Positions 1 through 64,000 of a DNA stretch of 64,000 nucleotides are shown here, piece by piece. Made by a program: the position numbers and the translations under genes. Source of the DNA: Mobula hypostoma (lineage: Eukaryota); NCBI RefSeq assembly GCF_963921235.1, contig NC_086108.1:37202001-37266000 (forward strand). Direction: 5' to 3'. The notes below the pieces were generated by a model. That model was not told where the DNA came from and ran no database searches. It saw nothing but the letters and a program-made list of their open reading frames with translations. Positions within the stretch are counted from its first letter, which is position 1. The number at the start of each line of letters is the position of its first letter.

Positions 1-419
1 TGATTTGATATTATTAAGTTACTAAGTAAACAAATGGTAGGCATTTGTATATTAAGGGTAGACATATTTGTTTAGCATAGTGTCCCAGTAAAAAAAAGTT
101 GATACACTATTAAAATAAAAGGGAAGGAGTGTACTGTATGGCCTACAGTATAATAAGGGACTACTTTATGTTGTAGGGACACGTCGTTGCATGCGCAATA
201 GGCATGTATTGATCTGTATGTGTGTGCCAAGTTTGGTTTCTGCCAGTAAAGAACCATGAACCTTAGCTCCCATCTCCAGTGTTTTTATTAATAGCATTGT
301 TGTGTAACCAGGCCACGTACACAACACTCTGTATTTCTTGGCTATCTGGAGAAGACAAATATCGGAGTTGTGTTGTACATGTATACCTTGACAATAATAT
401 AAACCTTAGAATCTTTTTC

Positions 420-830
420 AGTGGAGCAGGAGTAGGCAGAGCAGAGACTCCTGGACACGACTACCTGGACAGTCAGGTTTGTGGATCTTGGGTAGGTGGC
501 AGAAGGGCAGAGTACAAAGTACAGTGCGGGGTAAGGGAACTATGAGGTTGATGGTAGCAGATGGGAGTTATCCAGGGTTGATGAGGTCAGTGATCGTGTT
601 GGAGACAATATTCTGATGGCCTGGAGTAGGGTCCTCTTCAACGGGTAAGTAAGAGGAGGTATCTGAGTATTGGTACCTGGCTTCAGCAAGGTAGAGTTCA
701 GTTTGCTACACTACAACAGCTCCCCCTTTGTCTATGGGTTTGATAATAAGGTTGGGATCAGTGCTGAGCGAGTAGAGGGCAGTACATTCACAGGGGGTAA
801 TGTTTAAGGAGTAAGGAATACTAAATTTGA
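420..830 (-). mobile_element. Penelope-like element, degraded RT N-terminal fragment
   Basis: Minus-strand translation near 580-750 reads LIIKPIDKGGAVVV*QTELYLAEARYQYSDTSSYLPVEEDPT, matching the PLE 'IKPADKG..VV..Y..EA...L.D...Y....DPT' motif. Boundaries approximate. Confidence 0.65.
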
Positions 831-1814
831 ACCAGTTGACATACTAGACACCTTCTCTGTATCTCATTGGAAATCAGCCATAAATGCTGGCATGTTTTTA
901 AATGATCCAAAAAATGCTGAACAGTACATAATAATGTTTGCTACGCTTGGGTGCAATGATATATTCAAGGAAAGACTGATGTTGCATTTGGCCCTGTTTT
1001 ATTGCCGTGTTTCCCGTCCTCTAGGCTTTTTGCTTCAATGTTATATTCTGCTTACGATCATTTTTTTTTTGTAAATTGATGTTCCTATCATCACTACAAT
1101 AATCACTATAGGAGCATTATATTTGGTTAAATAATCTCCACCCGGCAGAAGCCAAACACCAGTTGTGAAATAGCAAGCTTCTCTCCTCTAGACCATTATC
1201 TCAATGTAACAGATTCATTCTCCGTTTCTTTATTCTACAAGAGACACAAGGGATTGCAGATGTTGGAATCTGGTTCAACATGCAATCTGCTGGAGAAACT
1301 CTGCAAATTGATTAGCATCTGTGGGGGAAAAGGAATTGTCAGTATCTCAGGTTAAAATGCTGCACTGGGAATGGAGAGGGGAAAGAGCAGTAGAAAGAGG
1401 AGCAGAGGAGGGGTGAGAGCTGGCAGGTATGTTGCAGTAGGCAGGGGAGAGTAAAGCGGTTGGAATTGGGAGTCAGTGGCAGGTGGGTGATAGATCAGAG
1501 TCACGTATAATATCACTGGCATATTTTGTGAACTTTGTGGCAGCAGTACAATGCAATACATGATAAATATAGAAAAAAACTGAATAACAGTAAGCAGGTA
1601 TATGTGTATTAAATGCTTAAATTAAGTAAGTAGTGCAAAAGCAGAATTAGAAAGTAGTGAGGTAATGTTCCTAAGTTCAATCTCCATTTAGAACTCTGAT
1701 GACAGAGAGGAAGAAGATGTTCCTGAATTACTGAGTGTGTTTCTTCAGCCTTCTGTACCTCCTTCCTGATGATAATGATGTGAAGGGCGCATGTCCTGTG
1801 TGGTGAGGTTGCTT

Positions 1815-2679
1815 GGTTACATAACCGACCACAATGAATACCAATCGAGGCAGGTTATATAAAAACAACCAAACATTTCTTAAGCACGGATAAACAATAA
1901 AAGAAAACAAACGAAAACCTTAACCAGAAGTTAACCGCTATGCGGCCGTTCAACAAATCGTCACTCGGTACTGGTTCTTAAAGCGATAAATGCGAAAACA
2001 GTTCTTAAAGCGGTAAAGTCGAATACAGTTCTTAAAATGGTGAATTCGAGAGTCCAACAGATTTATACATTCAATTGGGAGAGACTTCTCTAGAGAAGAA
2101 TTTCTTCAAAGATGCGACTTTCCCACTGGTTCTATCCAAAAGATTCACAATGAAGGAAATAAACGGCTTAGAACAATTCACCTTTCTTCTGGCGAGCAAA
2201 TCCTGCATGAACTACCATGCTCTTTTGGCAGGAGTTATCTACGATGCAGGTCGTTATTTCTTCAACGAAGACTCAATAAGGTCGATCCTTCGTTAAACTG
2301 CCGAACGATACCAACTTCTCTTAATCCTTCAGGTCCTGTACTTTGATAAAATTTTTACTCTCCAATACTACTGAAAAGGTACATCGACAAACCTGGCAGT
2401 AATTGCCAGTCCGGCACTATTGTACCTTACAATAGAACATAAAACTCCCTTGTAAAAATGAAACTGCGTCATAAAACAAATATGCAATGGAACGGAGACA
2501 CCGATGAAAGTTGTAGTTGGAAAACTAACTGTGTCACCAGAGGTCTTCCCTTTTATACCCGTGGTGAACATGTCATCACGTGACCTCAGATCGGTGGGAA
2601 ATTTATATCAGGTGACCTCCAAAAGACCATTACATCATTCTCACAAGAAAGTCACAAGACCTCCTTGAGGTCCGTAACA
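1815..2679 (-). repeat. 3' LTR of Gmr1-like element
   Basis: Direct repeat of 7624-8488. Termini GGTTAC (mutated TGTTAC)...TAACA. Sense-strand TATAAAA at ~2551-2557; three ~27-bp tandem units GTTCTTAAA... at ~1974-2050. Confidence 0.95.
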
Positions 2680-2689
2680 TCTCCCTCCA
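2680..2689 (-). other. Polypurine tract
   Basis: Minus strand reads ...TGGAGGGAGA immediately before the 3' LTR. Confidence 0.8.
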
Positions 2690-2877
2690 AAAAAAAATTT
2701 TGGTCTCTTAAGGAACAAAATTTTAACAATTAACAATTTACTAAAAAAAAACAAAGGGATGAAATTTACAACATACACAATATACACAGTATCATCTTTC
2801 AGCACGTTACAAACTAATATATAGTATGAGTATTACAAACGTTAAAATACTACTCCATAAAAAATTACATTGTACAT

Positions 2878-5800
2878 TTAACATCTAGATAGACAATCAG
2901 CGATCACATTATCTTTACCCTTTAATATGAGTGATCAAAATATTGCACTCCTGTAACATTAAACTCCAATTTAATAATCTTCTATTTTTGTTTTTCATCT
3001 TACTCAAAAAGCACTAACAGATCATGATTGGTATAAACAGTGAGTGGTTTATGAATACTTCTAACATACACTTCAAAATGTTGTAAAGCCAAAACAAGGG
3101 ATAATAATTCCTTTTCTACTGTTGAATAATTTCTTTGATGGGCATTAATTTTCTTAGAAAAATAAACTACCTGATGATCAACTTCAACACCATCATCTCT
3201 TTGAAGTAACACTGCTCCTGCAGCTTCATCACTAGCGTCTAACAAATGAAAATGGTTTTTCAAAGTCAGGAGATTTGAGTACAGTTTGACTACATATGAT
3301 AGTTTTCAATTTATCAAATGCTTCCTGACAAGACTCTGTCCAAACAAATTTTTCATTTTTCTTCACGAGATTAGTTAATGAAAGAGCAATATTAGCAAAA
3401 TTCTTACAAAATTTTCTGTAATATCCTACCATACCCAAGAATCTTCTGAGAGTTTTCTTACCAGTTGGAGTGGGTACTTCTAAAATTGCCTGAACTTTTG
3501 CTTGAACAGGAGCTAACTTTCCTTGACCCACAACATAACCAAGGTAAGTCACTGTGGCATGACCAAATTCACTTTTAGCTAAGTTATTAGTTAAGCTAGC
3601 TTTTGAAAGTCTCTCAAATAGTTTCTCCACCGCAGTAATATGTGCTTTCCACATATTATTTCCTGTAACTAAATCATCAATATAGGCATCTGTATATTTT
3701 AATCCATGAATCACACTATTAATCATCCTCTGAAAAGTACCTGGTGCATTCTTCATTCCAAATGGAAGAACATTATATTCATATAACTCAGATGGGGTTA
3801 CAAATTTAGAAATCTCTCTACCTCTATCTGTCAATGGAACACACCAATAACCTTTTAACAAATCAATCTTTGGAAGAAATTTGGCTTGTCTAACTTTATC
3901 CACACAATCGTCTAACCTAGGGATTGGATATGCATCAGCTTTTGTCATAGCATTCACCTTCCTGTAATCTGTACAAATCCTAATACTATTGTCTGGTTTA
4001 GGCACCATAACACACAGTGAACTACAATTCAAATTAGAATGTCTAATAATATCATTCTCTAACATATACTTAATTTCTTGTTCAGCAAGTCCTCATTTTT
4101 CCCAGTTCATTCGATACGGATGTTGTTTTATGGGTTTTGCATCTCCAACATCTACATCATGTGTAGCTACGGTGGATCTTCTAGGGACGTCTGGAAATAA
4201 ATCTCTATATTTAAAAATTATCTGTTTCATCTGCTCTCTCTGTTCCGGCTGTAAATGAGCTAATTTTTCATCAATATCTTCTAGAATTTTTGAATTTGGT
4301 AACCTAGCAGAAATAATGTTGGGTTTAAAATGAGTTTCAAGTGAATCATCCATTAAGTTTTTAGAAAGATCAGACTCATTATTGATCACAGCAGTCATAG
4401 TAGCAGCTTCTCTCTCATAATACGGTTTTATCATATTTATATGACACAGCTGTGTTGGCTTTCTTCGATCTGGGGTTTTTATCATGTAATCCACATCATT
4501 TACTTTAGATTTAATCTCATAAGGACCATGAAATTTAGCTTGTAACGGGTTTGTTTGCACCGGGAAAAGAACCAACACCTTATCTCCAGGCTTAAATAAC
4601 CTCATTCTAGCTTCCTTATCATACCAAGTCTTCATTTTCTCTTGAGCCAATTTTATATTTTCCTTTGCCAAGCTACAAGCTTTATATAATCTTTCATTAA
4701 ATTTTTAAACATAATTTAGCAAATTAGTGTGTACCTCTTTATTAATCCACTGTTCCTTCAATAAGGCCAAAGGTCCTTAAACTCCAAGCCCAAACACAAG
4801 TTCAAAAGGACTAAAACCTAATGATTCCTGTACTGCCTCCCTTTACTGCAAAAAGTAGTAAATGAATAGCTTCATCCTAGTCCTTTTCATTTTCCACACA
4901 ATATGTCCTAATCATAGTTTTTAATATAAAACTATGATTAGTCTCTTCAAGGCTCCTTGCGATTCTGGATGATAGGCTGTTGCGGTAATCTGTTTTGCTC
5001 CCAGTCTATAAACTATCTTCAGAAACAATCCAGACATAAAATTGCTACCTTGATCCGATTGTATTTCCTTAGGCAACCTAAAGTAAGTAAAGAATTTTAT
5101 AAGAGCCTTTGTCACAGTTTTGGCTGCTATATTCCTAAGAGGTATTGCCTCTGGAAACCTAGAAGCTGTGCACCTAATGGTTAACAAATATTGATGTCCA
5201 GTTTTAGTTTTTGGCAAAGGACCTACACAGTCTACAATGATTTTTGAGAACAGCTCACCAAATGCTGGAATTGGTTGCAGTGGGGCCACTGGAGTAACCT
5301 GATTAGGTTTACCCACAATTTGACACTTATGACACGTTCTGCAAAATGTCGATACATCTTTTCTTAAACTAGGACAGTAAAATTATTTAGAAACCTTGTT
5401 CATAGTTTTCTTTACACCAAAATGGCCACCCGAATGTATACTATGAGCCATAGTTAAAATCTCATTTCAATAAACTTTAGGAACTACTACCTGATGATTA
5501 ACTTCCCATTCCTCACTAGCAGGAATTGTAGGTGATCTCCACTTCCTCATTAATACTCCCTTTTCAAAATAATATTCTACTGGCACTTTTTCAATTTCAC
5601 TATCTGGAAGAGCTTGCTCCTTTAATTGAACTATCTCAGGATCTCTACACTGCTCTGCTATCATCTCCTTCCGAGATAAAGACAAATCTTCATGGTCAGA
5701 CTTACTACCAAAATCCTGATCAAATAATGTTGGTAAGAAATTTTCTGATACATCCTCAAAATTCGCATCCCGAGTTGAACTGTCATGGGTAACAACCTCA

Positions 5801-7485
5801 TCCTGTACATCAGTCTTTTTAGCTATAGCTCTTGTTACAACACAGGAAGAATCTGTGTTAGAATCCCTCTGTGGTTCCTCAGAATTGGGATTTATTGTCA
5901 AATACACTTCAGGAAAAACTTGTCCACCTGCTAAGTCATTCCCTAACAAAAGAGAAACATCATTCACAGGTAAACTGGATTGTAGTCCTACTTTAACAAC
6001 CCCTGTAACTAATCCTGACCTTAAATTTACTCGATGTAAATGTACTGGCATAAGGACACTCGCAACTCCTCCTATATAATTTACCTCACCAATGTCAGAC
6101 TCATCACTAAACGTTAGCACACTGTCTAATATTAGTGATTGAGAAGCTCCAGTATCTCTAAGTATTCTTATTGGCATTGAATTGGATCCTTCTTTCAAGG
6201 ATACAAATCCTTCTGTTATAAAATGTTCATATCCCCTCTTAACTTGGTCAGACTCTGACAAATCTTCATTAGTGTTTTCTGAACCCTGTGGGTTTACAGG
6301 TGTTTCAATATGCTGCACACAAGCATCTGGGACTGCTTCCTTCTCTTTCTTTTTCAATCGGAAACAGTTAGCTACTACATATCCAGGTTTCTTACAATAA
6401 TTACAAATAATACCAAAATGTCTTTCCTTCACATGTCTCCCTTCATCCTTACTTTTCTCACTAACTTCAGATTTAATTTCTGGTTTACTTTGACTCTCTG
6501 TGCTATTTTTCCTTTTAAAATTTCTACCTGGAGAAAATATATTCGTATGAATTAAAGCATACTTATCAGATAATTTAGCAATCTCCTGCAACATAGCAGT
6601 GTTCCTTTCAGTTAAGTACATTCTTACTTCAACAGGAATGCTTCTTTTAAATTCCTCCAGTAAAATCAACTCTTTTAATGTATTATACTCCCCATTCACA
6701 TTTTTAGAGGAAACCCATCTCTCAAAACACACAGATTTCTTATAGGCAAATTCCACATAAGTTTTTTCCACAGATTTCTTCAAATTTCTGAATCTTTCTC
6801 TATACGCTTCCGGAACCAACTCATATGCCTTCAATATGTGCTGCTTAACAAAATCATAATCCAGTGCTTGCTCAGCATTTAAAACTGTATAAACTTGTTG
6901 TGCCTTGCCTTTAATTACACTTTGTAACATCACTGGCCATTGGTCTTTCGGCCACTTTAAACTCAGCGCAATAGTTTCAAAATGCTGGAAATATTTGTCC
7001 ACTTCAGCTTCTTTAAATGGAGGAGCCAAAATAACCTCACGACTAGCAATAAAATGTTTCTTATAACCAGAAGACTGATTTCCCATCCTTAATTTCTCCA
7101 TCTCTAGCTCAAATTTCCTTTGATTTTCAGCTTCTCTTTCTTAAAATTCCCTTATTTTATGGGCCTCTCCAGCCTCAAATTCCTTCTGTTTATTTTCACC
7201 TTTTAACCAACTTCTTTCCAAATCAGCTTCTAATTGCTTTAAATTTATTTGTTCAAGATGTACCTGCATTTCCAGATTACTCACTGGAAACCTATCTAAC
7301 ACCTCATCCTCAAACATTTTCAAATTGATATAATGCTCAGCGATTTTTCTTTGAATTAAGGCCTTTGTGGTACTCTTCACAATTACCTTAATATCCAACC
7401 TCCTAGCAATCTCCAATACAACAGGTTTTCTTGCATTCACTAAAAACCCTGGGTCAGGCGAATCCATAAAGTCATCAATATTCAT
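2878..7485 (-). pseudogene. gag-pol polyprotein of the Gmr1-like element: SCAN-like capsid, Zn knuckle, aspartic protease, integrase, RT, RNase H
   Basis: ORF pieces 7141-7512, 5467-7101 (PEAYRERFR..ELILLEEF; CNYCKKPGYVVANC; LRDTGASQS), 4921-5316 (VDCVGPLP; SDQGSNF; HPESQGALKR), 4093-4671 (GPY module), 3232-4065 (LPFGMKNAP; YIDD), 3000-3263 (DAS; YSTVEKELL). Ends NVIADCLSRC*. In-frame stops at 7141 and 5467 plus frameshifts. Confidence 0.93.
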
Positions 7486-7598
7486 TGCTGCTGTATACCA
7501 CTCACACACCAATCAAACAAAAAAAAAATCGGGTATTTCCCTTTTCCAAATCAGAATGGCAATTAAACCAGCACTTAAGCACAAAAATTTGGAATAAG

Positions 7599-7616
7599 AT
7601 CCCGGACGAACCCCCA
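7599..7616 (-). other. Primer-binding site, tRNA-Pro
   Basis: Minus strand TGGGGGTTCGTCCGGGAT, one mismatch to the canonical tRNA-Pro PBS TGGGGGCTCGTCCGGGAT, 7 nt inside the 5' LTR. Confidence 0.88.
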
Positions 7617-7623
7617 CAATTTC

Positions 7624-8488
7624 TGTTACGTAACTGGCCACAATGAATATCAATTGAGGCAGGTTATATAAAAGCAACTAAACATTTATTAAACATGGAT
7701 AAACAATAAAAGAAAACAAATGAAAACCCTAACCGGAAGTTAACCGCTATGCGGCCGTTCAACAAATCGTCACTCGGTACTGGTTCTTAAAGCAATAAAT
7801 GCGAAAACAGTTCTTAAAGCTGTAAAGTCGAATACTGTTCTTAAAATGGTGAATTCGAAAGTCCAACAGATTTATGCTTTCAATTGGGAGAGACTTCTCT
7901 GGAGAAGGATTTCTTCATTGACGCGACTTTCCTGCTGGTTCTGTCCAAAAGATTCACGATGAAGGAAATAAACGGCTTAAAACAACTGACCTTTCTTCTG
8001 GCGAGCAAATTCTGCATGAACTACCATGCTCTTTTGGCAGGAGTTATCTTCGATGCAGGTCGCTACTTCTTCAATGAAGACTCAATAAGGTCGATCCTTT
8101 GTTAAACTGCCGAACGATACCAACTTCTCTTAATCCTTCAGGTCCTGTACTTCGATAAAGCCTTCACTCTCCAATACTACTGAAAAGGTACATCAACAAA
8201 CCTGGCAGAAATTGCCAGTCCAGCACTATTGTACCTTACAATAGAACATAAAACTCCCTTGTGAAAATGAAACTGCGTCATAAAACAAATACGCAACGGA
8301 ACGGAGACACTGACGAACGTTCTAGCTGGAAAACTGACTGCATCACCAGAGGTATTCTCTTTTATACTCGTGGCGAACATGTCATCACGTGACCTCAGAT
8401 CGGCGGGAAAATTACATCAGGTGACCTCCAAAAGACCATTACATCATTCTCACAAGAAAGTCACAAGATCTCCTTGAGGCGTATAACA
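7624..8488 (-). repeat. 5' LTR of Gmr1-like element
   Basis: TGTTAC...TAACA termini; direct repeat of 1815-2679. Confidence 0.95.
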
Positions 8489-10291
8489 GCTTAATGAAAG
8501 ATGCCACCTTCCTGAGGCACCACTCCTTGAAGATGCCTTGGATATTATGGGCACTAGTACACATGATGGAGCTGACTAATTTTACTACTTTCTACAATTT
8601 ATTTCAATCTCATGCAGTTGCCCCCACCCCCCATACCAGACGGTGACGCAGCCAATCAGAATGCTCTCTATGGTATATCTGTAGAAGTCTTTGAGTGTTT
8701 ATGTGACAAACCAAATCTCCTCTAACTCCTAATGGAATATAGACACTGTTTTGCCTTCTTTATAGCTGCAACAATACGTTATGACCAGGTTAGATCCTTA
8801 GGGAGATATTGACTCCCAGGAACTTGAAAGTGCTCATTTTCACTACTTCTGCTCCCTCTATGAGGATTAGTTTGTTTTCCCTTGTCCTACCCTTTCTGAA
8901 GTTCACAATCAGTTCTTTGGTCCTGCTAACACTGAGTGCAAGGTTGTTGCTACGACACCACTCAGCTAGTTGTTATATCCCACTCCTATATGCCCTCTCA
9001 TTGTCATCTGAGATTCTGCCAACAATGATGAAGATAAACAAAATGAAGAAAGGTAATGGAGAGAAAAAAAGTAAGAATATGAGAAGCAAATGGGGGGAGA
9101 GGAGAGGAGAGGAGAGTGAATGCTGGAAACTGCTCCTGGAGAGTGATAAACAGAAACACAAAAGGCTACCAATGCTAGGATCATATAAGTAAAGGAAGTG
9201 TGAATGGAAACCAATAGGGGGGAGGTGACTGGCAGATGGAAATAATTGATTCTACTGTACTGATCTCTTTGGGTATGCCGTTATTTATGTTCACTCATAT
9301 TGTGTACTTCCAATTTCCACTTACCTTCATGTGGCCAGATCTGAGTTTTCTTTATTCAGGGCTAGTCTTGACCTGAGCTAGCATTTTCCAAGCCACTTCA
9401 AATCATTATCTTCATGAATCTTTTTATCTTTGTATTTGATTTCAAAGCTCCCCAGTCCTGAGCCCCTTTTCAACACTACTCAAAAATTTGATTCAATAAG
9501 CTTGTCACACCAAATTAGATTCCATTTTTCTAGATGAGAGATTGCAACTGCCTGAAATATGCCAAACTTAGAAAGATCATAATCATTGTTTTTTTGCACC
9601 CAGATCTTGCTGGTAATTGATTGTTTAAATGGAAGCAAGTCCAAGTCTTCCATATAAGTATTATCTAAAGCAGAAGCCCAAGCATAAAGGAAATTCAATC
9701 ATAACTGAATAGTACTGAGATTCCCAAGCAGCATTGCTGGGCAATCACGTATTGGGTTCGATAGCAGGGTAGACCCACAGTGGTGGAATGGAGGTGGTTG
9801 CTAGGCTGGGTTGAATCGGGTTTGTATGGTAAAGTTCTGTATCTTCAACCTGTGTTACAAGGAGAGACATAGACCAAGTGGACCTAAGTACAGAGGAGAC
9901 CAGAGACGAGCATGGAGTTGAAAAAAGAATTTTTACCTGAGGATTGGTTTGTAGAGAACACACCTAGGACATAAGAATCACCACACACAGAGTAGGTGAA
10001 TGCAAGAACAAGCAAAGACAAACAAAACAGCAGGAACATAAATATCAATAGGTTTCAATAGGTACATGTAACATCAGAGAAATGTATACAATATACATCT
10101 TGAAATACTTTTTCTTTGCAACCATCCACAAAAACAGAGGAGTGCCCCAAAGAATGAATGACAGCTAAATGTTAGAAACTTAAAACCCCACCCAACTGCC
10201 CCCCATACATAAGCAGCAGCAAAGCAACGACCCCCCCTCCCCCACCAGCAAAAAAGCATTGACACCCCCCACCAAGCACTCAGGTGTGCAG

Positions 10292-11128
10292 TGTTACGTA
10301 CCCCGTAACTGGGTTGCCAAACCAGCAGAAATGGATCACTTAGTTGTAGTCTGGTTTAACAGAAGCTAATAAAGTTTTATTAAAGAAATAAGTAACACAG
10401 TACTCTAATCGTAAGGATATAAATGCAACAGGTTAGCAATGATAAAACACACATGTACACAGAACTAGGGTAATAGGAATCAACCAAGCTCTATCGCAGT
10501 CTAGGGGTAAAATGATCAGTCTCAAGTGACGTAGAGTTCAGTTCAGCTTAGTACAGTTCGCAGTAATCGCTGTTGTGCCGTTGGAGAGAGAGAGAGAGAT
10601 AGAGATATTCAAATCTGATTCAGCAGACCTTTGATGTTCTTCGCAGTTAGCTCTCGGGAGGACCCTTTGTTATGTCTTCTGTGGTCACCGACTGTGACCC
10701 CTCCGCTCCAGATACGACCGTTCTTCCGCGGTGAACCCGGCACCCAGGCAAGGGCGGACACACACACCAGGTTCCCGCCGATCGTACCCTTTCACCCTGT
10801 GCGTCTATGGTTGGTTCCCGCGACCAGACCTTCAAACTCCCACCAACTTGTGGGGGCACACCGCTCTTCCAGGGTCTTGTTATCTTGTGATCTCGTGGTA
10901 TGTCCCGTGCCTTAGCGAACCTGTTCTTTTTATCCCCCTGCCGGGGTATCACCTGTCCATCAAACTTCAAACAGTTCAGGTTCAAAGCAACCGGCCTGTC
11001 AATACTCTTAATTGTGTTTCTTTTCCGTTATCTCTCTCCTCTCTCATTAACATTTTGAACGCTTCTCCATTGTCTCCCTTATCTCTCTCATCAGTATCAA
11101 TCTTCTGATAACTTGGTTTGTTGTCACA
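10292..11128 (-). mobile_element. Solo LTR (837 bp)
   Basis: TGTTAC...GTCACA termini, TSD GCAG (10288-10291 and 11129-11132). Minus-strand AATAAA near 10376 gives the orientation. Confidence 0.85.
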
Positions 11129-11298
11129 GCAGCAAAGCATCAATAAAGACACAGACCTGCAGTACTCCAAAGACTACTCGTTCACCTGGTAATACGATAT
11201 ACCAGAGACTCTCTCTCTCCCTAATAAGGGAAAAAGAGGTGTCCCCATTTCACAGCGAGAGGGGAGACATAACAAAACAACTCGCTGGTTTATGCTGT

Positions 11299-12007
11299 TG
11301 TAGCCCCCTGGTAAGCCTCAGGCTCGCTTAGCTTGCTTTCGTCTAGGGGGAGCAGCCTTCAGCCCCGCCAAAATCGGTAATCAAGTTTGTGTGGATGCTG
11401 TGTGATGTACCCCGCCAAATAACAGACAATACACCATAGGCGATTAAATGATTACACTTTATAGATCTTACTGGAACTATGTAATTAATAGAGATAAAAT
11501 ATAAAAGGAAAATAAAAAGCGCCAAACTTATCAAAGTTCAACCACTTCGCGCACAACAGCTGGAGCTCAATTAACGGAGTCTTCTTTCCACCGTTTGATC
11601 CCCTCCGACCTCCTCGACCCGCCGCCTGGGACCAACCATGGTGGTCGACCAGACACTCCACACGAGTCTGTCTTCGTCTCCTCTCCTTGCCGAAGACCCT
11701 GGGCCTCGGACTCCTGCTCAGGGTCCGTCCCGCCACCCAGCTTACAGCATCGCGCCTCCTCTCTTTGCCCCCATCCACCTTCTGCTCCAAAACCCACGAA
11801 CAATAGCTTACAGACACACAAGAAAGAATAACATCTATCCCAATTGGTTCATTCTGTCTCTTATCAATTACATAACCCAAACAAGCAGAGCGAGAGAGAG
11901 AACTCCTTACATCGCAGTTATTATTACAGAAAAGCCATTTTATTATAACATACAAAGAAGCCATTTTGTTAGTCTTCACAGTAACATAAAAGAAGAAACC
12001 CCTTACA
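11299..12007. mobile_element. Solo LTR (709 bp)
   Basis: TGTAG...TTACA termini, TSD CTGT (11295-11298 and 12008-12011). Confidence 0.85.
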
Positions 12008-12544
12008 CTGTTAAAAGTCTGTTGCATCACTTTTCCTGAGCTCAGTGCCCAAAGAACTCAGGTCTCTGGGCACATAGCTAGCAGCCAGCTCCCTGCTTCT
12101 GATCTTCCAGGTACTTCCATGACACATCAGATGGCGGCCACAGCCTTGAATCAGCCTGTCTCCAGAGCCATGAAAATCCGGCACCCTGAAGGTGTGTTAG
12201 GCTCCCAGGCTATGTCCTTGGCTTATCGAAAAGCAGCTGGTTGTGTAGCCCTGAGAGCGGGACCCATTTCCTCAGAGAACCGAAGTCAGCATGTAACTCC
12301 AGGTCAGTGTCTTCAACAGAGCCTAAAAAGGTAAAAAAGAGATATCAAAGATAGAAATAGAGCTGTTTCAGAAGATGCAAGCAAAGGAGGCGTTGTTAGG
12401 CGCTATCATCCTAAGCTCTACCCCTCCAAATAATATAGAAACAAAACAAGGCTTAAGTCACTGTCAATAAAAATAAAACACAGGTGAAAATGATCAATTA
12501 ATATTCAGGGCAGGAGGAGTGTCGGGACCTGGAGGAATCTAGCT

Positions 12545-13880
12545 CCCCCTGGTGATCAGACTTCAGAACATCCACCCCTCTCCTCAGGCAGCATCTGACA
12601 ATCCAGGGTGATCTAGGTGGTGATAGTGGAAGTCTTGGATCAGGTCCAGGTTAAAGATGTCATTGGATAGAATCTACGACCTTTCCTCTGGACCGTTACC
12701 TTCCCAATCCAGCAAGTAGTGGAGTGGCAATGGACTGGATGGGTGTCCAGAAGCCGACAAAAGGTGAGCACCAGCTGACTGTCAATGATGCGGGGAGCTG
12801 GAGACCTTTTCGGGACTGAAGCCAGCAGACTGCACGGAAGGGATTTTAGGTGGGAAAGATAGAAGGTAGGACTGATACACGTGGTATGTGGGCAACTGGA
12901 GATGTCTGAGGCATCTTCTTCAATGACAACTGCCAGCTCTGAGTCAGGAATAAACAAGGACATTGTAACGTGACTTCAATTCCTGGAAATCTACCTTGTT
13001 GTCTGGTGAAATGGGACAGAGGTTCCCCTAGTCAGAGCAGTAGAGGGTGCTGCAAAGAAGCTAAAGTTGTGGATGAACCTCTAGTAAAAATTAATGAACC
13101 CCAGAAACCGCTAAAGCTGCTTGTTGTGGTGGGATGTGGCCAATCCCTGAGTCTTGTCTTGATAGGGTCCATCTGCAGATTCCCTTTAGTGACAGTAAAC
13201 ATGAGGATGAAGACTGTGGTTATGTGAACTCACTGTTCTCCAGTTTGACGAATATTTGGTTCCAGAGTAAGAGTTGAAGGACCTGTCAAACAGCTTTCGC
13301 CTGCCAGTGTGGGTGTTGTGATCCTTTTCCTACTAAAAACCTCCAGCAGATCTGCACACTCAGAATAAATTCTGGACAGCTGGGGAGAGATGGGTAGGCA
13401 GGCAGCCTGGAAGCGGGAAGACCATCTGTGGAGTACACTGGTGGACCAGTCAATTTGTAGGTTGTAGAGGGCTAACCAGGGGTGTCCTAAGATCAACAGG
13501 AGCTCAAGAGAATGAATAAGGTGGAACTGGATAGTCTCAGTATACTGTTCTATATGTTAGACAAATAGGAGCAGTGAGGTGGCAGATCCTCCCATGGCCC
13601 ACAGGTCTTCTGTCCAGAGCCATGGCCATAACAGTTGCTTGAGGTGGACCAGGGAAACTCGGAGATCTCTTGCTAACCTGAGGTCCATGAAATTGCCTTC
13701 TTTTGCCAGAATCCACAAAGGCTCCAAGGACATGTTCTTCACATCCAGGCGATGGAAGTAGATAGCACGACCCCAAATTAAATATAATCTCCTCCTCACT
13801 CTGGTCCCCAGGACTGTACCTCATCGGGACTACATTATCGGAGTAGAGTAAGCAATCCGTAAACTCCCACCGGATACCTT
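12545..13880 (-). mobile_element. Heavily deleted Tf1/sushi-like Gypsy remnant
   Basis: Minus-strand motifs LGAFVDSG (protease), LGHPWLALYN, RFLGFINFY (RT thumb), and PAPRIIDSQLVLTFCRLLD (chromodomain start). Confidence 0.7.
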
Positions 13881-13899
13881 GGAGGAAGTAAAGATAGAG

Positions 13900-14995
13900 G
13901 TCTACATAGACTACTATGAACAATTGGACGGCATGGCCATGGGATTGCCCTTGTCACTGGCTACTGCTAATTTCTACATAGAGGACTTTGAGTTCATTGT
14001 CCTTACACCCCAAATGTTTCTTCAGATACATCATAATGTGGCCTCATGGACTCCAGGCACTCCAACAGTTCCATAACCATCTGAACAGTGTACATCCAAA
14101 CATTCAATTTACAATGGAGATAAAGGAGAATGGTTGCCTCCCGTTCCTGGTCATTCTAATATGACACAAACCAGATACTAGCCTCGGACATGGGCTTATA
14201 CCTCAACGGTAACAGCCATTATCATACCTCCCAACGTGCTTTGATTAACCGTGCAAATACTATTTCAGATCTGGAGAGTCTCCCCAAGGACTACAAGTTG
14301 AAGGAAATCAGTTGGGCCCTTAAAAGGGCCAACAGGAAAACCAGAAAACCAAAGAACAAGGAGGAACCCATTGCTATCACCTGTCTTCCCTATATTTACA
14401 TGGTTTCTAGAAGGATCACCAGGATCCTGAAGAAAAGCCGGTTTAATACCATTCACAAACCTGTAAGGAAGCTCAAATCACAGGTTAGGCAGGTCGACTG
14501 GCATCTACAGGATTCCCGTTAATGTGGACAGTATATATCGGCCAGACAGGACACAGAGCAGAAACACAGCACAAGGAGCACAGGAGGTGTATCCTTTTGT
14601 GTTACCCAGAGAAATCAGCGGCAGCAGAACACTACATTCGTAATGGCCATAAGATTGACTTTGACAGCACAAATCTACTGTGCCATGCCAATGGCTTTTG
14701 GGACTGCCTAGTAAAGGAAGCAATTGAAGTAAAACCAGGGGGAAAGAATTTTAACAAAGACGAAGGTCTCACTCTAAATAAGAACTGAATTAGATTGTAA
14801 ACAAGGTGGGAGAGCAGAAACCTGATTGGATGATGACTAACAAATCAGGAGGGATGGAGTATAGGGGTATAATTACCACTGAACTAGACATACCCAGGCA
14901 TCATTCCTGAAGAAAGCGACAGAGTTTGTGATTGAAACATTGGTTATAATTGATACCTGTACCCAGTTGGCAGTCCGAGAAGAGTTTATTCATAA
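13900..14995 (+). mobile_element. Penelope-like element 3' part (RT C-terminus plus GIY-YIG endonuclease), degraded
   Basis: YYEQLDGMAMGLPLS; HLNSVHPNIQFTMEIKENGCLPFL; VYIGQTGHRAETQHKEH..SAAAEH..GHKIDFD; terminal hammerhead remnant. Confidence 0.88.
14900..14945 (+). ncRNA. Degenerate minimal hammerhead ribozyme in PLE terminus
   Basis: CTGAAGA (14907-14913)...GAAAC (14934-14938) followed by ATT; consistent with GTC lost by CpG decay (ACGTCG to ACATTG). Confidence 0.55.
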
Positions 14996-16789
14996 TCTCC
15001 TCTGCCTGTAAACCTTTTCTTCTAATTTCAGAAGGAATTATAAGATAGCGAATGCAAAACAAGGAAGAAAATAAGCACCATTTTGACAAAAATAATCAGT
15101 TTGGTTGAATATTTTAGGCAATTTTGTCCATCTTTTATTGTTACCAAGTAAAAATTTTCACTTTTTTAAGGACTTTTTTAAAATTTATTTTTAATTCAGG
15201 AACTGCTCTTCTCAGTTCTGCTTCTTTGTTTAATTAAAGCAATTCAAAACTCAAAGTAAAGTTTGCAGTTAGCAAATAACATTGCTGCTATTAATCACTT
15301 CAAAGAAGGTTTTCTTTCTTGTTACAAAATTTGAGATTGTTCATCATCACATACTCAGTTCGAAATGGATTGCCTGACATAGTGTTGCTTGGTGACAGAA
15401 GTTTAAGTGACTTTCATCAGATGAACAATATACTTTGTTGTAGATTTTCTCACTCCTGACATATTAGAATCTTGCAAAATGATGACCCAATATGTGATTA
15501 ATTTTCTAGCGGCTCATTATACTTCTTTCTGCATCGTTTTCATTATGTGATTTGACTGCATTACATATTTGCCTTATACTTCATCTTCAATTTCATTGCC
15601 CTGCTTCGGTTCTCTGAACTTACATGTTCTGAAAAGTGCAAATTCAGCTGCTGTGGGAAGTGAAGATAATTAGTATTTCTTCAGCGTCGCAAAGGATGAA
15701 TCCTTCACATTAATTATTTTATTTCCATTTGAAGCTGAAACTGCTTTATCACCCAGTCTCATGAAGTAAAGCTTTGTTGACAGGGATGTGGAGCACACTA
15801 CTTTCAGAACAGTTACTGTGCACCACTCACGGAATGTCAACCTTTAAAGACACACACCCAAAGGCAGCCAATGGGAGAGGACTGAGGGAAGTCGGGTGGA
15901 GGATGTGTGGAGTGAGAGGTGGGGAAGAAGCCCATAGCGGAGCTTGTCAGTGGGATTCATACCTGGAGGAACCTCTTGTGCATTAAGGTGAGGCAGGGGA
16001 CATTAGATCACTGTCAGCTCTAGCAGAAGGTGGTGAAATTATTCCTCTTTGCTGCTCAAAATTTCAGAACCTGACCAGATATGAACTCAATACCAATGTG
16101 ATTACTGCGCTCATATTGATGGTCACACTGACATACACATAATCATAAGCACACGCAAAGTCCCAAGATCCAATCTCAAGTCCACCCATTTGGATTTGCT
16201 AGAAAGCTCATATGTGGCCAAAGTTTGGATTCTGTCCCGAAAAATCTTATAAGAATGCAGGGTGATGTGGTGAGGACAAGGAATCTGGATGAGTTCATGC
16301 TCTCAATGGAGGTGGTTCAGAGTCAGCAGGCGATGAATGACCTGTGCTGGAGATCAGCCTACTGGTTTAGGTGACAACTGCAATGGAGGCACAGGCTGAG
16401 GTTGCATGAAGTCTTTCAGCACCTTCACAGTTTCCCCTGATCCAAATTAATGTTTGCCCTCCGTCATGTGGGACCAGCTTGAAAATCTGAAGGAACAGTA
16501 ACATGTCACCAGTGATCAGCCGGATGTCTCCAGTGAGAGGAGCAATGTTTTTCATGAGCAGATTCCTACTCCTAATGGAAACAGGGGTGCTACGCAGGGG
16601 TGGCCCAAAATGCACTTAGTGTGCGAGGAACTAGCTGTCTTCCACAGCCAGAAGGGTGAAGGATATCAGCAGAAGGCTCCCCTTTGTGAGCTGTGAGGTG
16701 CCATGTGGGAGCAGACCATTTATTTATTTATTTGTTTGTTTGTTTGTTTGTTTGTTTATTTATTTATTTGTTGCTTGCTTGCTGTACAG

Positions 16790-17003
16790 CGTGGAAAAGG
16801 CCCTTCGAGCTGTACCTCACAACAATCACGGGACCATTTACAATGACCGATTAACCTACCAACCAGTATATCTTTGGATTGTGGGGGGAAACCGGAGCAC
16901 CTGGAGGAAACTCACGGGGAGAATATACAAACTCTTTACAGGCAGCAGCAGGCCGCTGGTACCGTAAAGTGCTGTGCTAACCACTACGCTATCATGCTGC
17001 CCC
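16790..17003 (-). mobile_element. tRNA-derived V-domain SINE (HE1-like), partial
   Basis: Minus strand: GGGCAGCATGATAGCGTAGTGGTTAGC head plus V-core TTTCCTCCAGGTGCTCCGGTTTCCCCC. Related copies near 41900-42130 and 50900-51128. (TTTA/TTTG)n at 16718-16772. Confidence 0.65.
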
Positions 17004-18464
17004 TGTGCTGAGTTGTGTAACTTGGCAAGTCATTCCCAACCACAGGAGCAGAGGTTCCCATTGCCACTGGAACTCACACACATCATGAGCAGAGTCTGCT
17101 CAGAGAGCACAGGGAGATGACTCAGATGAGGAAGGTGAAGACCACAGGAAGCAGATAGCAGGCAATTTATTAGTCAGATCTGCTCTAAGTTTGAAGGTTG
17201 AACCAACGGTAGAGCACTGTGACTACCAACAAAATTTGGCACCATTTTCTACCCTGAAATGCTGCCTTGTGTGCACATTCAGGATGTTGGTGATATCTTA
17301 TCCACCCATTATAAACACAGAGGTCCCTTCCCACTCTGACCTAGCAGGTGGTACGTTCACACTGCACCCTACAGATTGTCACCCCAGAGCACTCCTTAAC
17401 TGAGCCATGGGAACCAGTCTGACACCAACCCATCTGAGGCAATTTTTTTTTTGTAGATCATCAAGGACATCTGTGGAAACTCGTAGGGAAAAGAACAGCT
17501 TTTGGAGGCAAGACTGAAGTGACGCAAGGTTATATTGCTCAAGTATGAAGACCCATATATAATGCTGAGAAAGAGGAAGGACACTGGGCTATGAGAGTTC
17601 AAGCCCAATCAATTTTGATTTTTTTTAAATCATTATTTGATTTTATTTGCTGTTGTGAAAGATTTGGAAGACATTAGCATTTATTCGAAAATATTCTTGT
17701 TCGAGGCAAGTCATGTCCTTTATTCTGTGAATATAAGTCACCCTGGTACAGTAGCTGCTTGCATTGCAGTAGATTATGCATCACATAGAAATGCTGCCTT
17801 TGGAGGACTGTTAGTGAAGTCACTCATTGGATGAGTATATCAGAAAATAAGCTTTAGTACACTGTAGACTTTGGAAGGCAACTGAGCAGCCTGCAGAGAA
17901 TATTAAAGCAATGGCTTGGACTCCAGAAAAACTTTAGATGCATCAGCATGAATTGTGCACCAAAGAGCCTAACGCAATTTCCCAAGGATCACTTTTACCC
18001 ACAAATATTGTTTGACTGTTCTATGAATTGTATAACTAGATTGTTGCATGATTTGTATGTTAAAACTGAGCATTATCTAACCCTGGGTTTGATTAATGTT
18101 CTCAGCATCTAGTTGTGTTACTGGTCATCAGTGAGAACAAGTGAAAGTCCTGAGTCTTTCATCAAGAGCTTCCTAGAATTTCTGCTGCAAAGATCCAGGC
18201 CATTCAGCTCGCATTGATGTTTTCTGAGAGCAGAACGGTTTGCCCATGCAATCTTCTTTGAACTGTATTTAACATGCTACTTTTCTCATCCCTCTAAAAA
18301 GGTCATGCTTTGCCATTTGAGTAAATATGCAGATGGAATTGTCAACACAGCTTAGGTGTACAAAATTCGGTTAAACCTCCAGTTCCACTAATGTGGATAC
18401 ATTTTATTTTATTGAAATTGAATTTAATCTTATAACCAGTTTTGCTTCATTTAACAATGACAAA

Positions 18465-20115
18465 GTCCCTTATGGGAGGCTAAGCCAGAAGATTAGGATT
18501 CCATGGGCAAATTAGCTTTTGGATTCAGAACTGGCTTGCACATAGAAGACAGAGGGTAATCGTTGAAGGGACTTATTTGAGCTGGAGGTCTGTAATTAGT
18601 GGAATTCTGCTGGGATCTGCACAGGGACCTCTGCTGTTTGTGATGTATATAAATGACCTGGATAAAAATGTAGATGGGTGGGTTTGTGAGTTTGCAGATG
18701 ATACCATGATCATTGGAGTTGTGGATAATGTAAAAGACTGGCTAAGAATAAAGCACCATATAGATCAGTTGCAGATATGGGCAGAGAAATGGCTGATGGA
18801 GTACAACCTAAATAAATGTGAGGTGTTGCACCTTGGCAGGGCAAATGCAAGGACAAATGCACTACCTCACTTTTTTTGATATACAGTATTTCTGTTCTTG
18901 CACATTAAAAAAAATCTATTCAATATACATAATTGAGTTACTTGTTTATTTATTATTATGTTTTATTTTATTTTATTATTTTTTCTCTCTCTCTGCTAGA
19001 TTATGTATTGCATTGAACTGCTGCTGCTAAGTTAACAAATTTCACGCCACATGCCGGTGATAATAAACCTGATTCTGATTCTGATTCTGACAGTACACTG
19101 CTAAGGGCAAGATCTTTAAAAGTTTTGCTAAGCAGAGAGATCTTGGGGTCCAAGTTCATAGCTCCTTGAAAATGGCTACACAGGGTGTTTAACCATCCTA
19201 TACACAAGGTATAGGTATAGGGTGGTGAACCATCCTATACATAGGGAATAGATATAGGGTGGTTATGAAAGCTTATAGAATGCTTGCTTTCATTAGTTGA
19301 GGCATTCAGTACAAAAGTCAGGATGTTACATTGGAACTTTATAGAACTCTGGTTAGGCTGTTAGTCTTGCGAGACCATGGATCTGCGCCTGGAAAGTCTT
19401 CATTCTCCAGGGCGCAGACCTGGGCAAGGTTGTATGGAATACCAGCCGTTGCCCATGCTGCAAGTCTCCCCTCTCCACGACACTGATGTTGTCCAAGGGA
19501 AGGGCATTAGGACCCATACAGCTTGGCACTAGTGTCGTCGCAGAGCAATGTGTGATTAAGTGCCTTGCTCAATACGTTGCCTCGGCTGGGGCTCGAACTC
19601 ACGACCTTCAGGTCGCTAGTCTAATGCCTTAACCACTTGGCTACATGGTTAGGCCACAACTAGGGTATTGCTTAGTTCTGGTCGCCCCACTATAGGAATG
19701 ATGTTCAGGATTTGGAGAGGCCACAGACGAGGTTTACCAGGACACTGCCTGGTTTAGAGAGTATGTACTATAATGAAAGGCTGGTCAAACTTGGGTTGTT
19801 TTCTCTGGAGTGGTGACGGCTAAGGGAAGATCTGATAGAGGTTTCTAAGATTATGAGAGGCATAGATAGAGCAGACAGGGAGTATCTTTTTCCCCAGAGT
19901 AGAAATATCCAATACTAGAGGACATGAATTGAAGGTGAGAGGGGTTAGATTCAAAGCAGACATGGGGGGATAGGAAAATGGAGGGAAAAAGACATTGCGT
20001 AGGGAGGAGTGATTAGTTTTGGGGTTTTTAAAATTTACTTTCTAGCTGGTTTGGCACAACATTGTGAGCTGAAAGTCCTGTTCCTGTGTTGTACTGTTCT
20101 ATTTTCAATGTTCTA
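18465..20115 (+). mobile_element. CR1 LINE ORF2 3' fragment, interrupted by a Rex-type tail (~18857-19090) and a SINE
   Basis: GPLLFVMYINDL..FADDT..WAEKWLMEYNLNKCEVLHLG; CR1-type 3' end near 20115. Confidence 0.85.
19359..19645 (-). mobile_element. tRNA-head SINE with RTE-like body
   Basis: A-box TAGCCAAGTGG and B-box GAGTTCGAGCC on the minus strand; 9-bp TSD TGGTTAGGC (19350-19358 and 19646-19654). Confidence 0.85.
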
Positions 20116-20649
20116 TGATTAGAGCAAACAAAGGTTTGAGGAAACCAACACTTTCAGAGGCATCTCCTCTTTATAAAGCATAGTGGGAGTGCATTTTACA
20201 TTTTAAAATGATTCCTTCCCGACAAACCAATTACTCTGCTTTTTCTTGCTTATGATGTCTGTTGTTAGATTAAGACAGATGTTTTGAAGCTGTTCCAGCC
20301 CTTGTAATTTAAGGATTGTCTTTATATCACCAGATGCCTTTCCATTTTTCAAAGGAGTATTAAAGCAAGCTTGTACCTTGAGGGCTTTGAAGCACTTCTG
20401 ACATTAGTGTGTTGTATTAATGCTAGTTTGTAGAGCATCATCTGCAGACACTCAGGACAATCCCCTAATGGCATTTGAAACACTTCTGAACTCAAAAAAC
20501 AATTGGAAATAATTTAATGATTAAGGATAAGATTGGAAGTTTACATTAGATATGAATGGCGCAGATCTAAATAAAATACAGACTGTCTAACGGAGTGGAA
20601 ATTCAGCAGTGAATAACTTTACCTTGTCAGGAAATGGATATCTGGAATT

Positions 20650-22645
20650 TAAGACCTTAAGACCAGAAGACAGAGGAGCAGAATTAGGCCATTTGGCCCA
20701 TCAAGTCTGCTCCACCATTCCGTCATGGCTGATCCATTCCCACCCCCCCGCCACCAGACCTCACTCCCCAGGCTTCTCCCTGTAATCTTTGATGCTGTGT
20801 CCAATCAAGAACAAATCAAGCTCTGCCTTAAATGAACCCAATGACCAGGCCTCCACAGCTGCCTGTGGTAATAAATTCCACAAACTCACCACCCTCTGGC
20901 TAAAGACATCTCTCCGCATCTCTGTTTTAAATGGGCACCCCTCTATCCTGAGGCTATGCCTTCTTGTCCTAGACTCCTCCAACATGTGGAAACATCCTTT
21001 CCACATCTACGCTGTCTAGGCCTTTCAACTTTTGAAAGTTTTCAGTGAGAATCCCTTTATCCTTCTAAATTCCAACGAGTACAGCCCAGAGCCATCAAAC
21101 ATTCCTTGTATTTCCTTGTATGATAACCCTTTCATTCTTGGAATCATCCTTGTGAACCTCCTCTGAACCCTCTCCAATGCCAGCACATCTTTTCTAAGAT
21201 GAGGGGCCCAAAACTGTTCACAATACTCAAGGTGAGGCCTCACCAGTGCCTTATAAAGCCTCAGCATCACATCACTGTTCTTGTATTCTGGACCTCTTGA
21301 AATGAATGCTAACATTGCATTTGCCTTCCTCACCACTGACTCAACCTGCGAGTTAACCTTTAGGGTGTTTTGCACAATGACTCCCAAGTCCATTTGCATC
21401 TCAGATTTTTGGATTTTCTCCCCGTTTAGAAAATAGTCTGCACATTTATTTTTACTACCAAAGTGCCTGACCAATGTATGCCATTTTCCACTCTCTTACC
21501 CATTCTCCTAAGCTGTCTAAGTCCTTCTGCAGTCAACCTGTTTCCTCAACACTACCTGCCCTCCATCAATCTTTGTATCATCTGCAAATTCGGCAACAAA
21601 GCCATTTGTTCCATCATCCAAATTATTGATGTACAGCATAAAAAGAAGCGGTCCCAATACCGACCCATGTGGAGCACCACTAGTCACTGGCAGCCAACCA
21701 GAAAAGGATCCTTTTATTCCCACTCGCTGCCTCCTACCAATCAGCCTCTAACCATTCAGTATCTTTCCTGTAATCCATGGATTCTTAACTTGGTAAGCAG
21801 CCTCATGTGTGACACCTCGTCAAAGGCCTTCTGAAAGTCCAAATATACAACATCCACTGCATCCCTTCATCTATCCTATGTGTAATCTCCTCAAAGAATT
21901 CCAATAGGTTCATCCAGCAAGATTTTCCCCGGAGGAAACCATGCTAATTTTGTCCTATTTTGTCCTGTGTCACCAAGTACTCCATAACCTCACCCTTCAC
22001 AGTTGACTTCAACATCTTCCCAATCACTGAGATTAGGCTAACTGGTATATAATTTTTTTTTTCTGATGCCTTCTGCCTTTCTTAAAGAGTGGAATAACGT
22101 TTTCATTTTTCCAGTCCTCTAGCACCATGCCAAAGTCCAATGATTTTTGATAGATCATTAGTAATACCTCCACAATCTCTACAGCTACTTCTTTCAGAAC
22201 CCTAGGGTGCATTATGTACCCTTGGGTCTTTCAGCTTTTTGAGCACCTTCTTCCTTTTAATAGTAAGTGCACTCACTTCTCCTCCCTCGCGCCCTTCAAC
22301 ATCTGGCACACTACTAGTGTCTTCCACAGTGACGACTGATGCAAAATACTCATTTAGTTCATCTGTCATCTCTATAGCCCCTGTTATTATTTCTCCGGCC
22401 TCATTTTCTAGCGGTCCTATATCCACTCTCATCTCCCTTTTATTTTTTTACATACTTGAGAAAGCTTTTACTATCCACTTTGATATTGTTTGCTAGCATG
22501 CTTTCATATATCTTTTCCCTCCTAATGATTCTTTTAGTTGCTCTCTGAAGGGGTTTAAAAGCTTTCCAATCCTCTGTTTTCCCACTGATTGTTGTTTTGT
22601 TGTATGCCCTCTCTTTTGCTTTTACATTAGCTATGACTTCCCCTT
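20650..22645 (-). mobile_element. CR1 LINE ORF2 fragment with 3' end
   Basis: SGAPHGSVLGPLLFMLYINNL..FADDTK; LYKALVRPHLEYCEQFWAP; ELNEYFASV. Confidence 0.9.
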
Positions 22646-23365
22646 TTTTTTTAGACTTAATCTGCAATCCTTCTCAAGACTTCTGCATCAAAGACAACAG
22701 GTTACAACGTTGGGGTCTCCACCATCCATTTTGACTTACATATGTGCTAAATTGGATTCTCATCCCTGTTCTTCTCTCAGTGCTCAAACAGTAGCTGAGA
22801 ATTTCCTTTCAACTTCACTTCTGGAAATACAGTTACTATACTGGCCAAAATTTAACTCAGAACAGATGCGAAAATGAGCCATAGACTTGTCAACATCACC
22901 CACTGGAATATTAAATTGTATGTTAATCAGTTTTCTTGCACACTATGATGATGCAGTGCACTAACAAAAGATGTCTGCTACATGTTGAGTTTGAATTTGC
23001 TCAGACTGAACTTTGAAGAGCAGTTTGAGATTATGTTCAGATGCAAAGTGTATCTTTCTGTCAACTGCAGGAGATCAGTAATTGGAATAAAGAAAGCTTT
23101 CTATGTTACTCACTGAACAACTCAGTTCCCACAAATGGAGTTCTGTTTTCTTTGGCTAGCGAGTAATGTGGTAGCAGTAACATAGACTGAGTTGTCAGCC
23201 CACCCCCGTACTTCAAGCTGAAATGTCTGAGCAGTAGCTCAGTTCACAAAGTGAATGTCTTTGATAAGCTGACTAACAAATTAAATCCTACAGGGTTCTT
23301 ATCTCCGGTGTAACTCTGTGTGCACATCTAGTGGGTGAAAGGATGAAATTACCTCCCTACCTTTT

Positions 23366-24102
23366 CTTTCCTCCCAATATTTTAATTATTAATTTTACAT
23401 ATAAGAATACAGAGTACAAGAGAAAAATATATATCAATACATTAAACTAAATCGCATATAAAGACTCCTTACCCGATATTCATACAGATTAATTAATTTG
23501 TAACATTGAAATATAGTAATTTTATTATATTAAAAGATCTAACCCACTACCAAGACCGAAGCTGATTAGTAAAGAAAAAAAGGAAAAAAAAATTATTAGT
23601 CATCATCTGTGCTTTAACAGCAAATCAAAGGTTTTGAAAATAATTCAAAAAAGGTCCCGACAATGTTTGAAAGTCTTAGCTAGATTCAGAGATTGAACAT
23701 CGAATCTTCTCTAAATTTAAACATGACATCACATCACGTAACCATTGGGGGTGAATAGGAGGGGCCGCATCTTTCCATTTAAGCAAGAGTGTCCTTCTGG
23801 CCATAAGAGACATAAAAGCCAAAATGTGCAAGTCAGATGACCCCAAAATAATAGCCTTTCCTCCATCAACACCAAATAAAGCAGTCAAAGGATTAGGCTT
23901 AAAGTTTACTTTGAAAAGTATCGAGAAAGTTTGAAATACATCTTTCCAATATTTTCTAAGACTCGGACATGTCCAAAACATATGAATGAGTGAAGCTTCT
24001 CCATTATAACATTTATCACAATACAGAGATATATCTAAATAAAAATGAGACAACTTATCCTTGGTCATATGGGCCCTGTGGACCACTTTAAATTGTAGGA
24101 GA
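23366..24102 (-). mobile_element. 5'-truncated L1-clade LINE (ORF2 C-terminal CCHC region plus 3' UTR)
   Basis: CDKCYNGEASLIHMFWTCPSL zinc finger; 11-bp TSD CCCTACCTTTT (23355-23365 and 24103-24113) followed by AA. Confidence 0.88.
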
Positions 24103-27100
24103 CCCTACCTTTTAATGAAATGGGTCTATCAGGAACACATGAATCAGATTACAGTGAAAATACTTATTGTAATAAAAAATTGTGGCTGATATTTCTTTCC
24201 GGAGAAACAGAAGGGTCTTGGCCCTTTATTCTAGCCTGGGATCTCTGTAGACCCACGATGGAGGGAGCAACCACAGACGAGAGAGAGCAAAAGGTATTCT
24301 TTAGCCTTGTGTCTTATTTCCCATTTGAAATGAATGAATAGTGATCTTAAGGCAGATTTCATCGCCACAGAAGATTTGAGAGAGATAATTACCAAAGAAG
24401 GGTATGCAAAAAAAAAAAAGACAGTGGAACATTTTTTTGCTGTCTCTCTTTGGGCTTTCGCATCTGAAGGCTTTCCGGATATTGTTTTTGGACAGCAGCC
24501 AGAAAGAACTGAGACCAACCACAGTTTCTGTTGCTATAGCTCACTCAGACCAACTGGAATAGCTCAGTTTCTGTCCTGAGTCTTAAGTTCAAACCCTGAA
24601 CATAAGCTAGCCTGCAGCAAGGGCAAATTACCCACAATTTCCAGCAGCTTAAATCAATGTAGCAGTATCGCCTTAGGATAATTTCTGTCCACATCTGTAT
24701 GGAGGAAGGCAAAACAGTTGTCCCAGTACACTTACCAACCACAATAACAGGTATGGAATAGAATATCTTATGAAATACACAATCATGTCCTTTATTTAGA
24801 ACAGATATAACAGTTTCTATGTGCTTCTAGTTTGTAGTGGTACAAAGTGGAACTCCTCTGGAGACTGACTTAAAAAGTGCGGTGTGAATTCTCCAAGTTA
24901 CATTCTCAATGACAATATAGGGTACCTGAAATAGTTTATATGACCTTATATGTTATTGTACTTGTTTCCTACACTACAGGATACAGTTGCTCTTTATTTT
25001 TACCATGAAGTTCCTTTATCATGTAGGAACTTTGACTATCTATCCCCCAATATGCTCAACCAAGGCATTTCTGTGCCATATCGCTGCACCCTGATTTAGC
25101 AATTGACTCCTTTTAAAACAAGATTTAGTTCTGATGAATACACTCCTAGATGCCTTGTTTGGTTCTCTTTCAAGTCTCCACTCCATCTAATGGTAAACTG
25201 TATCCTTCTCACCAAGCTTCCTTTCCCTCCTTATTTCCTAAGATCACCCTAACGTACCACTAGCTACCAATCTTCCCAATTCCAAGGACCCCATCATCAC
25301 AAGTGAGACCAACCTTTTCAATACCAACCCATGCCCCAGCAGCTGCCAGTTTCCCCTTTCCTACTGTCTCACTGATCAGTTTATCCACCCATTTGACCCA
25401 ATTTACCTTCCACTCCATTACCCTAATGCCATAGTCTGGACTTTTGTTGCACTTGCCACCCCTACTCTCCGTCCAAGCCCTCAAAACCTAAATCCATTGG
25501 ATTTCCTTTGTTTGATCCACAATGACAGACCAGGCTGCTTCATTTCCCACCAACCCATGCATGAACAAAGTATTTTCTGGTGTGCCTAAACTGACTTTTG
25601 AACCGTACCTGAACAAGTGCAATTCACTTTCAAGATATTGCATCATTAATTAGATGTCGTGGCATATTTTTCCTTCAGTTTTATCTGTATTTACAGAACT
25701 GTGTGAACATATCTCTTTGAAACACTTAATTTTAATATGGACTGAATTATACAATAATTCTCATGTTTCTGCCAGATATCCAATGTACAAGCTTCACTGG
25801 TTTTAATTATGCAACAGAAATTCAGAGAGAGCTCCTCTAGGACATTCACCAAAAACATTCATTTAAATGTTGGGCATAAATTGTCTTTTTTTTTGTGTCT
25901 GGCCAGTTGAATAATTTACCAACCATATGGCCAGAAAATTAGGAATCTAAGTATTGATTATGCAAGTGTACCAGTTGTCTAGAAGCCATTTATAAAACAA
26001 TAATCTTTTAACAATATTAGTAATTTTAATTCTATTAACACTACAAAGCATAACACTCAGAAGTGTAGGTGTATTTAATATTATTTCTTTGACAGGCTAG
26101 CACTGATTTTTTTTTTAGTGATCACATAGTGATCCTGCTCCCAGGATAATGAAACATGTTTTCACTGGAGCACATATTCACAATCAAACCTTCATATTAG
26201 TCTGAGGCAAATTGATACCTTAGCTGGATACTAAGATAAGAAATTAAAATATTTTAAATCCATGCACTGGTAGACATATTTTCTGAGGATGAGGGGTTCA
26301 AATCTGCCTAAAGAAAAAGAAGTCTAATCTTTTTGGACTTGATTTTCTGCATCATTTTCTTAGTAGCAGCAAAGAGCTTGTTGCCAATATCTTTACTTCA
26401 GGTTAAACTTTCCAGATTTGTTTTCCATCCACCCTTTACTCCCTGCTGCATGATTCCAGGGAAATATTCTTCCTGAGCAACTTGCTTGGAAATCTCAATT
26501 CCCACTTTATTTCAACGAAAGCCATTCCTCTGTAAACATGTCAATTACTTTCTCCCCTCTTGCCTGTCATTATTACCTCGGTTCCTCGTTAAGGCAACAT
26601 GAAGGAAATTTTCTTGGCTGTATGGACGTGAGTCACATCAAAGCTGTTATTTGACTGTTTGACAGTAAGTACATTTGTGCAGGTCGCCAATAGCTTTGGC
26701 AGCTGTGGCTGTTCCTAAGTGAACTGCTCTATTACCATGCAGAGCTGCGTCTACAAGCCTGATCTTAAGATCCAGAAATCTGCCTAATGAGGAGAAATGA
26801 GGCGGAACGGTGCATAAGGTTAGAGTTTGATCTTACAGCTTTTCTAAGCTCAAATCTCTGTTGCTACTGAGCAACATTTTTATTAACTTACTGCTTATTC
26901 CAAATAGGTTGAAAAAGCCATTGTGTCAGAAACATTTTATTTGTCACCAGTCTCTGTTGGATTGGGGGTAGGATGCTGAAGGGAATCAGGTTGTATTCCA
27001 CTTGGGATTACATGCCAAAATACCAGTTTAGGAGTTCCTTAACCAATCTAATTGCAGAATTTAATTTCCTCTGTCTCAAAGTCAGTGTTGGAGTTCTCCA

Positions 27101-27719
27101 GATATTTGAAAGATAGAGAATAAAATGAAACAGTAACTTTTCTAATGGGAACTATTAGAATCTTTTAACCTTCTATTGTTAAATTTGCATGAGTAGTATG
27201 GAGGCAAAACTTGATAGTTTCTGGAAACAGGTACTTGATTGCAATTCCTGATTAGCATAAGAATTTAAGAAACAGGAGAAAGAATTGCCCACTCAACTGC
27301 TCAGCTATGTTCCACCATGCAAAAGGATTGCAGCCAATCTATTCTTGGTCTCAGCAACAGATTTCCCACACTCTCCCCATAATGCTTGATTCTCTTGCTG
27401 TTCAAGTGTTCATCAGTCTCCACCATGAATATAAATCAGTGATTATACCTCCCTCCACTGGTCTGTAGGGCAGAGAATTCCAAAAAGGAGAAATCTTCCC
27501 CATCTCACCCTTAAATAGACCATCCCTTTTTGTGAACCTCTGACCTCTGGCTCTGGTCAACCACACCACTGGAAACAATGCCACTTAATTCTGCATTGTC
27601 TCTGAGTATTCACTCTGTCAACCAATCTCAAGTTTCAGAGAGATCATCTCATCTCTCACCTTCTGAACTCTAAAGAATATAGACCCTCATCAACCCTATG
27701 TCTCTTTAGCCCAGAATAT

Positions 27720-27912
27720 AGTTCCAGTGGCTCAAAAGAGGGGAGCCATGGAGTCATAAGTAGCTAGCCATCTGGACACAAGCTGGGGTCTGATCAGCCC
27801 CGGCTGGGTCACCTGGAGGAGGTTGTATGATGTTGAAAGACCTGAAACACCCGATGATTCCAGGAACATCACTGAAGATGTGTCCAGAAGCATCAATAGA
27901 TGTATGTACACA
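27720..27912 (+). mobile_element. 3' end of a HERO/ReO6-like (RLE-type) non-LTR retrotransposon inserted in a degraded CR1
   Basis: Encodes FQWLKRGEPWSHK* (27722-27763), resembling the WLWLKR..PW C-terminus of HERO-type ORFs, followed by a structured 3' UTR. Family call is from recalled similarity, not a search. Confidence 0.55.
27771..27888 (+). ncRNA. Candidate non-circularly permuted hammerhead ribozyme
   Basis: Core strands GUA (27825-27827), GAAAC (27844-27848) and CUGAAGA (27872-27878), with six complementary helices; see findings. Confidence 0.7.
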
Positions 27913-28589
27913 GCTTCATTGCTTCCAATGAAAGTATACCCTTCCTTAAATGTGGACAATAAAACACCAGCATCCTGTAATGTAGCTTCAAATCTTCCCT
28001 ATTCTATATTCGTTGCAGTCAAGATCCCAACATCCTATTTGTTTTTCTAATTACTTGCTGTCATTGCATGCTGACTCTGTATTTTATGTATGAGAACCCC
28101 CTGATCCCTTAGTATTGAAACATTCTGTATTCAGTTCCCAGCCTTGGTCATCTTGCAATCATATCTCTGTAGTGTTTATAAGATCATACCCATTTATATT
28201 CATTTGTGTTGTTAACTCAGCTATTTTGTTATACAATATGTGTGCAGTCAGATAAAGAGTATTGTCTCATCATTTTTCATTTATCTCACTCTATTTGCTG
28301 GTGAAGTCTCATACCTGTAGACTCTTCTTCACTGATTATTGTTTCCCTGGTTGTTGCCCTCTGCATTTTTGCTTTCTGTTTCTCTTGCTTAACATCTCTT
28401 CACCTGAGCCCCTTTATTCTATCTGCATCATAGCCTTTCTCCTTTCTGATTTCAGTCTTAGGTTCCCATTCTAATTACAGTTTCCCAGCTCCTCACCGAC
28501 CCAGAAGTCCTACCGAACAACACTATCAAAACTGCCTCTGACCAGATTTGTCCCATTCCCATTATGATGTAACCACCTGGCTTGCAACA

Positions 28590-29222
28590 GTCTCTGTTGC
28601 TATAGGGATTGAGTTTAAGAGCAGGAAGGTGAATCTGCAATTGTACAGGGTACTGGTGAGACCACATCTGGAGTATTGCATGCAGTTCTCGTCTCCTGAC
28701 TTGAGGAAGGATAGACTGGCTTTGGAAGAAGTGCAGAGGATGTTCACCAGGTTGATTCCAGAGATGAGGGGGTTAGACTATGAGGAGAGATTGAATCGCT
28801 TGGGACTTCAGTCACTGGAATTCAGAAGGATGAGAGGAGACGTATAAACGTATAAAATTATGAAAGGGATAGATAAGATAGAGGCAGGAAAGTTGTTTCC
28901 ACTGGTAGGTGAGACTACAGTAGAACTAGGGGACATAGCCTCAAGATTTGGTGGAGTAAATTTAGGATGGAGATGAGGAGGAGCTGCTTTTCCCAAAGAG
29001 TAATGAATTTGTGGAACTCTCTGCCCAATGAAGCAGTGGAGGCTATCTCAGTTAATATATTTAAGACAAGGTTGGATAGATTTTTGCATAATAGGGGAAC
29101 TGAGGGTTATGGGGAAAAGGCAGGTAGGTGGAGATGATCGGCCATGATCTTATTGAATGGCGGTGCAGGCTTGACGGGCCAGATGGCCCACTCCTGCTCC
29201 TATTTCTTATATTCTTATGTTG
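28590..29222 (+). mobile_element. CR1 LINE 3' fragment
   Basis: LYRVLVRPHLEYCMQF..LEEVQRMFTRLIPEMRGL; ends CCTATTTCTTATATTCTTATG. Confidence 0.88.
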
Positions 29223-31571
29223 CCCAAGAGCTGATTCTAGTTCCTCTGGAATCTAATGCCTTCTCTTCTACACATTCTCCAGCCACACACTCATCTTCTT
29301 TAGCATCCTATTTCTGTACTCACGAACACAAGACTCTGGTAGTAACTTGGATATTGCTACCTTTGAGGTCCTGCTTATTAACCTCTTTCTTATTTTCCAT
29401 ATCTCTGCCTGTTGGACATGATCCCTTTGAACATTAAAACACAGCACAGGCCCTTCAGCCCCTTCTGTTATGCGATCTTTAACCTACTCTAGTCATAGGC
29501 AGCCATTGATCCCAGGGACTGTGTCCTCTCCGGGGCGCAAGCCTGGGTGGGAAGATTTGAATAACCAGCTGTTGCCTATGCAGCAGGTTCCCCCTCTTCA
29601 CGTCACTGATGTAGTCCAAGGGAAGGGCAAGTGTAGTATCGTTGCAGAGATTGCTAGAGTAAAGTTGCAAACAACATCAAACTGCCAAAGGGGCCTACTC
29701 TAAGATGAATTTAACCCTTCTTCCCGCATAGCCTTCCACTTTTCTATCATCTATATGTCTATCTAAAAGTTTCTACCTCTGTCACCACCCCTGGCAGCAT
29801 GTTCCATGAACCCACCACTTTATATGTAAAAACCTTACTGCTGACATCCCCTCTATACTTTCCTCCAATCATTTTAAAATTATGCACCTGTGCCGAGTCA
29901 TTGACAAAAATGGTTTGAACCCAAATGCTGGGGTATCCTAGAAACTCACACACAAAATGCTGGAGGAACTCAGCAGGCCAGGCAGCATCTACGGAAAAAA
30001 GTAGTTGATGTTTCAGGTCGAAACCCATATTCTGGAGAGTTAGGCCATCTAAACCCCAGAAGCTGACATATTTAGGTGCCTGTTGGTATAGGACCCCTTC
30101 CCCTATGGCTGACTCTTGATGGCCCTGGCTGCTTAGAGAGAGAAGATTGTAGTCATGAATGAGAGCCGGATCCAAGATGTTCCTTTCAGGAACTCAGCAC
30201 TGTTCCCCAGGTCCAAATCCTTCCCAGTCAACAAGGAACTGCCGAACACCTCAATCAGTTCATGAATCCAAAATTCTTCTCACAGTGAAGACCTGTTCCC
30301 CATCGGTAAACCTGGGTGGTGTTGGTGGGGCTAAGGGGCTGATGCAGACAGGTTTTAAATCGGTAATGTGGAAAGTGGGATTGATCTCAAAGGTCTTGGA
30401 GAGCTGCAAGGTGTAAGCCATTGGGTTTACTTTCCTGAGAATCCTGAAGAGTCCAATAAACCAGTGCCAATTTCCTGACTCCACGTGGAGAGGCAAATCC
30501 TGAGTCAACAGCCAGACCTGTTACCCAGGCTGCAAAACTGGTCCCTGTCTTCTCTTGTGGTTAGGCTTTAATTCAGCCTTCTGGGTTGAAGCTAACAAAA
30601 TCTCCCTTGCCCTAGACCGTTTCTCCTAGCAGTGTTAGACTTGATCTTCATCTGCAGGGACCCCAACCTCAGCCTCTTGCTCAGGGAAGAGGGGCGTAGA
30701 ATACCCAAACTGGCATTTGAAAGGGGACATCCCATGCACTGAATGTAGTGTTGTGGATAACCTCGGCCCACATCAAATGGTAGCACCACTTGCTCAGTCT
30801 TTCAGAGGCCAGGCACCTTAGGGTTCATTCCAAATCTTGGTTCTGCTGCTCCATCTGGGCGTTATACTGTGGGTGAAACCCAAAGGAAAGACTTGCTGTT
30901 GGCCCAATCAGCTTACAAAACACCCTCCAAAAACACGATGTGAATTGCGGACCACAATCCCACGTAATGTCCACTGGAAAACCATGGATCCTGAAGACCT
31001 GGTTTTGGATGGTAATCTGTCAAAGGCGATGAATTTATGGGCCTTAAAAAAAAATACACATTTACCATGGTAATGGTCTTTTCCTTGGAAGGAGGAAGAC
31101 CTGTGACAAAGTCCATGGAGACTGAGCCCATGGTCTGTGGGGAAAGGCAGAGGGTGAAGAAATTCTTGAGGTTGGGTGCGGGCTCCTTGTTTCAGGTGCA
31201 CATCTTGCATGCCTGCACATATTGATGGATCTCCCTCGCCATTCCAGGCCACCAGTATCTTCTCTTAATGTTCCCAAGGGTCCTAGCAATCCCTGGCTGA
31301 GCTGTCATTCTCAATGCCCATTGAAGAACCTAAGCCTGGATGGGACTCGGAATTAACAGCCGACCCAGAGCGTAATTCTGAGGAATCTCCCTTTGTGCCT
31401 GGGCCTCATGAACAAGTCTGTCAATACCCCAACAAGCTGGTGCTATTACCTTGGTTTGGGGCAAAACATTAGTAAGCTGCTTCTCTCATTCGGGTTCATC
31501 GAACTGTTGGGACAAAGCATCTAGTTTGGAGTTCTTAGATCCTGGTCGATAGGTCAGAATGAAATTAAAAC

Positions 31572-31998
31572 AGCTATAGTCTATGATCAGAGATTAAGGG
31601 AGCTAGGGCTTTACTCTTTGAAGAGAAGGAGGATGAGAGGAGACCTGATAGAGGTGTACAAGATAATAAGAGGAATAGATAGAGTGGATAGCCAGTGCCT
31701 CTTCCCCAGTGCACCACTGCTCAATACAAGAAGACATGGCTTTAAGATAAGGAGTGGGAAGTTCAAGGGGGATATTAGAGGAAGGTTTTTTACTCAGAGA
31801 GTGGTTGGTGCGTGGAATGCACTGCCTGAGTCAGTGGTGGAGGCAGATACACTAGTGAAGTTTAAGAGACTGCTAGACAGGTATATAGAGGAATTTAAGG
31901 TGAGGGCTTATATGGGAGGCAGGGTTTGAGGGTTGGCACAGCATTGTGGGCTGAAGGGCCTGTACTGTGCTGTATTATTCTATGTTCTATGTTCTATG
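31572..31998 (+). mobile_element. CR1 3' fragment nested in the sushi-like pol
   Basis: RRMRGDLIEVYKII..FFTQRVVGAWNALP; (TTCTATG)n tail; candidate TSD TTAAAAC (31565-31571 and 31999-32005). Confidence 0.88.
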
Positions 31999-33269
31999 TT
32001 AAAACCGCCTGGCCTGCCTGTCTCTTTTTCTCCTAAATATAAGCCAGATTCTTGTGGTCTGTCCATACGATGGCTTCCTCAAGCCAGTGATGCCATTTCT
32101 CCAGACCCAACTTGACTGCGGGCAGCTGCCTTATTCTAATGTCGTAGTTCACCTCTGCTGTGGATAGCTGCCCGGACAAGAATGCATACAGATGCTGTTT
32201 ATTGTCTGAGGTGTCATTAGATACAACACTGCACCACTCTGGCGTCTGAGGTATCGACCTCCACAATGAAGGGAAGGTCCGGGTTAGGTGCAACCAAAAT
32301 GGGAGCTGTTGTGAACTGCTGTTTGAGCACTGTGAAAGCAGCCTCCACATTGGTAGTCCAAACAGAAGGGCCCATGGATCTCTTGGTTAGTGCTGTCAGT
32401 GAAGCTGCCACTGAGATAAAGTTTCTGATGAACTTTCAATAAAAGTTGGCAAGCTGAAGAAATTGTCAGACTTGTTTCACACTGATTGGTTATGCCCAAT
32501 CTCTGACTACTGGAGTCTGACTAGCGTCCATCTTGAGATTGCCATTAGGGATGACGAGAGCCAAAAATAAAATGGTGGTTATGTGAAATTCGGACTTCTC
32601 CAGCTTGACATAACGTCCATGAACAAAAAGCCTTTCCAGAGTATCTCTGATGTGAGTGATGTGCAGTCATCCAAGTAGACACAGGCTTATTTATGGAGAG
32701 CATGTCATTTATAAAGGCCCGGAAAACTGCAGCCGTGTTCACAAGGCCAAAGGGCATGACCAGGTATTCATAGTGCCCTGTCGGTGTCTTGAAAACTGTC
32801 TTCCACTCGTCACTCTCCTTAATGCAAACCAGATTGTACGCATGCTGCAACTCTAGCTGTGACAATACTCTTGCCCTTTGGGGAATCTCGAAGGAAGGGT
32901 TCATGAGTGGAAGACAACAATGATTCTTGACCGTTATGCAATTCAACTTTCTATAATCAATGCATGGCCACAGGACCCCATCTTTTTTCTGTATGAAGAA
33001 GAAAACAGCACCAGTTTGAGAGGTGGAGAGCTGAATGAATCCCAGGGCAAGAGCCTCCTTTATACACTCCTCCATAGCTCTTCTCTCTGGACCTGAGAGC
33101 GTGTATATTCGACCTCGCGGAGGACAAGTACCAGGTAGTAGATATATTGCACAGTCATAGGGGTGGTGTAGTGGAAGAATCGAGCCCTTTCTCTTGCTAA
33201 AGACCTCTTCCAAATCCTTGTAGATGGAAGGTATTTCTACAGGCTTGGGAGCTGCAATTATCCCAAAAC

Positions 33270-33367
33270 AACACACATAAAAGTTGCTGGTGAACGCAGC
33301 AGGTCAGGCAGCATCTCTAGGAAGAGGTGCAGTCGACGTTTCAGACCGAGACCCTTCGTCAGGACAT
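33270..33367 (-). mobile_element. 98-bp PLE terminal fragment containing a minimal hammerhead
   Basis: 12-bp TSD TTATCCCAAAAC (33258-33269 and 33368-33379). Minus strand reads GTC-CTGACGA-AGGGTCTCGGTCT-GAAAC-GTC-GAC. Confidence 0.85.
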
Positions 33368-35552
33368 TTATCCCAAAACCTTCCTCTAGCGACAACTCCT
33401 GAGGCTCCTTAGGTAGCAAGGGTGATTTGGCAGACCCCAGGGTCTTCTCCAAGGGTTCATTAGAGACTTCAGTTGAAACAGAGGGTAAATCACAGTTCAA
33501 GTCCTCGTCCGTATCCTCAGACATTGGCAGTGAGGCTCAACAAATGGTCCCTGTGCTCCTGGGACTAGGCTTCAAGGGTCTCTGTTTTGAAGCCTTCCCC
33601 TTAGATGGGACCTGTAACTGGAGCTCTTTGGCTTCAACTGCTTGGGTACTTCCTTGGTTTGCTCCTGAACTAGAGATCCTCTTTCTCCAGTTCCAGTGCA
33701 CCCCTGACTGCCTAGGGTCGGGATGTGCATGGGCCTGTTGGCTGGAGCTGGCTTGTCTCCCCTTGAAGGTAGAACTGGGTTTCTTGAAGGTTCCAAGTTA
33801 CCCTGAACAGAAGTCTGCCCCCTCGTCGGCCAATAGTCTCGGAAGAGACTAGGGGTCGAAGCACCAAGCCAAAAACATACTTCTTGCAGCGAGTGGACCA
33901 TGCAATGATCCTCCTTTCCTTCTAGTTTATGGAAGGGTTATGCTGGGACACCCAATGGTGCCCGACAATCAGGGGTATGTGAGGAGACTGAATGATATAG
34001 AAACTAATGTCCTCTGCATAATCCTCATCCACAAGACGTGTGTCTGCTGCTGGTTCTGCCCGGAACCAAGCGGATGTCCATCCAGGACAGTTGCGGGCAT
34101 GGACTGGTTCACCTTCTGCGGCGGTGTGTTGAGCTAACAGGCGGTCCCCAAGTCCAGGAAATTTCTAGCTGCCCTAGAGTTCAAAAAAGCATTCACCTCT
34201 CGTTGGTTCATATCCCAGGATATCTCAGCCCTCAGCATGACACCAAAATCCAAGAGGTTAGGAGTAGTGACTGCTACTGTCACAGTCCCCCAACACTGGA
34301 TGGTTTTAGCAGTCTTCCCGATGGCTGCAACTTTGGACAATCAGCCTGCAGGTGACCTGCTTCCCCACAGTAAAAGCAGCAACCTCGACTCCAACATCGG
34401 AACCTCTCATCAGTGCAGATTCTTATGCGGCCGATTTTCATGGGCTAGATGGAATTCTGAGCAGGATACGGGCCGGTCATGGTCCGAGATCGGGGATTGG
34501 AACTAGGATGCATTGAGGCTGGGCTCGGCCTAGTTCTCTTCAACCTCTTGATATAGTCCCACTTATGCTCCACCATGGAGATGAATAAATTGGTCGACCA
34601 GACCCTCTAAGTCCTCTTTTGGCTTCCCGAGGTTGGGAGCATTCTTCAGTTTGTCTTGAGTCCATGGCAGTATAGAGTGGCCAAGACCTCCCTGTTCCAG
34701 CCATTCTCCTGGGGTATCTGAAATTCAATAACAAAGCTGGCCGTTGACTATCCGCCCTATTGAATCTTCATCCGGCAGTCCAAGCCTCAGTTGGCTCCAG
34801 CAGGATGATGGAACACCTTCCTCATGGCAGCCATGACTTCCTCCGAATCCGAGTAAACCTCCAACCTTTGTTCCCAATGCATGGTGGCCCAGGCCAGGGC
34901 TCTTCCAGTCAGAAGAGAGATAATGAAGGCCACCTTTCCGTACTCTGAAGGGAACTGGGACAGCTGAAGTTTGAACACTAATGAGCATTGAATGAGGATG
35001 AGCCCGGGTCACTGTCAAATCTCTCCAGGGTTGGAAGATATACTGGTACTGCAGTGGGACCGACTGGCTCTCCCAAGCAGCTTTGTATTCCTCCTTGCAA
35101 AAGCTGACCAATAGCTACCTGGATTTCGCGTATCTCCAGGCTCTGTCTGGGAATATTTTTGCTGTGGCTGGTCATAGCGGAAGAAAGACTCTGATACCCC
35201 ACTGGTTCCATACTGACTCAATCGTACCGTGCCCAGAGTTGTTGACGAGGATGGTTTGGACCCAAATGCTGTAATATCTGAGGCTAGGATCGAGACATGG
35301 TATCAAACTGGATTGAGAACTGAGCACAAAACAAAGACTAGACAATATCACTAGTAGGGCTTACAACTCAGCACTGAGGCTCTGTTCAGATGCTCTTTGA
35401 ATACACAATTTTTGGTGCCCAAGGCATGAGTGACAATTAGCCGGACGGTTCTGAATCTTTAAAAGGGGCTATGCCAGCTAGCCATATCCTGGAGAGTTAG
35501 AGTGTCTAAACCCCCAAAGCTGGTACGGTTGGCTGCAACTTGTAAAAGCACC

Positions 35553-37545
35553 CTTATATTAGCCATTTCCACTCTGGGAAAAAGCTTTTGGCTGTCCACT
35601 CAATTTATGCTTCTTGTCATCTTGTACAACTTTTCTTTATCAAGCCATCTCTCACCCTCCTTTGCTCCAAAGAGAAAAGCACTAGTTTGATCAATCTGTC
35701 CTCAAAAGACATTCTCCCTAATCTAGGCAGCATCCTGCACCCTCTTCAAAGTTTCCACAACATCCCTATAATGAAATGATCAGAAATGATCACAATTTTC
35801 ATAGTGCAGTCTAACCAGGGTTTATAGTCCTGCAACATTATCTCATGGCTTTTGAACTCAAACCCCAACTAGTGAAGACCAACACACCATATCACTTCTT
35901 AACAACCCTGTCCACTTGCACTGCAACTTTGAGAGATCTATGGACATGGTTCCCAAGGTCACTCTGTTCCTTCACAATGTTAAGAATTTTGACATTAACT
36001 CTGAATTCTGCCTTCAAGTTCGACCTTACAAAGACCTTCACACTTTTCTGCATTGAACTCTATCTGTTAGTTCCCAGCCCTGCGTTGTATTCTAATAAAG
36101 TCCCATTGTAGCCTACGACAAACATCTACACTACCCATAGTACCACTAACCTTCATGCCACCTGCAAGCTTACTAAGCCAGTCTTTCCCTTCCTCATTCA
36201 AGTTACTTATAAGAATCACAAAGAGCAGGGTTCCTGGAACGCACTGGTCGCAGATCTCCAGGCAGGGCATGCCCCATCTACTACCACCCTCTGCCTTTTA
36301 CAGGCAAGCCAATTCTGAATCTACACAGCCAAGTTTCCCTGGATCCCATGCTTCCCGACTTTCTGAATGAGCTCACCATGGGGAATTTTATCAAACACCT
36401 TACTAAAATCTATATACACCACATTCACTGTTCTACCTTTATCAATGTGCATTGTCACATCCTCAGAGAATTCAATCAGGCTCAAGAGGCATGATATGCT
36501 CCTCACAAAGCCATGCTGATGATTCCCTAATTGAACTATGATTCTCCAAATGCTCATAAGTCCTGTCTCTAAGAATTCTCTCCAATAATTTTCTCACTAC
36601 TGAAGTAAGAATCACTGTTCTACATTATCCAGGGTTATCCCTTTTACCTTTTTTGAACAAAGGAATAATATTTGTAACCATCCAGTCCTCTGGCCATTGA
36701 GAATGCAAAGATCATCACCAAAGGTGCCAGGAACCTACGTATCCTAATGTAAAGTTCCAGCACATTCTCTCTTTTAATGTCAGTATGTTTCAGCACATCA
36801 GCCTATTTTCTGCTGTCCTCACAAACATCAAGTCCCTCTCACTGGTGAATACTGAGGTAAAGTATTCATTAAGACATTTTCTATCTCCACTAACTCCAGG
36901 CACAAGCTTCCTCTTTCTATCTCTGATTAGTCCTACCCTCACTCTAGTCATCATCCTGTTCCTCACGTATGTGTGGCACATAATTTACACTCCCAAGTGC
37001 CTGCCTAATTGCATCATAATTTCCCCTTCCTCAATTAAGTGTTTTCCCATATTGTCTGCTCCTGTCCCACGAGGAGGTCATGGAGTTGTGGTCACTGTCT
37101 CAAAAAAGTTCACCCACAAAGAGATCTGACATCGGACTAGCTTCGTTCCCTAGTTCCACATCCGGTTGGGCTTCTCCTCTAGACAGCCCGTCTACAGATT
37201 GTGTTAGCAATCCTTCCAGGACACACCTAAAAAATTCCACCTCATCTAAATATTTTGGACTAAGGAGGTGCCAATCAAAATTAGGGAATTTGAAGCCACT
37301 GTTATTTTTGCATCTTTCTGAGATCTGCCTCTCAATCTATTCCTCAGGGTCTCTGTTGTCTAATAGAGTGATTGCTCCCTTCCTCTTTCAGACTTCCATC
37401 CACACTGGATCAAAAGATGATCTATTCAAGGCATTCTCTATTTCTGAGGCTGTGATATTATCCCTGATAATCAATGCCTCTCCTCCACCTCTTTTACCTC
37501 CCATCTTGCCGTGCTTGAACATCTAAAATCCCAGAACACCCAGTA
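35553..37545 (-). mobile_element. CR1 LINE ORF2 fragments (host of the sushi-like element; 3' end at ~29430-29883)
   Basis: QHGFVRSISCLLSLIEF..VVYIDFSKVFDKIPH; LNEYFTSVFT. The sequence rejoins across the GCACC TSD. Confidence 0.85.
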
Positions 37546-37655
37546 TTACACCAGATCCGATGCAGCACAACATAAAAAAAACACGAGATAATGAACACAA
37601 TACTAATACTAATAATAAACACAATCAATATAAATACGTAAAATAGCCTATATAC

Positions 37656-38355
37656 TGCGTCCAGTGCTCCCGATGTGGCCTTCTATATATTGGCAAGACC
37701 TGACGCAGACTGGGAGATTGTTCCGCTGAACAAGTTGTCCGCCAGAGAAAGCAGGATCTCCCAGTGGCCACACATTTTAATTCCACATCCCATTCCCATT
37801 CTGATAAGTCTATCCACGACCTCCTCTACTGTAAAGATGAAGCCACACTCAGGTTGGAGGAACAACACCTTATATTCCGTCTGGGTAGCCTCCAACCTGA
37901 TGGCATGAACATTGACTTCTCTAACTTCCGCTAATGCCTCACCTCCCCCTCATACCCCACCCGTTATTTATTTATATACACACATTCTTTTTCTCTCTCT
38001 CCTTTTCCTCCCTCTGACTATACCCCTTGCCCATCCTCTGGGTATTTCCCCCACTCCCTCTTTCTTTCTCCCTAGGCCTCCTGTCCCATGTTCCTCTCAT
38101 ATCCCTTTTGCCAATCAACTGTCCAGCTCTTGGCTCCATCTCTCTCCCTCCTGTCTTCTCCTATCATTTTGGATCTCCCCCTCCCCCTCCCAATCTCTTA
38201 CTAGCTCTTCTTTCAGTTAGTCCTGACGAAGGGTCTCGGCCTGAAACGTCGACTGTACCTCTTCCTAGAGATGCTGCCTGGCCTGCTGCGTTCACCAGCA
38301 ACTTTTATGCGTGCTGCTTGAAATTCCAGCATCAGTAGATTTCCTTGTGTTTGCG
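37656..38355 (+). mobile_element. 5'-truncated Penelope-like element (GIY-YIG fragment plus terminal repeat with hammerhead)
   Basis: CVQCSRCGLLYIGKT*RRLGD; TSD TATATAC (37649-37655 and 38356-38362). Confidence 0.88.
38219..38254 (+). ncRNA. Minimal type I hammerhead ribozyme (PLE-associated)
   Basis: AGTC-CTGACGA-AGGGTCTCGGCCT-GAAAC-GTC-GACT. Stem I AGTC/GACT, stem II AGG/CCT, loopless palindromic stem III (ACGT). Confidence 0.8.
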
Positions 38356-38362
38356 TATATAC

Positions 38363-39410
38363 ATAGATTGATTGTGTGTCCATAAAGTGACACCAAGCTG
38401 TATATAAGCTGAATGACAGGTAACCACAAAGTAGTGGTGGAGTTAGTGGGTGGAAGTGTTGATCAGCCTTACTGTTTTGGGGAAAGTAACTATTATTGAG
38501 ACTTGTGGACACTAGGTAGCCTTTCCCTGATGGAAGTGGGACAAGCAGCCCATGAGCAGGGCAGGTGGGTTCCTTCATGTTGTTACTGGCCCTTTCCTGG
38601 CACCTCTCTGTATATACTGCAGGTCTTTGATGGTGGGTAGGCTAGTGCCAATGATGCATTGGGCACTCTGACTATGTGTTGTAGAGCCTCCTTGTCCGTG
38701 CAGTGCAGTTTCTGCACCATGCAGTGATACAGTTTGTTTGGATGCATCCTACTGCACATCTACAGAACAACAGTGGTATGGACATGCATAGTCCAGCTCT
38801 TTTCACCCTCCTCAGAAAGAAGATTGATCAGCTTTCTTGGTTTTGTATAATGTGTTCTGGGACCTTGAGAGGCTGTGTGAGATGTGCACTTCCAGGAGTT
38901 TCAAACTGCTTGCAATTTCCACCGCTGTGCCACCAATGTAAAGCGGGATGAAAGTGGTGCAAGTCCTCTAGAAGTCTCTGGGTGTTAATGGTATGAGTTC
39001 TCCTGGTTGATAACCATCTTCTTTATATTGTTGACATTAAGGAAGAGGCAACTTGCCTGGCACCTGGCTTTGAGCGTTTCCATTTCCTCTCTTAGACCAT
39101 TTCATCATTGTTGGTGATGATTCTAACATAAGTATCCTTGTTTTCTTGGTGTGTCAGGGCCTGGTGCAAGACAGAAGCTATGGTTCCGTCAGTAAGCATA
39201 TTGGCGAATGTCTAAAGTGGCAGGAATGGAGTTGTTGATATGTTCCATTATCAGCTTGTCTAAAGCACTTCATGATGATTGGTGTCAGAGCTGCAGTGTG
39301 GATGTTGTTTTAGTTCTGAAGCTGAAGAGGGATGATGGTGGCTGATTTGATGCATGTGGGGGTGAGTAAGTGTTGGCCCTGTCTGGGTAAGCTGGGGTAC
39401 AACACTCCCT
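38363..39410 (-). mobile_element. Rex1/Babar-like LINE fragment
   Basis: Minus strand PLPSGK..NSYFPQ resembles the Rex1 ORF C-terminus; similar to the copies at 41050-41830 and 59350-60180. Confidence 0.6.
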
Positions 39411-42400
39411 GTGTGTGCACATCATCCACCACAGCTAACACCTCACATTAACCAGGTGTCACTTTGGATCTATAGTAACCTCCAAACACCGGTATCTTCT
39501 CAGCTGATTTTTTCTTCATCTACTCTCCTATTTGGAACATCGTGCTTTATCCACACTAAGGCACTTCTCGATCCAATACCATTTAGTTTATTTCACATTA
39601 AAAATAATGTAAATAATTGCTTTGTCATTGCCCTCAGGTAACCAATAGAAACCCATTTGAATCTAAAGGAAATAATATGAGGCTGATTGTAAATGCATTT
39701 GTTCACTCAAATTATTGCAATTCCCATACAAAATTACAAATTGTATCAGATAGTTACGAAGAGGTGTGAGACATATTTAATATGCCAGCAGAACTTTGCA
39801 AATCGTGGCTGATTCTTGAATGAAAAAAAACAAAATGCAACTGTTTTGCATTTTCCAGCTGTGACTATAACAACAACAGCAGAATATGCAAGTTCTTTGC
39901 ATGAAAATGTAAATAAGAATACCTTGCAATCTGAACCAATCATGAACAAGTGGGGTGAATATAGTTGTCAAAATAATAATATATAATGTATGTCACCTTC
40001 TCTGTTTGTGGCTGCAGTTTCTGTTCTTCTTTCTCCAATCCAACCTCCAATTACCAAGTTTTCAAAATGCAGCTTTTCACATTACAAAATATCCCCCAGT
40101 TTCTATAATGTTTATTCTGTGCATTCTCTTCATTGTCTTTTAAATCTCTGCGTTTGATCCCTGACATTCTTGGTTTTTCGTTTGAGTTTCATCCACTAGC
40201 TATTCATTTAATGTTGTATAAGCAGAAATTATATGTTTTTGCCTGACAGATGCCTCCTGCACTACAGAATTTACCAATCTATCAATGAACGGTCAGTTCA
40301 TTCCACCACAGTTCACGTATTGAAGATGTCATAAACGACTGACTCACTAAGTTCTTTGGATTTTCTGTTTCCCTTAATATCAGTGAAAAGCCTAGTGATG
40401 GTAATGTTATTCACAATAGCATAATGAACAGGTCTTCTGAATTGCTGTAATGCATAGTTATGTTTAAATGAATTCAGTTTCACAACGTGTCAAAGGTGCC
40501 TAAGTCCTACACAGTTCCATAGCTTTCTACATTAATTTTAGACCAAACTTCTTTGAATCTAAAAATCTTAGCGTCTTCCTTTTGTTAAATGTCATGACGT
40601 GATTTCCATAAGCCCCAAGTCAAACATGAATGGGCAGTTGTAGGCAGTTTGGGCCAACTCACTTATTGACACTTCAGCCACTTCTCTGAGCTTTAAACTA
40701 TCAGAGTTAAAAATCTATCCTACTCTATGTTATTTGCTGATTTTTCTGTTGTCCTAGGCAGAAGAATCTTCCTGCAAGCCATTGCCACTGCACATGGTGA
40801 ATTGAATGCATTTACCACACATATGGAAGTCAAAGTCAAGTTTATTGTTATATGCAAAAGTACGTGTCTGCATAGAGTAGGTGCAATGAAACACTTCGTT
40901 GCAACATCACCACGGACACATAGCATCATGCAAGGAGTATTCACAAGAAAAGTATAAATTAAACAAAAATTATACATGATTTTCACAAGAAAATAACAGG
41001 TAAGTCCATTTTAGTGAAAGGTGGTCAGGGTGTTGCTAAACTGTAATGATTAGGGTTGTGTAATTGGTTCAAGAACCAAATGGTTGAAGTATTTTTTTGA
41101 ACTTGATGGTATGGGACTTCTTACTTCTGTACCTTCTGCCCAATGGTAGCTGCAGAAAGGTGGTATTACCCAGATGGTGGGGATCTTTGATGATAGATGT
41201 TTCTGTCTTGCAGCAGCACCTCCTGTAGATCCTACCAATGGCGGGGAGGGATCTATCCACAAGGCACCAGGCTGAGTCCCCACTCTCTCCAGCTTCCTGC
41301 AACCTGCTCTTTCAAATTGCCAGACCAGATCATGAAGCAATCAGTCAGGATGCTTTGGACAGTAGATTTGAAGAAGATTGTTAGAGTGTTTGATGATAAG
41401 CTGAGCTTTCTAAGAAGATAAAGATGCGGATGTGTTTTCCTCATGATTGCATCTGTGTGCTATGTTCACTAATCATTGGATATGTTAATACCCAGGAATT
41501 TAAGGCAGCCGACTCTCTCCAATGTTGACTGGTACACATTTGTCCTCCTTCCCTTTCCTGAAGTCATCGATCATCTCTAGTTTTACTGTTAGTGAGGAAG
41601 ATGTTATTGTCATGGCACCTTTCAACCAGGTGACCTATCCTGTTTCAGTAAGCTGAGCAATCGCCACCTGTGATTTGCAGTAGTGTCACCAGCAAATCTG
41701 AAGATGGCACTGGAGCTGTGTTGAGCCACAGACATGTGAATATAGAGAGAAGAGCAGGGGGCTAAGCATGCAAGCTTGAGGTGCCCGGTGTTGATGGCCA
41801 GCGAGAAAGAGATGTTAATAGATAAGAGAAAGATTATCTTTATTTGTCACAAGTACACAGGAACATCAGAACACACAATGAAATGTGTCGTTTTGCAACA
41901 ACACCTAATACAGTCTGGATTCAGCCTGCAAGTGTCACAATGCTACCAGGGTCAATAGAGCTTGCCCTTCTCTTACTAACCCTTATTAACCCGTACATCT
42001 TTGAAATGTGGAAAAAAACTGGAGCACTCAGAAGGGAATCATGGAGGACATGCAAGCCCCATACAGACAGTGGCAGGAATTGAATTGGTGCTGTAAAGAG
42101 TTACGTTAACCGCTATGCTACCATTGCCACCCATGTTTTTACTGATCCTCACTGATTGAGGTCTGCTGATCGGGAAGTTGAGTATCCAGTTGCAGAGGCC
42201 AAAGTCTTGATGCTTGGTGTCGAGTTTGAGGGGGATAATTGTGTTGAGTTCCAAGCTGCAGTTAATGAACAGCCACCTGACGTGTGAGTTTCTGTTGTTC
42301 ATATGGTCCAGAGCAGAGTGAAGACACAGAGGAGTTACACCTGCTGTTGACCTATTATGATGGTAGGCAACTTGGAGAGAACCCAGGTTATCTCTGAGGC

Positions 42401-42879
42401 AGGAATTCATTTGTGCCATAACCAGCCTCTCAAAGGACTCATTACTGATGATGCTATTGCCACTGGATGGTGACCTTTGAAGCAGGCCACCAGACTCTTC
42501 TTCACCATAATAGATGCAATTTTGAAAGAGTTGGGAACCTCGGACTGCTGAAGTGAGAGGTTAACTCTGTCTAAGAAATACTCCAGCCATTTGGACCACA
42601 CAGTTATTTAGTGTTTGGCTAGGTATGCCGCCTGGGTCAGACACCTTTCGAGGAATCACTCTTTTGAAGGACGTCTGGATGTCAGCCTCAGAAACTGAAA
42701 TTGTAGATGTGGAGATGTGGAGAATTGTGTGGGTGTGAGATAGTTCTTCTTATCAATACATACATAAAAGTCATTGAGCTCATTCAGAAATGGTGAATCA
42801 TTGACACTTGATGCCACCTGATCTCGCTTTGCAGGAAGTTATATTGAGCAAGCTTTGCCACACTTGTCAAGCATCCATC

Positions 42880-44949
42880 TGTCACAGTATGCGCTGACTA
42901 ATGGCTGAACCCAGTCGTGGAGGAATGACAGACTCCCATGTCAAGACAGAAACAAGAGCTTATTCATAGGAATTTCAACAGAACTTCAGTGGTTCAACTG
43001 AGCAACACCACGAGGTGAATCATTCTCAAAACACAAGGACCCCTCAATAAGCGGTAATCAGGAGACCCCTTAAAATAATCATAGAACGCAACAAACCCAT
43101 ACCAGTCAAAATAAACCTGATAAGATTAAACAGGATGCACAAGGGCTTAATGAGTCTAGATAAGATGACAATTAACAAATGCAAATGAACAGGCCCACAG
43201 AGCTCCAGATAGTACCTTCTTCCCCAAGGCTGGCGCCTGATGACCCAGGGAGCTCTGGGGAACTCAAGACAGTCCTGCTGCTCTCAAGACAGGGCTTGTA
43301 ATCTTGGGAACATTGCATATAACTCAGAAACATTTATGTAACTCAGGAACATAGAATCAAACTCTGAAACATATAATAGTCCTCAGAAACTTGGAATAGT
43401 TTCTGGAAACCTGGAGGGTCATGGGAGACCCAGGAAGCCTTGACAACATTGAACGTAGCTCAGAATATGGACACCTGAACCTTGGAACTTAGCCTCAGAA
43501 CATGCACTGAGAATACAAGGCCCCTCGCCTCCAGCTGATTGATGTAGAAGTCACTGTTGAAACTCTACTGAGTCCATTTATAGCAAGGTATCATGGTCCG
43601 GTCCATGAAGTCCGTATTCCGGTTCACGGTCCGGTCCATCGACCCTTGCTCCAGGTTTTCCTGTCTACCCTGTTTCTGTTCTTGTTGAGCTCTAATTGAG
43701 GCAGCTGATGCTCGTTGGGGCTGGCTGCATAAATACCTTCAGAGACCAGGGTGTGGCTGCTGGATTGTTCTTGTCCTTACTCCTTGTATCCCTTCCTCTG
43801 CCTTCTGTTTCCTCGCCTGAAGCCCTGCCTTGTCTTGCCGATAACTCTCCCCTTGCCTGAAGTTCTCGTCTTGCCTTGCTTTGCCAGAAACCTTGCCTTG
43901 TCTTGCCAGTAACTCTCACCTCACCTGAAGTTCTCATCTTGCCTTGCATTGCCCGAAGCTTTGCCTTGTCTTGCTGGCAACTCTCACCTCGTCTCACCTG
44001 CAGTCTTGTCCTGGAGCCACTCTGTACCTAGCTCCCTTCCTGTCCCTTGCCTCCGCCCAGGTAAGCCAGGCTGTCGTGCCGTTACCTGCGGTTGGTTCTG
44101 TCCCTTCCTGTCCCCTGCCTCCGTCGGGAGGTGATCTGCGCCCTACCCAGGAGGAGCCTGCCTAGCCTGAAGCCTGAAGACTCCAGCCTCCTGCTTCCTG
44201 CCAAGCCTCGCCTCTAGCCTCAAACCTGAAGACTCCAGCCTCGTCCTTGCCTAGTTCTGGGGTCCGAGCCAAAGGCAAGACCCAGGTAATGGGTCCTTGT
44301 CCAATCTCTGGCTCGGAGTCCAAGCCCGGGCTCCTAGCTCTCTTGTCCAGTCCTGTTCTGGGTTCCCGATTTTCGTGTCCATGTCCTTGCCCTCACTCTG
44401 TATCCTAGTCCTGTCCCTGGTACTTCAGTGTCTGTGTCTTGCACTTGGGTCTGTTCCCAGCCACCTCCGTATGACACAAGGTCCTGTACGTGAATGTAGA
44501 CTAGAGAAGCTCAGAAAATGGACCTGAGAAACTCAGAAAGTAGCCTTGGGAAACTTGGAACATAACCTTAGGATAGAAGGCACCCTTGCCTCCAGCCGAC
44601 CGATGTACAAGCCACTGTCGAAGTTCTGCTGGGTCCATCTCTGGCTGGGTCCTACTGTCACGGTGCATGCTGACAAATGACTCAACCCAGGTGTGGAGGA
44701 ACAACATGTAGATACAGAAACAAGAGCTTATTCATTGGAATTCCAACACTACGAGACAAGTCATTCTTGAAATACAAGGACCCTGCAATAGGTGCTAATT
44801 GGGAGTCTCCTTTAAATAATCACAGAACATGGAAAACCCGTGACAGTCAAAATAAACTTGACAAGATTAAACAGAAAGCTCGAAGGTTTAACAACTCCAG
44901 ATAAGACAATTAATAAGTACATGTGCACAGGTCCGTAGGGTTCCTGACA
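42880..44949 (-). mobile_element. Small non-autonomous LTR element (two ~300-330-bp LTRs, gag-start remnant, no pol)
   Basis: LTRs 42880-~43211 and 44656-44949 (TGTCAC...TGACA); PPT GGGGAAGAAGG next to the 3' LTR; ATGGACCCAGCAG (MDPAE) at 44638. TSD only 3/5 (CCATC/ACCTC). Confidence 0.75.
43589..44476 (+). mobile_element. Solo LTR (888 bp) nested in the non-autonomous element
   Basis: TATCAT (mutated TGTCAT)...ATGACA termini; 5-bp TSD CAAGG (43584-43588 and 44477-44481); internal CCTTGTCTTGCC repeats. Confidence 0.85.
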
Positions 44950-45954
44950 ACCTCCGTGTTTTCAGTTCAGTCTGAAATTAACTCCATGTGCTGACAACGG
45001 TTTTCTAGAGATTATACCTGGATTTCTTATATAACTTTAGGTCACCAGCCTTAAAGGCCACGATCTACCTCTCACTAGAAAATGAATCTCCTGGTTCATC
45101 CAGGGCTTCTGGCTGAGGAAGTCTCAGAATGTATTTGTGGGGATACACTCATCCATGCATGTCCTTATGAAGTTGGTGATGACTGTTACATATTCATCTG
45201 GCTCAGCTTATGAATCCCTGAACATATTCCAGCCCAATTCAAAGTAATCCCAAGTTTGCTCCTATGGTTTCGCTGTCCGGCTCTTTATGGTCCTCTTCTC
45301 CTGTGCTGTGCTCTTCAATCTCTGTCTGCAAACATGCAAAAGAAGCACAGCTGGATGCTCAGATTTACCAAAGAGTGGCAGAGGGATGAAACAGTAGGTG
45401 TTCTTGATGGCGGCACAGCAGTGAGAGAGTAGGTTGAGTCTTTTAGTATTACAGGTGATGTATTGATAGTGGTTAAGCAGAGACGCTTTCAAACTAGCCA
45501 GATTAAAGTCTCCCACCACAATGTGGAAGTATTTGGGTATGCTGCTTCATTCTTGTTGATCACAGCAATAAGTTCCTCAAGCGCAAAGTTGATGTCTGCC
45601 TCATGAGAGGTGTAAACTGTGTTCAAGATACCGGTGGAGAACCCTCATGGAAGATTAATGATTATCACTTCACTGCCAGATGTTTGAGGTCAGGGGAGCA
45701 GGAATGGGGCAATTCCACCACATCCATGCACCACAATGGGTGTATGAAAAAGCAGATACCACCTTTTCCCTTACCCATCACTGCTGTCTGGTCCCTGCAA
45801 TGGATCTTTGAGGTGGAATACTGTGTCAGGAAAATTGGAAACGAGCCATGACTCTGTGAAACAACTATCCCTTATGTCCATCTGATAAGGCAACTTGCTC
45901 AGCAGTCCGCAATCTTGTTTGTTAATGATGGTACATTAGCCAGTAGGATGCAAG

Positions 45955-46752
45955 TGTTATGAGACACGTAGGCTCATATTGTGAGTGTTACTTTAAGAGC
46001 GCCTGAGTGAGACGACTATGATGTCAGTCACAGACTGTCGCAGTCTGTGCAGATTAAAAACACAGGCACAGACAGAGAGAGGGAACAGTTACTCTCGCAG
46101 TCTTTGCAAGACATGGAACTACGAACTGCTGAGGCAAGTTTGCTCCAGAATGGGTGAAGTCTAAAGCTTTCCCATTACCCAAAAGATTGGGTTAATCGAC
46201 GATACTGGGCACAACGAATGTGTGACTGTCACTTCATATAATCCATAGGAGTGGATTTTGGAAATACCCTGTGGGACCACTTGTGTTAACCTTTGCCTGG
46301 GTATGTTGTGTGGTAACCAATCGAAGACGATATTCCTGTGACAGGTCACTTTTGGTGATAATTCGTATGTGGACAGATTCTACGGACAAGATCTTCAACG
46401 ACTATTACTTGGTTTACCTGACATGGAGCCCGTGGAATACTTCGTACTTACCTTTTCTCTACATTTTACCTTGGATTACAAATATCTCTCTCTCATCGAT
46501 TATTACGTTGAGGACTGAACTTTCCTATTTTTCCATCTCAAGACTCTAAGCCTTGCTCCCCCAAGCTCGACAGTTTGGGAGCTATATTTACACACATATA
46601 TACACATAACTCTGTTAGCTTTTGTTTATCTTGGTTGAGTTACTATGTTATGAGTAGATACTAATAAAGATAGTGGTTTTAACATTAAAACCTGACTCAG
46701 TGTGAACTCCCTTGCTGCTGGTTCATTTCTAAAACGTTACAGTTTTGTAACA
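45955..46752 (+). mobile_element. Solo LTR (798 bp)
   Basis: TGTTA...TAACA termini; TSD CAAG (45951-45954 and 46753-46756); AATAAA near 46663. Confidence 0.85.
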
Positions 46753-49700
46753 CAAGGGAGTTGGGGAAGAGGGACCTTAGGATCCTGCACTTCAGTCTTA
46801 CTTGAAATCCTGCCCTGAAGCCACACTTTCTGAGACATTGGAAACCGTCCACATAGGTTTATTTATGGCTTTGACACTTTTACTTGTTTAAAACCATTCA
46901 ATTATATATAACATTCTTCACATGTTAGCAAGTTAATGATTCTTTTACTTGACTTCATTTCCACTCAGTACACCAGCATCATGTGGAGAGGTTCGAGGAG
47001 CTTGCCCCACTTCATCAACATATGCATTAATGTCCTTTTACTGCCAATCCTTTCTCTGTGGTGACATGATGCAGAAAAGTGACAGTTGTGATAATTTGAG
47101 CTTTAATGCAGTCTGATCTATTAAATTTTCTGTCATCCATTTGACCTCTTTACTGCTTTCTGCCTTTATCTGCAAATACTTCACTGGATATGGAATTATG
47201 AACTATGCCTGTAAGAGAGATCTCTGATCTGTAAACAAATGGGATATATGGTTCTGAGACATCAAATCCCATGTGTTGGTCTGGTGACTGAAATAGGTAA
47301 TATGACAGCATCTTAAGGAATAATATCGTAATTAGTATTCCTCAGTAGTTTTGCATTTGTGGAATGAATGTTGAGGGATTTGTCATAAGTAGGATGTGAC
47401 TAAAGAAGAGCAGGAATATTATGTCTGATCTCCTGGTCAACACTTATTCCTTAATCAACTCTACAGAAAGACAGATTATCTTGTTTTGATTGCAGTGGAT
47501 AAATTGGCTGCTTTATTTCCCACAAAAGTGATTAAGCCTCGTTATAGGTAAAAAGTGTTAGAGATGTCCTGACAGAAATGTTAACCATGGTATATAAATA
47601 GCCTTGCTCTTTGATACCTCCGGTAATCTTGCTCTTCTACATGACATTTAACTGTTCCTATATTTCAAAAGCTTCCTAAACAACGTAATAGTTGACAAAA
47701 CCTGTCTTAGAAGAGTCTCAATATCCTTTCTGTACAACTGTGTACTACACTTCATATGCTATTTTAATTGTCTCAGCTTTTCTTGCCCACTAGTTGGATC
47801 TCAAATCCTCTCCCTGCTTGATGTCTGTGTATCATATTGCTTGTTTTGTTTCAAAACTCTCAGTCCTCTTCAACTATTTCAGAATTTCTTTTGTTATTCA
47901 TTCATGATGCTGTCAGGGCGAGGAATTATTGTTAATTCTTAATTGCCCTTGCACTATGTGGCTCGCAGAGGGACACTAAGAACTGACTGCATCGTTGAAG
48001 GTCTGAAATTAAATGCAGGCTGGACTCAAGATGGATGGTTGATTTCCTCCCTAGAAGGACATTAGTGAACCAGATGGGCTTTAACAACAAACCTGCAGTT
48101 TCATCGCTACCATTACAGTGATTGGCTTTAAAATAAAATACAGATTTATTTATCTGAATTTACAATGTCCACCAGCTGTTGAGTTTGAATGTAGAAAAGA
48201 ATCAAGAATGAGCCTGATGTTCTACAAATTCTTTCAGTGTCTCCTGCTCTGTAGCTTATGGCTCAATAATCAAGCGTAGTGACCAATTTGTGGGAAAATT
48301 GCAAAGACCAGTTGTTTCATGTCAAAGTTCAACAAACAGCTATGAGATGAACATCTAGTTGGCTGATTTTTCCCCCAGAGGTTATGAGGCAATAAGGGAA
48401 GAAATAATTCATTGATCTATGAAGCCCATCTGTTTATGTTGCATTCAATAAAGATGATATAAACAGTAAAGGTCAGATGTCAGACTGTAAGAAAACATAT
48501 TAGATGAAGTTTACTTCAACCTGTGAATCCTTAAGAATAAATCCTCTATTATTTGATGGCATTCTGTTTTTCTTTCTGTTTTAAACATCTTTTTAAAAAA
48601 AGCATCGAAGAAATTGGGAGAGATTGCCATAGTATGGGCATATTCAGTAGAAACCAGAAGGATTCCTGGGGAAAAAGTTAGCAAAATAGTGCTTTCTGGA
48701 ACAGGAAGGTGGAAAAGGGTGTAAAGATCTGAGAAAAACATATTTGTGACCAGAAACCAGGCTTCAGTGACACATTGTGAAGAGGAAGAAAAACATCATT
48801 TGCACTCAAAATCAATTTCCAACCAAAATCATCTAAAGTTGAAAGCCCTGAATTCCATGGCTTTTTGTTGTTAAATTTTATATCCTGCAATTGATGCTGC
48901 TGATGTCACCGTGACCAAACTTTTGGACAGGATTTGGAACCCACCAATGAATAACTTGACTTGGCATAATTAACATGAATTTGATTTCCTGATGTATACA
49001 CCAGAGAACATGTAGCAATCAACGATCATCTCCTACCAGGTGGTTAATATCATATTCTTTTAAATGTGATTATATATTATTGTTCGGTTTTCAATGCTTT
49101 GTGATTGTAGATGAAAAGAATTCACAGGGAGACTGAGGTTTACCTTCAGAATAAATATTCTTCTTTGCAAGCTGCCATCAACAGCAGATTCACTCATCCT
49201 GGAATGACTGCTCCACAATCCAAAGTTTCTATTATTCTCTTACTATTTCTAATCTATTTTGCCACCCTTATCTCTACCCCACATGCACTGTGTATATTCA
49301 TAGAGGGAAGTAAGCATTTTACCCTACCATGCTTCAGTGTCTCATGTGCTACACGAGCTGAGTGATTTTCTATCTCAAGGTGCAAAAATTTCAAAGTACA
49401 AAGTAAATTTATTATCAAAGAAGGCTCACATTTACGATAGTTCACTTTAGCTTTTAACCTGTAGTTTGGGTCAGCTTGTACTGGTTCAGGCTACCCCAGT
49501 CTGGTACCAGTCCTGTAGCACTCCCCTTTATCTCTCTGCTACAAGACCATCTCCCTGTTCTCTACTGTAGCATTAAAGAGCCATTTCCCTATTCTCTGCT
49601 GCAGTGATTGAAATTGAAGTAGATTTCACTTGCGACAATTTGCAGCTTCAATAATGCCTTTTATTATTTCTATGTCAGGCCCACAATAGCTGAAACGCCT

Positions 49701-50119
49701 GTTGTAGGACACTCATATGCACTCTTCTTGCCATGAACATTCCTTCTGCCTTTCTCACATCCGTCAATCAAGGTTTATCAGTTGGCTTGGCCTCGAGGGT
49801 AGAATTGTTGCTTTCTGCGGAGGAAGAATAATGTTAGTACGCTCGTCAGTCTCATGCTTCAAGTCAGATCTTGGAATTTGCCATTACTTGGTCTATAGTC
49901 TTTTATGCCTTGGCAATTTAAGTACTGCCCCAAAAGAATCAGATATGGATCAGTAACGTAGATATCAGACAGAAAGTGTGCAAGATTTTTAGAGCATTGT
50001 ATGACTTTCCCAATACCCTCTGTGAAATGTTTAAATGCATGGACGAATTTAAGCTCAAACTTTTCTTAGAGCTCGGATCCCATCTCTGACATCAATAAGA
50101 TGATGTGCAGCCTCCTTCT

Positions 50120-50640
50120 AACATAGAACAAAGAACAGTAAGCACAGTACAGGAACTTCAAAATCTACTCCAAAATCAATCTAACACTTCCCTCCCAAAT
50201 GTTTTGTCTTATCAATATGCCTATCTAAGAGTGTCTTGGATGTCCCTAATGTATCTGCCTCTACCACCATCCCTGGCAGCACGTTCCTTGCATCTACCAC
50301 TCTGTGTAAAAAAAACCTCTAACAAACCCTTATACTTTCCTTCAAACACATTAAAGTTATGCCCCCTTGTACTAGCTATTTCCACCTGAGAAATAGACGC
50401 TGGCTCTCCACTCTGTCTATGCCTCTTATTATCTTGTACACATCTATCAAGTCACCTTTCATCCTCCTTCTCTCCAAGCAGAAAAGCCCGGGTTTAATCT
50501 ATGTATTCTCATAAGGCATGCTCTCTAATCTAAGCAGCATTCTGGGAAATCTCCTCTGCACCCTCTCTACAGCTTCCACAACCTTCCTATAATGAAGTGA
50601 CCAGAACAGAACACAATATTCCAAGTGTAGTCTCACTAGA
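50120..50640 (-). mobile_element. CR1 3' fragment
   Basis: Colinear with the CR1 3' ends at 29700-29880/35553-35820. Confidence 0.7.
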
Positions 50641-50659
50641 TTTCCTTCAGGTTGCTATA

Positions 50660-51420
50660 ACCAAGGGTTGTAATGGGGACAAACTCCCACTACCTTTTAA
50701 ATGCTCCTAATGGCATGCACCTCAAATAGCCTCTGACAACCAAGCCCAGCTCCTGGCCTTCAAATGTGACTTAGCTAATAAGCCTGGCAGAATCATTTCT
50801 ACTGACAGGAGAAGGGGCAACAGCATTAAAACCAGTCACTTTGGGCCCATGGGGCTTGTCAGTTGTGGTGGCAGTTCATCTAGGAATGCAAACTCCTTAC
50901 TGCCGCTGCCTGTAGGAAGTTTGTATGTTCTCTCTGTGACTGCATGGGCTTCATCCAGGTACTCTGGTTTTCTCCCGCAGTCCAAAGATGTACTGCTTGT
51001 AGGTTAGTTGGTCATTGTAAATTGTCCGGTAATTAGGCCAGAATTAAATCGGGGGCTGCTGGGTAGCCCGGCTTGAAGGGCCGGAAGGGTCTATTCAGTG
51101 CTGTATCCCAATAAGTAAATAAATAAAGCAAAATCTGATCTCAAACCTGCACTACCTTGCAGTTATTCCCACTCATGTGGAAGGCTTCGGGAGTAAATCC
51201 CAAGCAAAAGTCAGGAGCTGGAATCTCTAAGGCAGTTCAATGCTGACTGGCAACTCCTGCAATGCTGCTGGTGTAAGCTACGTTAAACTCTGCCGTTCCT
51301 TTGGATTCATCAGCTGCACGGAGAAGGGGAGCTTGCAACATGGGTAACAGCTTGCTTTCCATATATTATACTGCTCAGGCTTGCATACCTAGACAACTAG
51401 GACACAACATTTGACAGAGG
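50660..51420 (+). mobile_element. RTE/BovB-type 5'-UTR-derived non-autonomous element interrupted by a V-SINE (~50900-51128)
   Basis: GGCAGTTCATCTAGGA...TCTGATCTCAAACC resembles RTE 5' UTRs (recalled similarity); the 3' part is similar to the SINE body at 19359-19540. Confidence 0.5.
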
Positions 51421-52379
51421 CCTCTTTCGGTCTAATTAGACCCTCCAGCCAAGATGCCACCTGCGTACAACGCTTTCTCAGTTAATATCTTCTCTATAGA
51501 CCATGAAACTATTTATTTCACTACTTGTATGACTGTTCTTCATCTTAAATGTGTTTGTGGAACTGTTAGAGCCTGTGGCCTACAGCTTGGAGATTGATTG
51601 AGAGATCCAGCACTTTGCTGTCTTCGAGAAGAAGCAGCAAGCGCAAGCCTCGAGGCGAAGGAATTATAAGATGGGGTGAGGGCTTACGTCCGACCCAATT
51701 TCGTTGAGAAAAGCTTCCATTATTTCCTGATTAAAGTGACGAGGAAGACTGAAACATCGAGGCAAATGCAGAAGGTGAGTAACGACTACCTGCCTTCGGT
51801 TTGCTGATCTGGAGAAAGAGAAGGAGAAGAAGCTAGTGTGGCCTACGACGACTCTGCTGCTGGACAAGGAGCCTGTGTGGTCTATCGCTGTGCTCGGAGG
51901 ATAGGCCCCTGCAGGTCTCCCTCTTTCGATGACATTGGTGGATGTTACCAATGTCCTCTGTTTACAGATTTGGGCTGTGGTCTATGGACCTTTTCAGTCT
52001 TATGGTTTTTATATCCTGTGTTTTGGCCCATTCTTTCTCATTGTTTTCTTGTTTGGGGGTGGGGGTAGAGGGATTTGTGAGTCCATGTTCTTGTTGCGTT
52101 CTTTGTTAATTTTTGTGAGAGGAGAAGCAGGGTTTGGGGGTCCCATGTTCTTGCTGTGCTTTGTGCAGGGGGAGCGGGGTTTGGAGGTTGATGACTGTGT
52201 TGCTGTTCTTCATTCGTGTGAGCGATGGAGTTGCTGTTTCTCTCTGAACTGACTTCCATGGTTTTTCTTGGTTTCGTGCCTACCTGGAGAGGAATCTCAG
52301 GGTTGTATACTGCATACATACTTTGATAATAAATGAACCTTTGAACCTTTTGAGTTTAATAAAGCAACAACATTACCGC

Positions 52380-54030
52380 AAGGCTCTGGAACTTAATCCC
52401 CTAATTATGGAATCCAATACACTCTACACCACCTTAATCACCCTGTAAACTGTGTGGCAACTTTCAAGAATCTATCGATGTGAACCCCAAGATACCACTG
52501 TTCTTCCACAGTTAAGAATCCTGCAATTAACCCTGCGTTCTGCTTTCAAGTTTCATTGTAACCTCTGACAACCTTCTACACTATCCACAGCACCACCAAC
52601 CTTCATGTCATCTGCAAATTTACTAATCCATCCTTCCACTTCCTCATGTAGGTCATGTATAAAAAGCACAAAGAGCAGGGGTCTCGGAACAGATCCCTGT
52701 GGAACACTACTGGTGACCAACTTCGAAACACAATATGCTCTATCTTCTACCACTCTCTGCCTTTTGCAGGCCAGCCAATTCTGAATCTATGCAGCTAATT
52801 CTCCCTGGCTCCCATGCCTCCTGAACTAGTGAATAAGTTTACCATAAGAAACCTTATCAAACATCTTACTAAAATGTATATGCACCAATTCACTGTTCTG
52901 CTTTCATCAATTTGTTTTATTGCTTCCTCAATAGGCTGTAATTCCCAGGGATATTCCTCTTAAATTCTTGAACAAAGGAATAATACTTGCGACCCTCCAA
53001 TTCTCTGCTGCTACACCCTGTGACCAGTGAGGATGTAAAGCCTCGAAACAATCTCTTCCCTCACTTTCTGTAGTAACCTGGGGCACATCATAATGTTTTT
53101 CAAATGTTCTAGCACATTCTCTTTCTTAACATTGGCATGTTCCAGCATATCAGCCTGTTCTGTGCTGACGTTACATTCCTCAAGATCCCTCTCTCTGGTG
53201 AATACTGAAGCAAAATTTTCATTAAGGACCACCGCCGCCCCACCACATCCTCTGACTCCAGGCATATTTCCTCTCTTATCCCTGATCATTCTATCTTCCT
53301 GTCCTTCACATACATTTAGAAAAAATTGGGTGTTTCCTTAATCCTACACAACAAGGGCTTCTGAACCCCCCGCCCCCTTCTACCTCTGCTAATTGCAATC
53401 TTAAACTCCTTCCTGGCTACATTGTAACTCTCTAGAGTCTTGTCTGACTCTTGCTTCCTAAACCTCAACAATGATTTTTTTCTTCCTCTTGACTAGATAT
53501 TCCACATATCTAGTCAACCATATCATCCTTTCCCTACCTCAATGGGACCAACCTACCCAGAGTCCTGTACAAGTGCTCCCTAAACAACCTCCACATTTCC
53601 ATCGTGCATTTCTGGAGCACATCTGCTCCCATGTTCCTGCTTAGTAGCATCATATTTCATCCTCCCTAAATTAAGTACTTTCCCATGTTGTCTTCTCCTA
53701 TCCCTGTCAAAGGCTATGTTAAAAGTCAGGGGTTGTGGACACTGTCTCCAAAATGCGCACCCATCAAGAGATCTGTAACCTGACCAGGTTCATTACGTAG
53801 CACCAGGTCCATTATGGCTCTCCTCTAGTCAGCCTGTCTACATACTGTGCCAGGAATCCTTCCTGGGCACATGTAACAAATTCCACCACATCTAAACATT
53901 TTGTGCTGAGGAGGTGCCAATCAATATTAGGGAACCGGAAATCACTCATGAGAACAACTTTGTTATTTTTTGCACCTTTCCAAAAGCTGCCTCCCAATCT
54001 GCACCTTAATGTCTGCTGCTATTGGGGTGT
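52380..54030 (-). mobile_element. CR1 LINE ORF2 fragments
   Basis: SSVPQGSVPRPLLFVLFIHDL..FADDMK; LNENFASVFT; endonuclease remnant SDFRFPNIDW..QEGFLAQYVDRLTRG. Confidence 0.85.
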
Positions 54031-54273
54031 CCCTCCCTTACTGTGACTGTGATACCAAGATTGTGTATATTATTGCAAAGATCACAGCTTGCATTGCAAC
54101 ACAGCCAGACACCACTCAACGTCTGAGTGCTGGACTATAGGCTCTCGCTAAGCTTTAGTTTCCACAGTCGTGACAGGCTTCACAGCTCTGACAGCAGTCC
54201 AACAGAAAGCAGGGAAGCTGATGACCAGATCTGAGATATCAGCAGTGGTTCTATGATGGCCGAGGTGGCTATC

Positions 54274-54290
54274 CTCTCTCTGTCTCTCTG

Positions 54291-54336
<46 letters not shown>
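54274..54336. repeat. (TC)n/(TCTG)n microsatellite
   Basis: Directly visible. Confidence 0.95.
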
Positions 54337-56719
54337 AGGGTGACACCACCTGTGCTCGCACCATTGCCACTTTGACTGTGTCCTTGCAGTTTCCATTCAG
54401 GTAGCGCACCCATGATGTTGCCTCTCAGCATGAGATATTGCAGTCTTACAACAGGTCATTTGATCCCAGTGGCGTTATCAATCACTTTTCACAGCTAGCT
54501 GCTGCTTCTTCCTCTGTTGGACAGTGACCATTTCCAATTTCACTCTAGCTCCAGGGAAAATATTGACCAGATGTAATAGAGCAGCAAAGACAGGCAGAAA
54601 GCACTTGCACAGAAGTGCTTAGTTGGTGGTTATATGCTTTTTAATTTCATTAGATTAACAAAAATATTTATTCATCACAATCATTACAATGTATATGTAA
54701 AGTAAGCCCATGGACTGGTTACTGTTTGTCTGTAATGAAGTTCTGAATGTTCTGAAACTCTTGATGTCTCCTGGAGATGATTATATGTTGTAATTATCAG
54801 CTCTATTAGACTGGCTCACAGACTACTTCTTAATGCACTGTAGGAGGAGACACAAGAGACTACATATGATAGAATCTGGATCAAGAAGCAAACTGCCGGA
54901 GGAACTCAGAGAGATAGACAATGTCTCAGATGGTGACCCAGCTTTAGGACTGAAAGCGTGGAGGGACGATGGACAGTCATGACCTGAAATGTTGACTGTC
55001 CCTTTGCCTCCACAGATGCTGCCTGACCTGCTGGTTTCTTCCAGCAAATGGTTTTCATTGCAGGGGAGACAGACAAATTTAACCAGAACATCTTTAACTT
55101 CCTTCCTCCAATTCCACTTTGGCTACTCTTTTCCTGTTCCTGAATGCTCAACAGAACCAGAAATACCCTGCAATGAATGGAAAACATCATAAAAACACTG
55201 AATAAACTGAGCTTCAAATGACTTCCCAACAAACCTGCAAATTATTGACGTTGTTTTAAACAGGGCAAGGTGTCAATTATATATCAGCAATTTAATTTCA
55301 CAAGTTCCAGTAGTCTATTGCAGATAGATACTGTCGAGGCACACTCCACAAGCTTTATTCATTGGTACATCTCTCGCAAAGAAGCCCAGAATTGAAAGTC
55401 GCTTTGTGTTACGCAATCTCTTAGGTTGCGATCATGTCTCATGATTGATTTTACTCTATGAAACAATTATGTAGCAATTAAAAATCATGCTCTTATTTGA
55501 TTGAATTTCTAGGCCATTACTTTTAATAAATGGTCAAATTTTGGGTGACAATGAAATATTGCCTCAGCAGTGGACAATTGCTCATTTCAACAACCTAATG
55601 TGCATCTGTCCTGTCATATGAGAAAATTAGCATTACTTCCGCAGGCACGATTTGAAATTACTTAATAAAATCCTAGTGTATGATTTCTTTGTATACATAG
55701 TTGGGAATATTCTCTGCTACTTTAGCAGAAGGGTTAATTAATTCACTTTAAACAAATTAACAACTCCATTAAAATAATAGAATAAAAGGGTCTTTTGTGC
55801 TGTGACTTTTGGCAGATCATGCCCAATGCTGATTTGTAAGGTTTATACAATATTATTTCAAAGCCTCTGCTTATTGGTCATTAATTTAGGATGTAAGCTT
55901 CCACCAAAGTTCAGAAAGCGAATGGACTGAAGATTAAATGAAATAAATGACAGTGTAGATGCAAGTGACTACATTAAGTTAGGAAAGAACATCAATTTTG
56001 CTAACTTCCGATAATTTTCTCCTCCTTTTCCTTCTCCCTCTTTTATATTCCCCATTCTGACACCCCTCTTACCCCTTGTCTTCTCACCTGCCCACCACCT
56101 CGCTCTGGTGCCTCTCCTCCTTGTCTTTCTTTCATAGTCTTCTCTCCTCTCTTTTCAGATCCCTTCTTTCTCAATCCTTTACCTCTTCCACCTATCACTT
56201 CTCACCATCTCACTTCATCCCTCTCCCCCATGTACCTTCCACCTCACCTGGTTTCACCTGCCCCACCTCCCTCACCTTCTTATTCAGGCTTCTGCATCCC
56301 TTTCTTTCCAGTCCTCATAAAGGGTCTCGGCCTGAAATGTAACTGCTTATTTCCCTCCACAGATGCTGACTGACCTGCTGTGTTCCTCCAATATTTTGTG
56401 TACATTGCTCAGGACTTCCAGATTCTGCATAATCTCCTGTGCTTATTAGTTAGATATAATTAATCTTTTGAGGCATCTGGCTGAAATAAAGGATGAATGC
56501 TTACACTTGTCCAACAACTGAAGAATTTCAGGGTTACTAAGTATATGTATATTGGTTTGATGCTCGTGTTTATTAGCTGTTACTTCTAGATTGGTGGGGT
56601 TGCTACTTCTGATAGTGCATTGTTCACAGCTGTTTAGCTGAGAGCTCTAGTTTATGTGTATTTTTTAAACTTCCACATTAGAGTACAAGAAAACCTAATA
56701 CAGTTATATGGGCGTAGAA

Positions 56720-59200
56720 TCATGAAGTCATAGAGCACACAACACAGAACAGACATTTCAGCCCACCTGTTAGAGTCCTAACTTATTCAATCTTTTCGTA
56801 TAACTCAGGTCCTCCACTTCTGGCAACGTTCTTGTAAATTTTCTGTGTACTCTTTCAAGCATATTTACATCTTTCCTGTACGTAGGTGACCAAAACTGCA
56901 CACAGCACTCCAAGTCAGGCCTCACCAATGTCTTATACAACTTTAACATAACATCTCATCTTCTGTGCTCAGTACTGTGATTTATGAAGCCCAATGTGGC
57001 AAAAGCTTTCTTTACGACCCGATATACCTGTCTTATGAATTGTGGACCTGTATTGCAGATCCCTTTGTTGTACCACACTCCTCAGTGCTCTACTGTTCAC
57101 TGTGCCCTACCCTGCTTGGTCCTACTGAAATGCAATAGCTTGCACTTGAACGCATAAAATTCTATCTGCCAATTTTCAGTCTATTTTTCCAGCTGGTCCA
57201 GATCCTGCTACAAGCCATGATAGCCTTCCTCGCTGTCTACTGTACCGCCAATGTTAATGTCGTCTGCAAATTTGCTGATCCAGTTAACCACATTATCATC
57301 CAGATCATTGATATTGTTGACAAACAACAGATCCAGCACCGATCCGTGAGGATCCCAGATCACAGGCCTCCATTCAGAGTGGCAACCCTCTACTACCACT
57401 CTCTGGTTTCTCCCCCAAAACCAATGTCTAATCCAATTTATTACTTCAACTTAACTGTTAAGGGTCTGAAGGTTCTTGACCAACTTCCCATGCATGACCT
57501 CGTCAAATGCCTTGCTAAGGTCCACGTAGAAAATATCCACTGCCTTACTTTCATCCACCTTCCTGGTAAGTTCCTCGAAAATTTCTGTAAGTTTGGTTAG
57601 ACATGACCTATCACGCATGGAACCATGCTGACTATCCTTAATCAAACATGTCTATCCAAGTACTCAGATACAGTAACTGGTTCGTTAGAATGCCTTCCAA
57701 TAACTTTCCTACTACTAATGTTAGGCTCACAGACCTATCATTTTTTGGTTTATCTTTAAAGCCTTTCTTAAACAGTGGAACAACATTAGCTATACTCCAA
57801 TTTTCTGGTTCCTCGGCTAAGGATGATGTAAATATCTCTGCTAGGGCTTGGCAATTTCTACACGCTTCCTGCAGAATCCAAGGGAATACCTTGTCAGGGC
57901 CTGGGAATTTATCCACCCTAATTTGCCTCAGGACAGCAGAAACCTCCTCCTCTGTAATCTGTATATGGTCCATGAAGTTGATATCACTTTGCCTCACTTC
58001 TATAGACTCTGTGTATATCTCCCGAGTAAATACAGATGCAGAAATATCATTTAAAATCTGCCCCATCTCTTTTGGCTCAATGCATTGATTACCATTCTGA
58101 TCTCCCAGAGGACCCATTTTGTCCATTGCAATCCTCTTGCTCTTAACTTGCGAAGGAGAATACCAAGGGATTCTACAGATCTTGTCTGCTAGGGTAAACT
58201 CGTGCCTTCTTCTAAGCCTCCTGAATTCTTTCTTAAGTGTTCTCTTGCACTTCTTCTACTCCATAAGCACCTCATTTGTTCCTACCTGCTATGCACCCCC
58301 TTTTTCAGTTAACCAGTTTCTCAATATCTCTTGAAAACCAAGGTTCCCTACACCTGTAATCTTTACCTTTTATTCTGACAGTCACATACATACTAGCTTT
58401 GTTCTCTCAAAGTTTCACTTTTGAAGGCCTCCCACTTTCCAAGTACATCTTTGCCAGAAAGCAACCTGTTCTTATCCACATTGCCAGATCCTTTCTGATA
58501 CCATCAAAACTGGCCTTTCTCCAATTTAGAATCTCAACCTGTGGACCTGACCTATGGCTTTGCATAGCCATATTTGACCTATGTCTATGAATTTGAAACT
58601 AATGGTATTGTGATTCCCCCACACAGACTTTTGTCTCCTTCCCTGCCTCATTCCCTTTCCTGTGATGCTTCTTGCATTGATATATATGCAGCTCAGGACA
58701 TTAATTGCACCATGCTCAACTTTTTGATTCCTGACTTTGTCTGAGGTTCACATCCTCTCCACTATCAATTATGGTACTCTGGTTCCCATCCCCCTGCAAC
58801 TCCAGTTTAAAACCCTCCATGTAGCACCAGCTAGGTCTTCTGCATAGTCCCATAAATCTACCAGCCTGGTATTCCACATAGTCCCATCTACCTGCGCAAT
58901 GCCTCCATTTCTCTTCATTCATGTATCTATCGAAACTTCTCCTAACTTTCATAATTGAACTCACAACTATCACTTTCACTGGCAGCTTGATCCACAATTG
59001 TACCACCCTCTGAGTGAAGAAGCCTTCCCTCAGGATCCCCTTAAGCATTTCTGCTTTCACCCTTAACCATTTTCTTCTAGTTTTAGTCTCACACAAACTG
59101 ATAGGAAAAGGCCTGCAATCATTCACTCTATCTATATCCTTCATAATTTTGTATGCCTTATGTTTCCCCTTATTCTCCTGTATTCCAGTGAATAAAGTCC
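56720..59200 (-). mobile_element. CR1 LINE ORF2 fragments
   Basis: PENWSIANVVPLFKKG..SVSLTLVVGKLLE; SQHGSMRDRSCLTKL; INDLD..FADD. Confidence 0.88.
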
Positions 59201-60180
59201 TCATCTCAGAATCAGATTTAATATCATTGGCATACAGTTCAAGACAAAATAAGAAAACACTACAAGCCACATTAAGAACATTAAATAAGTCATGCAAAAA
59301 GAGAGGGAAAAAATTAGAGAGGTAATATACATGGGTTTGTTGTCCATTCAGAATCCGATGGTAGAAGGGAAGAAGCTGTTCCTTAAACATTGTGTCTTCT
59401 CGCTCTTGTATCTCCTCCTTGATGATAAGAGGGCATTTTCAGGGTGATGGCCATCCTTAAAGATGGAGGCTGCCTTTTTGAGACATTGTCCTTTGACGAT
59501 GTCCTTGATTCTGGAAAGGTTAGTCCCCATGATTGAGCTTTTTCCAGTCCTCTGCAGTGGCCCCTCCATTAGTCAGTTATGCAACTAGTTAGAATGCTCC
59601 CCACAGTATCTGTAGAAATTTGCGAGAGTCTTTAGTGACACATCACATCTCCTCAAAGTCCTAATGAAATATAGCTGCTGTCATGCCTTCTTTGTAATTG
59701 CTTCAATATGTTGGAGCACGATAGATCTTTAGAGATGTTGACATCAAGGCGCTTGATACTGCCCACCCTCTCCACTGCCGAGGACTGGTGTGTGTTCCCA
59801 CAACTTCTCCTTCCTGAAGTCCACGATCAACTCTTTGGTCTTACCGACATTGAGTGCAAGATTGCTGTTGTAACACCGTCCACCCAGCTGATCTACCTCA
59901 CTCCTGTACGCCTCCTTCTCACCATCTGAAATTCTGCAAACAATAGCTGTGTCATCACCCAATTCATAGATGGCATTTGAGCTGTGGCTAGGCACACAGT
60001 CATGGGTGTAGAGAGAGCAGATCAGTGGGCTAAGCACGCATCCTTGATGCATCCCAGTGTTGATTCTCAGAGAGGAGGAGATGGTATTTCTGATTTGCAT
60101 TGACTGTGGTCTTCCGATGATCCATTTGAACAGAGGGGTACAGAGACCTAGGTTCTGAAGCTTGTTGATTAGTGATGAGG
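59200..60180 (-). mobile_element. Rex1/Babar-like LINE RT fragment
   Basis: INTGMHQGCVLSPLICSLYTHDC..GDDTAIV..NLALNVGKTKELIVDFRK. Confidence 0.85.
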
Positions 60181-60189
60181 GTACCTGTT

Positions 60190-61050
60190 CAGTCTTTCTC
60201 TCTAATTCTTGGTCTTCAAGTCCTGGCAATATCCTTGTAAGTTTTCTCTGCATACTTTTAAGTTTATTGATATCTTTCTTACCTGTAGGTGAAGTAGATA
60301 ACCAGAATTGCACACAATACTTCAATTTCAGTCTCACTGAAGTCTTATACAACTTCAGCATAACATTCTAACTCATATAGCCTTGATTTATGAAGGCCAA
60401 TGTGTCAAAAACTCTCCTTTTGACCCTAACTGTCTGTGTTGCTACTTTCAAGGGATTATATAGATCTGTATTCCCAGGTCCATTTCTTCTACCACTCACC
60501 TCAGTGCCTTATCATTCACTGTGTAAGCCTTACTCTCGTTTGAGGTCTTACCCTCCGAAAGAGCAACACCTCACAGTTATCTGCATTAAATTCATATAAC
60601 AGCAATGGACCCAGCACTGATCCTGGCTGCCAATAGTAATCACAGGCTTCCCATCAGAGAGAAAACTATCTACCACCACTCTCTGATTTCTCCCACCAAG
60701 CCAATGTTGAATCTAATTGACTATTTCATCCTGAATGCTAAGTGACTTCAGAACCAGCCTCCCATGTGGGACTTTATCTTAGGCCTTGCTATAGTCCATG
60801 CAACAACTTCTGGTCACCAACCTTCTTGTAGCTGCCTTGAAAAGTGCTGTGAGACATGACCTGCCCCTCACAAAGCCATTTTGACTATTTCTAATCAGGC
60901 CCTGCCTATCCAAATACTATATAACATATCCTTTAGAATACCTCCCAATTATTTACCCATGACTGATGTCAGGCTCACCGGCCTATAACTTCCTGGCTTA
61001 TTCTTAAAAAGCAGAACAATATTAGCTATCCTCCAGTCCTCTGTCACCTG
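60190..61050 (-). mobile_element. CR1 LINE fragment
   Basis: LYKTSVRLKLKYCVQFW; similar to other CR1 copies in the window. Confidence 0.75.
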
Positions 61051-61732
61051 ATTACACCGTGAGGTGAAGGGCCATACTCATAACATTAGTTATGGTATGC
61101 TGTGTATTTTCAGTGTTGATTATATTAGATGCCATTGAACTGCAAGCTTAAAGTGCTTCTGAAACGACACCTCCCCAGAACAATCTTTTTGTTTCTTTAC
61201 TCTTTCATGACCTTCTTTCACCATCCAGCAGTCCCATAATCAATTAATTTTTCCTGTGTTTCATCCAGTCAAGGACTGTCCTTTTTATTTTTTTCCTACT
61301 CCATCCTTTATCTGAACAGTAAGCATGTTAACTTTTCTCTGCTCTTATAAAAGGTTGTCTCTGTTTCCTGGCTCGCTGCCTGCTCTGCTCATATTGTTTG
61401 TTGCTTCACATTCTAGCAACTGCAGTTTTTTGTGTCTCCATTGATCTTGTGGCTGTGGAGAATAAGACCCATTTCATCATATGCTTTGGTGAGTGAGTAA
61501 AAATATGTCTTGGAGATCGGCCTCTGTGCATGCACAAGTTTGAGCATCATCTACATGCTACAACTCAATTACTAAATTCAGCTCACCTCAGTTCAGTGTG
61601 TGGGCACTGTAGATTAAACAGTTTCTTGTTAGTTTCTGAAGATTAGCTACTGTATACTCCAAGGACAGTTTGTTTGGGAGGTGAGCTACCATGTATTCAT
61701 GGGACATTCAAAGTAAGCGATGGCCAATTAGA

Positions 61733-61772
61733 TCATAGTCATAGTATAGTCATAGTCATAGTCATAGTCATA
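61733..61772. repeat. (TCATAG)n hexamer repeat, probably a LINE 3' tail
   Basis: Directly visible; followed by ACTTTATTGATCCC. Confidence 0.8.
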
Positions 61773-62594
61773 CTTTATTGATCCCGGAAGAAATTGGTTT
61801 TCGTTACAGTTGCACCATAAGTAATAAATAGTAATAAAACCATAAATAGTTAAATAGTAATATGAAACTATGTAGATCAATCAAGACAGTGAATATACTT
61901 TCTTCCAGGAGGGGCATATAAACCAAGTTGACATCAAAGGCAGAGTTCTGTCCTACTTTTAGCACTGTAGGTTTGTTATTCAGACAAATTTTGCAGTGTA
62001 TGATTTTGAAATTCTGCAGTGAGCACTGTGAAACCCAGCACCAATGCAGCTATGTACTCTGCACTGAAAACTCAGCTTGACAAAAGCAGATAAAATCACA
62101 GTAATGTCTCATTCAGGACCCTTTAGTGGACATCTCCTAGATGTGAGGTTTGCTACTTGCTTTACTGGGAGGGAAAAACAAAAATTGTTGGTTGCACAGT
62201 ATTCTTCAGTTTCCCTCAGTAAAATGGTGATGATGATGTCATCAAGTGTATGATTGACACAATGAAAAAGTAAGGCATACAGATTTGAACAGTGTTCAAA
62301 CATTTCCCAAGGGGCAGGTCTTCCACCAGATATGGTCGCTTTCATATTAAAACTTCCTAAATGCAGCATCTGTAAGTGAGCTGATTGGTACATTAGACAT
62401 AAATGGATTAAATTTCCAGGCTTAGTCATTGCAGTAGCTAAGCCCTTGTTCAGGGTTTCCTTGATAATGTGAAAATACCTCACAGATTGCCTCTTGATGA
62501 AACTTATTGAAGATGAGATGCTCTCCTAAAAAGCTAACTATAAATATGGCGGCCCTTATTTTTTTTTCTCTCTTCTTCTCTGCACCCTCTCCAG

Positions 62595-63425
62595 TTGCGG
62601 AGCTGCCTATCCACTCATGATTGTAATGGAATTGCCCAGCATCATCAAGAATCCATTTTAAGTTTTTGGAATCTGACGGTTAGAAGCAGAAGTAAGGCAA
62701 AAAAAAAGGAGTGCATTTACATAATGAACTTTTCATCTATTCCATGTTCTGGCATGGAATAGCAACACAATGAAGTCATTTTGAAATAGGCATGATTGAA
62801 ATATGGGAAAAACTGTGGTCATAAGTTGCAGAGTGATCATGACCAAAATATATTGAATGAGGGTTAAATATTACTCAATGCAAGAGACATAAAAGTTAAG
62901 CATTAAAAGGATAATTGAGCAGCTGTCTTTAGAATGCAGAAAAACCATTTGGCTAACACTTTTGCAGGTTCTTTGCTACCTGATAGAACTAAATTACAAG
63001 TGAAATTAGCACATAGCAAGTTAAATTCTGAAGTAGAACAAATTCACAGAAACTTTTGTCAAGCATAGGGATATAATTTATAATTTTCTTTTCATTTATT
63101 TTAACCTTCTTCAGGATGGCTGCAGCAACATTCAGAAATCAAGTTCACTGCTTATAAACCACAGAGTTGTACTTCCAGAGGGCAAGTTAAAGATAGCTCT
63201 ATGAAGTTTGTATGTAGACCAGGATTTCATGATGATGATGAGGTTCATGACTTGGTTCAGATTACTGAATTCCGAAGCGGAGGATTCATCACTTACTTGT
63301 TACAGTGCCTGATCACCTACATCTGGTTTGATCCATGCCCTTCAAGACTAATAAACCTTGCCATTCTTCTAGAGCAACATGCATATGTTTACAAAGAAGC
63401 CTCAGCCAATTCTGGTGTGGAATGA
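62595..63425 (+). other. Candidate spliced exon pair (62595-62691 and 63115-63425) of an unidentified transcript
   Basis: CTAAC branch point, long pyrimidine tract and CAG; A|GTAAGG donor; phase-compatible second acceptor; joined frame stays open for ~135 codons. No homology recognised. Confidence 0.3.
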
Positions 63426-64000
63426 ATATTCAGCTGTCGCATTTGACCTTGCAACAATTAATTTATATTTAAAAGTGCGCACAGATTAACTTTTAAGCAT
63501 CCTCTTACAGATGCCAAGCAATGCCCCTCCTATCAGTCTTTGGGAATCCTCTTGTCTGGAACATTTCCAGTTTTTTAAATATTGGATAGGTTAAAAAAAT
63601 CTTTAAAATTTATGTTTTTCTGCAAAACTGCTCTTGCTATTAAAATAGCTCAAGCTTCAAACTAAATTCTAGAAAGAGCTTTGAAAGTTTAGTGTTCCTT
63701 GAATATTATTATAAGGCAGGGAAACATAAAAAAGTCATGCTGTGCAAGTTGGTCTGAATGTTGTTGTGATGTTGAAATCATCTTTATTACCCAAAACAAT
63801 ATATATTGTTTTCTTTTCAACAACTTTCAAGATTTTCCCTGTTATATTCAAGCACATTACCGCAAACTACCACAAAGAATATTTTACCCTCAAGGGATTT
63901 CATTACTGGCATAGTATCTACAAATGCAGTTAAATACAAAATGTAGTTAAAGACGTGGGAAAGAAGCAGATGGGGAGAGTGTGATGTGGTGAAGCCCGAC

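Follow-up and report, generated by a model that had tools for sequence, protein, structure and literature searches.

The window, by which we mean the whole stretch of 64,000 nucleotides from Mobula hypostoma, contains a short 5'-truncated copy of a LINE, and the 3' UTR of this copy has the core boxes of a candidate hammerhead ribozyme: GTA at 27825-27827, GAAAC at 27844-27848 and CTGAAGA at 27872-27878. The features are as follows, with their roles in the fold being predicted ones.

27727-27914, + strand: 188 nt of a 3.64-kb HERO/Zebulon-group LINE, a copy truncated at its 5' end (from own-genome matches, copy boundaries and a unit length of 3639)
27728-27763, + strand: end of the RT-CCHC-RLE frame, with its final 11 codons and stop
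27771-27780, + strand: 5' strand of helix A, which would clamp the strand after CUGANGA (77.7% paired; 10 of 10 pairs with two-sided change)
27781-27805, + strand: hairpin B, with the palindrome CUGAUCAG in its loop at 27790-27797, a possible kissing loop
27806-27810, + strand: 5' strand of helix C, the putative functional 10.x strand of stem II, with G27806 as G10.1 (93.6% paired)
27812-27817, + strand: 5' strand of helix E, the putative stem I/II interaction helix (81.3% paired; role by analogy)
27821-27834, + strand: block S, with a stem III strand, the GUA site and a stem I strand; predicted cut 27827/27828
27839-27852, + strand: block G, with the 3' strand of helix C, GAAA and a stem III strand
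27859-27864, + strand: 3' strand of helix E (from covariation)
27865-27878, + strand: 3' strand of stem I, then CUGAAGA (stem I 83.1% paired; two-sided change in all 7 pairs)
27879-27888, + strand: 3' strand of helix A, not a canonical stem II arm
27890-27903, + strand: terminal hairpin F, about 11 nt 5' of the fixed 3' end (from folding)

The boxes, the helices and the end of the ORF remnant (...WLKRGEPWSHK*, its TAG at 27761-27763) had been placed by an earlier, sequence-only reading, and on rechecking all are where it put them, with the pairing it gave (stem I 7/7, stem III 5/6, helix A 10/10, hairpin B 8/8, helix C 5/5, helix E 6/6). The predicted cut site is 64 nt 3' of the stop codon, inside the 3' UTR. 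The T at 27843 is a minority base, the 146 aligned own-genome copies having C in 118 cases. A descriptor search of both strands scored the site at 34.8 and the next-best sites in the window at 23.9 and 22.4. Rfam has no relevant match at the site, with two weak ones elsewhere in 24000-31000, and none in eight homologous loci, and a PDB sequence search gave no match. Folding of the single sequence recovers A, B, E and F but misses the pseudoknotted core (z -2.5). A hairpin like F was found by regular expression in 21/39 homologues, and F may be a signal for the start of reverse transcription. With regard to the surroundings, we take 20761-22673 (- strand), 28542-29137 (+) and 31525-31929 (+) to be broken CR1-type LINE frames, 23676-24104 (-) to be an L1/Tx1-like C-terminal remnant, and 30260-31304 to be a broken LTR-retrotransposon integrase-like remnant, in each case judging by the translations.

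A first look at the 3.5-Gb own genome gave 1355 candidate copies of the element, a young repeat, and the 40 scored have 98-100% identity. None of 30 copies examined is more truncated than the one in the window; six of the 30 extend more than 1500 nt farther upstream, and the complete unit is 3639 nt. In the longer copies a single frame encodes RT, a CCHC knuckle and the endonuclease motif RPD..E..K; RVT_1 is matched in the element protein with E 1e-17, zf-RVT falls below cut-off, and CPLC-X7-H-X4-C and RPD motifs can be read in the frame. The HERO clade is defined by frame layout in the accessible parts of PMC2790886 and PMC3636483, and the element has this layout of a single frame with RT followed by C-X2-C..H..C and a PD..D endonuclease. 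The clade is stated in the part of PMC2790886 available to be without a Cys-His motif upstream of RT; the element has, by eye only, a CxCxxxC..H..C stretch near its N-terminus. The element protein is 63% identical to BAC82599 over 827 aa, and a quick tree, built without R2, NeSL and R4 outgroups, groups it with BAC82598 and BAC82599/AAN12398 (SH-aLRT 99). From the species and the consecutive accession numbers, BAC82598 and BAC82599 would be HEROFr and HEROTn, and AAN12398 is presumably Zebulon. Going by its frame domains and place in the tree the element is a LINE with RT and a restriction-like endonuclease, of the HERO/Zebulon group within the R2 group, and the earlier assignment of the motif to the 3' UTR of an RLE-type, HERO-like LINE is supported. 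The 5' UTR opens on a series of short direct repeats whose unit resembles GAC..CCAGGAAAGACTGG (first 110 nt of the oriented unit of L036), and similar repeats are conserved in distant relatives, where they lie just past the 3' end (L149, L157, L161, L179, L181, L191). They are possibly an internal promoter or a protein-binding array.

Metagenome contigs were scanned for relatives; 380 were confirmed and the best 80 of these kept, comprising 79 loci with 41-86% protein identity. We used the 66 loci in which 150 nt or more follow the stop, leaving out the 13 of 79 with a shorter UTR, three of which still parse. The whole motif parses in 53 of the 66, is degraded by eye in seven and absent in six, whereas none of the 66 reverse-complemented UTRs parse. 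A score of 26 was reached by 50/66 real UTRs as against 2/265 shuffles with the core fixed. The parser demanded CUGANGA, AAA and U16.1, and invariance of these in the alignment discussed below is built in, while their presence in 53/66 UTRs is not. Relatives lacking the motif include L188, L194, L197, L186 and L146; L194 and L197 are on a branch of their own, and the ribozyme may thus have been lost or replaced there.

The 58 parsed rows, clustered to 44 non-redundant ones, were aligned by MAFFT on sequence only. In these 44 rows 80.8% of cells in helices are paired, compared with 55.7% after shuffling and 34-44% when the strands are slid, and covariation is 0.606 against 0.199 shuffled and at most 0.176 slid. 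Of the 42 pairs 39 have two-sided changes, and no helix is without compensatory change. As relatedness inflates such counts, double changes were also counted in 19 disjoint sister pairs taken from the tree: 98 keep pairing, against 12-24 in slid controls, with support for all six helices, and 50 disrupt it, chiefly in the least well aligned helices, A and B. RNAalifold unaided picks helix C only.

A G-U-H site in which H is never G, together with a variable N7 and a G-C pair next to GAAA, is the signature of a hammerhead. At the site G and U are each present in 43 of 44 rows, and the third base is A in 11, C in 14 and U in 19, never G, while N7 of CUGANGA takes all four bases (U 24, C 10, A 6, G 4). 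Stems I and III are in register there (A15.1-U16.1 and 1.1-2.1), with U-A in 43/44 and G-C in 42/44, and 1.1-2.1 is paired in 42/44 with 23 two-sided changes. The cut predicted earlier after A27827 fits this rule. Covariation among homologues, which the sequence-only reading had named as the check on its fold, is clearly present, and by this comparative evidence the 3' UTR is shown to fold into a hammerhead core with its parts in the order S-G-C. Hammerhead-type cleavage in the element RNA is in our judgement highly probable on these patterns. In loop B a palindrome of at least 6 nt, of several different sequences, was found in 26 of 36 hairpins, as compared with at most 13 in 2000 shuffles, eight of the 44 rows with the wrong distal register having been left out. 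As the rows are related and 10 have no palindrome, the kissing loop is to be treated as a lead.

The S-G-C order has a precedent in type SGC (HRIMA-1 and variants). In the accessible text of Eckert et al. 2023 (PMC10085705) it has 583 examples from soil and spruce metatranscriptomes, none of them from genomes of known organisms. The authors derive six orders on the assumption that the blocks, including block C, cannot be interrupted, and in their SGC pattern CUGAUGA(U)G goes with CGAAA, and block C consists of a stem I strand, CUGANGA and a stem II strand. The HERO motif resembles what is given there of type SGC in its 5'-3' block order, its core residues and a short linker that connects the strand of stem I to that of stem II, and, as in HRIMA-1, stems I and II are tied at their distal ends by a helix, helix E being likely to hold the position of the 'I' stem. 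It differs in that the stem II strand, which in type SGC follows CUGANGA, is upstream of block S, in the addition of a four-way junction (A and B), and in having as host an animal LINE with more than 1000 copies.

The evidence for this difference is in the alignment. A canonical stem II, after CUGANGA, is at chance, being 43.1% paired against 40.8% shuffled, with its first pair in only 6/44 rows. The +1 register, also tried and rejected, is 55.6% paired, which is above its shuffles, with two double changes in the sister pairs; for helix C the figure is 93.6%. It is helix C, with its 5' strand upstream of block S, that adjoins GAAA, and its junction pair is G-C in 35/44 rows, like G10.1-C11.1, while the base after A9 varies (U 18, C 17, G 5, A 4). 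Helix E pairs the strand after helix C with the strand before stem I, so making contact between stems I and II, and has two-sided change in 5/6 pairs. Chance-level pairing of the canonical stem II, a G-C junction in C and a free base after A9 together indicate an SGC core re-opened between A9 and G10.1, in which block C is no longer uninterrupted. By analogy with known hammerheads helix C probably acts as stem II and helix E ties stems I and II, and the covariation suggests that helix A and hairpin B form a four-way junction over the A9/G10.1 gap. The topology, as read from the alignment, is outside the six permutations allowed by Eckert et al. The earlier proposal of a non-circularly permuted hammerhead, its stem II made of separate strands, is in this respect well supported. 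In the open literature we found no paper in which cleavage is shown for a core with A9 unlinked from G10.1, and type SGC itself was found in open full text in the 2023 paper only.

The genomic copies end, without poly(A), at a fixed point about 87 nt 3' of the predicted cut site. All 83 terminal 3' ends examined are at this point, in a search anchored on the tail and so blind to ends at the site, and 83 of 104 3' ends are in unrelated DNA. There was no signal of a target-site duplication in 53 loci (5.08 against 4.88 +/- 0.13; two 5' breakpoints were mis-set). Microhomology of at least 2 nt between the 3' flank and the sequence that would follow on a circle was seen in 9/83 ends, too little to explain the fixed priming point.

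For the other end of the element we have 91 5' ends (30 of 59 matches of a pattern starting at the junction, 60 of 96 from a second search, and L036), and 86 of these have the element's own 3' end directly upstream, three by just 1-3 nt, possibly by chance. The extension is absent in five, 1-86 nt in 30, 87 nt in one and 88-1323 nt in 55. Thus 55/91 run through the cut site, 50 being long enough for a second whole ribozyme, so that many full-length copies hold two, and one stops exactly at the site. The 3'/5' junction is crossed by at least 8 nt in 53 of 60 loci, which are by eye contiguous there with no untemplated bases seen. There is no pile-up of truncations at the cut site and no step at the junction: by eye, in 71 matches enriched for truncation, 38 truncations fall over about 50 nt, with 6 at 27825-27828 where about 3 are expected. 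In 42 loci with both ends, the extension and the copy's own 3' end share 26 minor alleles, as against 10.1 +/- 2.9 on shuffling; for all sites the count is 62 against 13.9 +/- 4.6, with 20 positions coming from private 10-nt deletions that are common to the extension and the own 3' end in two loci. In L066 and L070, which are internally deleted (about 950-975 nt), the deletion junction peculiar to each unit occurs in the first round and again in the second. These shared private deletions and alleles indicate that both rounds came from one template lineage, and with the read-through that the copied RNA was unbroken at the cut site as well as at the 3'/5' junction. Seven homologous contigs (L129, L136, L162, L175, L179, L180, L181) are also terminally redundant or permuted, with a period of 3.6-3.8 kb. 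No copy with two full rounds was found, the longest extensions being 1323 nt of 3639 and 647 of 974. Contigs from four of 23 sequencing runs, which as contigs cannot show ends or circles, were examined, and depth is 3'-biased in two presumed-RNA runs as in a probable DNA run.

A non-autonomous sub-family of about 950-975 nt retains some 620 nt from the 5' end and, ribozyme included, some 330 nt from the 3' end; its members, which include L042, L066, L069, L070, L075, L095, L112, L121 and L122, are head-to-tail redundant too. L087 and L108 have an inverted segment within the copy, as in twin priming, and in L108 the second segment spans the 3'/5' junction.

A conserved cutter with no cut in the product, and copies that go beyond one unit, are most simply explained by the making of a circle, as in animal retrozymes, and we think it probable from these patterns that the new-topology hammerhead serves a circular-RNA cycle of HERO-group LINEs, with cutting, re-joining and rolling reverse transcription. 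In this cycle the 3' UTR folds into the S-G-C core shown above, with its backbone opened between A9 and G10.1. Transcripts through full-length copies with their own 3' end upstream, which are observed, would be cut after each GUH to give a unit-length RNA starting at the equivalent of U27828 and ending with GUH. Its ends could re-pair by about 26 base pairs (A, C, E and III), which would hold the halves together and so suit re-joining, either by the ribozyme back reaction or by RtcB, perhaps aided by loop-B kissing of two ribozymes. RtcB is the enzyme that circularises animal retrozyme monomers in the account available in PMC7229834. The element protein would then nick DNA, and cDNA starting at a fixed internal point right after hairpin F would go round the circle and beyond, regenerating the head-to-tail redundancy that is the observed footprint; the copy in the window would be an early-terminated product of this step. 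Sequence 3' of the cut site, which is retained in the integrated copies, would be best explained by re-joining into a circle. Against the circle, an active ribozyme within it must be held shut, and the six relatives of 66 without the motif and the seven with a degraded one also count.

The footprint could be accounted for otherwise. If the ribozyme cuts and the template stays linear, RT, on reaching the 5' end, would have to jump to the 3' end of that RNA molecule, across a base-paired nick or at the 3'/5' junction. The R2 RT reportedly carries out synthesis across non-continuous templates, and such jumping would account equally well for the shared private variants; the L097 copy ends exactly at the 27828-equivalent, and the 10-nt deletion of L044 can be placed so as to end at the site. 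However the jumps would have to be near-perfect and base-exact, and the lack of a truncation step at junction or site and of untemplated bases at the junction is against them, so we regard this as unlikely. It is also conceivable, and we think rather improbable, that the hammerhead-shaped fold rarely or never cuts in vivo and is a protein-binding 3' structure, the redundancy being read-through of tandem source loci. All integrated copies are indeed continuous across the site, stem II is non-canonical, and the published SGC ribozymes are slow, at 0.007-0.19 per min in the accessible part of PMC10085705. But over a range of 41-86% protein identity the helices turn over and the catalytic residues and G-U-H rule persist, and inheritance from the parent only would shrink the redundancy each generation, yet it is clade-wide.

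The role given to the motif in the sequence-only reading, that the cut generates the 3' end of the RNA used as template, does agree with its location in the 3' UTR 64 nt past the stop codon. It fails on the copies themselves, which in the tail-anchored search end about 87 nt beyond the site at all 83 ends, while extensions cross the site with no pile-up and full-length copies are redundant, and we consider it very improbable. Independent insertions at the 5' ends of old copies, with the ribozyme unrelated, would give extension lengths like those of ordinary truncated copies, and these do resemble each other. This explanation is largely refuted by the private deletions and alleles common within loci, the 83 of 104 3' ends in unrelated DNA also count against it, and it is hardly credible. 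With regard to the circular-RNA reading, we lean slightly towards its fullest form, in which a hammerhead outside the six permutations, with four strands, a split block C, a four-way clamp and a kissing loop, circularises the RNA of an RLE LINE, and the clade transposes by target-primed rolling-circle reverse transcription, scattering thousands of ribozymes in animal genomes.

In the case of known systems, the element is like other HERO/Zebulon non-LTR retrotransposons in its single RT-CCHC-RLE frame, with no target specificity seen. Bouneau et al. are said to have described partial tandem Zebulon copies in 2003, and the tandem arrangement itself is probably already known. A search of the open literature found no ribozyme or circular intermediate for HERO/Zebulon elements, and in open full text, with subscription journals and Repbase Reports outside its scope, nothing that connects a hammerhead or a circular RNA to HERO or RLE LINEs. 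Penelope-like elements and retrozymes, as far as described in the accessible parts of PMC6765202, PMC7229834 and bioRxiv 10.64898/2026.07.22.740005, are alike in having a hammerhead in terminal direct repeats, partial tandem copies, and cleavage to monomers and circles such as we propose for HERO, but their hammerheads are of circularly permuted types I/III and the elements are of GIY-YIG type or non-coding. We rejected assignment of the element to that group as it has an RT-CCHC-RLE frame instead, and no canonical hammerhead across the head-to-tail junction: none could be built in the own element, and there is one weak candidate in 12 homologues. The HDV-like ribozymes of R2 and L1Tc are also self-cleaving RNAs that free a LINE from a longer transcript, but in the parts of PMC6765202 and PMC13580325 available they are of another ribozyme class, at the 5' end, and define a linear 5' end. 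We conclude from the comparative data that this is a real, clade-wide hammerhead-like RNA with a topology not described before in the open literature.

If this is true it is the first family of non-circularly permuted hammerheads in animal genomes, the stated assumption of an unsplittable CUGANGA block is overturned, and ribozyme searches must widen. It also gives partial-tandem LINEs a mechanism that can be tested, and connects R2-group elements to the circle-based cycle seen in retrozymes and Penelope-like elements. Tools for gene insertion of the R2 type could likewise benefit from a protein able to prime at an internal position of a circular RNA.

In teleosts there are proteins with 80-88% identity to that of the element, a high value for a repeat in fish so distant from one another, and one that suggests horizontal transfer. 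Viral contigs gave no relative. The prokaryotic genome set gave six loci, which are probably contamination; four are long enough to examine and one of these (L211) parses, with the motif at L211:5744-5875 and an element remnant in a 539-kb contig of a bacterial MAG, by contamination or transfer.
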